Positions 1 to 64,000 of a stretch of 64,000 bases of DNA are shown here, piece by piece. This stretch comes from Octopus vulgaris. Lineage: Eukaryota. The stretch's first letter is position 1, and the number at the start of each line of letters is the position of its first letter. The position numbers and the translations under genes were made by a program. The notes beneath the pieces were generated by a model. The model made no database searches. It had not been told where the DNA came from and saw only the letters and a list, made by a program, of their open reading frames with translations. Where the stretch lies: positions 80,972,001 through 81,036,000 of the forward strand of contig OX597819.1 in NCBI GenBank assembly GCA_951406725.2, in the 5' to 3' direction.

Positions 1-264
1 TTTCACAGTAATGCTTTTTGCAGAATGAAAAAAATACTCCACTTATCACTCAATCCACCTCCGACTTCCTCTAAGTTTATACATTACATTTATTCCTTTG
101 AAGTTGCCGCTGGACCTCTACTTTCCCTTTGTCTATTTGTCCCTCTATATGTCTCTATCTGTCTCGCCATCTTCCTCTTGAGAAAAATACGTCAGACAGA
201 TAAAAAGAGGGTTAGGGAGAAAAAACAAGCGTGACGGGGGGAGAATGACAGATGACATACATAC

Positions 265-309
<45 letters not shown>

Positions 310-682
310 TAATTAAAAAGTCAATAAAGAAAAATGGAAACGAAAAATTTAAAAGATGCTTGTTTCATTTTATTTGTATTACAATTGGAAAAGTAATGGA
401 AATTAAACGATAAAAACATATACCTATAAGAACAAATATAAAAGGAACCGAAACAAGTATAAAAGGAACCACATCAACAAAATAACCCCCAAATATCCAA
501 AAATATATTCTACATGTGTTTCAATATAACAATATTTTAGAATCATTAATAATTGTAACATCTAAAAATGTAGGATCGCTTCAAGAAAAATAAGTATATT
601 TTAGTCTTGAGTTACGAAATGACTTATTCGAGGACTATTAGCTAGTATTGACTCATCGAATTTATTTGAAAAAATATATGTA

Positions 683-1085
683 TCTTTTATAGAGACTTAG
701 TAATTTTAATATTTCTATTATTGAAAACAAGTGGATGTATTCCACTGAAACTAGGTAAATATAAGCCTTCGAACAGAGACGTCAGTGGCGACACCTGCGG
801 GGTCTGACTGTGCTACATTGACAAGGGGCAATACCCCGAAACGCGTCTGTAGCTGTCGGACTGGCAGTGTGAAGCGGCTGACCTCCCTTGTTCGAAGGTT
901 ATAATGGATACAGATCGTGTATCAATAGCTATCTTAAGGCGGTGGCCTTATGGAGCTGACCAGCGGCAGCGATTATTCTTATATCTATAAGAATGCCATA
1001 TTAATATGGCGATAACAATTAATTTCCAGTAAACGCTGTCGTAATCTCTTTTATAGAGACTTAGTAATTTTAATATTTCTATTAT
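683..1085 (+). mobile_element. Non-coding hammerhead-containing unit with 39-bp terminal direct repeat (retrozyme-like or PLE pseudo-LTR)
   Basis: TCTTTTATAGAGACTTAGTAATTTTAATATTTCTATTAT occurs at 683-721 and 1047-1085 (period 364). The GC-richer core holds a hammerhead at 812-853, and the unit ends in (TA)n. Confidence 0.7.
812..853 (+). ncRNA. Type I minimal hammerhead ribozyme, U3-A8 core variant
   Basis: GCTACA-TTGACAA-GGGG caata CCCC-GAAA-CGCG-TC-TGTAGC: 6-bp stem I, 4-bp stem II, palindromic stem III (ACGCGT), GUC cleavage triplet. Confidence 0.85.
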
Positions 1086-1087
1086 AT

Positions 1088-1119
<32 letters not shown>

Positions 1120-1122
<3 letters not shown>

Positions 1123-1800
1123 GTAGGGAAAAATTTTTTTTAAAATGCAGAATGCTCAAATGAAAGAAAATTTTAATAAAATGAGAAATTGATAAAATAT
1201 ATAAATATATATTTATTCAACCGGTTTTCGTCATTGTATGACTTGTCAAGAATATTTATGTTTTAAAAAGTTTTTTTAACAATTAGAAAGGGGAAAAAAA
1301 GAAAATTGCATTGTTTTTTGTAAAAGAATAATGATAAAAATGTACAAAAATTAAAAAATAAGTTCTCCGATACATTGTGAGTTCGTTGTGTATCTTGAGT
1401 TTTATGGTTGTTTACGAAAAAATTACCTTGAGGTGTTAAGATCCAAAGGGATTAAGAGCATGTGTTGTGTTGTTAAATTCAGCATGTTTGCAGGACAGGA
1501 AGTAGTAGTAATTGTGGTCCTGGTTCTTCAGTTCCTGTGTTGTGAGTAAGGGGAGACAACTCTTTTGAGTTCTTCAATAAAACCCAAATTATAAAATTAT
1601 CATTTTAGCTTCATTTGCGTTATCTTTTTTATATAATTGCTTGTTAACTTAACTTTCAGATTTTAACACTTTATTTATATTATTTTCTAATTATATAAAT
1701 CTGCATAGACAATTGCATTTCAAATTGTCATATCATTTATAATAAAAATGATAGTAATAACAACAATAGTAAAAATGATATTTAAAGAATATAAGTTTTA
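1120..1800 (-). mobile_element. PLE 3' end remnant with hammerhead-like motif at 1214-1254
   Basis: Minus strand reads TATTC-TTGACAA-GTCAT aca ATGAC-GAAAA-CCGG-TT-GAATA, and the segment abuts (TA)n. Confidence 0.55.
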
Positions 1801-1854
1801 GCTTGAAGTGATGAATGCATGGTATCTTTATATATTTGTGTTAGTCCATCCATG

Positions 1855-1954
1855 NNNNNNNNNNNNNNNNNNNNNNNNNNNNNNNNNNNNNNNNNNNNNN
1901 NNNNNNNNNNNNNNNNNNNNNNNNNNNNNNNNNNNNNNNNNNNNNNNNNNNNNN
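1855..1954. other. Assembly gap (100 N)
   Basis: Run of 100 N. Confidence 1.
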
Positions 1955-1972
1955 CTACACACCCACACGCAT

Positions 1973-2010
<38 letters not shown>

Positions 2011-2362
2011 TACTGTGGAAAACAAATTTCCAGTATGCTTCGGGAAACTTAATATGTGTGTTAACTTGCTCATGTTGTCGAGAGCAATACATAGGCTAAA
2101 CCAAAAACAGTCTACGCCAGAGGATGACCCTCATAGATCCCAGATTAAAATTCGAAAATACAGAAAAATAACATTAAGCGAACAGATCAGCATTTACGCC
2201 ACTAACGAACATCACAACGTCAGAATTTTTCCCCTATATAAATTCAGGGACGATGCATCCTGTAATCAGCGCATTAGCAAAGAATCATATTTTATCGCAA
2301 AATATAAACCCATTTTGAATTCTTCCTCCACAGATGACACTACTGCAAGTATCTTAGAATAA
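2011..2362 (+). pseudogene. Penelope-like GIY-YIG endonuclease C-terminal fragment
   Basis: Frameshifted reading ...NLICVLTCSCCREQYIG*TKNSLRQRM...HRSQIK...RIFPLYKF...KESYFIAKYKPILN, closely resembling the PLE ORF at 18121-18921. Confidence 0.85.
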
Positions 2363-2719
2363 TACCCACGCAATTATTACAAACGATATATTCAGAACAA
2401 TCACAAGCCATGAACAATTCCAATCACTACTGCTACAACCACAACAGATAACTTTTAGATCACTTGACCTTCAAAGAAGATTCCAAGGATAGTCTATTAT
2501 ACTCATACCACTGCTGTTTTCATCACCACCACCATCGACTTTTGCAGATTATGTTTGCGTTTGTGGATATTTTTCCGGTTTTGTGTTTATATATTGGCCG
2601 GTATGTGTGAATTGGCATGTGCCACAACGGCTATCATTGCATTTAGATTCAGTAAATGATTGGCCTTTGTTGCTAAGGTCAAACTTTACTTTTGTTAATA
2701 ATTGTTTCAAGTTTTAGAC

Positions 2720-3030
2720 TGTCTTTTACTAACGCAAACATGAACTGCAAAAGCCTAAATTTAATTTACTGCATCAAATGTCAAAATTGTGAAGAACTAT
2801 GTGTAGGTCAAACTGGAAATGCACTATCAGAACGTTAACGTGTGCACCGACAGCAAATTAGTAACTCAGATATCCGTCAGATACCTTTGAGTAACCATGT
2901 AGCAACATGCAGTCAGAAAGTATTTATAATATTTCCATTCTACAAACTACACAGTCCAAGTGAAATTGAAAGAAAATTCAGAGAAAAGAACTTTATAAAT
3001 AAATTCCAACCCGAGCTAAATAAACAATAA
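2720..3030 (+). pseudogene. Penelope-like GIY-YIG fragment (second copy, diverged)
   Basis: NCKSLNLIYCIKCQNCEELCVGQTGNALSER*RVHRQQI...IFPFYKL...REKNFINKFQPELN. Confidence 0.85.
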
Positions 3031-3530
3031 TACTAATACTTAGAAGTACTATTTCTACTGCTACGACTACTACCACTAACAACAATACTAAAGGCGTTCA
3101 TTATGATGAGAGCAGGAAAATACTAGGTAAGTCAAGAGAAAGGTCTGTAAAAATTATCTTTTTTTGGTGTATAAAGTTCTATTACTTCAGCTACTCCTAC
3201 CACCACCACCACCACCACCACCACCACCAACGACAACAACAACAACAGCAACAACAACAACATCGACGACAACAACGACAACAATAATAAAGATGATAAT
3301 GATGATGATGATAATCAGAAAGTAAAAATCCCCTGAGAAATGTTGTTTACAACACTTCTAAAAATAGCTCAACAATTACAGCTTTGGCCAAACCAAGTGT
3401 TGGGTGTATCTAAAAGGCGATGCGAACATCATTTGGGCAATAATGATGGAATATTTGCCACATCATGCACTTACGGCGGCGTTGGAGAGAATACAGCTTG
3501 AGCTTTTCTAGTCGACCCCAATAGTCATGG

Positions 3531-3584
<54 letters not shown>

Positions 3585-4029
3585 TCAGAAGGAACGTTAG
3601 TGTTTTAAACATTATTGAACTCTCATCAGTCAATGCCCCGGGCCACACACACACACACACAAGCATAGATGTATGTATTTTCTGTATATATGCATGTGTG
3701 CGTATGTGTATGTGTGTGTGTGTGAGTATGTGTATCTGTGCGTCTACATGGCCATAATTTATTATTTTCATGGAGCAGCATTTTCTATTCTGTTGTTTGA
3801 CAATAAACCTCATCTATGTTTGCTACATATTTGCATGTCCAGACTCAGAATATGGAGGTGTATTTAAATCGACTGATGGTGGCCGTTACTATGTGTGAAT
3901 TTATAACAATGATTTTGTGTAATATAATGCCAACTGAATCAGGATATTACAGCTACTTTAAATTAGCTGCCATAAAAATGTCACGTATTATTATTGTATG
4001 AGTAATGATAATTATTATGTCTTTCTATT

Positions 4030-4205
4030 TTAGGAACAAAGCCTGAAATTTTGTACTTCCACCACAATACTCAACTGGTACTTATATTATTGATTCCGAA
4101 AGAATAAAAAGCAAAGTTCACTACAGCAGAATTACGTAGAGACGGACAAAATGTGGCTAAGTACTTTGTCCAGACGTGCTAATGATTCAGACGGCTCAGC
4201 GCTTT
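4030..4205 (-). mobile_element. Degenerate SINE (family C)
   Basis: Similar to the family C copy at 12818-13050. Confidence 0.5.
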
Positions 4206-4396
4206 ACTATGAGTAATAAAATAGGAAGGAGAAGGCGAGATAGTAACATTGTTATTCCTTATAAAGTCTCTTAACACAACACCACATACATTCACATGTA
4301 TGTATGTACGTACAAATATATATATATATATATATGTGTAGATTATCTATCTATTTCTCTCCCTCTCTCCACACAGACACACACACATATATGCAT

Positions 4397-4484
<88 letters not shown>

Positions 4485-4486
4485 CG

Positions 4487-4800
4487 TAAAGTATTCCTGA
4501 TTATTTAAATAAATTTATTTTATTTGAAATTGCACAAAAATAATTAAAATAAGTTCCCCGACATTCTATTGTTCAAATACGCTCCTTTGTTTACATTTGG
4601 CAAGTAAAGCAATTCAATATGGCAGCTAACAAGTGAAGTGAGATTGAAACTCAGTAAAAATCAGGACATAGCACCAAAGACGTGGCTTCAACGGTTGGTG
4701 TTACTCGCAAAACAGTCTATAATTTGCCTTAAAATGCATTCGTTATTTGGGTGTCTATTGCTGATGATTCGAAACCACACCGAAATCACGCATTAGCTCC
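4487..4800 (+). mobile_element. Tc1/mariner-like transposon remnant
   Basis: Decayed N-terminal HTH-like reading MAANK*SEIETQ*KSGHSTKDVASTVGVTRKTVYN from ~4618. Confidence 0.45.
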
Positions 4801-4949
4801 AAAAGAGGAACTAATCTATAGCAATCGATGCAAATGAAGTCGCACTTGTTATATCAGAGATTTTCTTCTCCCTGAGTGATGACTAAGCAAAGACTAGAGA
4901 TCTCTCAACTCCAACTGTTGATGGCCGTTGACTCTACTGAGTTCATCCG

Positions 4950-6300
4950 TTCTTTGATAGTTTTATTTTTGTCCTGCAGTATCCAACGAAAACAATGGGT
5001 CTAATCTATAGTTACCTTGATACTTTGTGGATGGAGTTAGCTACGTGCCGGATGCTCTTCATTATTCTCCTCTCGGTTTCTACATTACGGTTATTAGAGT
5101 TTGTCCTACCTAGGATATTAACATCATCTAGATACCTACAGTAAATCTAAGCAGTTATGGATTGCTCCGCTAAGGATTGTTTTAGTTTTTTTATCCTATC
5201 AGGTCTTGATGAGGCCGGCCACATCTCCAGCCACACCAACACCCATAGGTGCACCTTGAACCTGCATGTATAGTTTCCTGTTAAACTTTACTATGTAGTT
5301 CTTCAAGGTCCTTCTTATGCTCGCCCCTATTGCATGTGCAATCATTCTTTTCACCTGACTTGTTATCCGGTTCCTGGGTGGGTATGGTCCAGCCAGACCA
5401 GTACTCGGCGGTACTTTTTTTTCCTTGCCAAGGTGATGGTGGGTGGTCTTCCCGACTGTGTCTTGGTGGGGCAGAATCTACTAAGATCATGGTTGTGTAG
5501 GTAGTTACAGTCATAGCTTAGTTTAAGGAGGAGGCTCAGTTCCCTCGTGTTGACTTCAAAGAACTCTGTCTCACTCTTGCAGATAATCTCAATACATTTT
5601 TCCTCAGCAAAATCTATGTCTAAAGATGAGTAGAGTGAAACTACATCCATACTACCCGCTACACAACCTGTGAGGTCGTTGAAGTGGTTGCAGCTATTGA
5701 TTCTACTGAGGAGATTCTCCGAGCCCATACAGAAATCTGAGGACATTTCAATGACTGGTCGTAACACCTGTAGGAGGAAGTAGGATAGCCTATAATTGCT
5801 GGAGACATTCGCTCTGCAAACTGGCCGGGTTGGGGGCCCCATAACAGGGTTTACTTAGGGTTTATGATCCTTACGTAACCCGTATAGAGTAGGAATATCA
5901 CTGTCTAATGCATGGAAATTTTGTGCAGTACGTTTCTTGGGTTGGAGTATGTTGAACCACATTTCCATGTGTGCATTGAGCTTTTCCACTATTTCATGTG
6001 GTGCAATTTCTCTCATGCTAATGATGTGTTGTTGCATGGTCTGGATATAGTTCAGTGGGCTGTCTATCGACAATCTGTCACACTTGCCTGTAGGGAAGCA
6101 TGCTAATTCCCTGTTCCTAATTCGCTGTTTCAGTTTTCGTAAGCCTTTGGCAACAGATGAACTAAGTTGTTGGGTCTTCCCTTCATTATGTTTTTAGTGG
6201 TTTTGTTGTACCGGTGGTCTAAGATGTGTCGGAAATCAATTTCAAGTTAAGAAAATCTTTGCTTCTGTCTCTGTGTTGAAGGATAAGACTGGGGTAGATA
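4950..6300 (-). pseudogene. Penelope-like reverse transcriptase, second lineage, frameshifted
   Basis: PTLYGLRKDHKP...GPPTRPVCRAN; GSMDVVSLYSSL (RT3); LYMQVQGAPMG (RT4, ~5240-5275); RYLDDVNI (~5115-5140). Confidence 0.85.
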
Positions 6301-6424
6301 CTCGTCATGTCGTATAATTTGTTGTTGGGTTATAGAAGACAGAGTGTATGTCTATGTGTATGGGTTTGTGTGACTATGTACGTGTGTCTGTTATGTATGG
6401 ATGTGTGTCTCTATATGTGTCCTT

Positions 6425-6640
6425 GTGTGCCCTATTTAACATTGTCCCGAAACAGATCAAAGAGGAAAAGGATCCCATCACATTTAAAAGGAATCTGGAC
6501 AAATTTCGTCTAGGATTACTAGATACAACTCACTCAACACGAACTTCCTACTCGAATGGACCATGATACCACAAAACTTGACTTTAAAAGGATTTAGTTA
6601 ATCGTATGAAGTGGTACTATTAAGTCTCCTGGCGTTAAAA
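6425..6640 (+). mobile_element. CR1-clade LINE 3' fragment
   Basis: LFNIVPKQIKEEKDPITFKRNLDKF parallels the C-terminus of the CR1 ORF at 45854-46954 (QLFNIPPKNLRD...FKIKLDLF). Confidence 0.55.
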
Positions 6641-6784
6641 TGGTAGTAACGTCGGTTACTACGGAACAGCTATGTTGAAGTGGCGATTAACATTACTCAT
6701 ATATATATATATATATATATAAATTAACTGAATGAGATAAAAAAATCCAAGGCTATGAATAGTTTTCAGAACATTTATAAAGAG

Positions 6785-6832
6785 GTCTTACAGCTGTTTC
6801 CAGGATATTTTATATATCCCCTCATCAGAGAC
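6785..6832 (-). ncRNA. Type I hammerhead ribozyme with canonical CUGAUGA core
   Basis: Minus strand reads GTCT-CTGATGA-G GGGATAT ataaa ATATCCT G-GAAA-CAGCTG-TA-AGAC. It has a palindromic stem III and a GUA triplet, and lies in a short element between two (TA)n tracts. Confidence 0.8.
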
Positions 6833-7820
6833 GGCGCGAGAAAATGTTTAAGTAATAGTTATTATAGGGAAGATATGAAATACAGAGTGAAGTGTAGGAA
6901 TGAAAACAGACGTGAGATACGTAAGGATATTGTATCTGCAGTTCCATTACTTAAGCAAAACGGTGTATATTTATATATATATATATATATATATGTTTCC
7001 GGTATCTTACATATATATTTGTCCCATTTTGTATTTCTATATATAATTTTTATACATATATTATTGCGGCGTAACGCAATATGTATGTAAACATTCCACT
7101 ATTGTACGACTTCTACACACACTTTCTCTATACTCCACTAGTCTCTGTCTTTCTCTTTTCTTGCCTCTGATTTTTTGGTCTCCTCTTCTCCCACTCTCTC
7201 ACATTTCTCTGTCTTTCTCACTTTGCACCACTGATTCTGTTGCCAAGCCAATCCTTGGCACGCTCTGTTTCTTCTCCCCTCTTTAATTCCTTCTTTCTCC
7301 CCCCCCCCCCTTGGTGCCTTTGTCCCTCTTTTTCTCTCTCTCTCTTTGATTCCTTTGCCCCCTGTTTCTCTCTCTCTCTTCTTCTCTCCTCTCACCTGAC
7401 CGCTGGTCAACTAGCCTTTCGGATTCTGACCGCCGCCACGACAACACCGTTTTCTTCGTCTGCCGCTAAGGCATTTATTTCCAAATACGCCAGCTAAGAT
7501 AAGTTGAACTGTCTAAAGTCGTAAGACACCCGCTGTTTTTGTCCTGTTATTACTTTTGTTGTTTTTTATATTTATATTCGTGTGGCATCGTCCGTTTTTC
7601 TGTCCTTGTTTCGTATACATTCGATCCTTTTTCCAAGAAATCTAATGCTCGTAGCTTAGTTTTCCTTGGGGCTGGCCGGATCGGAGCGATCTCAGGATTG
7701 ATCAGCCGAAATTGCGAGGATGATCCGGTTCCTGACTGAAGATTAGAGGCTTCGAATGACTCGTCCGTTTTTTGTGTCGTCTCTTTGTGTGTTTTGCGTT
7801 CTTGTCCCATTTTGTATTTG

Positions 7821-7976
<156 letters not shown>

Positions 7977-7989
7977 CAAATTCATATAT

Positions 7990-9389
7990 ACTAGCAGACG
8001 TACCCGACCTTGCCCGGGCCTGTTTGTTAAGTATGCCTGTTTGGTTATTAGACTATGGATGCCCCTCTGAACTGAATAAAAGAAATGATAATGGCAGGTG
8101 TTTCCTGCGTTGTTTCATTTATTTAGCACAATAGTGAACATGCAGATCATACGCCCACACCATTGTCATTGTTTTCCATTGGGACAGTAAAAACCGGCAG
8201 TAATTAAGTTTATATTCCTTACCACATAACTGCTGACATGTGCTGTTATAGCAAAGGAAAAGGTTGAGCCTAAAGATATGACATAAAGAGAAATAGTATG
8301 TTTAGCTACTGTTTTGCTGGGTTGCACATACAACATTATCTGAACAAAAACTTTGACGTGTGACCTGTGCAAAAAAAGATGAAAAATGTAGTATCTGTTG
8401 CCTACCTCACAATTGGGGGCACTTAACGGAGAACATATGGTGAACATTATGCTAATGAAATAAATAAGGTGACAAGGGTATGGTCACCTGATGTTTTTTG
8501 TTTGCCGCAGAGAGCAACATCCGTTGTGGTCTTTCCCCTGTAGTCTCCGTAGCGCACGCAGCAGCATCTCTTGTAAGTCGATCTGCGCGTTGTGCTGCAG
8601 TCTCTGCAGCTCGTGCAGCAGCAGTAGAGGAAGCATTTCTTGTTCTGCGTGCTGAACGTTGTTCGTTGCTCTGTGCAGCTCGTTGCACAGAAATACGTGC
8701 TAACCGATCACAACGCTGCTCTTCACTTTCCCTTTTTTGCGCTGAAGCCATCCTAAGTCAATTGAGAGAGTTCCTCCTGGCGCTCTCCTCGGCAGATTCA
8801 TTTGCACGCATACGTTTACTTTTCTCTACAGCATTTGTTTGCTAACCTATATTGGATCTTTTGCATCGAGGCATGGTGGAAAATTATCAGTTTACGCAAT
8901 AGAGAAAGTCCTAAAGAAAAAGCGGTGAATGTGTAGCACCAAAAAAACCCCAGTAAAATGTAGTTGACAAAAATCGAACAGACCGAATTAAGGATCTTTA
9001 ATTTTGGGTAAGAGTTTTGAAGTGGCTCGTTTAAGTTGGAAAAATTATATGAAAAAGAGCGCTCACATGAAAACAGAGGCAAAACGTAACTCGCAAATGA
9101 ATACTGCTGGCAGTATTGTGCAAGCAGTTGATAAGAGCTCACCACAGCTGACAAAGTAAAGTATTGATTTTTCCAGCTGGGTGTGTGTCATGTTTTTTCT
9201 TTGCTGGCTCAAGTCAAATCCTAGGCGAATTGAGAGTAGTCTATTTATGCTGGGGACGCGGAATTCCGAGGAAAAAATTATAAGAAAATGCGCTCCGAGA
9301 GCACACATGTCAAATTTGGTGAAATTCGGTTGAAAATTGTAGTAGAAGTGGTTCACACAACGCACACACACAAACAGACAACTTGCCTT

Positions 9390-9392
<3 letters not shown>
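7990..9392. mobile_element. Helitron/Helentron-like element, internally deleted
   Basis: Starts ACTAGCAGACGTACCCGACCTTGCCCGGGC. ORF 8452-8751(-) has the ESEEQR/ETAAQRADRL repeats typical of Helitron RepHel N-termini. The far end carries the AAATTTGGTGAAATTCGG...ACACAAACAGACA...TTTAT pattern. Confidence 0.6.
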
Positions 9393-9427
<35 letters not shown>

Positions 9428-9430
<3 letters not shown>

Positions 9431-9626
9431 CTTAGGCCTCGTCTTTCTATTTAAACTTCTGAAAATGAGTGTAAACTGTAAAGCCGGTTAAGGCTTCAAA
9501 TATATTAATAAAAAATATTTAAACTATTCATAGTACATTTTCAACTTCTACTCGTCCTGTATTTCTACCCGTGTGGAATAAAATAAGCTTGTTTTCCCTA
9601 ACTCTCCCTCCCCCTCTCCCCCTCTC

Positions 9627-9692
<66 letters not shown>

Positions 9693-9858
9693 AAACAAAG
9701 TAATTTTATTCCACACAGGTATAAATATACGACAAGTAGAAGTTGAAAATGTTCTATGAATAGTTAAAATATTTTTATTAATATATTTCAAGCCTTAACT
9801 GGTTTCACAATGTACACTGATTTTCAAAAGTTGAAATAGAAAGACGTGTCTTATGTCG
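9428..9858. repeat. Imperfect ~170-bp-arm inverted repeat centred on (CT)n(TA)n(GA)n
   Basis: 9428-9597 is the diverged reverse complement of ~9690-9858. Confidence 0.85.
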
Positions 9859-11140
9859 GAGGTGTCTTGCTTCAGGCTAGTTTGCTCTGTTTTTATCGGG
9901 AGTTCATGGTTGAAATTAGAATATCTTTTGAATAGGATTTGGTTGATAGAAGATAGTCACATGACTAGTCTTAGAAATTTTCGTAGGTCCCCCGCTACGT
10001 CCGTGTGTTAGTATCAAGTGACAATGTTTGGCGCCGTAAGTTAAGATTGACACCACTGACTGAACAAACAATGCTCTGTCCAAACAATCAATGCTCTGAA
10101 TGTTTTCTGTAAAGTGTTTGTAGAGAATGAACACACTATTAGGTTTATAACCTTTTGTATGTTTCCCGCTGCGTCCGGGCATAATGTCACATAACACATG
10201 GCCTAGCGGTCGAGGGATTGCGGGTTCGAATCTCAGACCGGGCGATGAGTGTGTTTATGAGCGAAACACCTAAGCTCCACGCGGCTCCGGCAGAAGGTAA
10301 TGGCGAACCTCTGCTGGCTCCTTCACCACAACATTTTCTCACTCTTTCCTCCTGCATCTTGCAGCTCACTCACCTGCGACGGACCGGCGTCCCGTCCAGG
10401 TGGGGAACCTATACGCCAAGAAAACCGGGAAACCGGCCCTTATGAGCCAGGCGTGGCTCGAGAAGGAACACGTAACACTATATTTTGCGCCTAAAAAGAA
10501 GGCCGACACGGTTGAGTGAGCATCTTTAGTTATAATCAAGGCACTCCAAATTTAATCTGTCTGGTGGGAGAGTGGACAGGAGATGTTTGTATGTTGTCCA
10601 GGGGCTAAAATTTAGTTGTTAGCTGTGTAGCTTCCTCATAATAAGTGACAAATGAATTTTGTGTGTGAACAGTTATTTGTGTATGTGCAATGTTAAAGTT
10701 TGTTAAGTCTAGGCTTGTACTTTTGTATGAACGTATTTTCTTTGTTTATCCGTGCTTCATCTGTAGTATTCGCTGAACATAGGTAGAATTAGGGAGACTT
10801 ATCTTTTGCAATTATGTTTATGTGACCACTCAGTGGAATCTGTGAAGTTCTGGGGTCTCATATTTGTTGTCGGTGAATGATCACTCTATTTCTTAGAGTA
10901 AGCTTTGTTTGACCTGTGTAGTCTTCATTACATTCTTGGCATTTGAGAGCGTATATTAAACTCCTTGAAGAACATGTAAAGTGATTTTTACGGTAAAAGT
11001 CTGCCCTGATTTGAATTTGTATGTTGTGTCTTCAATAAGGTCCCGCAATTGGGGCAGCCACATTTTTTGACTATTGGTGTAGGAATTGTGAACGGCAGTT
11101 TAGCACTTGCGAGGAATCTTTTGAGGGACTTCGATTGTTT
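9690..11140 (-). mobile_element. 5'-truncated PLE (GIY-YIG remnant + 3' UTR with hammerhead at 9794-9830), interrupted by a SINE
   Basis: Minus strand KQSKSLKRFLASAKLP...VKKCGCPNCG near 11050-11140. Hammerhead reads CTT-TTGAAAA-tCAGTG ta CATTGt-GAAA-CCAG-TT-AAG. Confidence 0.75.
10195..10470 (+). mobile_element. tRNA-derived SINE (family A)
   Basis: Box A TGGCCTAGCGG and box B GGTTCGAATC; body shared with 14255-14505, 16318-16622 and 27552-27940. Confidence 0.8.
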
Positions 11141-11660
11141 TTTTATATATATTTATAAAAATATATATATATAAATCCTGTCTAGACTCCCGGGCGATGC
11201 ATTGCTACGACAGATATAAGAATCAACCTTCATAAACGGAACATGACTGGTTTTAGATAGTAAATACTCTCAATAGAAAAAGACCTTACAAAAACCCATG
11301 GACGCACACACACCTACACGCACACACATGCAAAGACAAAGAAAGACACAAACATACCTTCATGCCCATACAAGTACACGCACACACGCATACACACACA
11401 CGCATACAGACATATACACACTCACATACTCATCTCGGACAGATCTTGGACAAATGCCAATGCTGGAACATGAGCTCAAAAGAAATGGAAGTAGAGTGAC
11501 GTATCACTGAAGAGATTGCAACAATGCAATGAAATAATTATTTGACAAAAAAAAGGAAAGAAATAACAACATGAACAATACTGAACAATAACAATAAAGG
11601 ACCGAACTAGTACGTGTGTCTATTCTTATCGACATAATGACTCCCACTAGGGTTCAATAG

Positions 11661-11692
<32 letters not shown>

Positions 11693-11709
11693 TATATAGG
11701 TGTTTTTTC

Positions 11710-11831
<122 letters not shown>

Positions 11832-11847
11832 TATATAGGTGGTTTTT

Positions 11848-11917
<70 letters not shown>

Positions 11918-11924
11918 GTAATTC

Positions 11925-12780
11925 AAATTTACAGCAAGTAGGTGCCTTAATCTAACACTTGGGAAGAGTACAAAGGACTTTGATGTTTCGAGCCTATGCT
12001 CTTTCACATACAAGTTTCAGAGGGTAAAAAAGTGAAGTGAGAACGAAAACAAAAAGGGAAGAGAAAAGATGCGTAGGGCTTAACGGTTCAACACGATGAA
12101 ATGACCGGAAGAGAGAGGTTGAATGAAAGGGTGATAATAACGGTGACCCGACTGAACAAGGGTGCGCATGTGTGTATGTGAGGATGGTATGTGATTGTGT
12201 ATGTATGAATGGAGGCGAGCACGTGTGAATGTATGTGTGGGCGACCTTAAAATTATGTGGGCCTTTGTGTGCGTGGGAACGTGTGTGTGTATGTGTATAA
12301 GTAACCTAGTGCGTGCATTTTGATAAGTGATGTTCGTTTCGTATATTTGTGTATGTATGGACGCGTGTATATGTGTGAAGCTGTGTATAATATGTGGGTG
12401 AGGCTATTGTGTGCATTAGTGCATGGAATGTGTGTGGGTGTATGGATGTTAGTGCATGGAGTGTGTATGCATTATGTTGTGCATAATGGTATGTAGTGTG
12501 GGTACTGAGAGATGTGGGGTGCTAGTGTGTGTGGAGTGGGAGGATGTGTGTAAGTGCATGAATGTATGTGGGTGGTTGCGCAATGGTGTGTGGTGAAGGT
12601 ACTGAGTTAGGCGCTGTACTGGTGTGGTGTGTGGTGTGAGTACTGAATTGAACAGTGTGTATAGGTGTTTGTGTAATGGTGTATGGGGTGAGGGTACCGA
12701 GTTAGGAGGTGTACAAGTGTGAGGGTGGAGGGGAGAGGCAGTTAGAGGTGGGAGATGTGTGGGAATATGTGTGTCTAAAG
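11925..12780 (-). mobile_element. Probable PLE 3' UTR remnant (degenerate GT-rich repeats) ending at (TA)n
   Basis: Abuts (TA)n; hairpin GAGC atag GCTC-GAAAC on the minus strand at ~11985-12001. Confidence 0.4.
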
Positions 12781-12817
12781 TATATAGCAGAAATATATTT
12801 GATTCTAGTTAAATATA

Positions 12818-13050
12818 TATTTCTTTACTACCCACAAGGGGCTAAACATATAGGGGACAAACAAGGACAGACAAAGGGATTAAGTCGATTGCATCGACCC
12901 AGTGTGAAACTGGTACTTTATTTATCGACCCCGAGAGGATGAAAGGCAAAGTCGACCTCGGCGGAATTTGAACTCAGAACGTAACGACAGACGAAATACC
13001 GCTAAGCATTTCGCCCGGCGCGCTAACGTTTCTGCCAGCTCGCCGCTTTT
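12818..13050 (-). mobile_element. tRNA-derived SINE (family C) with 16-bp TSD
   Basis: Head GGCGAGCTGGCAGAAACGTTAGC...GAGTTCAAATTCC; TSD ATTCTAGTTAAATATA at 12802-12817 and 13051-13066. Confidence 0.9.
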
Positions 13051-13141
13051 ATTCTAGTTAAATATAGTCCGGTCATAGAGTGACCAGTAGTTTTGCATCC
13101 ATAAAGCACTTAGCTCTATGGACGACTCGTCAGATTCTCAC

Positions 13142-13204
<63 letters not shown>

Positions 13205-13237
13205 CATACAGACTGACAGACAGACAGACAGACAGAC

Positions 13238-13283
<46 letters not shown>

Positions 13284-13677
13284 GTAGATAGATAGATAAA
13301 TATATACACACATACATGCATGCATGCATGCATACATATATACATACATACATACATACATACATACATGCATGCATGCATACTTGCATTCATACACAAG
13401 CCTATATAAATATTCATGCAGCATGCGTATGCATGAGCGCTGAAATCAAATGCATTCCAGTGGAGACCATTCAGTATTTTACCTATGCATTGAACTGCAT
13501 TGTTTAGCATGTCTTATTTTAATATACCAGGGAGAGGTCTTTTATTATGTTTATAATAGATATATTTGACTGTTAGTTTTAGTAGGTCAAGGCTCTTTCA
13601 TTTGGGTCACATACGGATGGTTATAAATGTTAGTGGCTCAAGTGAAATTTGTTTAAGCTTTTAATATTTCTCCAAAA

Positions 13678-13885
13678 CAAGGTGGCGTGCTGGCAGAATC
13701 GTTAGCACGCCGGACGAAATGCTTCGCAGATTTTGTGCGTCTTTACGTTCTGAATTCAAATTCTGTCGACGTTGCCTTTCATCCTTTGGGAGTCGATAAA
13801 ATGTGCACCAGCTGAGCACTGGGGGCGACGTAACGATCTGCCCCCTCTACCGAAATTGCTGATCTTGTGCCAAAATTTGAAACTA
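13678..13885 (+). mobile_element. SINE family C
   Basis: GGTGGCGTGCTGGCAGAATCGTTAGCACGCCGG head. Confidence 0.8.
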
Positions 13886-14021
13886 AACACTCTTTTTTTC
13901 TCTCTCTCTCACTCCCTATCGCTTGCTCCTTGTCGCTCCCTCTCCCTCTCTCTCTCTATATATATATACATATATATATTTGTGTATAGGTATATATATG
14001 TACACACATATTAACATATAT

Positions 14022-14072
<51 letters not shown>

Positions 14073-14254
14073 CAAGTAATAGATAATGGTCATTACATAT
14101 TTTTCCTTTATTAGAGCAAATTAGGCCTACAGCTATTTCCAGTAGTCATTATAGGTACGTTAGTGATAGGTTTTCCCAATCGGTTTATGGGTATATATTA
14201 GTACATATACATGTACACACACATAAACACACATGCACAACTATATAGTTTGTT

Positions 14255-14505
14255 TCTTCTCGAGCCACTCCTGGCTCATAGGGCCGGTTTCCCGGTCCAT
14301 CGCAGGTGAGCTACAAGATGCAGGAGGAAAGAGTGAGAGAAAGTTGTAGCGAAAGAGTCAGCAGAAGTTCGCCATTACCTTCTGCCGGAGCCGCGTGGAG
14401 CTTAAGTGTTTCGTTCATAAACATACACATCGCTCGGTCTGAGATTCGAACCCGCGATCCCTCGACTGCGAGCCCACTGCTCTAACCTTTAGGCCATGTG
14501 CCTCC
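14255..14505 (-). mobile_element. SINE family A
   Basis: Reverse complement of the 10195-10470 family. Confidence 0.8.
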
Positions 14506-14529
14506 ATTCACAACTATATACATATAAAT

Positions 14530-16050
14530 AACTCACACACGGTAGTGCATGAATAATATTCTTATGGTCATCGTTTACTCCCTCGCGACCAATTCTAGAT
14601 TTTGTCACTAACTCAGTTTTTAACCAAATTAGATGATGTTTGCATTTTTAGATTGGCCACATCATAAGCTATATTTTCAGTTGCAAAATTTGAAAATTGT
14701 TTCAGCAGAAAAACAAGTTTCAGTAAAATGTGTGAGGTGAAAAACGGGAGAGTAATGCCTGAAATCGATTTTGACTCCAAATATCATTCTTATTTCAAAA
14801 GAAAACTATATTAAAATTCAACGTTTCTGATAGCTCTCCACTAGAGGAATCCGATGATGCCAGTTATATATATAAAAAAAAGTTTTAATAAAAAACTACT
14901 GGGGCCAAATGTGCTGAAAATAGTGATAACGTTTAAAATCAAATTCAAAATCTAAATTTTTGTTTTAACTTCATATGATAGAACTCATCAAAACGAGTAC
15001 CGTGGTGCTAACCTTTTCAAGAAAATATTCAAAATGAAAAAAGCGTAGGAGTGGCTGTGTGGTAAGTAGCTTGCTTACGAACCACATGGTTCCGGGTTCA
15101 GTCCCACTGTGTGGCACCTTGGACAAGTGTCTTCTACTATAGCCTCGGGCCGACCACAGCCTTGTGAGTGGATTTTGCAGGCGGAAACTGAAAGAAGCCC
15201 GTCGTATGTATGTCTTTGTGTGTCGGTGTTTGTTCCCCCAACATCGCTTGACAACCGATGCTGGTGTGTTTACATCCCCGTAACTTAACGGTTCGGCAAA
15301 ATAGACCGATAGCATAAGTACTAGGCTTACAAAGAATAAGTCCTGGGGTCGATTTGCTCGACTAAAGGCAGTGCTCCAGCATGGCCACAGTCAAATGACT
15401 GAAACAAGTAAAAGAATAAAAGAGTATATAAGCTAAATGTGCCAAAGGTAATTAAAACAATTTTCAAGTAATGCTACTTATTCCTGTACTAAGACATTAC
15501 ACGCACGGTCAAGGCTTCGCAGCATTTCGTCTGTTTCTACAATCTGAGTTCAAATTCTGCCAAAATCGTCTTTTCCTTTTGTCTTTTCGGTACTTGATAA
15601 AATGAGTATCCGCTGAGCACTGAAGTCGATGTAATCAACTTCCCTCCCTTCCGGATTCGATGATGGCCTTCTGCCAAAATTGGAAAGCAACTTTGCAAAA
15701 TGTTTGATTCACTTCAGTATTTAGGTATCTAGCAAAGATCTGCCTTATATTCATAATATACACTATATTGTAATAAATATAATTCACACACGGCAGTGTG
15801 TGAATAATATTCTTAAGGTCAATATTTACTCACTCGCGACCACTTCTAGGCTTTGTCACTAATTCAGTCTTTTTTTTCTAGCGAATTTGATGTTTATACA
15901 TTTTTAGATTGGTCACCTCCTAAGCTACATTTTGAGCTACAAAATTTGAAATTTGGTTCTGCAGAAAAAGTTGAGGTTTCAAATTTGAGATTTCAAAACG
16001 AGGAGAATAACGCCTGAAATCGACTTCAGGGTCGATTTCACGCGACGCTG
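14530..16050 (+). repeat. Two diverged copies (~14530-14780 and ~15783-16040) of an unclassified repeat, possibly a DNA-transposon end
   Basis: Shared TCACACACGG(T/C)AGTG..TGAATAATATTCTTA..GGTCA...CTCGCGACCA.TTCTAG...TTTTAGATTGG...GAGTAATGCCTGAAATCGA. Confidence 0.65.
15043..15425 (+). mobile_element. tRNA-derived SINE (family B, internal microsatellite, CR1-like tail)
   Basis: GGAGTGGCTGTGTGGTAAG...GGTTCAGTCCC head; tail CAGCATGGCCACAGTCAAATGACTGAAACAAGTAAAAG. Confidence 0.9.
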
Positions 16051-16061
16051 CATACATACTT

Positions 16062-16136
<75 letters not shown>

Positions 16137-16317
16137 CATGCACTTACACATAAGTAACATTTAAACGCCTATGAAGAGAAACAAAAGTGAATGTGACAAA
16201 TACGTAGCTTTAAGGATAGAGGGGGTAAGTTGACAACAATTGAGGGCAAGGGGACTTTTCTGCTGTACATCGTAAATAAACACTCACACTCAGACACACA
16301 TACATACATAAATACAT

Positions 16318-16622
16318 GTGGAGGCGCAATGGCCCAGTGGTTAGGGCAGCGGACTCGTGGTCGGAGAATCATGGTTTCGATTCCCAGACCGGGCGTTGTG
16401 TGTGTTTATTGAGCGAAAACACCTGAAGCTTCACGAGGCACCGGCAGGGGGTGGTGGCGACCCCTGTTGTACTCTTTCGCCCCAACTTTCTCTCACGCTT
16501 TCTTCTTGAGTAACGCTGCGATGGACTGTCGTGCCGTCCAAGCTAGTGGGGGGGGGAACACATACGCCACAGAAACCGGGAAACCGGGTCCATGAGCTTG
16601 GCTAGGCTTGAAAAGGGCGCAT
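16318..16622 (+). mobile_element. SINE family A
   Basis: GTGGAGGCGCAATGGCCCAGTGGTTAGGGCAGCGGACTCG...GGTTTCGATTCCC. Confidence 0.85.
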
Positions 16623-16630
16623 AAAAATAC

Positions 16631-16693
<63 letters not shown>

Positions 16694-16823
16694 GAAATGA
16701 GGTAATCAGAAGATCGGATGGTTCATATTTATAGATATTTATTTATATATTACATATTTTACATATATATATCATATCATTCAGATCATATCATTCAGAT
16801 TATTAGCGCTTTCTCCCATTCTA

Positions 16824-16918
<95 letters not shown>

Positions 16919-17186
16919 GGAAATGAAGAAAATGCTGACAAAATAATTTAAGTAAGGGAGAGTGTATTTAATTAGGTGAAAGTTCGTTTTTTAAACAAAA
17001 AAAGAGAAAAATTGGGTTAGAATACAATGTTCATTTTTTGTGAATGATTTCAGTGTATAAGAAAAAAAGTAAGAGTCTTTTACAGTGTTCTGTTTCAGAA
17101 TAAGGTATTTAGTAAAAGCGTGTAACATACAGTTTTTGTGGAAAAGTTCAATGTCAGATTTCAGTGTAGATTAAAAAAAGTAAGAG

Positions 17187-17220
17187 TTTACCGGTTGCGC
17201 ATTTGTTATGCTTATCAAAA
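17187..17220 (-). ncRNA. Hammerhead-like motif (U3-A8, GCAA in place of GAAA) in the left pseudo-LTR
   Basis: TT-TTGATAA-GCAT aacaa ATGC-GCAA-CCGG-TA-AA; stem I is only 2 bp. Confidence 0.55.
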
Positions 17221-17640
17221 GATATTTTGAGTGAGATAGAGTTCCTTTGTGATTGATTTTTTTCTCTTATCTGACTTTATGTTGGGTTTGCTGTCTCTTA
17301 TATGTGAAAAAAGAGGCTCCAGAGTTGTTTAAGATTTGCTTGGTTTCGCGCCTAAAATTTCTTATTAGTCATAATAAAGAGGTCACGTGAATGTGGTCAT
17401 AATAGAGAGGTCACGTGAATGTTTAGAATGAATGTTGATGTAGGTGGTGTATGGAGTTTTCGAAAATAGCGTTGTTGAAAATTCTTATTGTTCAGGCTGG
17501 TCAGTAGACGTCATGTGGAGATTTTGAATAGCTTTTCAGCGCGTAGTTAAGGAGTGTATTTTCCGCTTGACTGAATTTGAGCTGGAAAAGTAAGTTCGTT
17601 TAGGACAGGAAGAGCTATATGTATGTGTGTGTGTGTGTGT

Positions 17641-17681
<41 letters not shown>

Positions 17682-17964
17682 TATATGTATGTTGGGGCGC
17701 GCGCGCGTGTATATATGTGTGCGTGTGTGGGTACAATTTTCAATATTTATAGTTCTGCTGGCCTTGTGCCTGTATCGGGAAGCAACGTGTTTGTGTGAAG
17801 TCAATATTTACAGTCATTTCCAAAAAATAGTGTTGGATGTTTTGCACCCGTATCAAATTATGTGTATGTGTGGAACCATATGTTTGCCTGTGTCATGGTG
17901 TTAATATCTGGGTAAAAGTGTGTGTAGGGTGTGTGCAGGTGTAAGTGTGTTTGTTGTGGGTTCG

Positions 17965-20860
17965 TGTTAGGGGGATGTGTTTAGAAGTGGTCTGTATTTA
18001 TTAATAAGGTGGGATTCCGTGGTTATTCGCTGGGTATGAGTGGCATTGTCTTTAAATTTGTAGAGGGGAAAGATTCTAAAATTGGGATGAAGTTGTGCGG
18101 CACATGTATCAATATGTGCACTAAGTGCTATTTTTCTGTATTTTTATTTGGGATCTATGGACAGCCATGCGTTGGTGGAGGCTATTTTTAGTTTGGCCTA
18201 TGTAGTGTTCATTACAGCCCGAGCAAGTTAAGACATATACTAGGTTTTCTGATGCGCATGTGAAGTTGTGTTTTACTGTGAAACGTTGTCCTTGTTTAAA
18301 AAGGAATTCCGGACCTTCTTTTAGGTTGATGCATATACCACAGTTGGGTCTATTGCATTTGTTTACTGTGGGTTTAGTTGTTGTCGTTGGCAGTACTTTG
18401 GTATTTGTTAGGATGGTTTTCAATGATTTGGGTTGCCTTTTGCTCTTTATGATTTCGAGTGTTAGGAGGATTTGGTCCATTCTATGGTCCTTTTTTAATA
18501 CAGGAATGTTCTGGAGGATGGTGTCAAAAGTTTCATTGTTGAGGGAGTTGTGTGTAGAGATGTATGGTAGAGTATGGGGTTTCGATGTAACAGGTTTAGG
18601 GCGTCTAAGTTCCTGTGTGCTGAGTTTTAGGGCGCGTTGCATCCCATTGTCAATTAGTGACGTGGGGTAATCCCTGCTTGTTAATGTGTCCTTAAGTTCT
18701 TGTAGACGTAAGAGATGGGTGTTTTTATTGGAGACTATAGTGCAAATTCTCTTGGCTAAGTTGTAGGGAATGTTAATTTTAACGTGTCTAGGGTGGCATG
18801 AATTGAAAGGGAGGTATTGCTTGGAGTCTGTGGGCTTGTAGTATATGTCTGTTTCTATTTTTTTATTGTGAATTTTAATGAGGATGTCGAGGAAGGGAAT
18901 TTGTTGAGGGCTGTATTCCATTGTGAAAATAATGTTTGTGTTGAGCCCATTTATAAGGGCGTGAAATTATTTAAGCTTCTCGATGGTTTCGGGCCAAAGG
19001 ATGAAGCAGTCATCAAGATATCTCTTCCAGTTCTTCTCTATGTGTGTGTGGAGAGTGGTGCCAAATTGGTTAAGAACGTTATTATAGAGGGTGATTTCCA
19101 GGTATCCCATGACTAGGTTGGCGTAAGTGGGAGCTGTTTTCGTTCCCATTGCCGTCCCTGATTTCTGTCTGTAGAATTTGTTGTTGAAAGTGAAGAAATT
19201 ATTCTCTAAGATGAATTTGAGTCCTTCTAAAATAAATTCCTTTTTGATGCGGTGTGGGAGTTCGTTGGAGTAATTATCCAGCCAGAATTGGATAGCTTCT
19301 ATTCCTAGGTTGTGGGGGATGTTGGAGTAAAGATTAACTACATCGAATGTTACTAGCAGGGTTTGTTCAGCAAGAAGTGTATTGGGGAGGTGGTTGAGCA
19401 TATCTAGATCGTCCCTTATGTAGCTTTTAATGTGTTTGAGGAAGGGCTTGAGAAGGGTATCAATGAAGTTGCTAAGGCGGTGGGTTTCGCAAGCGGGACC
19501 TGCTATTATAGGTCTCAATTTGAGGTCATTTCGTGAGGGGACATTGATTACAGAGTTTGTGGCTTCCTTGCATGCCTTACTTATTAATTCGCTTTTATGA
19601 ATTTTGGGAATACCGTAGAAGAGGCTGGTTTTACTAGTGAAATTTGAGATGAAGTGAGATGAAGTTGAATTCTTTGTTAGTGAGTTCTTCTTTGTGGGGG
19701 TTGATCTGGGTTTTTAAGTTTCTCATAATTTTCTGTTGATTGTAGTGTTCAGCCTTTTCGTAATATGTTCCATTTTCCAAGGTGGAGAGTGCTAAGTTGA
19801 TATAGTATTCAGTCTCCATTAAGACTACTGCACTTCCTTTGTCGGCCTCTTTAATGGTGATAGATCTTTCATTTTTTAATTTGTTTAATTCTTCCCACTC
19901 TTTCTTGTTGAGGTTTTGTTTGGGTTTTGGTTTGTGTAAGTGTTGGTAGGGGAAGTTTGTAATGTGCTCACAGAATTTGTCTAGGATTTTATTTCTACCT
20001 TTTGGTGGGGTGTAGTTGCTTTTATTTCTAGCTAGTGACTCATCCTCATTGTGCTGGTCGAATAGTTCCTCACTAAGTCGTAATTTTCTGCAAAATTCTG
20101 TAATGTCTTCCTTCATTTGGAAGTGGAGGGGGGTGAATTTAAGACCTTTGGAGAGTAAGTTGAGAATGTTGGGGTTGGGCTCTGTATTGGTTAAATTGAT
20201 GACTTTAATTAGTTTCTGTTTCTCTTCCCTGTCCTGTGTTATTTTGTTTGCCTGTATCTGTGTGCTGTGTCTAAAAAATGGTGGTGTTAAGAGGTCCTGT
20301 GTGTTTGTCATATTCCTTGTTGTGAAATATGGTTCGGGTTCGTGGTTGTGGATAGAATGGAGTGTTCCTGTATTGCGGGTGTTGGTGTGTGTTTCTTTGT
20401 GTCATGTTGGATTGTGGTGATATGAATGGCCTACGTGGGTGCTTGTATCGAGTGGTATGGGCTTGTTGTGTATTGTGAGAGTTGAGAAAGTGAAAATTAC
20501 CTTGTTGTCCCCTCGTAGTGTGGACGTTGTTGTGTCTATCCTGGTAGTGGAATCCTCTTTTATTTGTTAATAAGGTATTCGAGTAATTGTTGAGTTGTTG
20601 TGTATAGTGTCTCCTTGAAGGGGGAAATTCGTTAATGTAATTCTGGTGATGAGGGTTTCCAGGGTTCTTGTTCCTCCTTATGGACGTGGGGTAAGAAGGT
20701 ACATCTTCAATATGCTGTTTCCTTCTTTTGTTCGAGGTTGGAGGGTTGGCGGAGTAGTTCTGTGGTTGGGTTCCTGGTTTTCCCATTTTTATGAACGGGT
20801 TATTGGAAGAGTAATCCGTTTTGAAAGTCGATTCATAGTTTAGGAACCAGGTGGCACTTT
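17965..20860 (-). pseudogene. PLE polyprotein (RT + thumb + GIY-YIG endonuclease), broken by frameshifts
   Basis: LLSKGLKFTP, IKEADKGSAVVLM, FYGIPKIHK, RPIIAG, TFDVVNLYSNIPH, QKSGTAMGTKTAPTYANL, WKRYLDDCF, IPFLDILI, YKPTD..YLPFNSCHP, NLVYVLTCSGCNEHYIGQT. Confidence 0.95.
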
Positions 20861-21818
20861 TTACAACTTTAAAGACAATGCCACTCATACCCAGCGAATA
20901 ACTATGGAATCCCACCTTATTAATAAATACAGACCACTTCTAAACACATCCCCCTAACACGAACCCACAACAAACACACTTACACCTGCACACCCTACAC
21001 ACACTTTTACCCAGATATTAACACCATGACACAGGCAAACATATGGTTCCACACATACACATAATTTGATACGGGTGCAAAACATCCAATACTATTTTTT
21101 GGAAATGACTGTAAATATTGACTTCATACAAACACGTTGCTTCCCGATACAGGCACAAGGCCAGCAGAACTATAAATATTGAAAATTGTACCCACACACG
21201 CACACATATATATACACACACACACACTCACACACACACACACACGCACACACACACACGCGCGCGCGCGCGCACACATACATATAGCTCTTCCTGTCCT
21301 AAACGAACTTACTTTTCCAGCTCAAATTCAGTCAAGCGGAAAATACACTCCATAACTACGCGCTGAAAAGCTATTCAAAATCTCCACATGACGTCTACTG
21401 ACCAGCCTGAACAATAAGAATTTTCAACAACGCTATTTTCGAAAACTCCATACACCACCTACATCAACATTCATTCTAAACATTCACGTGACCTCTCTAT
21501 TATGACCACATTCACGTGACCTCTTTATTATGACCAATAAGAAATTTTAGGCGCGATACCAGCCAAATTTTAACATCTCTGGAGCCTATTTTCTTACCCC
21601 AACACCAACTTCCATTCAAACATTCACGTGACCCCTTTATAATGACCAATCAAAATTGTATTGACAATTGTCCACAAGAAATTTTAGGCGCGAAACCAAG
21701 CAAATCTTAAACAACTCTGGAGCCTCTTTTTTCACATATAAGAGACAGCAAACCCAACATAAAGTCAGATAAGAGAAAAAAATCAATCAGAAAGGAACTC
21801 TATCTCATTTAAAATATC

Positions 21819-21852
21819 TTTTGATAAGCATAACAAATGCGCAACCGGTAAA
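21819..21852 (+). ncRNA. Hammerhead-like motif (U3-A8, GCAA) in the right pseudo-LTR
   Basis: Same motif as 17187-17220 and 54649-54682. Confidence 0.55.
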
Positions 21853-23914
21853 CTCTTACTTTTTTTATTCCACACTGAAATTTGACATTGAACTTTTCCA
21901 CAAAAAACTGTATATTACACGCTTTTACTAAATATCTTATTCTGAAACAGAACACTGTAAAAGACTCTTACTTTTTTTCTTATACACTGAAATCATTCAC
22001 AAAAAATGAACATTGTATTCTAACCCAATTTTTCTCTTTTTTTTTGTTTAAAAAAAGAACTTTCACCTAATTAAATACACTCTCCCTTAATTAGTTTGTC
22101 AGCATTTTCTTCATTTCCTTTTTTTATATATCACAACTCGTGTTTCACATCTCCTTTTTTAAATATATATATATATATATATATATGCATAAATACGTTC
22201 ATACATACATACTTACTGCAAAAGAATGTTACTGAGGTTTGATAATTTTCACCTAACCAGAAACCAGGATTTCGAAGCTGGCATTTTCTGCATGATAGTT
22301 ACCTATCACAAAATGTTAGCAAAATCGTTATACGACGAGAAATTTTTATTCAACAAACGAAAGCAAAGCATTACGACGGCCAATGTTGTAAGAACTGCAG
22401 TTTTGATAAGTTTTTTTGTTTGCTTTTAAACTTTAATTCAATATTAAGAGTAGTAGAATTTAGATTATTATTTCTTAGGGTAAATTGACAAAGTTTTTGC
22501 TTTCGGATACTATGATTGGATTCTCAGAGAAGCAGGATTTAGATTTTTTTAATTTTCAGGCAAGTTGACAAGAACAATTTTGCATGAATTTTGACCAACA
22601 AGCTAACTGCCTTACGGTGGATGCATTGGCTATTTTTACATTTAAAAAATTTTATATTAGCCATAGCTTTACTATTCATATGCCCAGGTTCTCTTCTTAC
22701 TATATAGTTGATATATTCTCAGACCTCTTCTTAATTATATAGATATAGGTAATTTATTCCTTGGTTTTATAATAAAACTACTATTACATTAATATTCACT
22801 ATTATATAGAAAATTATTTTTTATAATGAATTTTTACACTTTCCTTTTTGATGTGTTCGTATTATGCACTTCGTTACAATATAAAAATTTATATACAAAG
22901 ATATAGGATCTAATATTTTGTACAATTATAATTACATTTCTCATTATTCTAAAAAATTATTAACTTTAAAGGAAATAAATATACAGGCTGGTTTCATCTA
23001 ATTAACACAAAACAAGCATTCATTTATTTATAACAAATATCGATTGCATGCTTTAATTTTGATGCTTCACTTTATTGGGGGTGGGGCGCATTGAATACAT
23101 GGCCAAATAATAATAATCACGAAGAAAAATAAATAATATGGTCGGTACTGAATTGAATGATAAACAAAGGAAGCAAAATCAAACAAATATGAAAGGAAAA
23201 GAAAAAATATTGGAAATTGAAAATATAAATCAAATATTGTAAAAGGACAAGAAAATTTAGAGTCAAAAATAAAGAATACAACAAACGAAAAAAAATAGCA
23301 AAAAAATCATTTAAAGAAACAAATAAAACAAATAATGCAAATAGACAAAAAAAAATATTTTTATATTAGCCAATGCAACGAAATCGTGTCCAGATAACTT
23401 TTTCGTATATTTAGAATTTAAGAACATCTGAAAATTGAAAAAAAAAACAATATAAAATTATTTTCGTTCAATCAACAACAATGAAAAATGATTCAAATAT
23501 TTTTTAACAAAGGAATATTAATTGGTTTTATTGTATTGCCTGGGAAAAAAGTGAATTACAATTAAAAATGCAGGCGCATACATTTTAATATTCTTAAGTT
23601 ATTACACCTGGAAAAGTACAGAACAATATTTCTATAGTAAATTTTGCTTAATTCATCACTTCTAAAGGAAACTAAAAAGTACATAAAATTCTACTGTACT
23701 TAAAATATTGCAGCCGAGAATAGCATCTTTAAATTTAAAATCCATTATATTAGGTAAATTTGAGATAATTTATTTTATTTATTATGAGAATCTAAAAAAA
23801 AAACACATAAATCTTTAATAACATGGTACGAAAATAATTTAAACGAAACATTTTAAAAAAAAATCATTTTCTAAAAATAATATACAATTGAAACAGACAT
23901 TTTATTTAGTTGTA

Positions 23915-24116
23915 TCTCTTTTACTCTTTACTCTTTTACTTGTTTCAGTCATTTGACCGCGGCCATGCTGGAGTACTGCCTTTAGTCGAGCAAATCGACC
24001 CCAAGACTTATTCTTTGTAAGCCTAGTACTTATTCTATCGGTCTCTTTTGCCGAACCGCTAAGTTACGGGGACGCAAACACACCAGCATCGGTTGTGAAG
24101 CGATGTTGGGGCAACA

Positions 24117-24202
<86 letters not shown>

Positions 24203-24348
24203 CATATATACGACGGGCTTCTTTCAGTTTCCGTCTACCTAATCCACTTACAAGTCTTTGGTCGGCTCAAGACTATAGTAGAAGACACTTGCCCAAGGTG
24301 CCACGCAGTGGGACTGAACCGGGAACCATGTGGTTGGTAAGCAAGCTA
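23915..24348 (-). mobile_element. SINE family B
   Basis: Matches 15043-15425, with internal (CA)n(TA)n. Confidence 0.9.
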
Positions 24349-24934
24349 CAATTATGGTCGTAAGTCGACGATGACCTGTAAATGAATGTAACACAGGAGC
24401 AAATATCTCTGCTTCTTACTTCCACTTCTGTATACAATACAATGAGTAAGCTTGTACATGGTCACTCCATCTACTAGAAATAATAACAAATTCTCCATCC
24501 TCTAAAAGAGAAGAACACATTAAAATGGTAGGCTTAATCTGTTACTTGGTTTAACGTCACTACATGACATCGTAAGTGCCCTTATGGAAGTCCACCAGAA
24601 ATGCACTCGAAGTATCAGAACCACAGTAATCTCCTTACAACTATTAGAGTTCTTACTGATATTGCTGTAGCTATTATTGTTATTCTTTAGGTCAGGCCAA
24701 ATTTGACTACAAGGATCTGTTATAAAAGATTTTCCATTCTTCATCATCCTGTCTTTTATTTTTCTTTCTTTTCAAGTAGTAAGCATCCAGCGCTATATTA
24801 TTCAAAGTCTTTTTGTTTTGGGTTTTTTTTCGTTTAAAAATATAGAGTTATCAGAAGCAGATTTGGTTGCCACTTCTCGCAGGTCGATCAAGCGGCTCTC
24901 GCTTTCAATTGAAAAGTAATAAATACATATTGTT

Positions 24935-25145
24935 TTCAAATTTTAGTAAAAGCCCAGCAGTTTCGGAGGAAGGGGGTAAGTCGATGACATCAATTCCAGT
25001 ATTCAGCTGATACTTATTTTATTGACTCCGAAAGGATGAAAGGCAAAGTTGATCTCGGTGGAATTTGAACTCAGAACATGAATATGGACAAAATGCCGCG
25101 AAACATTTCGCCCGGCGTGCTAACGATTCTGTAAGCTCGTCGTCT
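24935..25145 (-). mobile_element. SINE family C
   Basis: Matches the family C consensus. Confidence 0.8.
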
Positions 25146-25162
25146 TATAGTAAATAAATGTT

Positions 25163-25490
25163 TGGTGAAGGCGCGTGGCTTAGTGGTTAGGGCATTCAGC
25201 TCACGATTGTAAGGTCGTGAGTTCAATTCCAAGCAACGCGTTGTGTCCTTGAGCAAGACACTTTATTTCATGTTGCTCCAGTCCACTCAGCTGGCAAAAA
25301 TGAGTTGTACCTGTATTTCAAAGGGCCGGCCTTGTCACACTGTGTGTCACGCTGAATCTCCCTGAGAACTACGTTAAGGGTACACGTGTCTGTGGAGTGC
25401 TCAGCCACTTGCACGTTAATTTCACGAGCAGGCTGTTCTGTTGATCGTATCAGCTGGGACCCTCGTCGTCGTAACCGACGGAGTGCTCCT
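25163..25490 (+). mobile_element. tRNA-derived SINE sharing its 3' half with family A
   Basis: TGGCTTAGTGGTTAGGGCA...GAGTTCAATTCC head, TGTGTCCTTGAGCAAGACACTT central motif, and 3' end GTCGTCGTAACCGACGGAGTGC as at 27910-27932. Confidence 0.8.
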
Positions 25491-25774
25491 TTATAAAAAA
25501 ATAATTGTTAAAGGGAATAAAAATGTTTAACCTTTCCATAGTTTTTGCCTCCCACATATTTAACCTTTCCATAGTTTTTGCCCCCCGCATATTTTTTCCT
25601 ATTTTTCACTAATTGTATACTCCAAAATAGAAACATTGTTGTTAGTGTGTCCTGGATTTTTAGTTGCGTCACACTGTGAAATTACGTCTTAATATAATTA
25701 CAGTGTAACCCAAAGATTGTTTTCTCATTTGAAGTGAATCCTGCTAAATTCTTTGAATGCAAATTCTGCTTTAT

Positions 25775-26080
25775 ACATACATAACACCTATGCTGAACTT
25801 TTTGAGAAATTTGCAGTTACTCTATCGATATTACAAGTTCAAGTTTATACCTGTAATTATTGGGGCCCTGGGATATGTAACACACTGCCTAAATACCAAT
25901 CTTGAGAAATTAAGCTTCTGAAAACCAGAAAGGAGAAAGCCAATTCGAAGACGACAGATCCAATCCATCACTGGATCTGTAAAAACCTTTAAAACTTTCC
26001 AGAAGTTTATTATTTAAATATATATGAACATGTCTACATATGTAACTATATGCATGAAAAACGTACATACAACATACAAA
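25775..26080 (+). mobile_element. Dong/R4-type (restriction-like endonuclease) LINE 3' fragment
   Basis: LRNLQLLYRYYKFKFIPVIIGALGYVTHCLNTNLEKL...IQSITGSVKTFKTF; paralogous to 57810-58180. Confidence 0.75.
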
Positions 26081-26403
26081 TCTGCACCTACATACACACT
26101 CACACACACACATACATACATACATGCATGCATACATACATAAATACATACATACATACCTCGCCATATTGCCGTTCACCTGTCGTGGTTTATTATTTAA
26201 GCTTACGTCGATTCCTCTTTGGTGTTGTTTTGCATTTATAATAAAATAAATATATACGAATTATAAAAACAATTTAAAAATTATACAGTACGGTACTGTT
26301 TCTACTTCACTTATTTTCACCTATCGCGGGGTGGGGGTTTGGAACATAACACCCACGATAGTCGAGGGATTACTGTACACACACACACACACACACATGT
26401 TGT

Positions 26404-26698
26404 ATCCTTCGTCTCCAAATGTTGTACCGCCATGATATTGTGACGGATGGTTTAGATACACTATACCAGTTTTGTAACAGTAAGCAAGATAATGATGCAC
26501 CCGTAATAACAACGTAAAGATCCAACAATCTCTTCATGAACCAACAATCAATATTCCAAACCAACTAACCAGCCGACAGCTTCCGACTTCACTGTGAGCT
26601 TAACTGAACTAACACACAAGCTCCATTCCGACTGCTACTATTTATAATCGCTCATTCCATGCTACTTCTCGCAAGGGGGCGTCGTGGCTCTCAATACA
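26404..26698 (-). mobile_element. LTR (TG...CA, 279 bp, 26420-26698) followed by a primer-binding site; gypsy-like
   Basis: Minus strand TGTATTGAG...TATAAATA...GTACAACA, then TT and TGGAGACGAAGGAT (PBS-like, cf. TGGCGACGAGGAT). Confidence 0.6.
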
Positions 26699-26791
26699 TC
26701 ACTCCTTCTGAGATCTCGACTTCGGTAAATAAGTTATTTTTTATTAAGCATAACTAGTCAGGGGACCTTTGCCCAAAATGCATTAAATGAC

Positions 26792-26822
<31 letters not shown>

Positions 26823-27047
26823 CACACACATTTTATCGTCTGTTGTCGAAAGCATACAAGCTAACATTTCGAAGTCAGTCTTTCCATTGTAAAAGTTTAA
26901 TAAACATGTAGTTAACAAAAAATATCGAGTAACCCTTCAGTTACATCTTAAATTGCTTTTGTATGTAACTTTACATGAACACTCAAAAGTCTATGTAAAG
27001 TTGTATATGTATAAAAAGAATTAAAAGTATGCAGCTTCGTAATAAAC

Positions 27048-27099
<52 letters not shown>

Positions 27100-27142
27100 T
27101 TATTATCATTGATACATACATACATAATACATACATACATAC

Positions 27143-27198
<56 letters not shown>

Positions 27199-27294
27199 TA
27201 TTTTATTTATATTGTAATTAGGGAATAAAATTTCCGGCGTTACAGGGATTCAAATAAATTGAATTATTCTCAAAAAGAAAATATATGCCATTTC

Positions 27295-27985
27295 GAGATA
27301 GACGTCTCCATGCAATTCATCAAATCCTAATTTACATCACACCATATCATAGAATTTATTTTAATACTTACTATTTCAGTTCGAAATTTCACTTCTACAC
27401 GTGTTTCATGAGGTGCGTTTAAAGTTCCCAAGACCCACAGACTTTTTCAGAAACATGTCTTAACTGCAACCCGTGTAGAAGTGAAATTTCGAACTGAAAT
27501 AGTAAGTATTAAAATAAATTCTATGATATGGTGTGATGTATATTAGGATTTGTGGAGGCGCAATGGCCCAGTGGTTAGGGCAGCGGACTCGCGGTCATAG
27601 GATCGCGGTTTCGATTCCCAGACCAGGCGTTGTGAGTGTTTATTGAGCGAAAACACCTAAAGCTCCACGAGGCTCCGGCAAGGGATGGTGGTGATTCCTG
27701 CTGTACTCTTTCACCACAACTTTCTCTCACTCTTACTTCCTGTTTCTGTTGTACCTGTATTTCAAAGGGCCGGCCTTGTCACTCTCTTTGTCACGCTGAA
27801 TTTCCCCGAGAACTACGTTAAGGGTGCACGTGTCTGTGGAGTGCTCAGCCACTTACACGTTAATTTCACGAGCAGGCTGTTCCGTTGATTCGGATAAACC
27901 GGAACCCTCGTCGTCGTAACCGACGGAGTGCTTCCAATATTCCAATATTAGGATTTGATGAATTGCATGGAGACTTCTATCTCTA
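27295..27985. repeat. Foldback with ~105-bp arms; right arm split by a SINE
   Basis: 27295-27401 versus 27472-27552 plus 27945-27983 as reverse complement. Confidence 0.85.
27552..27944 (+). mobile_element. Full-length SINE family A with TSD
   Basis: tRNA-like head; TSD ATATTAGGATTTG at ~27540-27552 and ~27945-27957. Confidence 0.9.
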
Positions 27986-27988
27986 AAT

Positions 27989-28042
<54 letters not shown>

Positions 28043-28135
28043 GATAAGAGTAAATAATTTCTATAAAGGCTTTTAAAAAAACCCCAATTATTTACTGGTA
28101 GAATTCGGTATGTAAATATAGCCGATTACCGGCAG

Positions 28136-28200
<65 letters not shown>

Positions 28201-28206
28201 AATATA

Positions 28207-28584
28207 TCTTTTTCTCTTTTTTACTTGTTTCAGTCATTTAACTGCGGCCATGCTGAAGCACCACCTTTTAGTCGAGCAAATCGACCCCAGGTCTTATTCT
28301 TTGTAAGCCCAGTACTTATTCTATCGGTCTCTTTTGCCGAACCGCTAAGTGACGGGGACGTAAACACACCAATGCTAGGGGGACAAACACGCACACACAA
28401 ACACACACACACACACTTACATATATATACATATATACGACAGGCTTCTTTCAGTTTCCGTCTACCAAATCCACTCACAAGGCATTAGTCGGCCCGGGGC
28501 TATAGCAGAAGACACTTGCCCAAGATGCCACGCAGTGGGACTGAACCCGGAACCATGTGGTTGGTTAGCAAGCTAACCACTCCT

Positions 28585-28630
<46 letters not shown>

Positions 28631-28978
28631 CTTTTTCTCTTTTTCACTTGTTTCAGTCTTATTCTTTGTAAGCCTAGTACTTATTCTATCGGTCTCTTTT
28701 ACCGAACCGCTAAGTTACGGGGACGTAAACATACCAGCATCGGTTGTCAAGCGATGTTGGGGGGACAAACACAGAAACACAAACACACACACACACATAT
28801 ATACATATATATACATGCGATGGGCTTCTTTCAGTTTCCGTCTACCAAATCCACTCACAAGTCTTTGATCGGCCCGAGGCTATAGTAGAAGACACTTTCC
28901 CAAGGTGCCACGCAGTGGGACTGAACCCGGAACCGTGTGGTTAGTAAGCAGGCTACTTACCACACAGCCACTCCTGCG
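28207..28978 (-). mobile_element. Two tandem SINE family B copies (28207-28589, 28629-28978) separated by (TA)n
   Basis: Both match the family B consensus. Confidence 0.85.
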
Positions 28979-29240
28979 ATAAATTCTTATTAGTTGACGA
29001 GGCGCAGTAAGATCCGCTGGCGAGAACTGAGATGCCGTACATCAGAATTTGAAATCAAGTGATATGTGTATATCTGCTACTTCAATTGTGAGCTCGTCTC
29101 ACTACTGTACGGAGTTTTCTCGCTTCCTCTCTTCCGTCAACGTATTAAGATAGCGCTTTTTGTGATTAATCGAGTCGTTTTGACTCTTATTTCTAGCAAT
29201 GCTGTTACCATTTTGTACCCTTGCTACCTTAGTGTCGTTG

Positions 29241-29288
<48 letters not shown>

Positions 29289-29415
29289 TTAATTAATAAG
29301 GGTGAGAGAATTAGATACTAATTTAATAGTATATTTATTCCACACCAAGTGGCCTAGTGCTACGAGAAACCTGGATTATTATAATATTTTATAACATATT
29401 ACAATATTTTCACAA

Positions 29416-29712
29416 AATAAATATAAGAGAGTGGTCACTATATTGATCACTCTAGCACCAGTTAATCCAAAGGTTTCAACCACGAAAAATACATGTTTCC
29501 CATGAAAGCCAGTACGACTGTTAGCTCACACGGACAGGGCAAATAAAAAATAACAAAAATACAGATTATTTTTTTTGTTATTTTTTATTTGCCCTGTCCG
29601 TGTGAGCTAACAGTCGTACTGGCTTTCATGGGAAACATGTATTTTTCGTGGTTGAAACCTTTTGGATTAACTGGTGCTAGAGTGATCAATATAGTGACCA
29701 CTCTCTTATATT

Positions 29713-29716
<4 letters not shown>
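29416..29716. repeat. Near-perfect palindrome with ~144-bp arms and ~12-nt spacer, within an element flanked by (TA)n
   Basis: AATAAATATAAGAGAGTGGTCAC...GGCAAATAAAAAATAACAAAAA / TTTTTGTTATTTTTTATTTGCC...GTGACCACTCTCTTATATTTATT. Confidence 0.95.
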
Positions 29717-29774
<58 letters not shown>

Positions 29775-30170
29775 TTATGTGTGTGTGTGTCTGTGTTTGT
29801 CCCGCTCCCATGCTTGACAACCTATGTTGGTGTGTTTACGTTCCCGTAACTTATCGGTTCGGCGAAAGAACCGATAGAATAAGCATTAGGCTTACAAAGT
29901 CCTGGGGTCAATTTCTTCGTCTAAAAACCCCCTTAAGGTAGTGCTCTAACATGGCCGCAGTCAATTGATTGAAACAAGTAAAAGAATTTAAAATTATAGA
30001 CCTAGGCATGGCTCTGTAGTAAGAAGTTTGCTTCGCGAACACCTGGTTCCGGGTTCAGTCTCACTGCGTGGCACATTCGACGATTGACTCCCACTTTACC
30101 AACGGTCCCCTTGTGAGCAGATTTGATGAACGGAAACTGAAAGAAGTCCGTCATAAGTGTGTGTGTGTGT

Positions 30171-30222
<52 letters not shown>

Positions 30223-30440
30223 ACGCGCGTGTTTGTATCTGCGTTTGTCTCTCATCACCACTTGATGTGTTTACGTCCCTATAACTTAGAGATTCAGCAA
30301 AAAAGACCGATAGAATTAGTACCAGGTTTAAAAAGGAAATAATTACAGGAGTTGATTAATTCAACTAAAATTCCTTAAAATGGTGCCCCAGCACGACCGC
30401 AGTATAATGGCTGAAATAAGTAAAAGAAATAAAAGAAAAG
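29775..30440 (+). mobile_element. SINE family B: a 3' half followed by a diverged full copy
   Basis: Family B motifs. Confidence 0.8.
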
Positions 30441-30562
30441 ATTAAGTTTATTTGGTTTAAAAATTAAAATTAATTTTCCGCAAAGTGGGAGTGACAGAAA
30501 GGATTTCAAATCTACTGGAATAAACATGCGCAAGTTCAAGGTCAATATTCTAAAAAAATCCT

Positions 30563-30748
30563 CTGGGCAAAATGCTTAGTGATATTTCGTCTGTCTTTAC
30601 GTTCAAAGTTCAAACTCTGCCGTTGTCGACTTTGCCTTTCATCCTTTCGGGGTCACTAGATTAAGTACCAGTTGCGTACTGGGGTCGATCTAATCGACTG
30701 GCCCCCTCCCCCGAAAAAATTTCGGGCCTTGTGCTTAGAGTAGAAAAG
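30563..30748 (+). mobile_element. 5'-truncated SINE family C with 19-bp TSD
   Basis: AATATTCTAAAAAAATCCT at 30544-30562 and 30749-30767. Confidence 0.85.
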
Positions 30749-31859
30749 AATATTCTAAAAAAATCCTTTCATTTAGGATATTTTCATTAAAAGGGTTGGT
30801 ATGGAGTGTGGAATAGTATAAAGTATGCAAATACTAAATATTTTGTAAGGAAATTATGTTAATTCACTTAAATGTTGATTGACTTTTTAATTAGTGTGTC
30901 AAGGAATTTGTAATCGATTGAAAGTACACCCTAAATAAATAGAGTAGTTTTTAACGTTAATGGTAATTCTTTTTAAGAATGGCAAGAGAGAGAACTCCGC
31001 AATTTATATTAAGAATCAACTTTTCGTGACGTTAAGTCAGTTATGTTTTACGAGGGTTAACATCGCGTCCTTTTTCTGAAAAACAAAAAAGTTGAACAAC
31101 AAAGACATACATGATAGGTATCTACCTTAAGATTTATACGTTTTGAGATAATGAACTGCCAAATAGTATGAAAACAAACTAGAAAAATGTAAACAAATTA
31201 GAAAAACCGAAATATCGGTGAAGGTAACAAATAGCTGAAAGTCACTAAGTAACAACTTCAGGTAGTAGCCTTGAGATTCGGCCTACTACTGATGTACACG
31301 AAGATTAGATGCTAACTTGTGACATAAGACAAGTAAATTTTGAAAGGTATTTTTTGTGTGCCAGGGTATTCTAAAGAAATTACTGTTATGTAACTATTTA
31401 GACATTGACAGTTAATTTCAAAGTTTGTTTCGTCTGGAATTTTATCCCAAGGACACCAGGAATATTGTGTCTTTCAAGTTAATAAAAATAAAAGGAAAAT
31501 CAATTTTGATGGGTTTTTTTTATGTTTCTGTGTTGGTATTTTACGAAAGCTTTTTGTGAACAATGAATAAGTGGCCTCGGTTGTCAAAGATTGTTATACC
31601 CAGGTGTCGTGACGGAACTTCAAGGACGTCATTGTTGATATTAAAATTCTTTCACAGTTTTATGGGGTAAGTCCAGTTCTATTTTTTACTATTATTTTAT
31701 TTCATTTGGGAAGCAAATTCTTTACTGTTTCAATGAAATTTAATTTTAAAACAGTTAAGACACACGCACTTTTATAATTAAATTTGACTGCGATTTCGAG
31801 TATTTTGTATGAAATATGTTGAAGCAGTGAGATTCGAAATATTCTAAGTATTTCCACTG

Positions 31860-32222
31860 GGCGTGGATGTGTGGTAAGAAGTTTGTTTCTCAACTATTCG
31901 GCTCCAGTTTCAATCCCTCTGTTGCATCTTCGACTAGTGTCTTCTACTATAGCCTCAGATTAATCAAAGCCTTGTGAGTTAATTTGGTAAACGGAAACTG
32001 AAATAATCCCGTCGTATATATATGTGTGTGTGTGTTTCTTACTACTACTTGACAACCAGTGTTGGCTTGTTTACAACCCAGCAAGTTAGCAGTTCGTGAA
32101 AAGAGATCGATTGAATAAATACTAGATTTAAAAGAATGTAGTGGGATCAATTTATTTGACTAAACCCTTCAACGCAGTGCCCCAACATGGTCGCAGTCAA
32201 ATGACTGAAACAAGTAAAAGAT
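31860..32222 (+). mobile_element. Diverged SINE family B
   Basis: Family B motifs. Confidence 0.75.
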
Positions 32223-32239
32223 TAAAAAAATAATAACGA

Positions 32240-32980
32240 TGGGCCATGTCTTCTGTTAAGGAAATGTTACTTTCTCTCTTCCCCTCTGTCACATCACCAC
32301 CAATTCCATTCCCAACATTATCATATATATCAATTCGAGCACGAAAAAAACTGGTGGCGACCCAGATTGATTTTCTTGGAGAGGAAAACTGCGACACATC
32401 TTCAAAATGATACACGATATGTATCCCGCAGTTAAAGAAGTAAGTACATCAGTTAATCTGATAGTATTTTTTACGCTTAAGCGCACAATTACACAAGAAA
32501 AATGCCAAGATAGAGATTATTTAATTATTAATTATTAATAGGTTAATGAGAAAAAGGTCAACAAGTAGAATAAAAGGCATTCAATAATAGGATATGCCAT
32601 GATTAAAAATAAGATTTTCTTTTAGTATGTCTATGTGCGCAGGAAGAACCGAGAAACATCAACACCTCAGGGATGAATTCAACAACTTATTTTGTACATC
32701 ATCTTCCGCCTAGTCTCAGAATTTATTTTACCATCTCCAAAGCTCTTGTCCTTATCACTGGCATCTCTATCACTATCAATATACCTCTAGGCATTACCGA
32801 CTTAGTGGCTTCAACACATATTTCTACTTATCCACTTCTCATCTTATTGCACTAAAACCGCCTTCTCGCCGACTGTGCAAAAAGGATTTTTTTTCTAATT
32901 GCCTAATATGGTTTCAGTCATCCGTCTGACTGCTTCTGATGAACCAAGGGTGAAAGCAATGTAATATCAGGAACGGTCAG
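32240..32980 (+). mobile_element. Old PLE 3' remnant ending in a hammerhead-like motif (32926-32980)
   Basis: Decayed reading ending ...ETSTPQGMNS, like a PLE endonuclease C-terminus. Motif reads CTT-CTGATGA-ACC aag GGT-GAAA...TC-AGG with an outer CTGAC/GTCAG helix. Confidence 0.5.
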
Positions 32981-32992
32981 CATATAACTACA

Positions 32993-33400
32993 CAAGGTGG
33001 CGAGCTGGCAGAACCGTTAGCGGCATTTCGACCGCCTTTATGTTCTGAGTTCAAATTCTGCCTTTCATCCTTTCGGGGTCGATAAAATAAGTACCAATTG
33101 AATACTGGGGTCAATGTAATCAACTTAGACGCTTCCTCGAAATTGCTGGCATTGTACCTAAGTTTGAAATCAGTAGCTTTACCACACAAAGTGGCGAGCC
33201 GGCAAAATCGTGTGCATACTGCACAAAATACTTAGCGTCATTTCGTTCGTCTTTACGTTCTGAGTTCAATTTCTGCCGAAGTCGACTTTGCTGTACATAC
33301 TTTCGTAGTCGATAAAATAAATGCCAGGTCGATAAAATAAGTAACAGTACTTACCCCGCCACTGAAATTGCTGGCCTAATGCCAAAATTCTAAACCAATA
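32993..33400 (+). mobile_element. Two tandem SINE family C copies
   Basis: GGCGAGC(T/C)GGCA heads at ~32999 and ~33193. Confidence 0.75.
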
Positions 33401-33820
33401 TTTCTACTACACAAGTTTGTTAGCTCCATTTCCTAGAAGGGTAACACCACTGACCCAACCACAATGGTCATATCATACTCACTTCTAATTTCTCAAAGAT
33501 AATGGAGATAGTTATTAGCAATAATTTTTTTCCAACATCTTGATTCATTCTTTCTCTTCTGTGACCATGAGTACAGCATGAGAAAGCTAAGTCGCATAGA
33601 GCAAGAATCAGTTGACTTTGAAGTATCACAGGGTCCGAGAGATGAGAAGCGTTGCGTAGAATATGGATGTGTAGTGGGTGGTCGAGGTAAAAAAAAAATG
33701 GCTGGTTAGTTCGATAGATGCAGAGTTGCGGATAATTTGACAGAACGTGGGTTCGGCGGTGATATATAGACCAAGGGTGATCTACAAAATTAATGGTGAA
33801 AACTTCATGGAATATAAATA

Positions 33821-34152
33821 TACAGGCATAACCACGTCATTACGAGTTAGGTACTTTCGACTTAACATCGTTATTTAAAAATAAATTAATGAAAAACAAA
33901 TCTAAGCTTCCGACAATTTAGGTCTCGGCAGACATATTTAGAAGCATATTTACTTTTTAATATCTATATTAAAAACAAAACACCTTAAAACCAATAACGA
34001 AAATAAAATGCATATGAAAATAAGTACAAACCATTTATTAAAACATATATAAGATAATGAATTTTTAAATATGTTTTTCGTGTTACGTCGTTTTTCGGGT
34101 TAGGTCGCATGTCTTGGAACGAGTTACCGACTGAAGTTGAGATATGCTTGTA
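33821..34152. mobile_element. Tigger/pogo-like MITE
   Basis: Terminal inverted repeats TACAGGCATA / TATGCTTGTA with TA ends and an AT-rich interior. Confidence 0.5.
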
Positions 34153-35456
34153 CGTTACATTATGTTGTATAATGCAACTTAGAAGGGGATAAATATTTTA
34201 AAATATTTTAAATCAACAAATTTATTATACATTGTATAATAATATATATGTTGATTTACTTATAATTGATTTAGAATGTATACTTTTGTGACAAAATATA
34301 GGCGTTCTTGGTTTTAAGTTCGCTGTGGACTACAAAACTTTAGTATTTCACTGTAGTGTACCTGACTTCTTTGTATATGACTTTCATAGCATCTTAAGAA
34401 GAAAATGATATATTGGATAACGTAATCTGAGATAAAGGTACTTAAAAGATGGGATGGTGATGACTAAAATACCTTTGGAAATAGGCATACTCGATTGAGC
34501 TGAAATGGGCCTAAACATCATAAAAAAGAAAGATGAGCTTTTTTGTGACCAGGATCTAAGATTTAAGATCAATTTACAATTGTTTATTACTAGCTGTCAC
34601 CAAGACTACTATGTACACATTTGATTTCAAGATGTAAGCGAAAAAGAAAATTGATGTAATGTATACAATTTGATGTTATATAGGTTACATGAGATAAAAT
34701 CGTTAGATAACAATGATGTATCTGTGTCTCAAATATTATCAGCTAAAAGAATGAACTTTGATCAAAAGGTTATTTATAGATATTGCATCCACTATCTCAA
34801 AATCATATAAAAAATTAATCCAAATATATTAGTGATACAAATTTTAAAGTATTGTGATGACCTGTCAAATCTAAAGGTGATTATTGTGATATGATGAAAA
34901 ATTCAGTTTAGTAAAGGTTAAAATGTAATTAGAATGTCAAATACAGGTTTGTAAAATTTTTTCCAGCAGCATCATTATTCTAATGCCATTTCTCCATTCT
35001 GGTATAAGTTGGTTGAGTCTACAGCACATTATATTACCGCTCTTAAATAATTTGATGTAGTGTTCTTTAGTTTTCACTTACCTGAAGTCTAACAGTTGGA
35101 TTTTCTTTCTATTGCCAACTGCAAACGCGGTGAACTCGGTACATATAGCTTCGTTTATCACTGATTCATTCTTCACATATCCGGGGTAACATGGTACGCT
35201 CAACTGTGAACCATTTTACTCTTAAAACGTGTAAAATAGTACTGAAAATATGTTTCTTATATTCAAAATGTCAATTTTTACATTTTATCTTGAAAATATT
35301 GCTGCTGTAAAGACGGCGAAGTTTGGTAGATTTCTTAGAGTAAACGATAGACTGTGTTGCAGTATTGGTTCCGGGTTTCTGCATTATGAGTTGAAGTCCA
35401 GCTATGGCCAAATCTACCTTTCGTCCTCTGGAGTCAATAGAGGTGTTGAACTTGAT

Positions 35457-35530
<74 letters not shown>

Positions 35531-35539
35531 CATCTATCC

Positions 35540-35606
<67 letters not shown>

Positions 35607-36204
35607 AGTCTAAATCGGTTATGTTGCTTTGTGGATATGGTAGTGGGGGACCAATTACAGTGTCTCTTTCTTCAGAAATAGAATACGGTTGAATATGAGG
35701 TTAGCAATCTCTCCTCAAAGAAAAAAAGAAACAAAAAGAAAAAAAAAACATAAGCAAATAAACCTTACATGCAATCGGAGCCTTCCGAGTTACAGAGCAA
35801 TTGGCAAAACGGTATAGAACGAAAACGAAGAAAAGGAAAAGGTTTAGAAAGACATATTTGAGTTAATTTGTATTACTGAGGTTGCTAACTGTGTTCTTCC
35901 TAAATATGAGTTTTTGTATTTACTATGAGACACGCTGTTCCAGTTTTTTTTTTTTAAATCTGAAGATGTGACTCCAGTTTAAAGATTACAACATAATTAG
36001 GGATACTTAGGAATATTCATCATTGGTTTCAATAAAAAACTGTTTCTAAATAGATAAACATCTGGCCATTAATACATCGTCAGATGGCATAAGGTAGCTG
36101 TTTCAGACCGGGAGATCATGCGCGTAACAAACCATAATAAAGTGCATTATATATGATTTAATTAGTACATATATAATGCATATGTAATTATTATATTGTA
36201 TATT

Positions 36205-36437
36205 ACTCTTTACTCTCTCTCTTTTTACTCTTTTACTTGTTTCAGTCATTTGACTGCGGCCATGCTGGAGCACCGAATTTAATCGAGCAACTCGACCCCG
36301 GGACTTATTCTTTGTAAGCCCAGTATTTATTCTATCGGTCTCTTTTGCCGAACCGCTAAGTGACGGGGACATAAACACACCAGCATCGGTTGTCAAGCAA
36401 TGCTAGGGGGACAAACACAGACACACAAACATACACG

Positions 36438-36479
<42 letters not shown>

Positions 36480-36652
36480 CATATATACGACAGGCTTCTT
36501 TCAGTTTCCGTCTACCAAATCCATTCACAAGGCTTTGGTCGGCTCGAGGCTATAGTAGAAGACACTTGCCCAAGGTGCCACGCAGTGGGACTGAACCCGG
36601 AACCATGTGGTTGGTAAGCAAGCTACTTACCACACAGCCACTCCTGCGCCTA
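36205..36652 (-). mobile_element. Full SINE family B
   Basis: Family B consensus. Confidence 0.9.
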
Positions 36653-37664
36653 TTCACTTTATTTCTATTATTATAACAATTTGTGGTCTTAATTTGTCGG
36701 TGCTTGAAAAATGCCGTGACTTAGGCATGTGTCGGAAGAAGCCCAAACAGAAGATGTAATTTTTCAAAATAAAGCACCTTGCAGATTGCGATAGTCAGTA
36801 ACATAGAAATAAATTTAAAATTTATTCTTTCTGTGCGGAGCGGTAGCAAATTATCCACGGTTTATAGGATGTAGACGGTGTTTATAAGCGTAACTGATAT
36901 TAAAATTTTCTATCGTCTATTGAATTGGTTATCTTTATTGAACAACCGAAGAAAACTCTAACCTTTACTTCTGTTTCTCGTTTTCCTCAAGCAGCCACAT
37001 CCTGGATGTTATGCTGGGCTAAGAGTGGGAAGGCTGCGAAAATGTCTTTATCTGTTCCTGTCACCATAACCACTTATAGCATTGAGCAAAAGCAGAGTTT
37101 ATGGCACCAAGTATGTCAACTGGTCGATTTACAGATAATACTGTCATTGTTTAACTCCCAGACTATGATTAAAAGCATTCTATCTATGATCATTTCGCAT
37201 TTAGTACTAAGATAGTCAAACTGAGAAGTGGTAAATGGCATAAGCTACCAGTACTAAGAAATGTTTTTCATGGCAATCATCTCAAACAGCCTCTGACAAC
37301 CAAATCTAACTCCCGGCTTTCTCGTGCGATTTAGCTTTTAAGTCCAGCGGAAATGCTTGTACTGACGAAGCGGGCGGAAATAGCTTCTGGTGTCTTAAAA
37401 TCAGTACATCGGGTTGATAGAGCTCCTCCGCCTGAGAAGGGAGTTCGTTTAAGAGAAGGCAAACTAACTTCAAATTTCTGCTACCTTGCGGCAATATCCA
37501 TCCATGGGAATGACCGGGATGAAATCTCAAGAAAAAAATCTGCAGGTGACGTTTCTAAGGCTGTCCAGCATTGTTTCCAACATTGTTTTGGAAAATTCCG
37601 TGACAACACTGGTGACAAGTTGTATATGCGCTTGCCCTGCCCTTGGACAACATCAGGGGCGTAA

Positions 37665-37776
37665 AGAGGAGAGAACTTCTACATGGAAAACTGCTGATCT
37701 CTCATACTCACTCTACCCAGAGGAGAGAACTTCTACATGGAAAACTGCTGATCTCTCATACTCACTCTACCCAGAG
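37665..37776 (+). repeat. Exact 54-bp tandem duplication within a GC-richer, LINE-5'-UTR-like segment
   Basis: AGAGGAGAGAACTTCTACATGGAAAACTGCTGATCTCTCATACTCACTCTACCC x2 plus AGAG. Confidence 0.95.
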
Positions 37777-38733
37777 CAGCGCCCTCCATATGGTGAAATC
37801 TGAGGGAGATTTGGGTATCATACTTAGTAGGCCAAGTGACTAAGTAGAGACTTTCTTATTGACTCCTTCGTCTTTGTGTTGGCTTTCATGCCCAGTTCTG
37901 TTATAATTCAGCCTATTCTAGACTGAAAGTTAAAGCCTAACATTAAGACCGATTCACTCAAGAAGATTACGTGAGATATACTTTTGAAAATTCAAGTTGT
38001 TTTAGATTCTGATAAAAGAAATACCGTCAGTTTTATAAAATAAAATTAGCTAACACAATTAAATAGAATTAGTCAACTTTTGATCCACTGTTAGAAACTA
38101 GATAAGATATCAAATCTGAAAGTTGTGGCAATATTGAATTTCTGACCTGGCTGGGTGATTTCCTGTTCATCCAACCAACTCCAGCACATATAAAAATTAG
38201 TAAATGTTTTGTTATTTTTTTTAACCTAGAAGGCAGACAGATGTTGATAGCAATGACGAACGACAACGATGATATTGGTTTCAAAGTTGTGCAAATCTAC
38301 GTATCATAGCAACTTTCTTGTACAGTACCTTTAATAAGTTTCCAACATTGGCGCAGATGCTTCATGACCCTCAGCAAAACAGTAGTATTTAATAAAAAAA
38401 AAAAAAGAAATATAAAAAAAAGACGGCGGCTTGTTTCTACTGTCATATTAGCAAGCAAGCTCACAACTCCATGTTAGATTTAGATCGTATCAGTTGCATT
38501 AAAACTTCAGAAAAATAAACACACACACACACACACACACACAATTCGTTTCTGGAACACCTCTTATGACGTCAATGATACATAAGTGCGTGTATGTGTG
38601 TGTGATGTGCGCGGTGTATGCTCATACATGCATATATTTACACTCACACATACGCATACAAACACACACATATATATATATATATAAATGCATATGTATA
38701 CATACATATATATGTATACATACATATATATGT

Positions 38734-38776
<43 letters not shown>

Positions 38777-38805
38777 CATAAATGTATGTATGTTTATATA
38801 TATTA

Positions 38806-38855
<50 letters not shown>

Positions 38856-38858
<3 letters not shown>

Positions 38859-39032
38859 TGGCTGTGTGGTAAGTAGCTTGATTACAAACCACATGGTCCC
38901 GGGTTCAGTCCTACTGCGTGGCACCTTGGGCAAGTGTCTTCTACTATAGCCTCGGACCGACCAAAGCCTTGTGAGTGGATTTGGTAGACGGAGACTGAAA
39001 GAAGCCCGTCGTATATATGTATGTGTATATAC

Positions 39033-39066
<34 letters not shown>

Positions 39067-39292
39067 ATGTGTGTGTTTGTGTCTCTGTTTGTCCCCCCAA
39101 CATCGCTTGACAACCGATGCTGGTGTGTTTACGTCCCCGTAACTTAGCGGTTCGGCAAAAGAGACCGATAGAATAAGTATTAGGCTTACAAAGAGTAAGT
39201 CCTGGGGTCGATTTTCTCGACTAAAAGCGGTGCTCCAGCATGGCCACAGTCAAATGACTGAAACAAGTAAAAGTGTAAAAGAGAGTAAAGAG

Positions 39293-39293
<1 letters not shown>
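38856..39293 (+). mobile_element. SINE family B
   Basis: Family B consensus. Confidence 0.9.
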
Positions 39294-39324
<31 letters not shown>

Positions 39325-39354
39325 TATATACTCTTTACTCTCTTTTACACTTTT

Positions 39355-41105
39355 CTACGAGAAAAGAAGAGAAGAATCTCGGAAGAAACTACGAAGTTAT
39401 TCGAGAAGAGGAAAAATATGAAGCGGACTATTGAAGATCACCTTGAATATTCCCTTCTCAGCAGAGTGATTCGTCAGCAACTAAAGAAAGACTTTGAGGC
39501 ATACCGGATGGAGAAGCTTTTGAAGGCCGCAGAGGAAAAGAAGAACCTTAAGAAATGCAAGAGGGACATGGTACTATATAGATCGGAAGTGACGGCCCTG
39601 AAAAATATAGATGGAATACCGGTCAACGATAAGAGCGAGATGGAAAAAGTTTGCAAAGACTTCTACACCAAGCTCTTTAAGTCCACCAGAAATGTCCAGC
39701 CGTTACCACCACTCCAACAGGAAGAAAATGTGCCACCTATCCTTGTCAGTGAGGTTGAAAGAGCCATCGGCTTGATGAAAAACGGAAAGGCGCAAGGAAA
39801 AGACGGTATAACATCGGAGGTGCTAAAGTCAGACAGAGAGCAGCTCTGGAAAATCCTCGCTGAGCGATTTACGCACTATCTAGACGAGGGAAGAATTCCT
39901 TCGCAGTGGAAAGAGTCAAATACCATCCTGCTATATAAGAAGGGCGATAGAGAAGATCTAAAGAACTACCTACCCATATGCCTACTGTCTCACGTGTACA
40001 AGCTGTTCACGAAGATAATTCTGAACAGGTTATCACGTCATCTCGACGAACAACAACCGAGGGAACAAGCCGGCTTCCGGAAGAACTACAGCACGATGGA
40101 CCATATATTTACTCTAACTCAACTGCTTGAGCGAGCGAAATGAGTACAAGCTGCCTCTTTGCGTTGCGTTTGTAGACTATGAGAAGGCTTTCGATAGCGT
40201 CGAAACCAACGCAGTGCTGAACTCGCTGCAGAGGCAAGGAGTCGAGGCGCAATATGTGCAACTGCTCAGGGAGGCAAATTCCGGATGCACCACCGACATA
40301 GCTCTGCTGTCATCACCCGTACGAGTGCCGATCGAGATGGGAGTGAAGAAAGGAGATACAATCTCCCCAAAACATTTTACCGCGTGTCTCGAACAGATCA
40401 TCAGAGGCATCGACTGGCAAGGCAGTGTCTACATCAATGGTGAGCTCCTCACCCACCTCCATTTCGCAGACGACATCGTACTCATCGCTGAAACCACGGA
40501 TCAGCTTCAGACCATGCTGACGGAGCTCGACATCAAAAGCTCTGAAGTAGGTCTCAAGATGAACCGCATGAAAACGAAGTTCAAGCGGTCAGACAACGTA
40601 CTAACAGATCGAATGGTGATCGGCAGTGATGAAATAGAGGAGGTAAAGGAATATGTCTACCTGGGACAGGAAGTGAATATGTGTCGAGATATCGAAAAGG
40701 AGATCTCACGGAGAGTAAGGGCCGGATGGAAGGCGTTTAATGGCATAAGGGATGTGCTCAAGGGACGGTTGGACAGGACCACCCGCGCCAGCCTCATCAA
40801 CAGTACAGTTTTACCTGCAATGTTTTACCTGGCTGTGAAACACGGGCTAAAACGAAGAGAGAAGAGCAGGGACTGGTAACGGCTCAAAGAGCCATGGAAA
40901 GATCAATGCTTGGTATCTCGTTGAAAGAGCACATCAGTAGCGAGATCATCAGAAAGAAGTCCGGCTTGAGGGATGTCATCGCAGAGTATACACGCAGCAA
41001 GTTTAGATGGGCTGGACACGTCGCCCGGCTTACCAATAATCGGTGAACCCGCGCGAGTGGAAACGATCACCCGGAAGGCCTCCACGACGGTGGAGTTACG
41101 ATTTC
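39355..41105 (+). pseudogene. 5'-truncated RTE-clade LINE reverse transcriptase with frameshifts and stops
   Basis: KNYLPICLLSHVYKLFTKII, EQAGFRK, FVDYEKAFDSV, GVKKGDTISPK, FADDIVL, YVYLGQ; followed by (TATG)n. Confidence 0.95.
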
Positions 41106-41223
41106 ATATGTACGCGCACGTTTATGTATGTATGTATGTATGTATGTATGTATGTATGTATGTATGTATGTATGTATGTATGTATATATGTATGTATGTA
41201 TGTATGAATGTACACACTCATAT

Positions 41224-41631
41224 CTTTTAGCTGTTTCAGTTATTGGAATGTGGGCATGCTGGGATATCACTTTGAAGCATTTTAGGTGAACCAATCTAGC
41301 CCAGTACGTATTTTAAAACCCTGGTACTTATCGAACTGCTAAGTTACAGAGACATAAACAAGCCGACATCGGTTTCAAGCGGTGGTAGGGGACAAACACA
41401 AACAGAAAGATACATTCACACGGGCACACGCACGCACGCAGGCACACAAAGAAACACACACACACACAGACACACATGACGGGTTTCTTTCAGTTTTCAT
41501 CTACCAAATCCACTAATAAGGCTTTGTTAGGCCCAGAGCTATAGTAGAAAACACTTAGCTAACGTACCACGCTGCGTGACAGAACCCGAAATCAAGTGGT
41601 TGGAAATGAAATTATTTATTTCACAGCCACG

Positions 41632-41635
<4 letters not shown>
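41224..41635 (-). mobile_element. Diverged SINE family B
   Basis: Family B motifs. Confidence 0.75.
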
Positions 41636-41673
<38 letters not shown>

Positions 41674-41794
41674 TATTTATTCAGGAAGTCCTGGAGCAAA
41701 TGTCTAGATGTTTCAGCTTCACACTCCAATGGCGACACATCCGCTAATAAGAGAGACAAATTGGGGATGTTCAAGTCTTGTTCACTCGGTACAA

Positions 41795-41906
<112 letters not shown>

Positions 41907-42289
41907 TTGCGCGCGCATGTGTGTAACTGAACGCAAGGGATTCAGAATAAGCGCCTCCTGAAATCCAAGGAGTAAGCCGCCTCCCCATATTTGGGCAAAA
42001 ACAGTAAAAATATTCAGACAAAGCAAGATGGAAAAATAGAACAGAGGAAAGCAAAATAATTATCCAATTAACAATGCTAGCAAAAATAACTGTCGTTTAA
42101 TAATCTGCCAAAATTTTGTCATTAATGACCTGCTTATAATTGCTCCCATTATTTCTATTTAGAACTAGAATAACTAGAATTAACGCTCTTATTTCACCCG
42201 GTTAACTCCCTCGTTACACTTCAGTCACGTTTTCGTTAATTACAGAAAATCTCAGAGGGTTATAATTAATATTTAGTTTTTGATGTGTA

Positions 42290-42790
42290 ATATTTGCACC
42301 AAATCTGCGATGAAATGCGGAACATGTTCTGCCTGAAATCTATTTATGGTTACGTATATCAGCATTATGCATAACAGAGCATCCGATGCATATTCTACTG
42401 GTAGACACAAAATCCGTATTGTGCTGACTAAATCTCATCACGGAAAAACATGCAAACGTTTTATTGCCAACACATGAAACGTGAAAAATGCTACAAGCAA
42501 TTAGATTGATTACAAAATAAAAATACGATTAGATTAATCATACTTATTTAGTCGTTGATGTAATAATATTTGTATCAATTCTGAAATGAAATGCGGAACG
42601 CATTCTCGATGAAATCAATTTATTGTAGCATATATTAGTTCTATGCATGATGCAGCATCCGACGCATATTCTACTGGTGGACACCAAATCACGAAAAAAC
42701 ATATGCAAGCGTTTTATTGCCAACACATGAAACGTGCAAAACAATTAGACTGATTACAAATAAAAATATGATCGGATAATTCATATTGGT
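42290..42790 (+). repeat. Diverged tandem duplication, period ~276 bp
   Basis: TGAAATGCGGAAC...CTACTGGT.GACAC.AAATC...TTTTATTGCCAACACATGAAACGTG...CAATTAGA.TGATTACAAA occurs twice. Confidence 0.8.
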
Positions 42791-44966
42791 TAGACAATCG
42801 CTTTTTACATCCGTACTCGAAAAGTCGCCGCAGTTACTGACAGCTTTTTCTTTTTTTGAAAAATATTTGGCTGTGGTAAGAAGTTTACTGCCAAACAACA
42901 AGGTTCGAGTTCAGTCACATTGCATGGCACCTTGAGCAATTTCTACTTGGTTTGACCAATCCCTTTTTAAGTGTATTTGGAACACGGAAATTGCAAGGAA
43001 GCTTATCAAGCCAAGAATTTCGGGGCAAGGAGCAAGTCGACTACATCGACCCCAGTACTCGGTCCCAGCATGGTCTACTGAGGACAAGCACATTTCTGCG
43101 CTCCTTGAGAGCCAATGGCATAGGTAAACCAATTTTAAGGCTTAAACTATTCACTTTTGAAATCTCTCAAAGTAGACTCCTTACCAAATTTCTCCTTCTA
43201 TCGACCCCAAACGGATGAAAAGCAAAGTCAATCTCGGTGGAATTTGAACTCAGAACGTAAAGACGGACGAAATGCCGCTAAGCATTTTGTCCGGTGTACA
43301 AACGATTCTGCCAGCTCACCGCCTTTCAGCAGGATAATATTAATTATTTTGACAGACTGAAAACTAAAGAAATTTGGTAAGAAGCGAATGGTTTAAATTT
43401 TAAAATTGATTTACCTATGGTATGGGCAAATGTCAGGCTTCGTGTTACTCTAACTTTGGATAACGAGAAAAAGACAGGCCGGAACACAAGGTGCGCAAAA
43501 AATTATAAACTATCGAGTGAACACAATGTATAAAACATCGGTGTTGGATTAACTAAATACTGCACACAAGCAGCTAGTAGCTTTAACAGCGAAAATATTT
43601 AAAAATTGTTAGTGAATCTTCGTTGTTTTCAGCCCAGCAGGTCATAGCACGAGATCATACGGAGGACCATATAAGATATTTTCGTGTTAACTTTCTACGA
43701 TTTCTTGCAAGGACATTCCTTGGCCAAAGATGCCATGGATCTTACCTTTTGCACACACGTCCAAACAAAAGAAAAAAAAAGAAGCAACTTCAAATCAAAT
43801 TCTTGGAATCACGACTGAAGTCATTTTTGGCAATAAAGCAAATTGCTAAAGTAGTTATTCTTAAATCTGACTGTCTGTAACGTAAAATCTGGCTAGATTC
43901 GCACTCCTCATCTTTCTTGCTCGCTCTCACCTTCTGAATGTATATACGTATATGCATATGTATGTATGTATGTATGTATGATGTCATTATTTAGTTTTAT
44001 TTCAAGATTTCTTGCCAATAGAGAAAGAACTGATTTCTAACCTAGATCCAAGGCAACTTCATTGGAACTTCAACATCAACAACTGGGTATTTTTGTATGT
44101 ATCTATACATGAAGATTTATATGTTTTGTTTTATGTATGTCTACTCATGCATATACTTGCATATCTAGACATGCTCATATATACTTAAATGATGTATGTA
44201 TGTATGTATGTATGTATGTATGTATAAACTCAGGCACACGTACATATTTCTCAACATTAAAGACATTCAGCTAGCACTTTCGAGAATAGAAAAAAATCAT
44301 TTGTTTTTTAAAAAAATAACTTTATAACAAAAGAGGAAAAAATTATGAACCATCGTTCTTTAAATTTCCCTTAAGAAAATTTACGAACAGATATTCATTT
44401 CTCTTTGTTAAATTTTGATAAGTTACTTCCTTTTCAACACTACAAACGTGTTCACACATGGTCATTTGGCTGTTGCGCTTAGTAGAGTTGGGGAACCTTC
44501 AGGCATAAAGATTTTTGCTTGATCAAAGTGAATACACTATACAAAGAGGTTTGGACAGACATCCTAATTATGTAAATGTTAGAATAAAAAAAAGGAGTAT
44601 AAAAATCCTTCTTCAGTCAGAGACACTTATAAGGACGGTTTCTAGATTTCCGCTGCGTATATATTCTCGCTCTGAACGGACGCCGGTCCGTCGCATGACT
44701 AATCTTTTTTACTAGCTGAGTGGACTTGAGCAACATGAATTGAAGAACACAACACGTCACCCGGCCCAGGGGTGGAAACCACAATCTTACGATTTTTAGT
44801 TCAACACCCTAACCACCAAGTCATCCGCCTCCACTATGTGAATGTTAAAATCGTTGAAATTATTGCATAACATATTGCGTGCCATCTAGAGCAAGTGCCT
44901 TCTACTATAGCCTCAAGCCAGCCAAATCCTTGGGAGTGGAATCGGTAGTCGGAAACTGACCGTCGT

Positions 44967-45099
<133 letters not shown>

Positions 45100-45153
45100 C
45101 GTATATATACATATACATACATATATATATATATACATAATATATACATACAT

Positions 45154-45251
<98 letters not shown>

Positions 45252-45366
45252 GTATATGTATATGTATATATATAAATTGAACTCAGAACGTAAAGAGGCA
45301 CTCTTGCCCAAGGTGCCACAGTGGGACTGAACATATGTGTGTGTGTGTGTGTGTGCGTGTTTATAG

Positions 45367-45733
45367 AGTGGTAAGAAGCTTGCTTCCCAACAACGAGGTT
45401 TCGGGTTCAGTCCCACTGCGTGGCACCTTGGGTAAGAGTGCCTCGGGCCGATCAGATCCTTGTGAGTGGATTTAGTGGCGAGAAATTGAACGAAGCCCGT
45501 CATATATACTTAATATATACAATCTGTGTGCGCATCTATATTTGTCCCCCCCCCATCACCGCTTGACAACCGTGTTGGTGTATTTATCACCCCGTAACTT
45601 AGCAGTTTGGTGAAAGGAACCGATAAGATAAGTACCAGGCTTACAAAAATAAGTACTGGAGTCGATTTATTCGACTAAAACTTGAAGGCGGTGCCCCTGC
45701 ATGGCGGCAGTCTAATGACTGAAATAGGTAAAA
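45367..45733 (+). mobile_element. SINE family B
   Basis: Family B motifs. Confidence 0.8.
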
Positions 45734-45789
45734 TATGCATGTATATATGCATGTATATATGTATATATATATATATATATTTTAATGTT

Positions 45790-47303
45790 TTTATTTTTAT
45801 CTAGTTTCAGCTCACAAGCTGTGGCCATGCTGGGGCACCGCCATTTGGTGTTGCTACATGATTTTACTCCACGAATGCTTTTTAGCAATTGCCATTTGGT
45901 GCATGAGAGAGTTCGATGCAGCTGCCCGCATCTGCTCCTCCTCCCGTGAAGTTGGTTCATCTGGGACACCTGACAAGAAAAGATCCAGTTTTATTTTAAA
46001 GACATCTGCATCCACCCCATGCAGATCTCTTAGGTTCTTCGGGGGGATATTGAAGAGCTGTGGGCCTCGGAAGCCCAGGCTATCACAGTATCTTGTCCTA
46101 CAACTTGATGGCAAATTTGGACTCCTTGGCACTATGCAGTGGCGCCCAGTTCTGGCATTTGTATAACTCTCGATGCCAAAGTTTGGGACAAGTCCTTCTA
46201 GGATCTTCCAGATGTATATTATGGCATATCTTTCTCGCCTACGCTCTAAGGAATAGAGTCTCAATCTCTTGAGTCTTTCCCGATAGCTTATACGCTGCAC
46301 AGAGGCTATCTTCTTTGTGTAGCTTCCTTGGATCGCCTCAAGTTCTGTGATTAACTTGACACTGGATGGTGACCATAGCTGAGAGCAATAGTCAAAGTGG
46401 CTTAGGACAAGTGTCCTCCAGAGGACCATCATGGTTTCCTGGTCTCTTGTTCTAAAGGTTCTAAGAATCCATCCGGTCAGCCGCCTACATCTCTTTGCCA
46501 ATTTAGCAACATGCACATGAAAGGTTGCATCATCACTCATGTAAATACCCAGGTTTCGCACTGATTGTGCCTCTGGGATTGCAATCCCTCCAGGTCCAGT
46601 GTATTTATTGGGTATTGCATTTAGTTTTGCATGCTGATAGCATAAAGCTTGAAACTTTTCAGCATTGAACTGCATGCTATTCTTTTCAGCCCACTTGTAT
46701 ATTTTGTCCAGCTCACATTGCAGGTGCTTAGTGTCTTCAGGGTTCTGTATTGCCTGTGAAACTTTTGTATCATCTGCATAACTTGTGATCGTGGCTCTCT
46801 GCGTGGCTGAGGGCATGTCTGAGAGGGCCATTATGAACAGTAGTGGTCCCAAAACAGTGCCTTGCGGAACACCGCTCACTATTTGCGTGTTAATGGAAGT
46901 GGCTACTACCACCTGACTTCTATCCTTCAGAAAGTCATGAAACCATTCTCCCAATTCTCACGCAGTTTGTGACATATCATTCCATGATCGACTTTATCAA
47001 AGGCCTTTGCAAAGTCGAGATATATGACTTCCACATTTGAGTGGTTGAGCAGTCGTTTCAGCACCCAGTCATAGTGTTGTAGGAGCTGAGTTAAGCAGCC
47101 TCTTCCTGGTCGGAAACCATGTTGGGTGTCAGGCAGCAAGTCATTTTCTTCAAGGAAGGTGATTAGTTTCCTTCTGACTATTCGTTCCATGACCTTGCTG
47201 ATGGTTGAGGTCAGAGAGATAGGTCTGTAGTTCTTGGCCTCCGCTCTGCTACCTCCTTTATGAATAGGGCATATTTTACCTTCCTTCGGTTTTCTTGGAA
47301 GTT

Positions 47304-47306
<3 letters not shown>
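45790..47306 (-). pseudogene. 5'-truncated CR1-clade LINE (RT + 3' UTR)
   Basis: NYRPISLTS, QHGFRPGR, YLDFAKAFDKVDH, SGVPQGTVLGPLLF, SYADDTK, DYCSQLWSP, LYSLERRRER; one frameshift/deletion near 46940. Confidence 0.95.
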
Positions 47307-47350
<44 letters not shown>

Positions 47351-47353
47351 CAT

Positions 47354-47764
47354 AGGCGCAGGAGTGGCTGTGTGGTAAGTAGCTTGATTACCAACCACGT
47401 GGTTCCGGGTTCACTCCCACTGCGTGGCATCTTGGGCAAGTATCTTCTGCTATTGCCCCGGGCCGACCAATCCTTGTGAGTGGATTTGGTAGACGGAAAC
47501 TGAAAGAAGCCTGTCGTATATATGTATATATATATATATGTGTGTGTATATATGTATGTGTATCTGTGTTTGTCCCCCTAGCATTGCTTGACAACCGATG
47601 GTGGTGTGTTTACGTCCCCGTAACTTAGCGGTTCGGCGAAAGAGACCGATAGTACTGGGCTTACAAAGAATAGATCCCGGGGTCAATTTGCTCGACTAAA
47701 GGCGGTGCTCCAGCATGGCCGCAGTCAAATGACTGAAACAAGTAAAAGAGTAAAAGAGTAAAGA

Positions 47765-47766
<2 letters not shown>
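47354..47766 (+). mobile_element. Full SINE family B
   Basis: Family B consensus with a (TAAAAGAG)n tail. Confidence 0.9.
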
Positions 47767-47838
<72 letters not shown>

Positions 47839-48283
47839 ACATACGATGGATAATTGTCAGCTAATTACCACTGTTTCTTACTCATATTTTTAATAGTGGA
47901 AAGGGAGAACATTACTCTATTACATAAATCCTTAATCATCAGAGGAAACGTAATTTTACAACCAAAAGAATATCACAAGAATGCGTCATCTGTTATAATT
48001 CATTTGATCATATTACACCAAGGGGATTTACGACTTGTCGGACACCCTAGAATATACCAACAACGTACTATTCAAAGTAACGCGTGATTTGGACCAGCCC
48101 CTAGGTGCTGAATACTCATAGGGTTGGTTTTCTCTGTATACACATCCGGAATATTCTATTTGATATTTACCAGCCACAAGCCGGAGCTAGAGGTTTTATC
48201 TCTAGAGGTTTTATACACACAAACATATGTATAGGAGCAAAGAGATGACACCGAAAAACAAAGGTTGTGTAACGAACTGCAGT

Positions 48284-48364
48284 AGCTTACAGCTGTTTCC
48301 GCTATAAGATATGATGGCCTTTTGATTGAGTACTTGAATAACATCCTGTAACTTCATCAGATCC
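48284..48364 (-). ncRNA. Hammerhead with extended stem II, in a probable PLE 3' remnant (~47840-48590)
   Basis: Minus strand CTGATGA-a GTTACAGGATGT...ATATCTTATAGC g-GAAA-CAGCTG-TA; 12-bp stem II with G-U pairs and one mismatch; weak stem I. Confidence 0.6.
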
Positions 48365-49415
48365 TTGAATATGAATTGCACTTTATTTGGGAAAATTACA
48401 TTTTCAGAATATACAAGCCGTTACTAGTAAGAAAGTCAATGTTGATACATATCGAAAGATCTGAGTAGACTCAGTTGTAAGCTAATGAAGTACATTATAT
48501 AACCTTTGATTTTTCCGGTATCAGCTCTTTGTTCCTCTTACTACTTTGTCTATACTCATCTAACATTGTGCTCTATACCATATGTATATTGAGTTCTACA
48601 CCAGTTTATTAGTGGCGCTATGCCTAAGCGAAATATTAATACATATACATGTTTGTGTGTATGTTTGTGTGTGTGAGTGTGTCTTTATGTATGTGTTTGC
48701 CACACAAACACCCGCACACACAACTGCTTGACAACGGATGTTGGTGTGTTTACGTCCCCGTGATATAACGGTTCGGCATAGACCGATAGAATAAGTACTA
48801 GGCTTTAAAAGATCAAAGAAATCCTGAGATTGATTCACACATACATGCACACACATACATGCACATACATACATGCACATACATACATATATACAGATAC
48901 ACGCATACATACAAACACATAGATACACACAAATACATACACACATGTACATACACTCACATACATACACACACACATACATACATACATGCAAATACAT
49001 ACATACATACAAATGCATACACGTACACACACATACATACACTCACATGCATACACATACATGCACACACATACATATATGCAAATATAGTTACACCCAT
49101 ACATACACATACATGCACACACATACATACACACACATACACACACACACATACACATACATACATACACACACATACATACACATACATACATACATGC
49201 ACATACATACATGCACACACATACATACATGCACATGCAAATATAGATACACCCATACATACACATACATGCACACACATACATACACACACATACACAC
49301 ACATACACACACATACATACATACACTCACATGCATACATACACATGCATACACATGCATACATATAAATACATACACATACATACATATATATACACAA
49401 GCGAAGCCAAGCCAA

Positions 49416-49647
49416 GCCCAATGTCGCCAAGAGCGAGCTCTGGTCGCCGTAGCGCTGACTGTGGGGCTGGTAGCTGTGGACAGTCAGCCCAACATTGCCC
49501 AGAGCGAGCTCTGGTCACCGTAGCGCTGACTGTGGGGCTGGAAACTGTGGACAGTCAGCCCAACGTCGCCAAGAGCGAGCTCTGGTCACCGTAGCGCTGA
49601 CTGTGGGGCTTGTAGCTGTGGACAGTCAGCCCAGCGTCGCCCAGAGC
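49416..49647 (+). repeat. GC-rich 71-bp minisatellite, ~3.3 copies
   Basis: Units start at 49416, 49487, 49558 and 49629. Each full unit contains the inverted pair GCTGACTGT...ACAGTCAGC. Confidence 0.95.
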
Positions 49648-49651
49648 TTTG

Positions 49652-49780
49652 CCCATGACACTCCATGGACCCTAAGTAAGCCATGTGTAAAATTTAAATG
49701 AAATTGGTTGTGTAGTTCTCAAGTTTTAGGGATTCACACAGACGGACTGACACACATTCTCAGTTTTATATATATAGATA
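49652..49780 (+). mobile_element. Helitron-like terminal segment; second copy at 53123-53254
   Basis: CCATGACACT.CATGGACCCTAAGTAAG.CATGTGTAAAATTT.AATGAAATTGGTTGTGTAG...CACACATTCTCAG.TTTATATATATAGAT in both places. Confidence 0.6.
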
Positions 49781-49813
49781 TATGTATGTATATTTATATG
49801 CACACACACACAC

Positions 49814-49919
<106 letters not shown>

Positions 49920-49984
49920 ATACAAGTATACATCTGCTTGTACAGATATGTGTATGAATGCAAATATATAAGGTAATATAAGGT

Positions 49985-51655
49985 ACTAGCTGAGTTACCC
50001 GGCGTTGCCCGAGTTACATACAATTGAAGAATTAGACTTTTCTGTTATATTTTCTGTAATGAACTGGAATACCTATGTTTCGAATTTCATCATAATTGCA
50101 GATGAGGGTTATTTCCCTCTTTACACACCAAAACAAAATTGTCATCGTGCCACATCTATCCCATACTGCTGATTTTTATGCGCATATTCCAAAATTCCAG
50201 TCTTATTGAACCTGTCATAAGGATTTTGCTCCTGCAAAATGAAGGTCATGGAGCTCTAAAATGTGAGAGTTAAGGCCCCCGTTGGGGGTGGGCATCTTCA
50301 TGTCAACCAGAGGAGTTGAATTGTTGAGAATCTTTTTAACTTGGGTCTTATATCTATTGTTTGAATTTCTTTGAAATAGGAAATATATGTTCACTGGGTT
50401 TGTAAAAGAGAGCATAGCTGCAGGAAACCAAAAGACGAATGACCACAATAAGCAGTCCCTACCCTAGTCGTTACCACTCCCAATGTAGGATTCCTCACCA
50501 TCCAGGTGATAAGCACAGCCGTAAGATGCATTACCAATCTATAGCAATTGGAAGGGCGTGACCCAACTGAAATAAACATTAACAACTGTGTGACGTGACG
50601 GCTAAGGAGAAATGAAAGTTGGAGTTCGCAAATGATCACTATACTGATACGTAACTGGACAGAATGAATATACAATCTATAAATGTCTTTGAATAACCAG
50701 TCACTCATCTGGGAAGGCCTTAAAATCATTGTTACCATCTGGGGACTGTGTGTGACCCAGTGATAATAAAAAACTGAAAGGAGATCTGCAATCAAATAAC
50801 TTTACTCAACACTTTGCAACTGAATCAGTGGAGGCAAAGATGCCTCTCATTTACTTGACAATTTATGCAGCACATTGCAGAAATCACAATCTAAGTGTAT
50901 GTCAAAGCAAACTCTTACACTGTTGTACCATTGAATTAGAAATAATGCTCATCTTCTATGCTCGGATAACCCCACAGCTTCCAAGAGTACAACTATTCGT
51001 CTTTGCTTAGATAAAATGACAAAATTGTGGGTGTTAAGTCCCATGAAGGGGTCTTTCTAACTTGTAAGAAGATGAAATTATATAAATATTACTTCATTTG
51101 TATCTAATATCTATGGTTACAATTTCCTCAACAGCAAAAATATATGAATTTTCATGGGGATTATGGCCCTTATGCATAGAATATAATTTCCAAATTTCAT
51201 AAAGATCCATTCAGTACTTTTGACTTAGTTTTGGATCATAAAAGAAATGACTAAAATTTGGGAGTTAAGGCCCCCATTAGGGTGTCTTAGAATCCTCATG
51301 TGAAGTGTAAACTTTGAGAATAATTCTTGATGTGTGTCAATTACCCATGGTTGAAATTTCATCAACATCGAAAATTTATGAATTTTCATGGGGTTTCTGC
51401 CTCCTTTAAGCCATCTGAAATTCAAACCAAACATATTGCATTATACCAGCCCTTATGCATTGAATCTAAGTTTCAAATATTATAAGGATCCATTCAGAAA
51501 TTTTAGTCCATGAAATTGTATGAAATACACAGCATTACCCTTCTTCTTGGGTTTCGATTTTGTGTTCCAAATTTCATTATGATCGTTGCAGCAGTTTTCG
51601 AATGTATAAGTAATACACGAACACATAAAGACATTGTCTTTGATATAATAAAGAT
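49985..51655. mobile_element. Non-autonomous Helitron/Helentron-like element
   Basis: Starts ACTAGCTGAGTTACCCGGCGTTGCCCG like 7990 and 63276, has internal AAATTTCAT repeats, and ends ...GACATTGTCTTTGATATAATAAAGAT. Confidence 0.55.
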
Positions 51656-51683
51656 GAACGTACACATATACATACATGTATAT

Positions 51684-51757
<74 letters not shown>

Positions 51758-51781
51758 TTATGTGTGTGTGTGCGTGTGTAT

Positions 51782-51809
<28 letters not shown>

Positions 51810-51819
<10 letters not shown>

Positions 51820-52062
51820 AAGATAAATTGATAGATACAACTGAGTGGGCAAACAAAAATATAAGGCACAGCGATGTGTTATTTTTATGTTGATAAGCCT
51901 GGTACTTATTCTATTAGTTTCTTCTTGTGCAACCAGTAAGTTATGGGGATGTAAATAAACGAACAGCAGTGATGAGGGTGAAACACAGAAACAAAGTCAC
52001 ACACATACACTTAAATATACACATATATATACGATTGATTTCTTTAAGTTTCTGTCTACGAA

Positions 52063-52144
<82 letters not shown>

Positions 52145-52555
52145 GTGTATGTGTGTGTGTGTGTGTGTGTATGTACACACACAAAGATAAATTGTGTGGG
52201 CAAACAAATATATGAGATACTGCCTAGTGGTTTTTTTTTTTATTTTGATAAGCCTGATACTTATTCTATCAGTTTCTTCTTGTAAAACCAGTAAGTTATG
52301 GGGATGTAAATAAACGAACACCAGTTGTGAGGCATTGATGAGGGAGAAACACAAAGACACACACACAGACTTACATATATATACATATATACGATTGATT
52401 TCTTTCAGTTTCTGTCTGCAAAATCCACTGACGAGGCTTTGGTTGGTCTGACGCTATAGCAGAAGACACAAGCCAAGGCACCACACAGTGGGACTGAACT
52501 GAGGACCATGTGTTTTGGAACGAAGTTTGTTACCACACAGCCACACCTGCACCTA
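51810..52555 (-). mobile_element. Locally duplicated SINE family B plus flank (51810-52065 and 52175-52555)
   Basis: Both copies share the flank CACACAAAGATAAATTG...GGGCAAACAAA and the same diverged SINE variants. Confidence 0.75.
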
Positions 52556-53299
52556 TATGTGTGTGTGTGTATGTGTGTATGGGTGTATATATGTATGCAT
52601 GTTTATATGTGAATATATATGTGTACATATTACATGTACATCTATATATATATATACATCTGCACATATACATGTATACATATACATCTATATGTATAGA
52701 AATAAATGTATACATATACAGCTATACACACATACACACACACACACACATACATAGGTGCAGGTGTGGCCATGTGGTAACAAACTTCGTTCCAAAACAC
52801 ATGGTCCTGGGTTTAAAGTTAAATTAAAAATAATAAGGGTGAGAAATTGAATATTAATTTGATTAATATGAATTGAAGACCAGTGGTGTAGCATTTAAGA
52901 CCATAGCGGCTCTTCTTCTAGCAAAATGGATGTCCACTGTTAATGGTCCATCCCTCTTATATAATAGTTTGACTTTAATAGTTTCAGTATTAAAGGGAAA
53001 GTATCTGACATTACAATAAAGAAATGTTTTTGTTTCACTTTTAACACGTAATACTGAAATAGTGGAGAAAATATGATATTGCTGTGGGCTCGCCCTAGGC
53101 AAGAAGTTAGAAGTTTTTTTGTCCATGACACTACATGGACCCTAAGTAAGGCATGTGTAAAATTTGAATGAAATTGGTTGTGTAGTTCTCAAGTTTTAGG
53201 GATTCACACAGACAGACTGGGAGACACACATTCTCAGCTTTATATATATAGATTATAGGTGGAAATGTATAACGGAAAATAAGAAAAAATAATGAAATT

Positions 53300-54450
53300 T
53301 TTCAAAAAAAGCATGCAGCTTTGAAGAAGATATATGAAATGGACGTGTGTGTGTGTGTGTGTTTCCGGCTAATTTGGTGGGATTTTTACAGTCAGTACGA
53401 GGTAGTTTGTGTTTATCTCTGGAGTGGAATTGTTAATTTGTCTGTAATAGCAATGCCAGGACAAGTGACAATATCTTCGCAGAAAATAGCTTCAGGAGTT
53501 GTGAGGAAAGAATTTGTACGTAGTCTGTTTGTGAGAACTATTCTATTGGACCTCTGTCTAATCACGTCTTTTAAGGTACACACATATACATAGAAAATGT
53601 GTGGTCATGGTAGGAAATTTTTACGATAGTTAATTTATGGAGAAGATTATGCGGAATTTTTGAAATTCAAATCTTTGAACGAAACTGAAGTTCAGACGTG
53701 TACATAGTAGGTAGACCTGGTAGAAATAGCAGCGAAATCTCCCTCAAAACACCCTACTGTATTAAACCAACAATTGTGCGTAATATGTAGTTTGAATGAG
53801 AAACTGTAACTAAAGATGAAGATAATTAACCCCACAAAGAGGTGAAAGAAAAGAGACAGCATAGGGAAAGTTTTAGTTGACTCATCCTGTAGTCCCCTTG
53901 TTGCTAGTGGAATGGTATATGGCGGCTGTGTGAGCAACTGGTTGTTTTAATTGGGGAACAAATAGAGGAAGAAGTTTTAATCGATTTTCTCGGTAAGTAT
54001 GGATGCTATGAAAAAATAGAAGAGGCATTAAGAAGTTGACGTTAAGAATTGCTTTGACAGTTAGAAAATGTTTGACATTTCAATCATCACCAAAAACTGA
54101 AGCTGTAAGAATTTACGGGGAAATTGTATGTAAAAAGTAAAGCAGAGATGATTTATAACTATACTGCCAAAGTTCTGCAACTTAATAGCAGACGTATCCA
54201 ATTTAAGAAAAGTGAAGATGAAAGCTAAGTGTAAAATTATGGAAGAAGTCATTGGTATACGCTTATAGGAAAAATATCTTGTGGTTGTTAGCATTGTTAG
54301 CACCGCAAACGGTTCGGTTCGGTGGCCCAAGTACATGATCTGTGTAGCTCTTACGATCTTTTCGAAGGCCATATAGGGGTGGGATTTCATTGTTGGTGGT
54401 TATGAAATTGAATTGTTAGGTGTACGTTTCATCCTCGTGTGAGCAGTTAT
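53300..54450 (-). pseudogene. Decayed PLE RT of the second lineage
   Basis: IPPLYGLRKDRK...GPPNRTVCGANNANN (~54280-54390) matches PTLYGLRKDHKP...GPPTRPVCRAN at 5810-5900. Confidence 0.6.
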
Positions 54451-54455
54451 TTATA

Positions 54456-54507
<52 letters not shown>

Positions 54508-54509
<2 letters not shown>

Positions 54510-54748
54510 AAAAAAGGAGATGTCGAACACGAGTGGTGATATATAAAAAAGGAAATGAAGAAAATGCTGACAAATAATTGAAGTAATTTAAGTAATTTAA
54601 TTAGGTGAAAGTTCTTTTTACCGGTTGCGCATTTGTTATGCTTATATATTTTGATAAGCATAACAAATGCGCAACCGGTAAAAAGAACTTTCACCTAATT
54701 AAATTACTTAAATTACTTCAATTATTTGTCAGCATTTTCTTCATTTCC
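54508..54748. mobile_element. Mini foldback PLE: 95-bp perfect arms plus tail
   Basis: 54551-54645 versus 54654-54748 as reverse complement; same family as the termini of 16915-22163; tail 54508-54545 matches 22125-22163. Confidence 0.9.
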
Positions 54749-55058
54749 TGTTATATATATATATATATATATAATATAAATACACACACACACACACATA
54801 TATATATAGTTCAAATTTGGAAAAAAATATAATACAATTCAAGTTATATACCTATATATATATATATAAAGTTCATAAAGAAATAAAAGACGAAGTCAGG
54901 TGTAGGAACAACAAGCAGGTATATTAGTTTAACGCTCGGTAAAAATGGAATATTTTTATGTTTCGAACCAACGCTCTTCGACAAAAGGAATAACAGGGGA
55001 AAATGGAGAGAGAACGAAAAACTCAGAGAATAGTTGTGTAGTGTTCAGCGGTCCAACG

Positions 55059-55090
<32 letters not shown>

Positions 55091-55806
55091 TGTATGTATG
55101 TATGTATGTATGTATGTATGTATGTATGTATGTATCTATGTGTATGTGTGTATGTGTGTGTGTATGTGTGTGTGTATGTATCTATGTGTGTATGTGTGTA
55201 TGTGTGTGTATGCGTGTGTGCATGTGTGTGTATGTGTGTGTGTATGTGTGTATGTATGTGTGTGTGTATGTGTGTGTATGTATGTATGTGTGTGTGTGTG
55301 CGTGTATGCATGTATGTATGCATGTATGCATGTATGCATGTATGTATGTATGCATGCATATATACACACTACAGGCACACACACACATTATATATATGCG
55401 TATACATATGTATACGTATCTTCTACTATAACCTCGAGCCGTCCATAGCTTTGTGAGTGGATTTGGTCGAGGGAAACTGAGAGAAGCTCGTCGTATATAT
55501 AAGTATGTGTGTGTGCTGTGTGTGTGTATATACGTACGTATGTATATATGTATGTATGTATGTATGTTTGTGTGTGTGTGTATGTATGTATGTATGTATG
55601 TATGTATGTATGTATGTATGTATGTATGTATGCATGTATGTATGTATATGAAGTATTGGTGTTGTGTATCGGCCAATCATTAAAAAAAATCTTTTATTCA
55701 AAATTGGCATTTTGTATTTCTTACCTATGTAAAATTTTTACGAAATTAAGCTCACCGCTCTGCTTAACTGAAGATAGTCATACGCCCATAACTCTGTGTG
55801 TGTTTT

Positions 55807-55859
<53 letters not shown>

Positions 55860-56491
55860 TATATTTTGTTACTATGCAAGACTGGGTGCTCCAGGCATAA
55901 ACGTTATGTAAATTAACAATTTCATTTCCCTGTAGCAACTAGATTTGATGTATATATATAAACAGAACGGGTATTCATTTCTCTGAGATTGGTCGAGTGA
56001 TATAAAAACACCCTTGATGAAATTCCATTAAGGGTCATAAATCGATTTCGGCTGTCCATAATCTTTTCCTATCCACAAGGAAATAGGTAAAATTAACATA
56101 TTTGTATATATACAACATAGGTTTACATATATTGCATCATATCCTGATACTGAGTAGGGTGGGCTCACCGTTGACAGGCCACTGATATTATTTAAACTGA
56201 CAAACAGTAATGGTAGGTAAATTAATAGCTTCAATTCTCAATAAATATTAAATCTGATATGTATATAAACAGAAATGCTATTCATTAATCTGGGATTGGT
56301 TAAGTAATATATACACCTGAAAGAATCAAAACGCAGCTTAATCTTCATTTGTTCCAAGATCGACATGTTGGTGCTCGTGTTGGTATGTCTACTACGTAAG
56401 CTTACATATATATATATGAACATATACATACATACATACATACATACATACATACATACATACATACATACATACATACATACATACATAC

Positions 56492-57037
56492 ATGGTGGCT
56501 GCCCTCTCGTTATCTAGTATGGCCATTGCACGAAGCTTAATCAATGTTGTTATCGTGCAATGCCTGTGCAAGAAGATATTTTTTAAGTGAGGAAAGGCTG
56601 TGCACTGAGTCAATCCCACTCACTAAGCAACAGCAGCCATAATCCGAGAAGAAGAACAAATCAACATCATCGGTAACCACTGAGCCACAGGTTTTATGTC
56701 GGAGTTATCCCAGTTACCTTCTCCTAGAAGGATGCCCTGACAAAGGCTAGGAGTCCTTCACTCCCAATGGTTTAACTGCGCGATAGGGTATTCAATCCGA
56801 TTATTTCTATGTCCCTGCGCATGATACAGCTTTAAGACATTTATTGGATGGCCGTTGACTCCCAAGAGTTCCTCCGCCCTTTGACGGGTTTTGTTTTTCA
56901 TCCCGCAGGGTGACCAATAAATACTCTCCTCACCAAGCGAGCTTGGTGGGGTTGCCGGTTTAGTCGCCGACGACCCGACCATGCAACAGGTAGTACTGGG
57001 TTACATGTTACCAGTAGCACTCGAAAGTGACCTGACA
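56492..57037 (-). mobile_element. Structured GC-richer element in (TACA)n, probably a LINE 5' UTR or derivative
   Basis: Run of stem-loops at its 5' end; ends GCCACCATG at the microsatellite. Confidence 0.45.
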
Positions 57038-57104
57038 TATATACATATATACATACATACATACATACATACATACATACGTGTGCGTGTGTGTGTGTGT
57101 GTGC

Positions 57105-57166
<62 letters not shown>

Positions 57167-57489
57167 GTAAACAAGCACTCCGTCGTTTCGTCGACCCGGT
57201 TTACAGTTGATTTGATCAATGGTATTGCCTGCTGAGCACCTCACGTATCCTTAACGTGGTTCTCAGGGAGATTCAGCGTGACACAGGCTGGCTTTATGTT
57301 TGTAAATTTACCACGTAGGCTTATATTTGTACAGATACATGTATACATATATGCATATATGCATATACATACATACGTAAATACATGCATACATACACAC
57401 ACGTACATGCACACACACGCATATAATATATACACGAACATATGTATATAAATATATACATACATAGACAGACAGGCATACGCACATAA

Positions 57490-57556
<67 letters not shown>

Positions 57557-57809
57557 ATATATCATCAAAATAAGCAACAGGATATCAAAAAGTGATGCAG
57601 TACTACCGTTTCAAGCGGCTTCATTAAATTGAACAATGCAATCATTACATCAATTTAAATGCAGAGCTATCATCAGCTACACAAATAAATTGAATTTTAA
57701 CCATTTGGACATATTAATATAATTTTTCTCAAATACTTTAACAGAGCAAGAAGATGGGAAAATCCATGTCGTTGCTATTATAGCTAACAATAGACTACAC
57801 TTCCAAGAA

Positions 57810-58180
57810 TGACATTTGGGATAAAGAAGAAAAACTGTGTACAGTTGTGGAAATCAGCTGCCCAGTGGATATTAACATAACGCCGAAGATCAGTGGAAAA
57901 GAGGACACCTAAGCTAAACTATTAAGATATCTGCAGTTACTCTATCCGGATAAGTTCAAGTCTATACTTGTAATTATTGAGGCACTAAGATACGTAACAC
58001 CTTAACTAAATACCAATCTTGAGAAATTAGGCTTCTCAAAACCAAAAAGGAGAAAGCTGATTCGAATACTACAGATCCAAACCATCACTGGAACTGTAAA
58101 AGTTTGTAAAACTTTCCAGAAGTTTATCATTTAAGTATTTATGAGTATGTCTAGATATGCAAGTATATGCATGAGAAAAC
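57810..58180 (+). pseudogene. Dong/R4-type LINE restriction-like endonuclease fragment
   Basis: IWDKEEKLCTVVEISCPVDINITPKISGKEDT*AKLLRYLQLLYPDKFK...IQTITGTVKVCKTF. Confidence 0.8.
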
Positions 58181-58277
58181 ATATATAAAAAGAAAATTAG
58201 AAATAATATATTTCTAAAACTCTCAGAGATTTAGAAATATATTTTTAAATCTCTTAGAGAGATTTATACAGTAGCAG

Positions 58278-58640
58278 CACATTAAGTTGGCAGCAAACCA
58301 TCACTTTATCGTGCTGCTACTGTATAACTTTGTCTGAGAGGTTTAGTAATATAATATTTCTAATTTTGTAGATCAGTGAATTTATTTCACTTGAAATCTG
58401 TTTTAAAAGGTGAATAAGCATCGACAGACAGCCAGCAAGCCAAGCTACTCCAGACTGATGAAGATCAATGACTCTGAAACTAGTCTATGAATGCTGGGTG
58501 GAGGTGCTTATCTCTCCTGTTTGAAAACATAAGGACAAAGTACACTTGTGTCACATAGCCAACTGGAAACGGTGTTTCCTAGGACTAAATAGCAGTAGCA
58601 AACTGGGACTGCCACATTAAATTGGCAACAAACCATTACT
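58278..58640 (+). mobile_element. Hammerhead-containing unit with 28-bp terminal direct repeat (retrozyme-like)
   Basis: CACATTAA(G/A)TTGGCA(G/A)CAAACCAT(C/T)ACT at 58278 and 58613 (period 335); hammerhead at 58451-58489. Confidence 0.6.
58451..58489 (+). ncRNA. Type I minimal hammerhead (CUGAUGA core)
   Basis: CAGA-CTGATGA-AGA tcaatgac TCT-GAAA-CTAG-TC-TATG; palindromic ACTAGT stem III, GUC triplet, one stem I mismatch. Confidence 0.7.
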
Positions 58641-59556
58641 ATAAAAAGAAAACGTTCAATTCTGCACATATACATATATTCAAAAATACCCTATTGGTGT
58701 TGTTGAAATTCCAATGAAGGAGCCTTGAATGTAGGTTAGAAACCGGCTCTTTCTCTATTGGCAAGAAATTTTGAAATAAAACTGAATAATTGCATACATA
58801 CCTACATACATATATGTATTCACACACACACACACACACACACAAATATGCATACAACAAAGTGCTTTTCATGTTTCTACCTTTTATATTAAGCTTTCAC
58901 TTTTATTGTGTATATATTTTTCGCATTCCTACGAACTTTTTTTTTCCATTACTATTGAGATTGAGTGAAGCTAATAAATGTACAACGCTAAAGTATTACA
59001 AACTGAAGGTGAGTCAACAACAATGGCATTTTTTGATGGTAGGTTGTTGACTAGAAGTTGATGAGAAAAACTAAGCACAGCTTTAAGTATAAGAAATAAA
59101 TTGACGAATATTCTCATTCAGCAAGCTCTTTTTTTTTTTTTTAAATGTTACAAATATCAATCAGAGGTGAACGACTTTAGAGAAATAGAAGTGACGAACC
59201 GGAAAAAAAATAATAAAAGTAGAAAACTTCTCTGTAATATGTCCATGTTCGTGACTTGAGAGAGAGAGGGAGAGAGAGAGAATGATGTATGAGAGACATG
59301 TACGTTGCAATGATTAACCCTTAGCCGCTCCAAAGCATTTTCATTTGTTTGTCCTAAACATCCATGTTTGTTTTCAAACTTTTTGATTACCTTTATTTCG
59401 TACCATTCTGAGTAACATAAAGGAGCGATCCCCTGTTTTTTTTGTTTTATTTTTACATCACGGACCTCTTTCCTGCAAGACGATTTTTCCTAGGACAAGG
59501 AGAAAATGCGCATACCAAAACACAATAAAGTGCATATCATATAATAGACAATTATA

Positions 59557-59722
59557 AGCGTGGCTGTGTGGTAAGAAGCTTGCTTTCTAACCACATGGTT
59601 CTGGGTTCAGTCCCTCTGCTTGGTACATTGGGAAAGTTTTTATTTTTTTTTTTTACAATAGCCTCGGGCAGACCAAAGCCTTGTGAGTCGATTTAGTAGA
59701 CAGAAACTGGAAGAAGGCCGCC

Positions 59723-59790
<68 letters not shown>

Positions 59791-60019
59791 ATATATGTAT
59801 GCGTGATTTTCTGCCTATGTTTGTCTTCCACTTGACAACCGGTATTGGTGTGTTGCGTCCCCGTAATTTAGCAGTTCGACAAGAGATTGATAGAAGAAGT
59901 ACCATGCTTAAATGAAAACAATAAACACTGACATAGATTCATTCGACTAAAAATTCTTCAAGGCGGCACTCCAGCATAAGCGTAGTCCAATGACTGAAAT
60001 ACGTAAAAGATAAAAGAGT
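59557..60019 (+). mobile_element. Diverged SINE family B
   Basis: Family B motifs. Confidence 0.8.
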
Positions 60020-60029
60020 ATATATCAGG

Positions 60030-60775
60030 CAACCTGTCGGTTACGGTGACAAAGGTTCCAGTTGATCCGACCAACGGAACAGCCCGCTCATGAGATTAAC
60101 GCGTAAGTGACTGAGCACTCCACAGATACGTGTACCCTTAGCATAGTTCTCAGGAACATTCAACGTGACACAGAATCTTTTCAACTATAAGCACAAGGTA
60201 CGAAATTTTAGGGGAGGAGGACGGTCAATAAGATCGACCCCAGTACTTAATTTATCGACCCCTAAAGGATGAAAGGGAAAGTCAACCTCGGCGGAATTTA
60301 AACTCAGAGCGTAAAGACAGACGAAATGCCGCTAAGCATTTCGCCCGGCGAGCTAATGTATCTTATTTCTTTATTGCCCACAAGGGGTTAAACATAGAGG
60401 GGACAAACAAGGACAGACAAAGAGATTAAGTCGATTACATCGACTCCAGTACGTAACTGGTACTTGGTTTATTGACCCCGAGAGTATGAAAGGCAAAGTC
60501 GACCTCGGCAGAATTTGAACTCAGAGCATAAAGACAGACGAAATGCCGCTTAGCATTTCGCCCGGCGTGCTAACGTTTCTGCCAGCTCGCTGCCTTCAAC
60601 GTGACACAGAATGTGACAAGACTGGCCCTTTGAAGTACAGGTACTATTCATTTTTGCCAGCTGAGCGGACTTGAGCAAAGGGAAATAAAGTGTCTTGCTC
60701 AAGGACACAACGCGCTGCCAAGAACCGAACTTACTATCGTGAGCTAAATGCTCTTACTAAGCGACGTGCCTCCAC
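60030..60775 (-). mobile_element. SINE (25163-type) with nested family C copies
   Basis: TSD TTCAACGTGACACAGAAT at ~60159-60177 and ~60595-60612 encloses two family C pieces. Confidence 0.8.
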
Positions 60776-60815
60776 GATAATATATACAGAAAATATAATA
60801 CTCATATATTACATA

Positions 60816-60869
<54 letters not shown>

Positions 60870-60872
<3 letters not shown>

Positions 60873-61180
60873 GTGAAAAGGAACACACGAGTTGATATAT
60901 ATGAAAAAACAAGTCAAGATAGAAAATGCTAAAATAAAGAATTCACAACGACCTCGAACACACAAGTGCAAACAAGGGAGACAGAGAAAGGCAGAATGCC
61001 ACTTATATTTGAACACTATACAAATATTCCTTTAAAAAAACTTTTCTTTTAAATTTTCTAAATTTAATTATTTAATCGTTACAGTTGAAATGGTCTCAAA
61101 ATGACCGAAACAGGTACTGAAATGTTCTTTATAAAATTATTTTAGCATTTTCTATCTTGACTTGTTTTTTCATATATATA
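60870..61180 (+). mobile_element. Short PLE-end element with inverted termini, tail, and hammerhead at 61082-61119
   Basis: 60895-60936 versus 61139-61180 inverted; CAG-TTGAAAT-GGTC tcaaaat GACC-GAAA-CAGG-TA-CTG. Confidence 0.7.
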
Positions 61181-61226
61181 TATATTATGTAATATATGAG
61201 TATTATATATTCTATATATAATACAT

Positions 61227-61326
<100 letters not shown>

Positions 61327-61355
61327 CATATATTACTGTAATACATACATAGAGT

Positions 61356-61743
61356 CGCAGGCGTGGCTGTGTGGTAAGAAGCTGGCAGAAACGTTAGCAC
61401 GCCGGGCGAAATGCATAGGGTATTTCGTTTGCCGTTACGTTCTGAGTTCAAATTTCACCGAGGTCGACTTTGCCTTTCATCCTTTCGGGGTCGATAAATT
61501 AAGTACCAGTTACGCACTGGGGTCGATGTAATCGACTTAATCCCTTTGTCTGTCCTTGTTTGTCCCCTCTATGTTTAGCCCCTTGTGGGCAATAAAGAAA
61601 TAAGAAGCTTGCTTCCCAACTACATGGTTCCGGGATCAGTCCCACTGCGTTAGAATCTTGGGCAACTGTCTTCTACTATAGCCTCGGGCCGACCAAAGCC
61701 TTCTGAGTGGATTTGGTAGACGAAATCCGAAAGAAGCCCGTCG

Positions 61744-61792
<49 letters not shown>

Positions 61793-62000
61793 GTGTGTGT
61801 GTGTGTTTGTCCCCCCGCCATCGTTTAACACCGATGTTGGTGTGTTTACTTCCCCCGCAATTTAGCAGTTCGGCAAAAGAGACTAATAGAATAAGAACTA
61901 ACTTTACAAAGAATAAGTCCTGGGGTCGATTCGTTCGACTAAAGGCGGTGCTCCAGCATGGCCGCAGTCAAATGACTGAAACAAGTGAGAGAAGAAAAGA
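61356..62000 (+). mobile_element. SINE family B with a family C SINE nested in its head
   Basis: TSD TAAGAAGCT at 61375-61383 and 61601-61609. Confidence 0.9.
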
Positions 62001-62349
62001 AGAAAACAAAAGCACATTGCAGAGCGCGTTATTGAATAACATGGAAATAAAAGTTGAAAATCAATTCTTTCTGTGCTGTCCGATGTGACTCCTGATATAG
62101 ATCTTTCCTCTCAAAAGTCTTAAGTTGCTCTGGTAGTTGAAAAACATTGGGAATGTGTATCATTTACGATGAATGGACACCAGGGAAATATGTCTCGTGT
62201 ATCACATGTGATACACAGGACAGATAAAGGGTTAATGAAAGTGTGGTGAGAAAAAATGTATCAACGACATCCCATTCCACGACACGAAGCGACGTTGGCC
62301 ATGATAAAAACATCTCTGTTGAGAGGTCAAATAATTATTTCAAATAATC

Positions 62350-62660
62350 CTTTCTTCTAGAGGTACAAGGCCTGAAATTTTGCTGGGAAGGGACTAAGTC
62401 GATTTCATCGACCCCAGTGTTTTACTGGTACGTGCTAACGATTCTGCCAGCTCACCGCCTTAGAGCTAATAATAATAGTGGTTTCAAATTTTGCCTCAAT
62501 GGCAGCAATTTTGGGGGAGGGGATGAGTCGATTACATCAATCCCAGTGTTTAGCTGGTACTTAATTTATCGACCCCGAAAGGATGAAAGGCAAAGTCGAC
62601 CTCGGCGGAATATGAACTCAGAACGTAGCGACGGGCAAAATACCGATAAGTATTTCGTCA
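62350..62660 (-). mobile_element. SINE family C fragments
   Basis: Family C motifs. Confidence 0.7.
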
Positions 62661-63339
62661 TGGCTCTCCATGGCTACTTCGAAAGACAGAGGAGTGGAAG
62701 GAACGACTAGAGGAAGGAAGAGGGAGGGAGTTATGGGATGAGTTATACAAATGAGAAGTTTGTTTTGTGCAATTTTACTGTATATCGATAGACATATCGA
62801 TTACCTGAGTAGGTGGTTTCTCGATAGCTGTGATACAATTACCAAATATGGTATCATTAAAATTCGAACAAAGACTCTACAGGGTCGAATTAGGTGAGCA
62901 ATCAATTGCAAGTGTTTTGCCCAAACACGCACGCGTGCACACACAAACACAAACACACACACACACACACACTCACAAATAGCATACAAACACACACAAA
63001 GGTAATGGTGGTGTGATGTGGTGCGTGTGTGTGCGTATGCGTGTGCGCGTGCGTGTTTGTGCATGTGTGCGTGTGCCTTTGTGTTTGTGTTTGTTCTTTA
63101 CCACCACTTGACGACCGGTTCCGCAAAAGAGACAGATAGAATAATGTACCAACCTTAAAAAGAAGTACTTGGGTCGATTTTTCTAATTAAAGCTCTTCGA
63201 GGTGGTACACTAACATGGCCGCAGTCCAATGACTAACACAACTAAAAAATACGAGTACATATATATATATATATACTAGCTGAAGGTGACCCGCTCTACG
63301 CGCGGGTAAGAGTGTGGTTGTTACTTTCTGTTGCTTCCT

Positions 63340-63658
63340 TTCAGCACGTAAAAAGCACCATCCGAACGTGTCCGAATGCAGCGCCGCCTTGACTGGCTTC
63401 TGTGCCGGTGGCATGTAAAAAGCACCAACCTATCGTTGCCGCTGCGAGCCCCCCCGGCACCTGTGCCGGCGGCACGAAAAAAGCACCCACTACACTCACA
63501 GAGTGGTTGGCGTTAGGAAGGTCATCCACCTGTAGAAACACTGCCAGATCAGACTGGAGCCTGGTGCAGCCTCCTGGCTTCCCAGACCCCGGTCACACTG
63601 TCCAACCCGTGCTAGCACGGAAAACAGACGTTAAACGATGATGATGATGATGATGATG
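63340..63658 (+). mobile_element. SINE 3' portion (family D) with (GAT)n tail
   Basis: Three repeats of (C)ACGTAAAAAGCACC, GAGTGGTTGGCGTTAGGAAGG motif, and tail GACGTTAAAC(GAT)n. Confidence 0.75.
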
Positions 63659-64000
63659 GTTCTCCGTCTTTGTTTCTCTCTCCTTTCTCTCTCGCTTTCC
63701 CACTCTCTTACTTTTCTTTTCTCTCGGACTCTCCCTCGCTTTCTCTTACTCTCTATCTTTATCTATCTTTCTCCCATTTATAAACAACAAAAGATCTTGA
63801 GTAAGTTGGGAAATAAAATATTTAGAAAGATCAATCATAAATATCAGGCAGTGGCAACGGAAAGGTCTGCTTCAAGGCAGACAGCAAAACGCTAACATTT
63901 AAAAGGGACAGACGAACTTGCGAGCTGAATAAAAATAATAAAATATTGGAAACCAAAGTTTGAAGGGATAGAATCTGAGGATAGTAGAGTCACCATGGCT

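Follow-up and report, generated by a model that had tools for sequence, protein, structure and literature searches.

A U3-A8 hammerhead in a 364-bp non-LTR retrozyme repeat of Octopus vulgaris and the insertion footprint of its genomic copies

The insertion and its hammerhead motif

The window analysed here, a 64-kb stretch of Octopus vulgaris DNA, carries near its start a solo copy of a repeat that, by its sequence, is a non-LTR retrozyme, a kind of element known in animals. Its features are listed in Table 1. The insertion lies tail to tail with the 3' end of an autonomous PLE in a single TA run; we call this neighbour Neptune-type on the basis of its features and not of a tree.

Table 1. 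Features of the insertion, its hammerhead and the adjoining sequence (window positions)
Feature	Position	Strand	Basis
Whole insertion, 1.1 units, 5' end at 683, 3' end at site B	683..1085	+	39-bp direct repeat; homology limits in 30 copies
364-bp monomer (predicted circle)	683..1046	+	repeat spacing, frame scan, circular folding
39-bp exact direct repeat	683-721 / 1047-1085	+	spacing 364
Rod-like extension of stem I, 133 nt	766..898	+	folding, covariation, copy 5' ends enriched at 865-898
Outer rod helices	802-808/855-861, 781-785/878-882, 766-775/889-898	+	sequence and folding
Whole type I hammerhead	812..853	+	stem and core positions, folding, descriptor match, covariation
Stem I GCTACA/TGTAGC	812-817 / 848-853	+	sequence and folding
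Core UUGACAA (U3-U4-G5-A6-C7-A8-A9)	818-824	+	sequence
Stem II GGGG/CCCC	825-828 / 834-837	+	sequence and folding
Loop 2	829-833	+	sequence
GAAA (G12-A13-A14-A15.1)	838-841	+	sequence
Palindromic stem III/loop 3 ACGCGU, predicted dimer helix	841..846	+	palindrome variation and duplex prediction
GUC	845-847	+	sequence
Predicted scissile bond after C17	847..848	+	hammerhead numbering laid on the sequence
3' end site A, putative reverse-transcription start	1012..1030	+	50/105 segment 3' ends
3' end site B (= 716-725 of the unit), putative second start	1080..1089	+	46/105 segment 3' ends
(TA)n/(TACA)n target microsatellite, common to insertion and neighbouring element	1086..1122	.	sequence
3' pLTR of autonomous Neptune-type PLE, not part of the retrozyme	1123..1853	-	99% to L081; RT ORFs in L081-L083

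Positions 812-853 hold everything required of a type I hammerhead core: positions 3-9, G12-A13-A14, A15.1-U16.1, H17 and a Watson-Crick 3-8 pair. Folded as a monomer, stems I and II pair with probabilities of 0.89-1.0 and the outer rod helices likewise with high probability, and the two stem III pairs have a probability of 0.0. The rod region as a whole folds with z = -5.5, none of 200 shuffles being as good. Loop 2 reads CAAUA in the window copy and CAAAUA or CAACAA in older subfamilies, the CAAAUA form presumably resembling the Schistosoma hammerhead loop. Judged by sequence and fold, the motif is a real type I hammerhead, for which self-cleavage is predicted.

A descriptor accepting CUGANGA or UUGANAA, run on both strands of the window, returned two sites, 818 (+) and 1249 (-); in 20 local shuffles it gave three relaxed matches and no strict one. 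An Rfam scan, both at the gathering threshold and at E<=10, did not find the hammerhead. The expectation that CUGANGA-only searches would miss this RNA and that a relaxed core would recover it is borne out, and a family of hundreds to thousands of copies is overlooked by CUGANGA descriptors and Rfam.

The earlier note had described a textbook minimal hammerhead inside a long rod. Every piece that it named (stem I, UUGACAA, stem II, GAAA, ACGCGT and GUC) lies where it was placed, the outer helices are confirmed, and the U3-A8 hammerhead and its rod stand; the word minimal does not, since the helix sizes are canonical. According to PMC4209133, the canonical metazoan type I layout has a helix I of 6 bp, a helix II of 4 bp and a helix III of 1-2 bp with a palindromic loop, whereas the min-HHR is defined by a long helix II, a short helix I, an extra base before stem II and a location in pLTRs. 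The helix sizes in the window match what Cervera 2014 calls canonical and not its minimal form, and with a helix II of 4 bp, a helix I of 6 bp plus rod, no extra base and no ORF, a min-HHR identity was rejected. Among the closest published parallels is the Cercyon PLE of Schistosoma mansoni, which carries a U3-A8 variant with the same compensated 3-8 pair (PMC4209133). As described there, however, its motifs are min-HHRs with a helix II of 7-8 bp and a short helix I, located in pLTRs and mostly single; the window hammerhead has canonical helix sizes, caps a 133-nt rod and belongs to a unit without ORF.

Variation of the core and palindrome, and the dimer question

We searched 2.8 Gb of genome sequence in 227 contigs. 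The relaxed U3-A8 pattern matched 3198 times, some of the matches coming from other families, against 8 for a control pattern, and the 42-nt hammerhead core had 192 exact matches. Covariation was assessed in an alignment of 30 rows (the window copy plus 29 others, of which 4 are young and 25 older), with the structure taken from the window copy. Paired cells amounted to 93.1%, and two-sided changes occurred in 42 cells against a shuffle mean of 13.8 (0/500), a figure that is no probability, the rows being mutually related and the older ones picked by a core-fixing pattern. Pairs with a two-sided change numbered 8, compared with 5.7 in the shuffles (36/500), and the outermost pair of stem I was broken in 13 of the 30 rows. 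The earlier note had reasoned that a functional hammerhead should covary among genomic copies: stems I and II do so and the palindrome is kept self-complementary, which argues for a fold under selection.

A core-independent sample of 30 loci was located from an anchor outside the core, the 5' core being reached in 25. U3-A8 was present in 24 of these (manual count) and C3-A8 in one, C3-G8 was found in none of the 25, and G5 was changed in one. The C3-G8 version of the pattern matched the genome 75 times against 66 for its control, and the 12 loci checked share only an AT-rich 17-mer with the unit; because these loci are not homologous to the unit, no covariation at 3-8 was seen within the 364-bp family. 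The interpretation of U3-A8 as a compensatory 3-8 pair agrees with published cores (PMC3088659, PMC4209133): U3-A8 hammerheads occur in nature and are stated to be active in vitro (PMC3088659), and the variant, already published (Perreault 2011; Cervera 2014), is not new.

The palindrome occurs in four kinds, ACGCGT, ACATGT, ACTAGT and ACCGGT, its middle varying while self-complementarity is kept. Among the 100 matches listed, out of 3198, 95 are Watson-Crick palindromes of these four kinds (manual count); the remaining five, ACTGGT or ACGTGT, could pair via G.U, and duplex prediction left ACUGGU fully paired and ACGUGU paired over four bases. With WW imposed at the palindrome middle the pattern gave 928 matches, and all of the 100 listed read AT or TA. 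Core, stems and palindrome are retained across subfamilies at 69-91% identity. The family is also present in contigs from four sequencing runs labelled as three other organisms; among the differences listed for one of them are two-sided changes at 807/856 and 797/865, a further 22 differences lying outside that listing.

Such a palindrome suggests pairing between two hammerheads, and predictions were made at two scales. For two 58-nt cores the double hammerhead is the predicted minimum (-47.3 vs -42.0 kcal/mol) and the palindrome duplex is predicted to be stable (-7.5 kcal/mol). The predicted fold of a full tandem transcript consists of two separate rods with no double hammerhead, so that cleavage by the dimer could be slow or depend on assistance. 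Dimer cleavage of PLE hammerheads is credited to Lunse et al. in a review (PMC6765202), and the axolotl HHR_Amex1, which resembles the window hammerhead in its weak helix III with a palindromic tetraloop, is reported to be a poor cleaver in monomeric form and a good one when dimeric (PMC7229834); among Xenopus retrozyme dimers, 8 of 9 showed no cleavage in vitro (bioRxiv 2026.07.22.740005). The idea in the earlier note that a PLE minimal hammerhead acts here as a dimer survives in part: dimer action is predicted for two cores, but PLE min-HHRs sit in pLTRs and the window copy offers no cis partner.

Holding a single hammerhead, the window copy can give no monomer on its own and is probably inert, a dead end. 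It differs from close relatives only at 811 and 949, both outside the core, and is for this reason taken as a recent insertion. That the host has domesticated the ribozyme, to act on a transcript of this locus, we regard as very improbable: the core is intact, and trans pairing with a partner RNA could let one hammerhead cut a read-through transcript, yet stem III is unformed in the monomer and the copy is recent and surrounded by repeats.

The 364-bp unit and its insertion footprint

The unit has a GC content of 42% and its longest stop-free frames span 51 aa (+) and 65 aa (-). Folded as a circle it reaches an MFE of -134.8 kcal/mol (z -9.2 vs 60 shuffles, 65% paired), and its minus strand is likewise self-paired (z -6.8). 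A DNA search with the unit returned 1495 candidates, the best 40 of which are all 98-100% identical. The family is, on these sequence data, young, abundant and non-coding. Its unit falls within the 150-450 bp and below the 50% GC typical of non-LTR retrozymes, and it has one type I hammerhead per unit and both dispersed and tandem copies. Metazoan non-LTR retrozymes are described in the same terms, including the lack of an ORF, thousands of dispersed and tandem copies and a strongly self-paired predicted circle; examples are the mussel retrozymes of 350-390 bp and the axolotl Rtz_331 (PMC7229834). What sets the octopus unit apart from the retrozymes of Cervera 2020 is its U3-A8 core. Expression as linear and circular monomer RNA, a further mark of these retrozymes, is presumed for the octopus unit. 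With a longest frame of 65 aa, it lacks the RT plus GIY-YIG ORF of an autonomous PLE, and its identification as a pLTR-borne PLE minimal hammerhead was rejected, the hammerhead belonging to a non-autonomous retrozyme unit. In our literature search, which covered few subscription journals, no paper on this octopus family was found, and the word ribozyme is absent from the main text of the 2026 octopus repeat annotation (PMC13282606).

Insertion boundaries were examined in 63 loci anchored at 966-997, which yielded 105 segments. Their 3' ends are concentrated at sites A and B (96/105), separated by ~62 nt that correspond to a PLE-type tail, and the 3' flanks are A/T-rich in 92 of the 105. The 5' ends are variable. 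More than one unit is present in 26 of the 105 segments, with tandems of up to 5.5 units, and arrays chosen for length extend to 2015 bp. Among the first 60 loci, 59 match the unit and 33 are simple head-to-head pairs; over three locus sets we counted 69 such pairs, 10 of them with an end at neither site. An A arm is joined to a B arm in 56 of the 59 classifiable pairs, and in 31/31 of the anchored set. The copies thus display the marks of PLE mobilisation, namely a tail at one end, an inverted 5'-truncated copy, partial tandems and TA targets. All of these are shared with EN+ Neptune-type PLEs, in which the inverted copy is again 5'-truncated, the tail is confined to one end, targets are (TA)n or AT-rich and reverse transcription has two internal starts (PMC8557442, PMC11167929). 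The unit differs from them in lacking an RT-EN ORF and in its tail length, ~62 nt against the 30-40 nt given for published PLEs in these papers.

The adjoining Neptune-type family is itself young (1180 candidates in the genome search). Its copies have TA flanks, and their 3' ends fall at two sites separated by about 45 nt, against ~62 nt in the retrozyme; one short and one long end are combined in 6/6 pairs (5/5 with an exact anchor). Its pLTR in the window contains a second UUGACAA hammerhead-like motif, at about 1205-1260 (-), with a AACCGGTT palindrome and an ambiguous register at 15-17. Considered as homologous helpers, this family and an AT-rich U3-A8 family (L155-L166) were both rejected, neither having any sequence in common with the 364-bp unit, and no autonomous element homologous to the unit was found in loci L001-L060, L062-L084 and L155-L166.

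The unit might alternatively be nothing more than a pLTR belonging to an autonomous PLE, the copies seen being truncated ends and the complete ones having escaped the sample. Its ends do behave like those of autonomous PLEs, and of the 1495 candidates the search scored just the best 40. What follows in copies that exceed one unit, however, is more of the unit, repeated up to 5.5 times, and not an ORF, and a PLE-protein search of L001-L060 gave three matches, L001 (a fragment of the neighbour), L029 and L041; we hold this explanation to be improbable.

The positions of the 5' ends bear on the RNA that was copied. A pile-up of genomic copy ends at the cleavage site is not supported: 4 of 99 stops lie at 843-853 (p = 0.29), and none at 848. 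The 3' arm of the rod, at 865-898, holds an excess of stops (odds ratio 3.6, p = 6e-7), and its 5' arm, at 766-842, a deficit (odds ratio 0.38, p = 0.014), the bins having been set after inspection of the data. This pattern is as expected if the reverse transcriptase stalls on entering folded RNA. A second rise in 5' ends occurs at unit 735-765, just upstream of the rod (9.2 vs 3.7 per 1000 overall).

Template, proposed route and other elements

All 55 segments that reach 848 continue across 847/848, 7 of them twice, and among 111 copies spanning 843-852, 11 have substitutions and none a deletion, insertions being left unscored. Alleles were compared at anchored markers, one monomorphic marker being left out. 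They agree in 110 of 111 comparisons between arms and in 55/58 between tandem units (3/58 disagree), against 50.5% between loci. In the young set, raw distances, inflated by gap placement, were 2.55% for tandem units vs 2.54% for separate loci, and in four long arrays the units differ by 0.46% inside an array and by 2.34% from one array to another, variants private to a locus being present in all of its units. Because alleles agree within loci and segments read through 847/848, each insertion derives from one haplotype with an intact bond.

This result weighs against a role of the palindrome in uniting two separate RNAs, each then serving as the template for one arm of a two-armed insertion. 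The arms overlap in sequence and the predicted palindrome duplex is stable, at the value given above, but random partners would share alleles about half the time, as separate loci do, and not in nearly every comparison. Such a scheme is disfavoured and, to our mind, the least credible of those considered, surviving only if one locus gives nearly all the RNA of a cell.

Read-through and allele sharing are compatible with a circle and, to the same degree, with an uncut linear multimer copied from a homogeneous master array. The second possibility, which we think unlikely though deserving of attention, retains a non-autonomous element mobilised by a PLE, but its template would be an uncleaved linear multimer, a slow or protein-dependent hammerhead would only trim or fold the RNA, and arrays would come from long masters or unequal crossover. 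It accords with the lack of copies beginning at 848 and with the separate rods predicted for a tandem transcript. In the one PLE tested in vitro, from Anolis, ribozyme cleavage is moreover reported as dispensable and uncut RNA as the main template, and the PAc data have no RNA ends at the site (PMC11167929); for arrays, a 2026 preprint invokes local amplification (bioRxiv 2026.07.22.740005). Against it stand the conservation of core, stems and palindrome down to 69-91% identity, which needs a copy-number pay-off, the private variants shared by the units of one insertion, and the L171 locus, both arms of which exceed two units. A circle is favoured, as it explains why a gene-less parasite keeps a ribozyme and as circular RNAs have been shown for other retrozymes (PMC7229834); the Anolis result and the uncleaved Xenopus dimers weigh against it.

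The account that we prefer, and hold to be reasonably probable, treats the insertion as one lone member of a young non-LTR retrozyme family with a 364-bp unit. The U3-A8 hammerhead of the family probably cuts multimers into monomers that are predicted to form circles, and a PLE RT-EN acting in trans probably inserts these into TA repeats. The account starts from what genomic sequence shows directly: the unit and its copy number, the hammerhead motif with its covarying stems, 3' ends fixed at two sites, TA flanks and tandem and head-to-head layouts. Tandem copies would first be transcribed, after which the palindrome would join two hammerheads for cleavage following C17, and a host ligase would close the monomer. 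The PLE enzyme would then cut both strands of a TA repeat and reverse transcribe a single template from site A on one strand and site B on the other, passing round that template for as many as 5.5 units, with frequent stalls at the base of the rod; the two cDNAs would finally join head to head.

A more specific version, which we advance only tentatively, is that one protein dimer on one ribozyme-made circle primes both strands of the cut TA repeat, site A serving one strand and site B the other in every case, the circle being made by the U3-A8 dimer hammerhead. Tail, inverted copy and array would then be products of one rolling two-start reaction. If this is true, the insertions record how Penelope enzymes integrate. 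The ribozyme alone is unsurprising, U3-A8 and palindromic dimer hammerheads being already published; the contribution of the family lies in its footprint, which bears on the enzyme that mobilises animal retrozymes and on the way it does so. The A+B rule, mirrored by the adjoining autonomous PLE, together with the 364-nt template, makes the circle-plus-PLE model testable in vitro.

The link between retrozymes and PLEs is already in print. Cervera 2020 names PLEs as strong candidates for the mover, and its main text, in which the word inverted is absent, describes no two-armed footprint (PMC7229834). The Li 2026 preprint reaches the same conclusion on identity from co-occurrence and pLTR homology in 35 genomes of vertebrates, insects and one coral (bioRxiv 2026.07.22.740005). 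Our basis differs, being the insertion footprint, with no pLTR homologue found in L062-L084 and L155-L166. In the terms of that preprint the window copy, with its one hammerhead, is a monomer and not an active retrozyme; other loci, L168-L171 among them, do count as active.

Several other repeats were noticed. The AT-rich family L155-L166 (e.g. G000:C1:21857479) is older, has a U3-A8 core and an ACTAGT/ACTGGT palindrome, and TA or CA repeats close its copies some 70-130 nt downstream; it is probably another PLE pLTR, and a C3-G8 look-alike lies at G000:C10:86270878. In L205, around 1470-1600 of the reverse strand, a rod-embedded hammerhead with a C3-G8 core and an ACCGGT palindrome has no BLAST match to the unit and is possibly another retrozyme family. 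Within the window, 58337-58396 matches unit part 691-750 weakly (77% over 61 bp) and is perhaps an old fragment of the family. A broken Neptune-type PLE with an inverted terminal copy occupies about 17400-21600 (-); it has RT and endonuclease-like frames at 18121-20401, and the descriptor finds no hammerhead there. Further PLE-like endonuclease and RT fragments lie at 2019-2362 (+) and 5363-5854 (-), and visual inspection of the translations suggests two broken RT frames of non-LTR (LINE-like) type at 39289-40879 (+) and 45854-47577 (-). Finally, a GC-rich 71-bp tandem repeat of 3.3 copies, 90% alike, spans 49415-49647, two units of which fold as a long hairpin (-58.8 kcal/mol, a value with no shuffle control).
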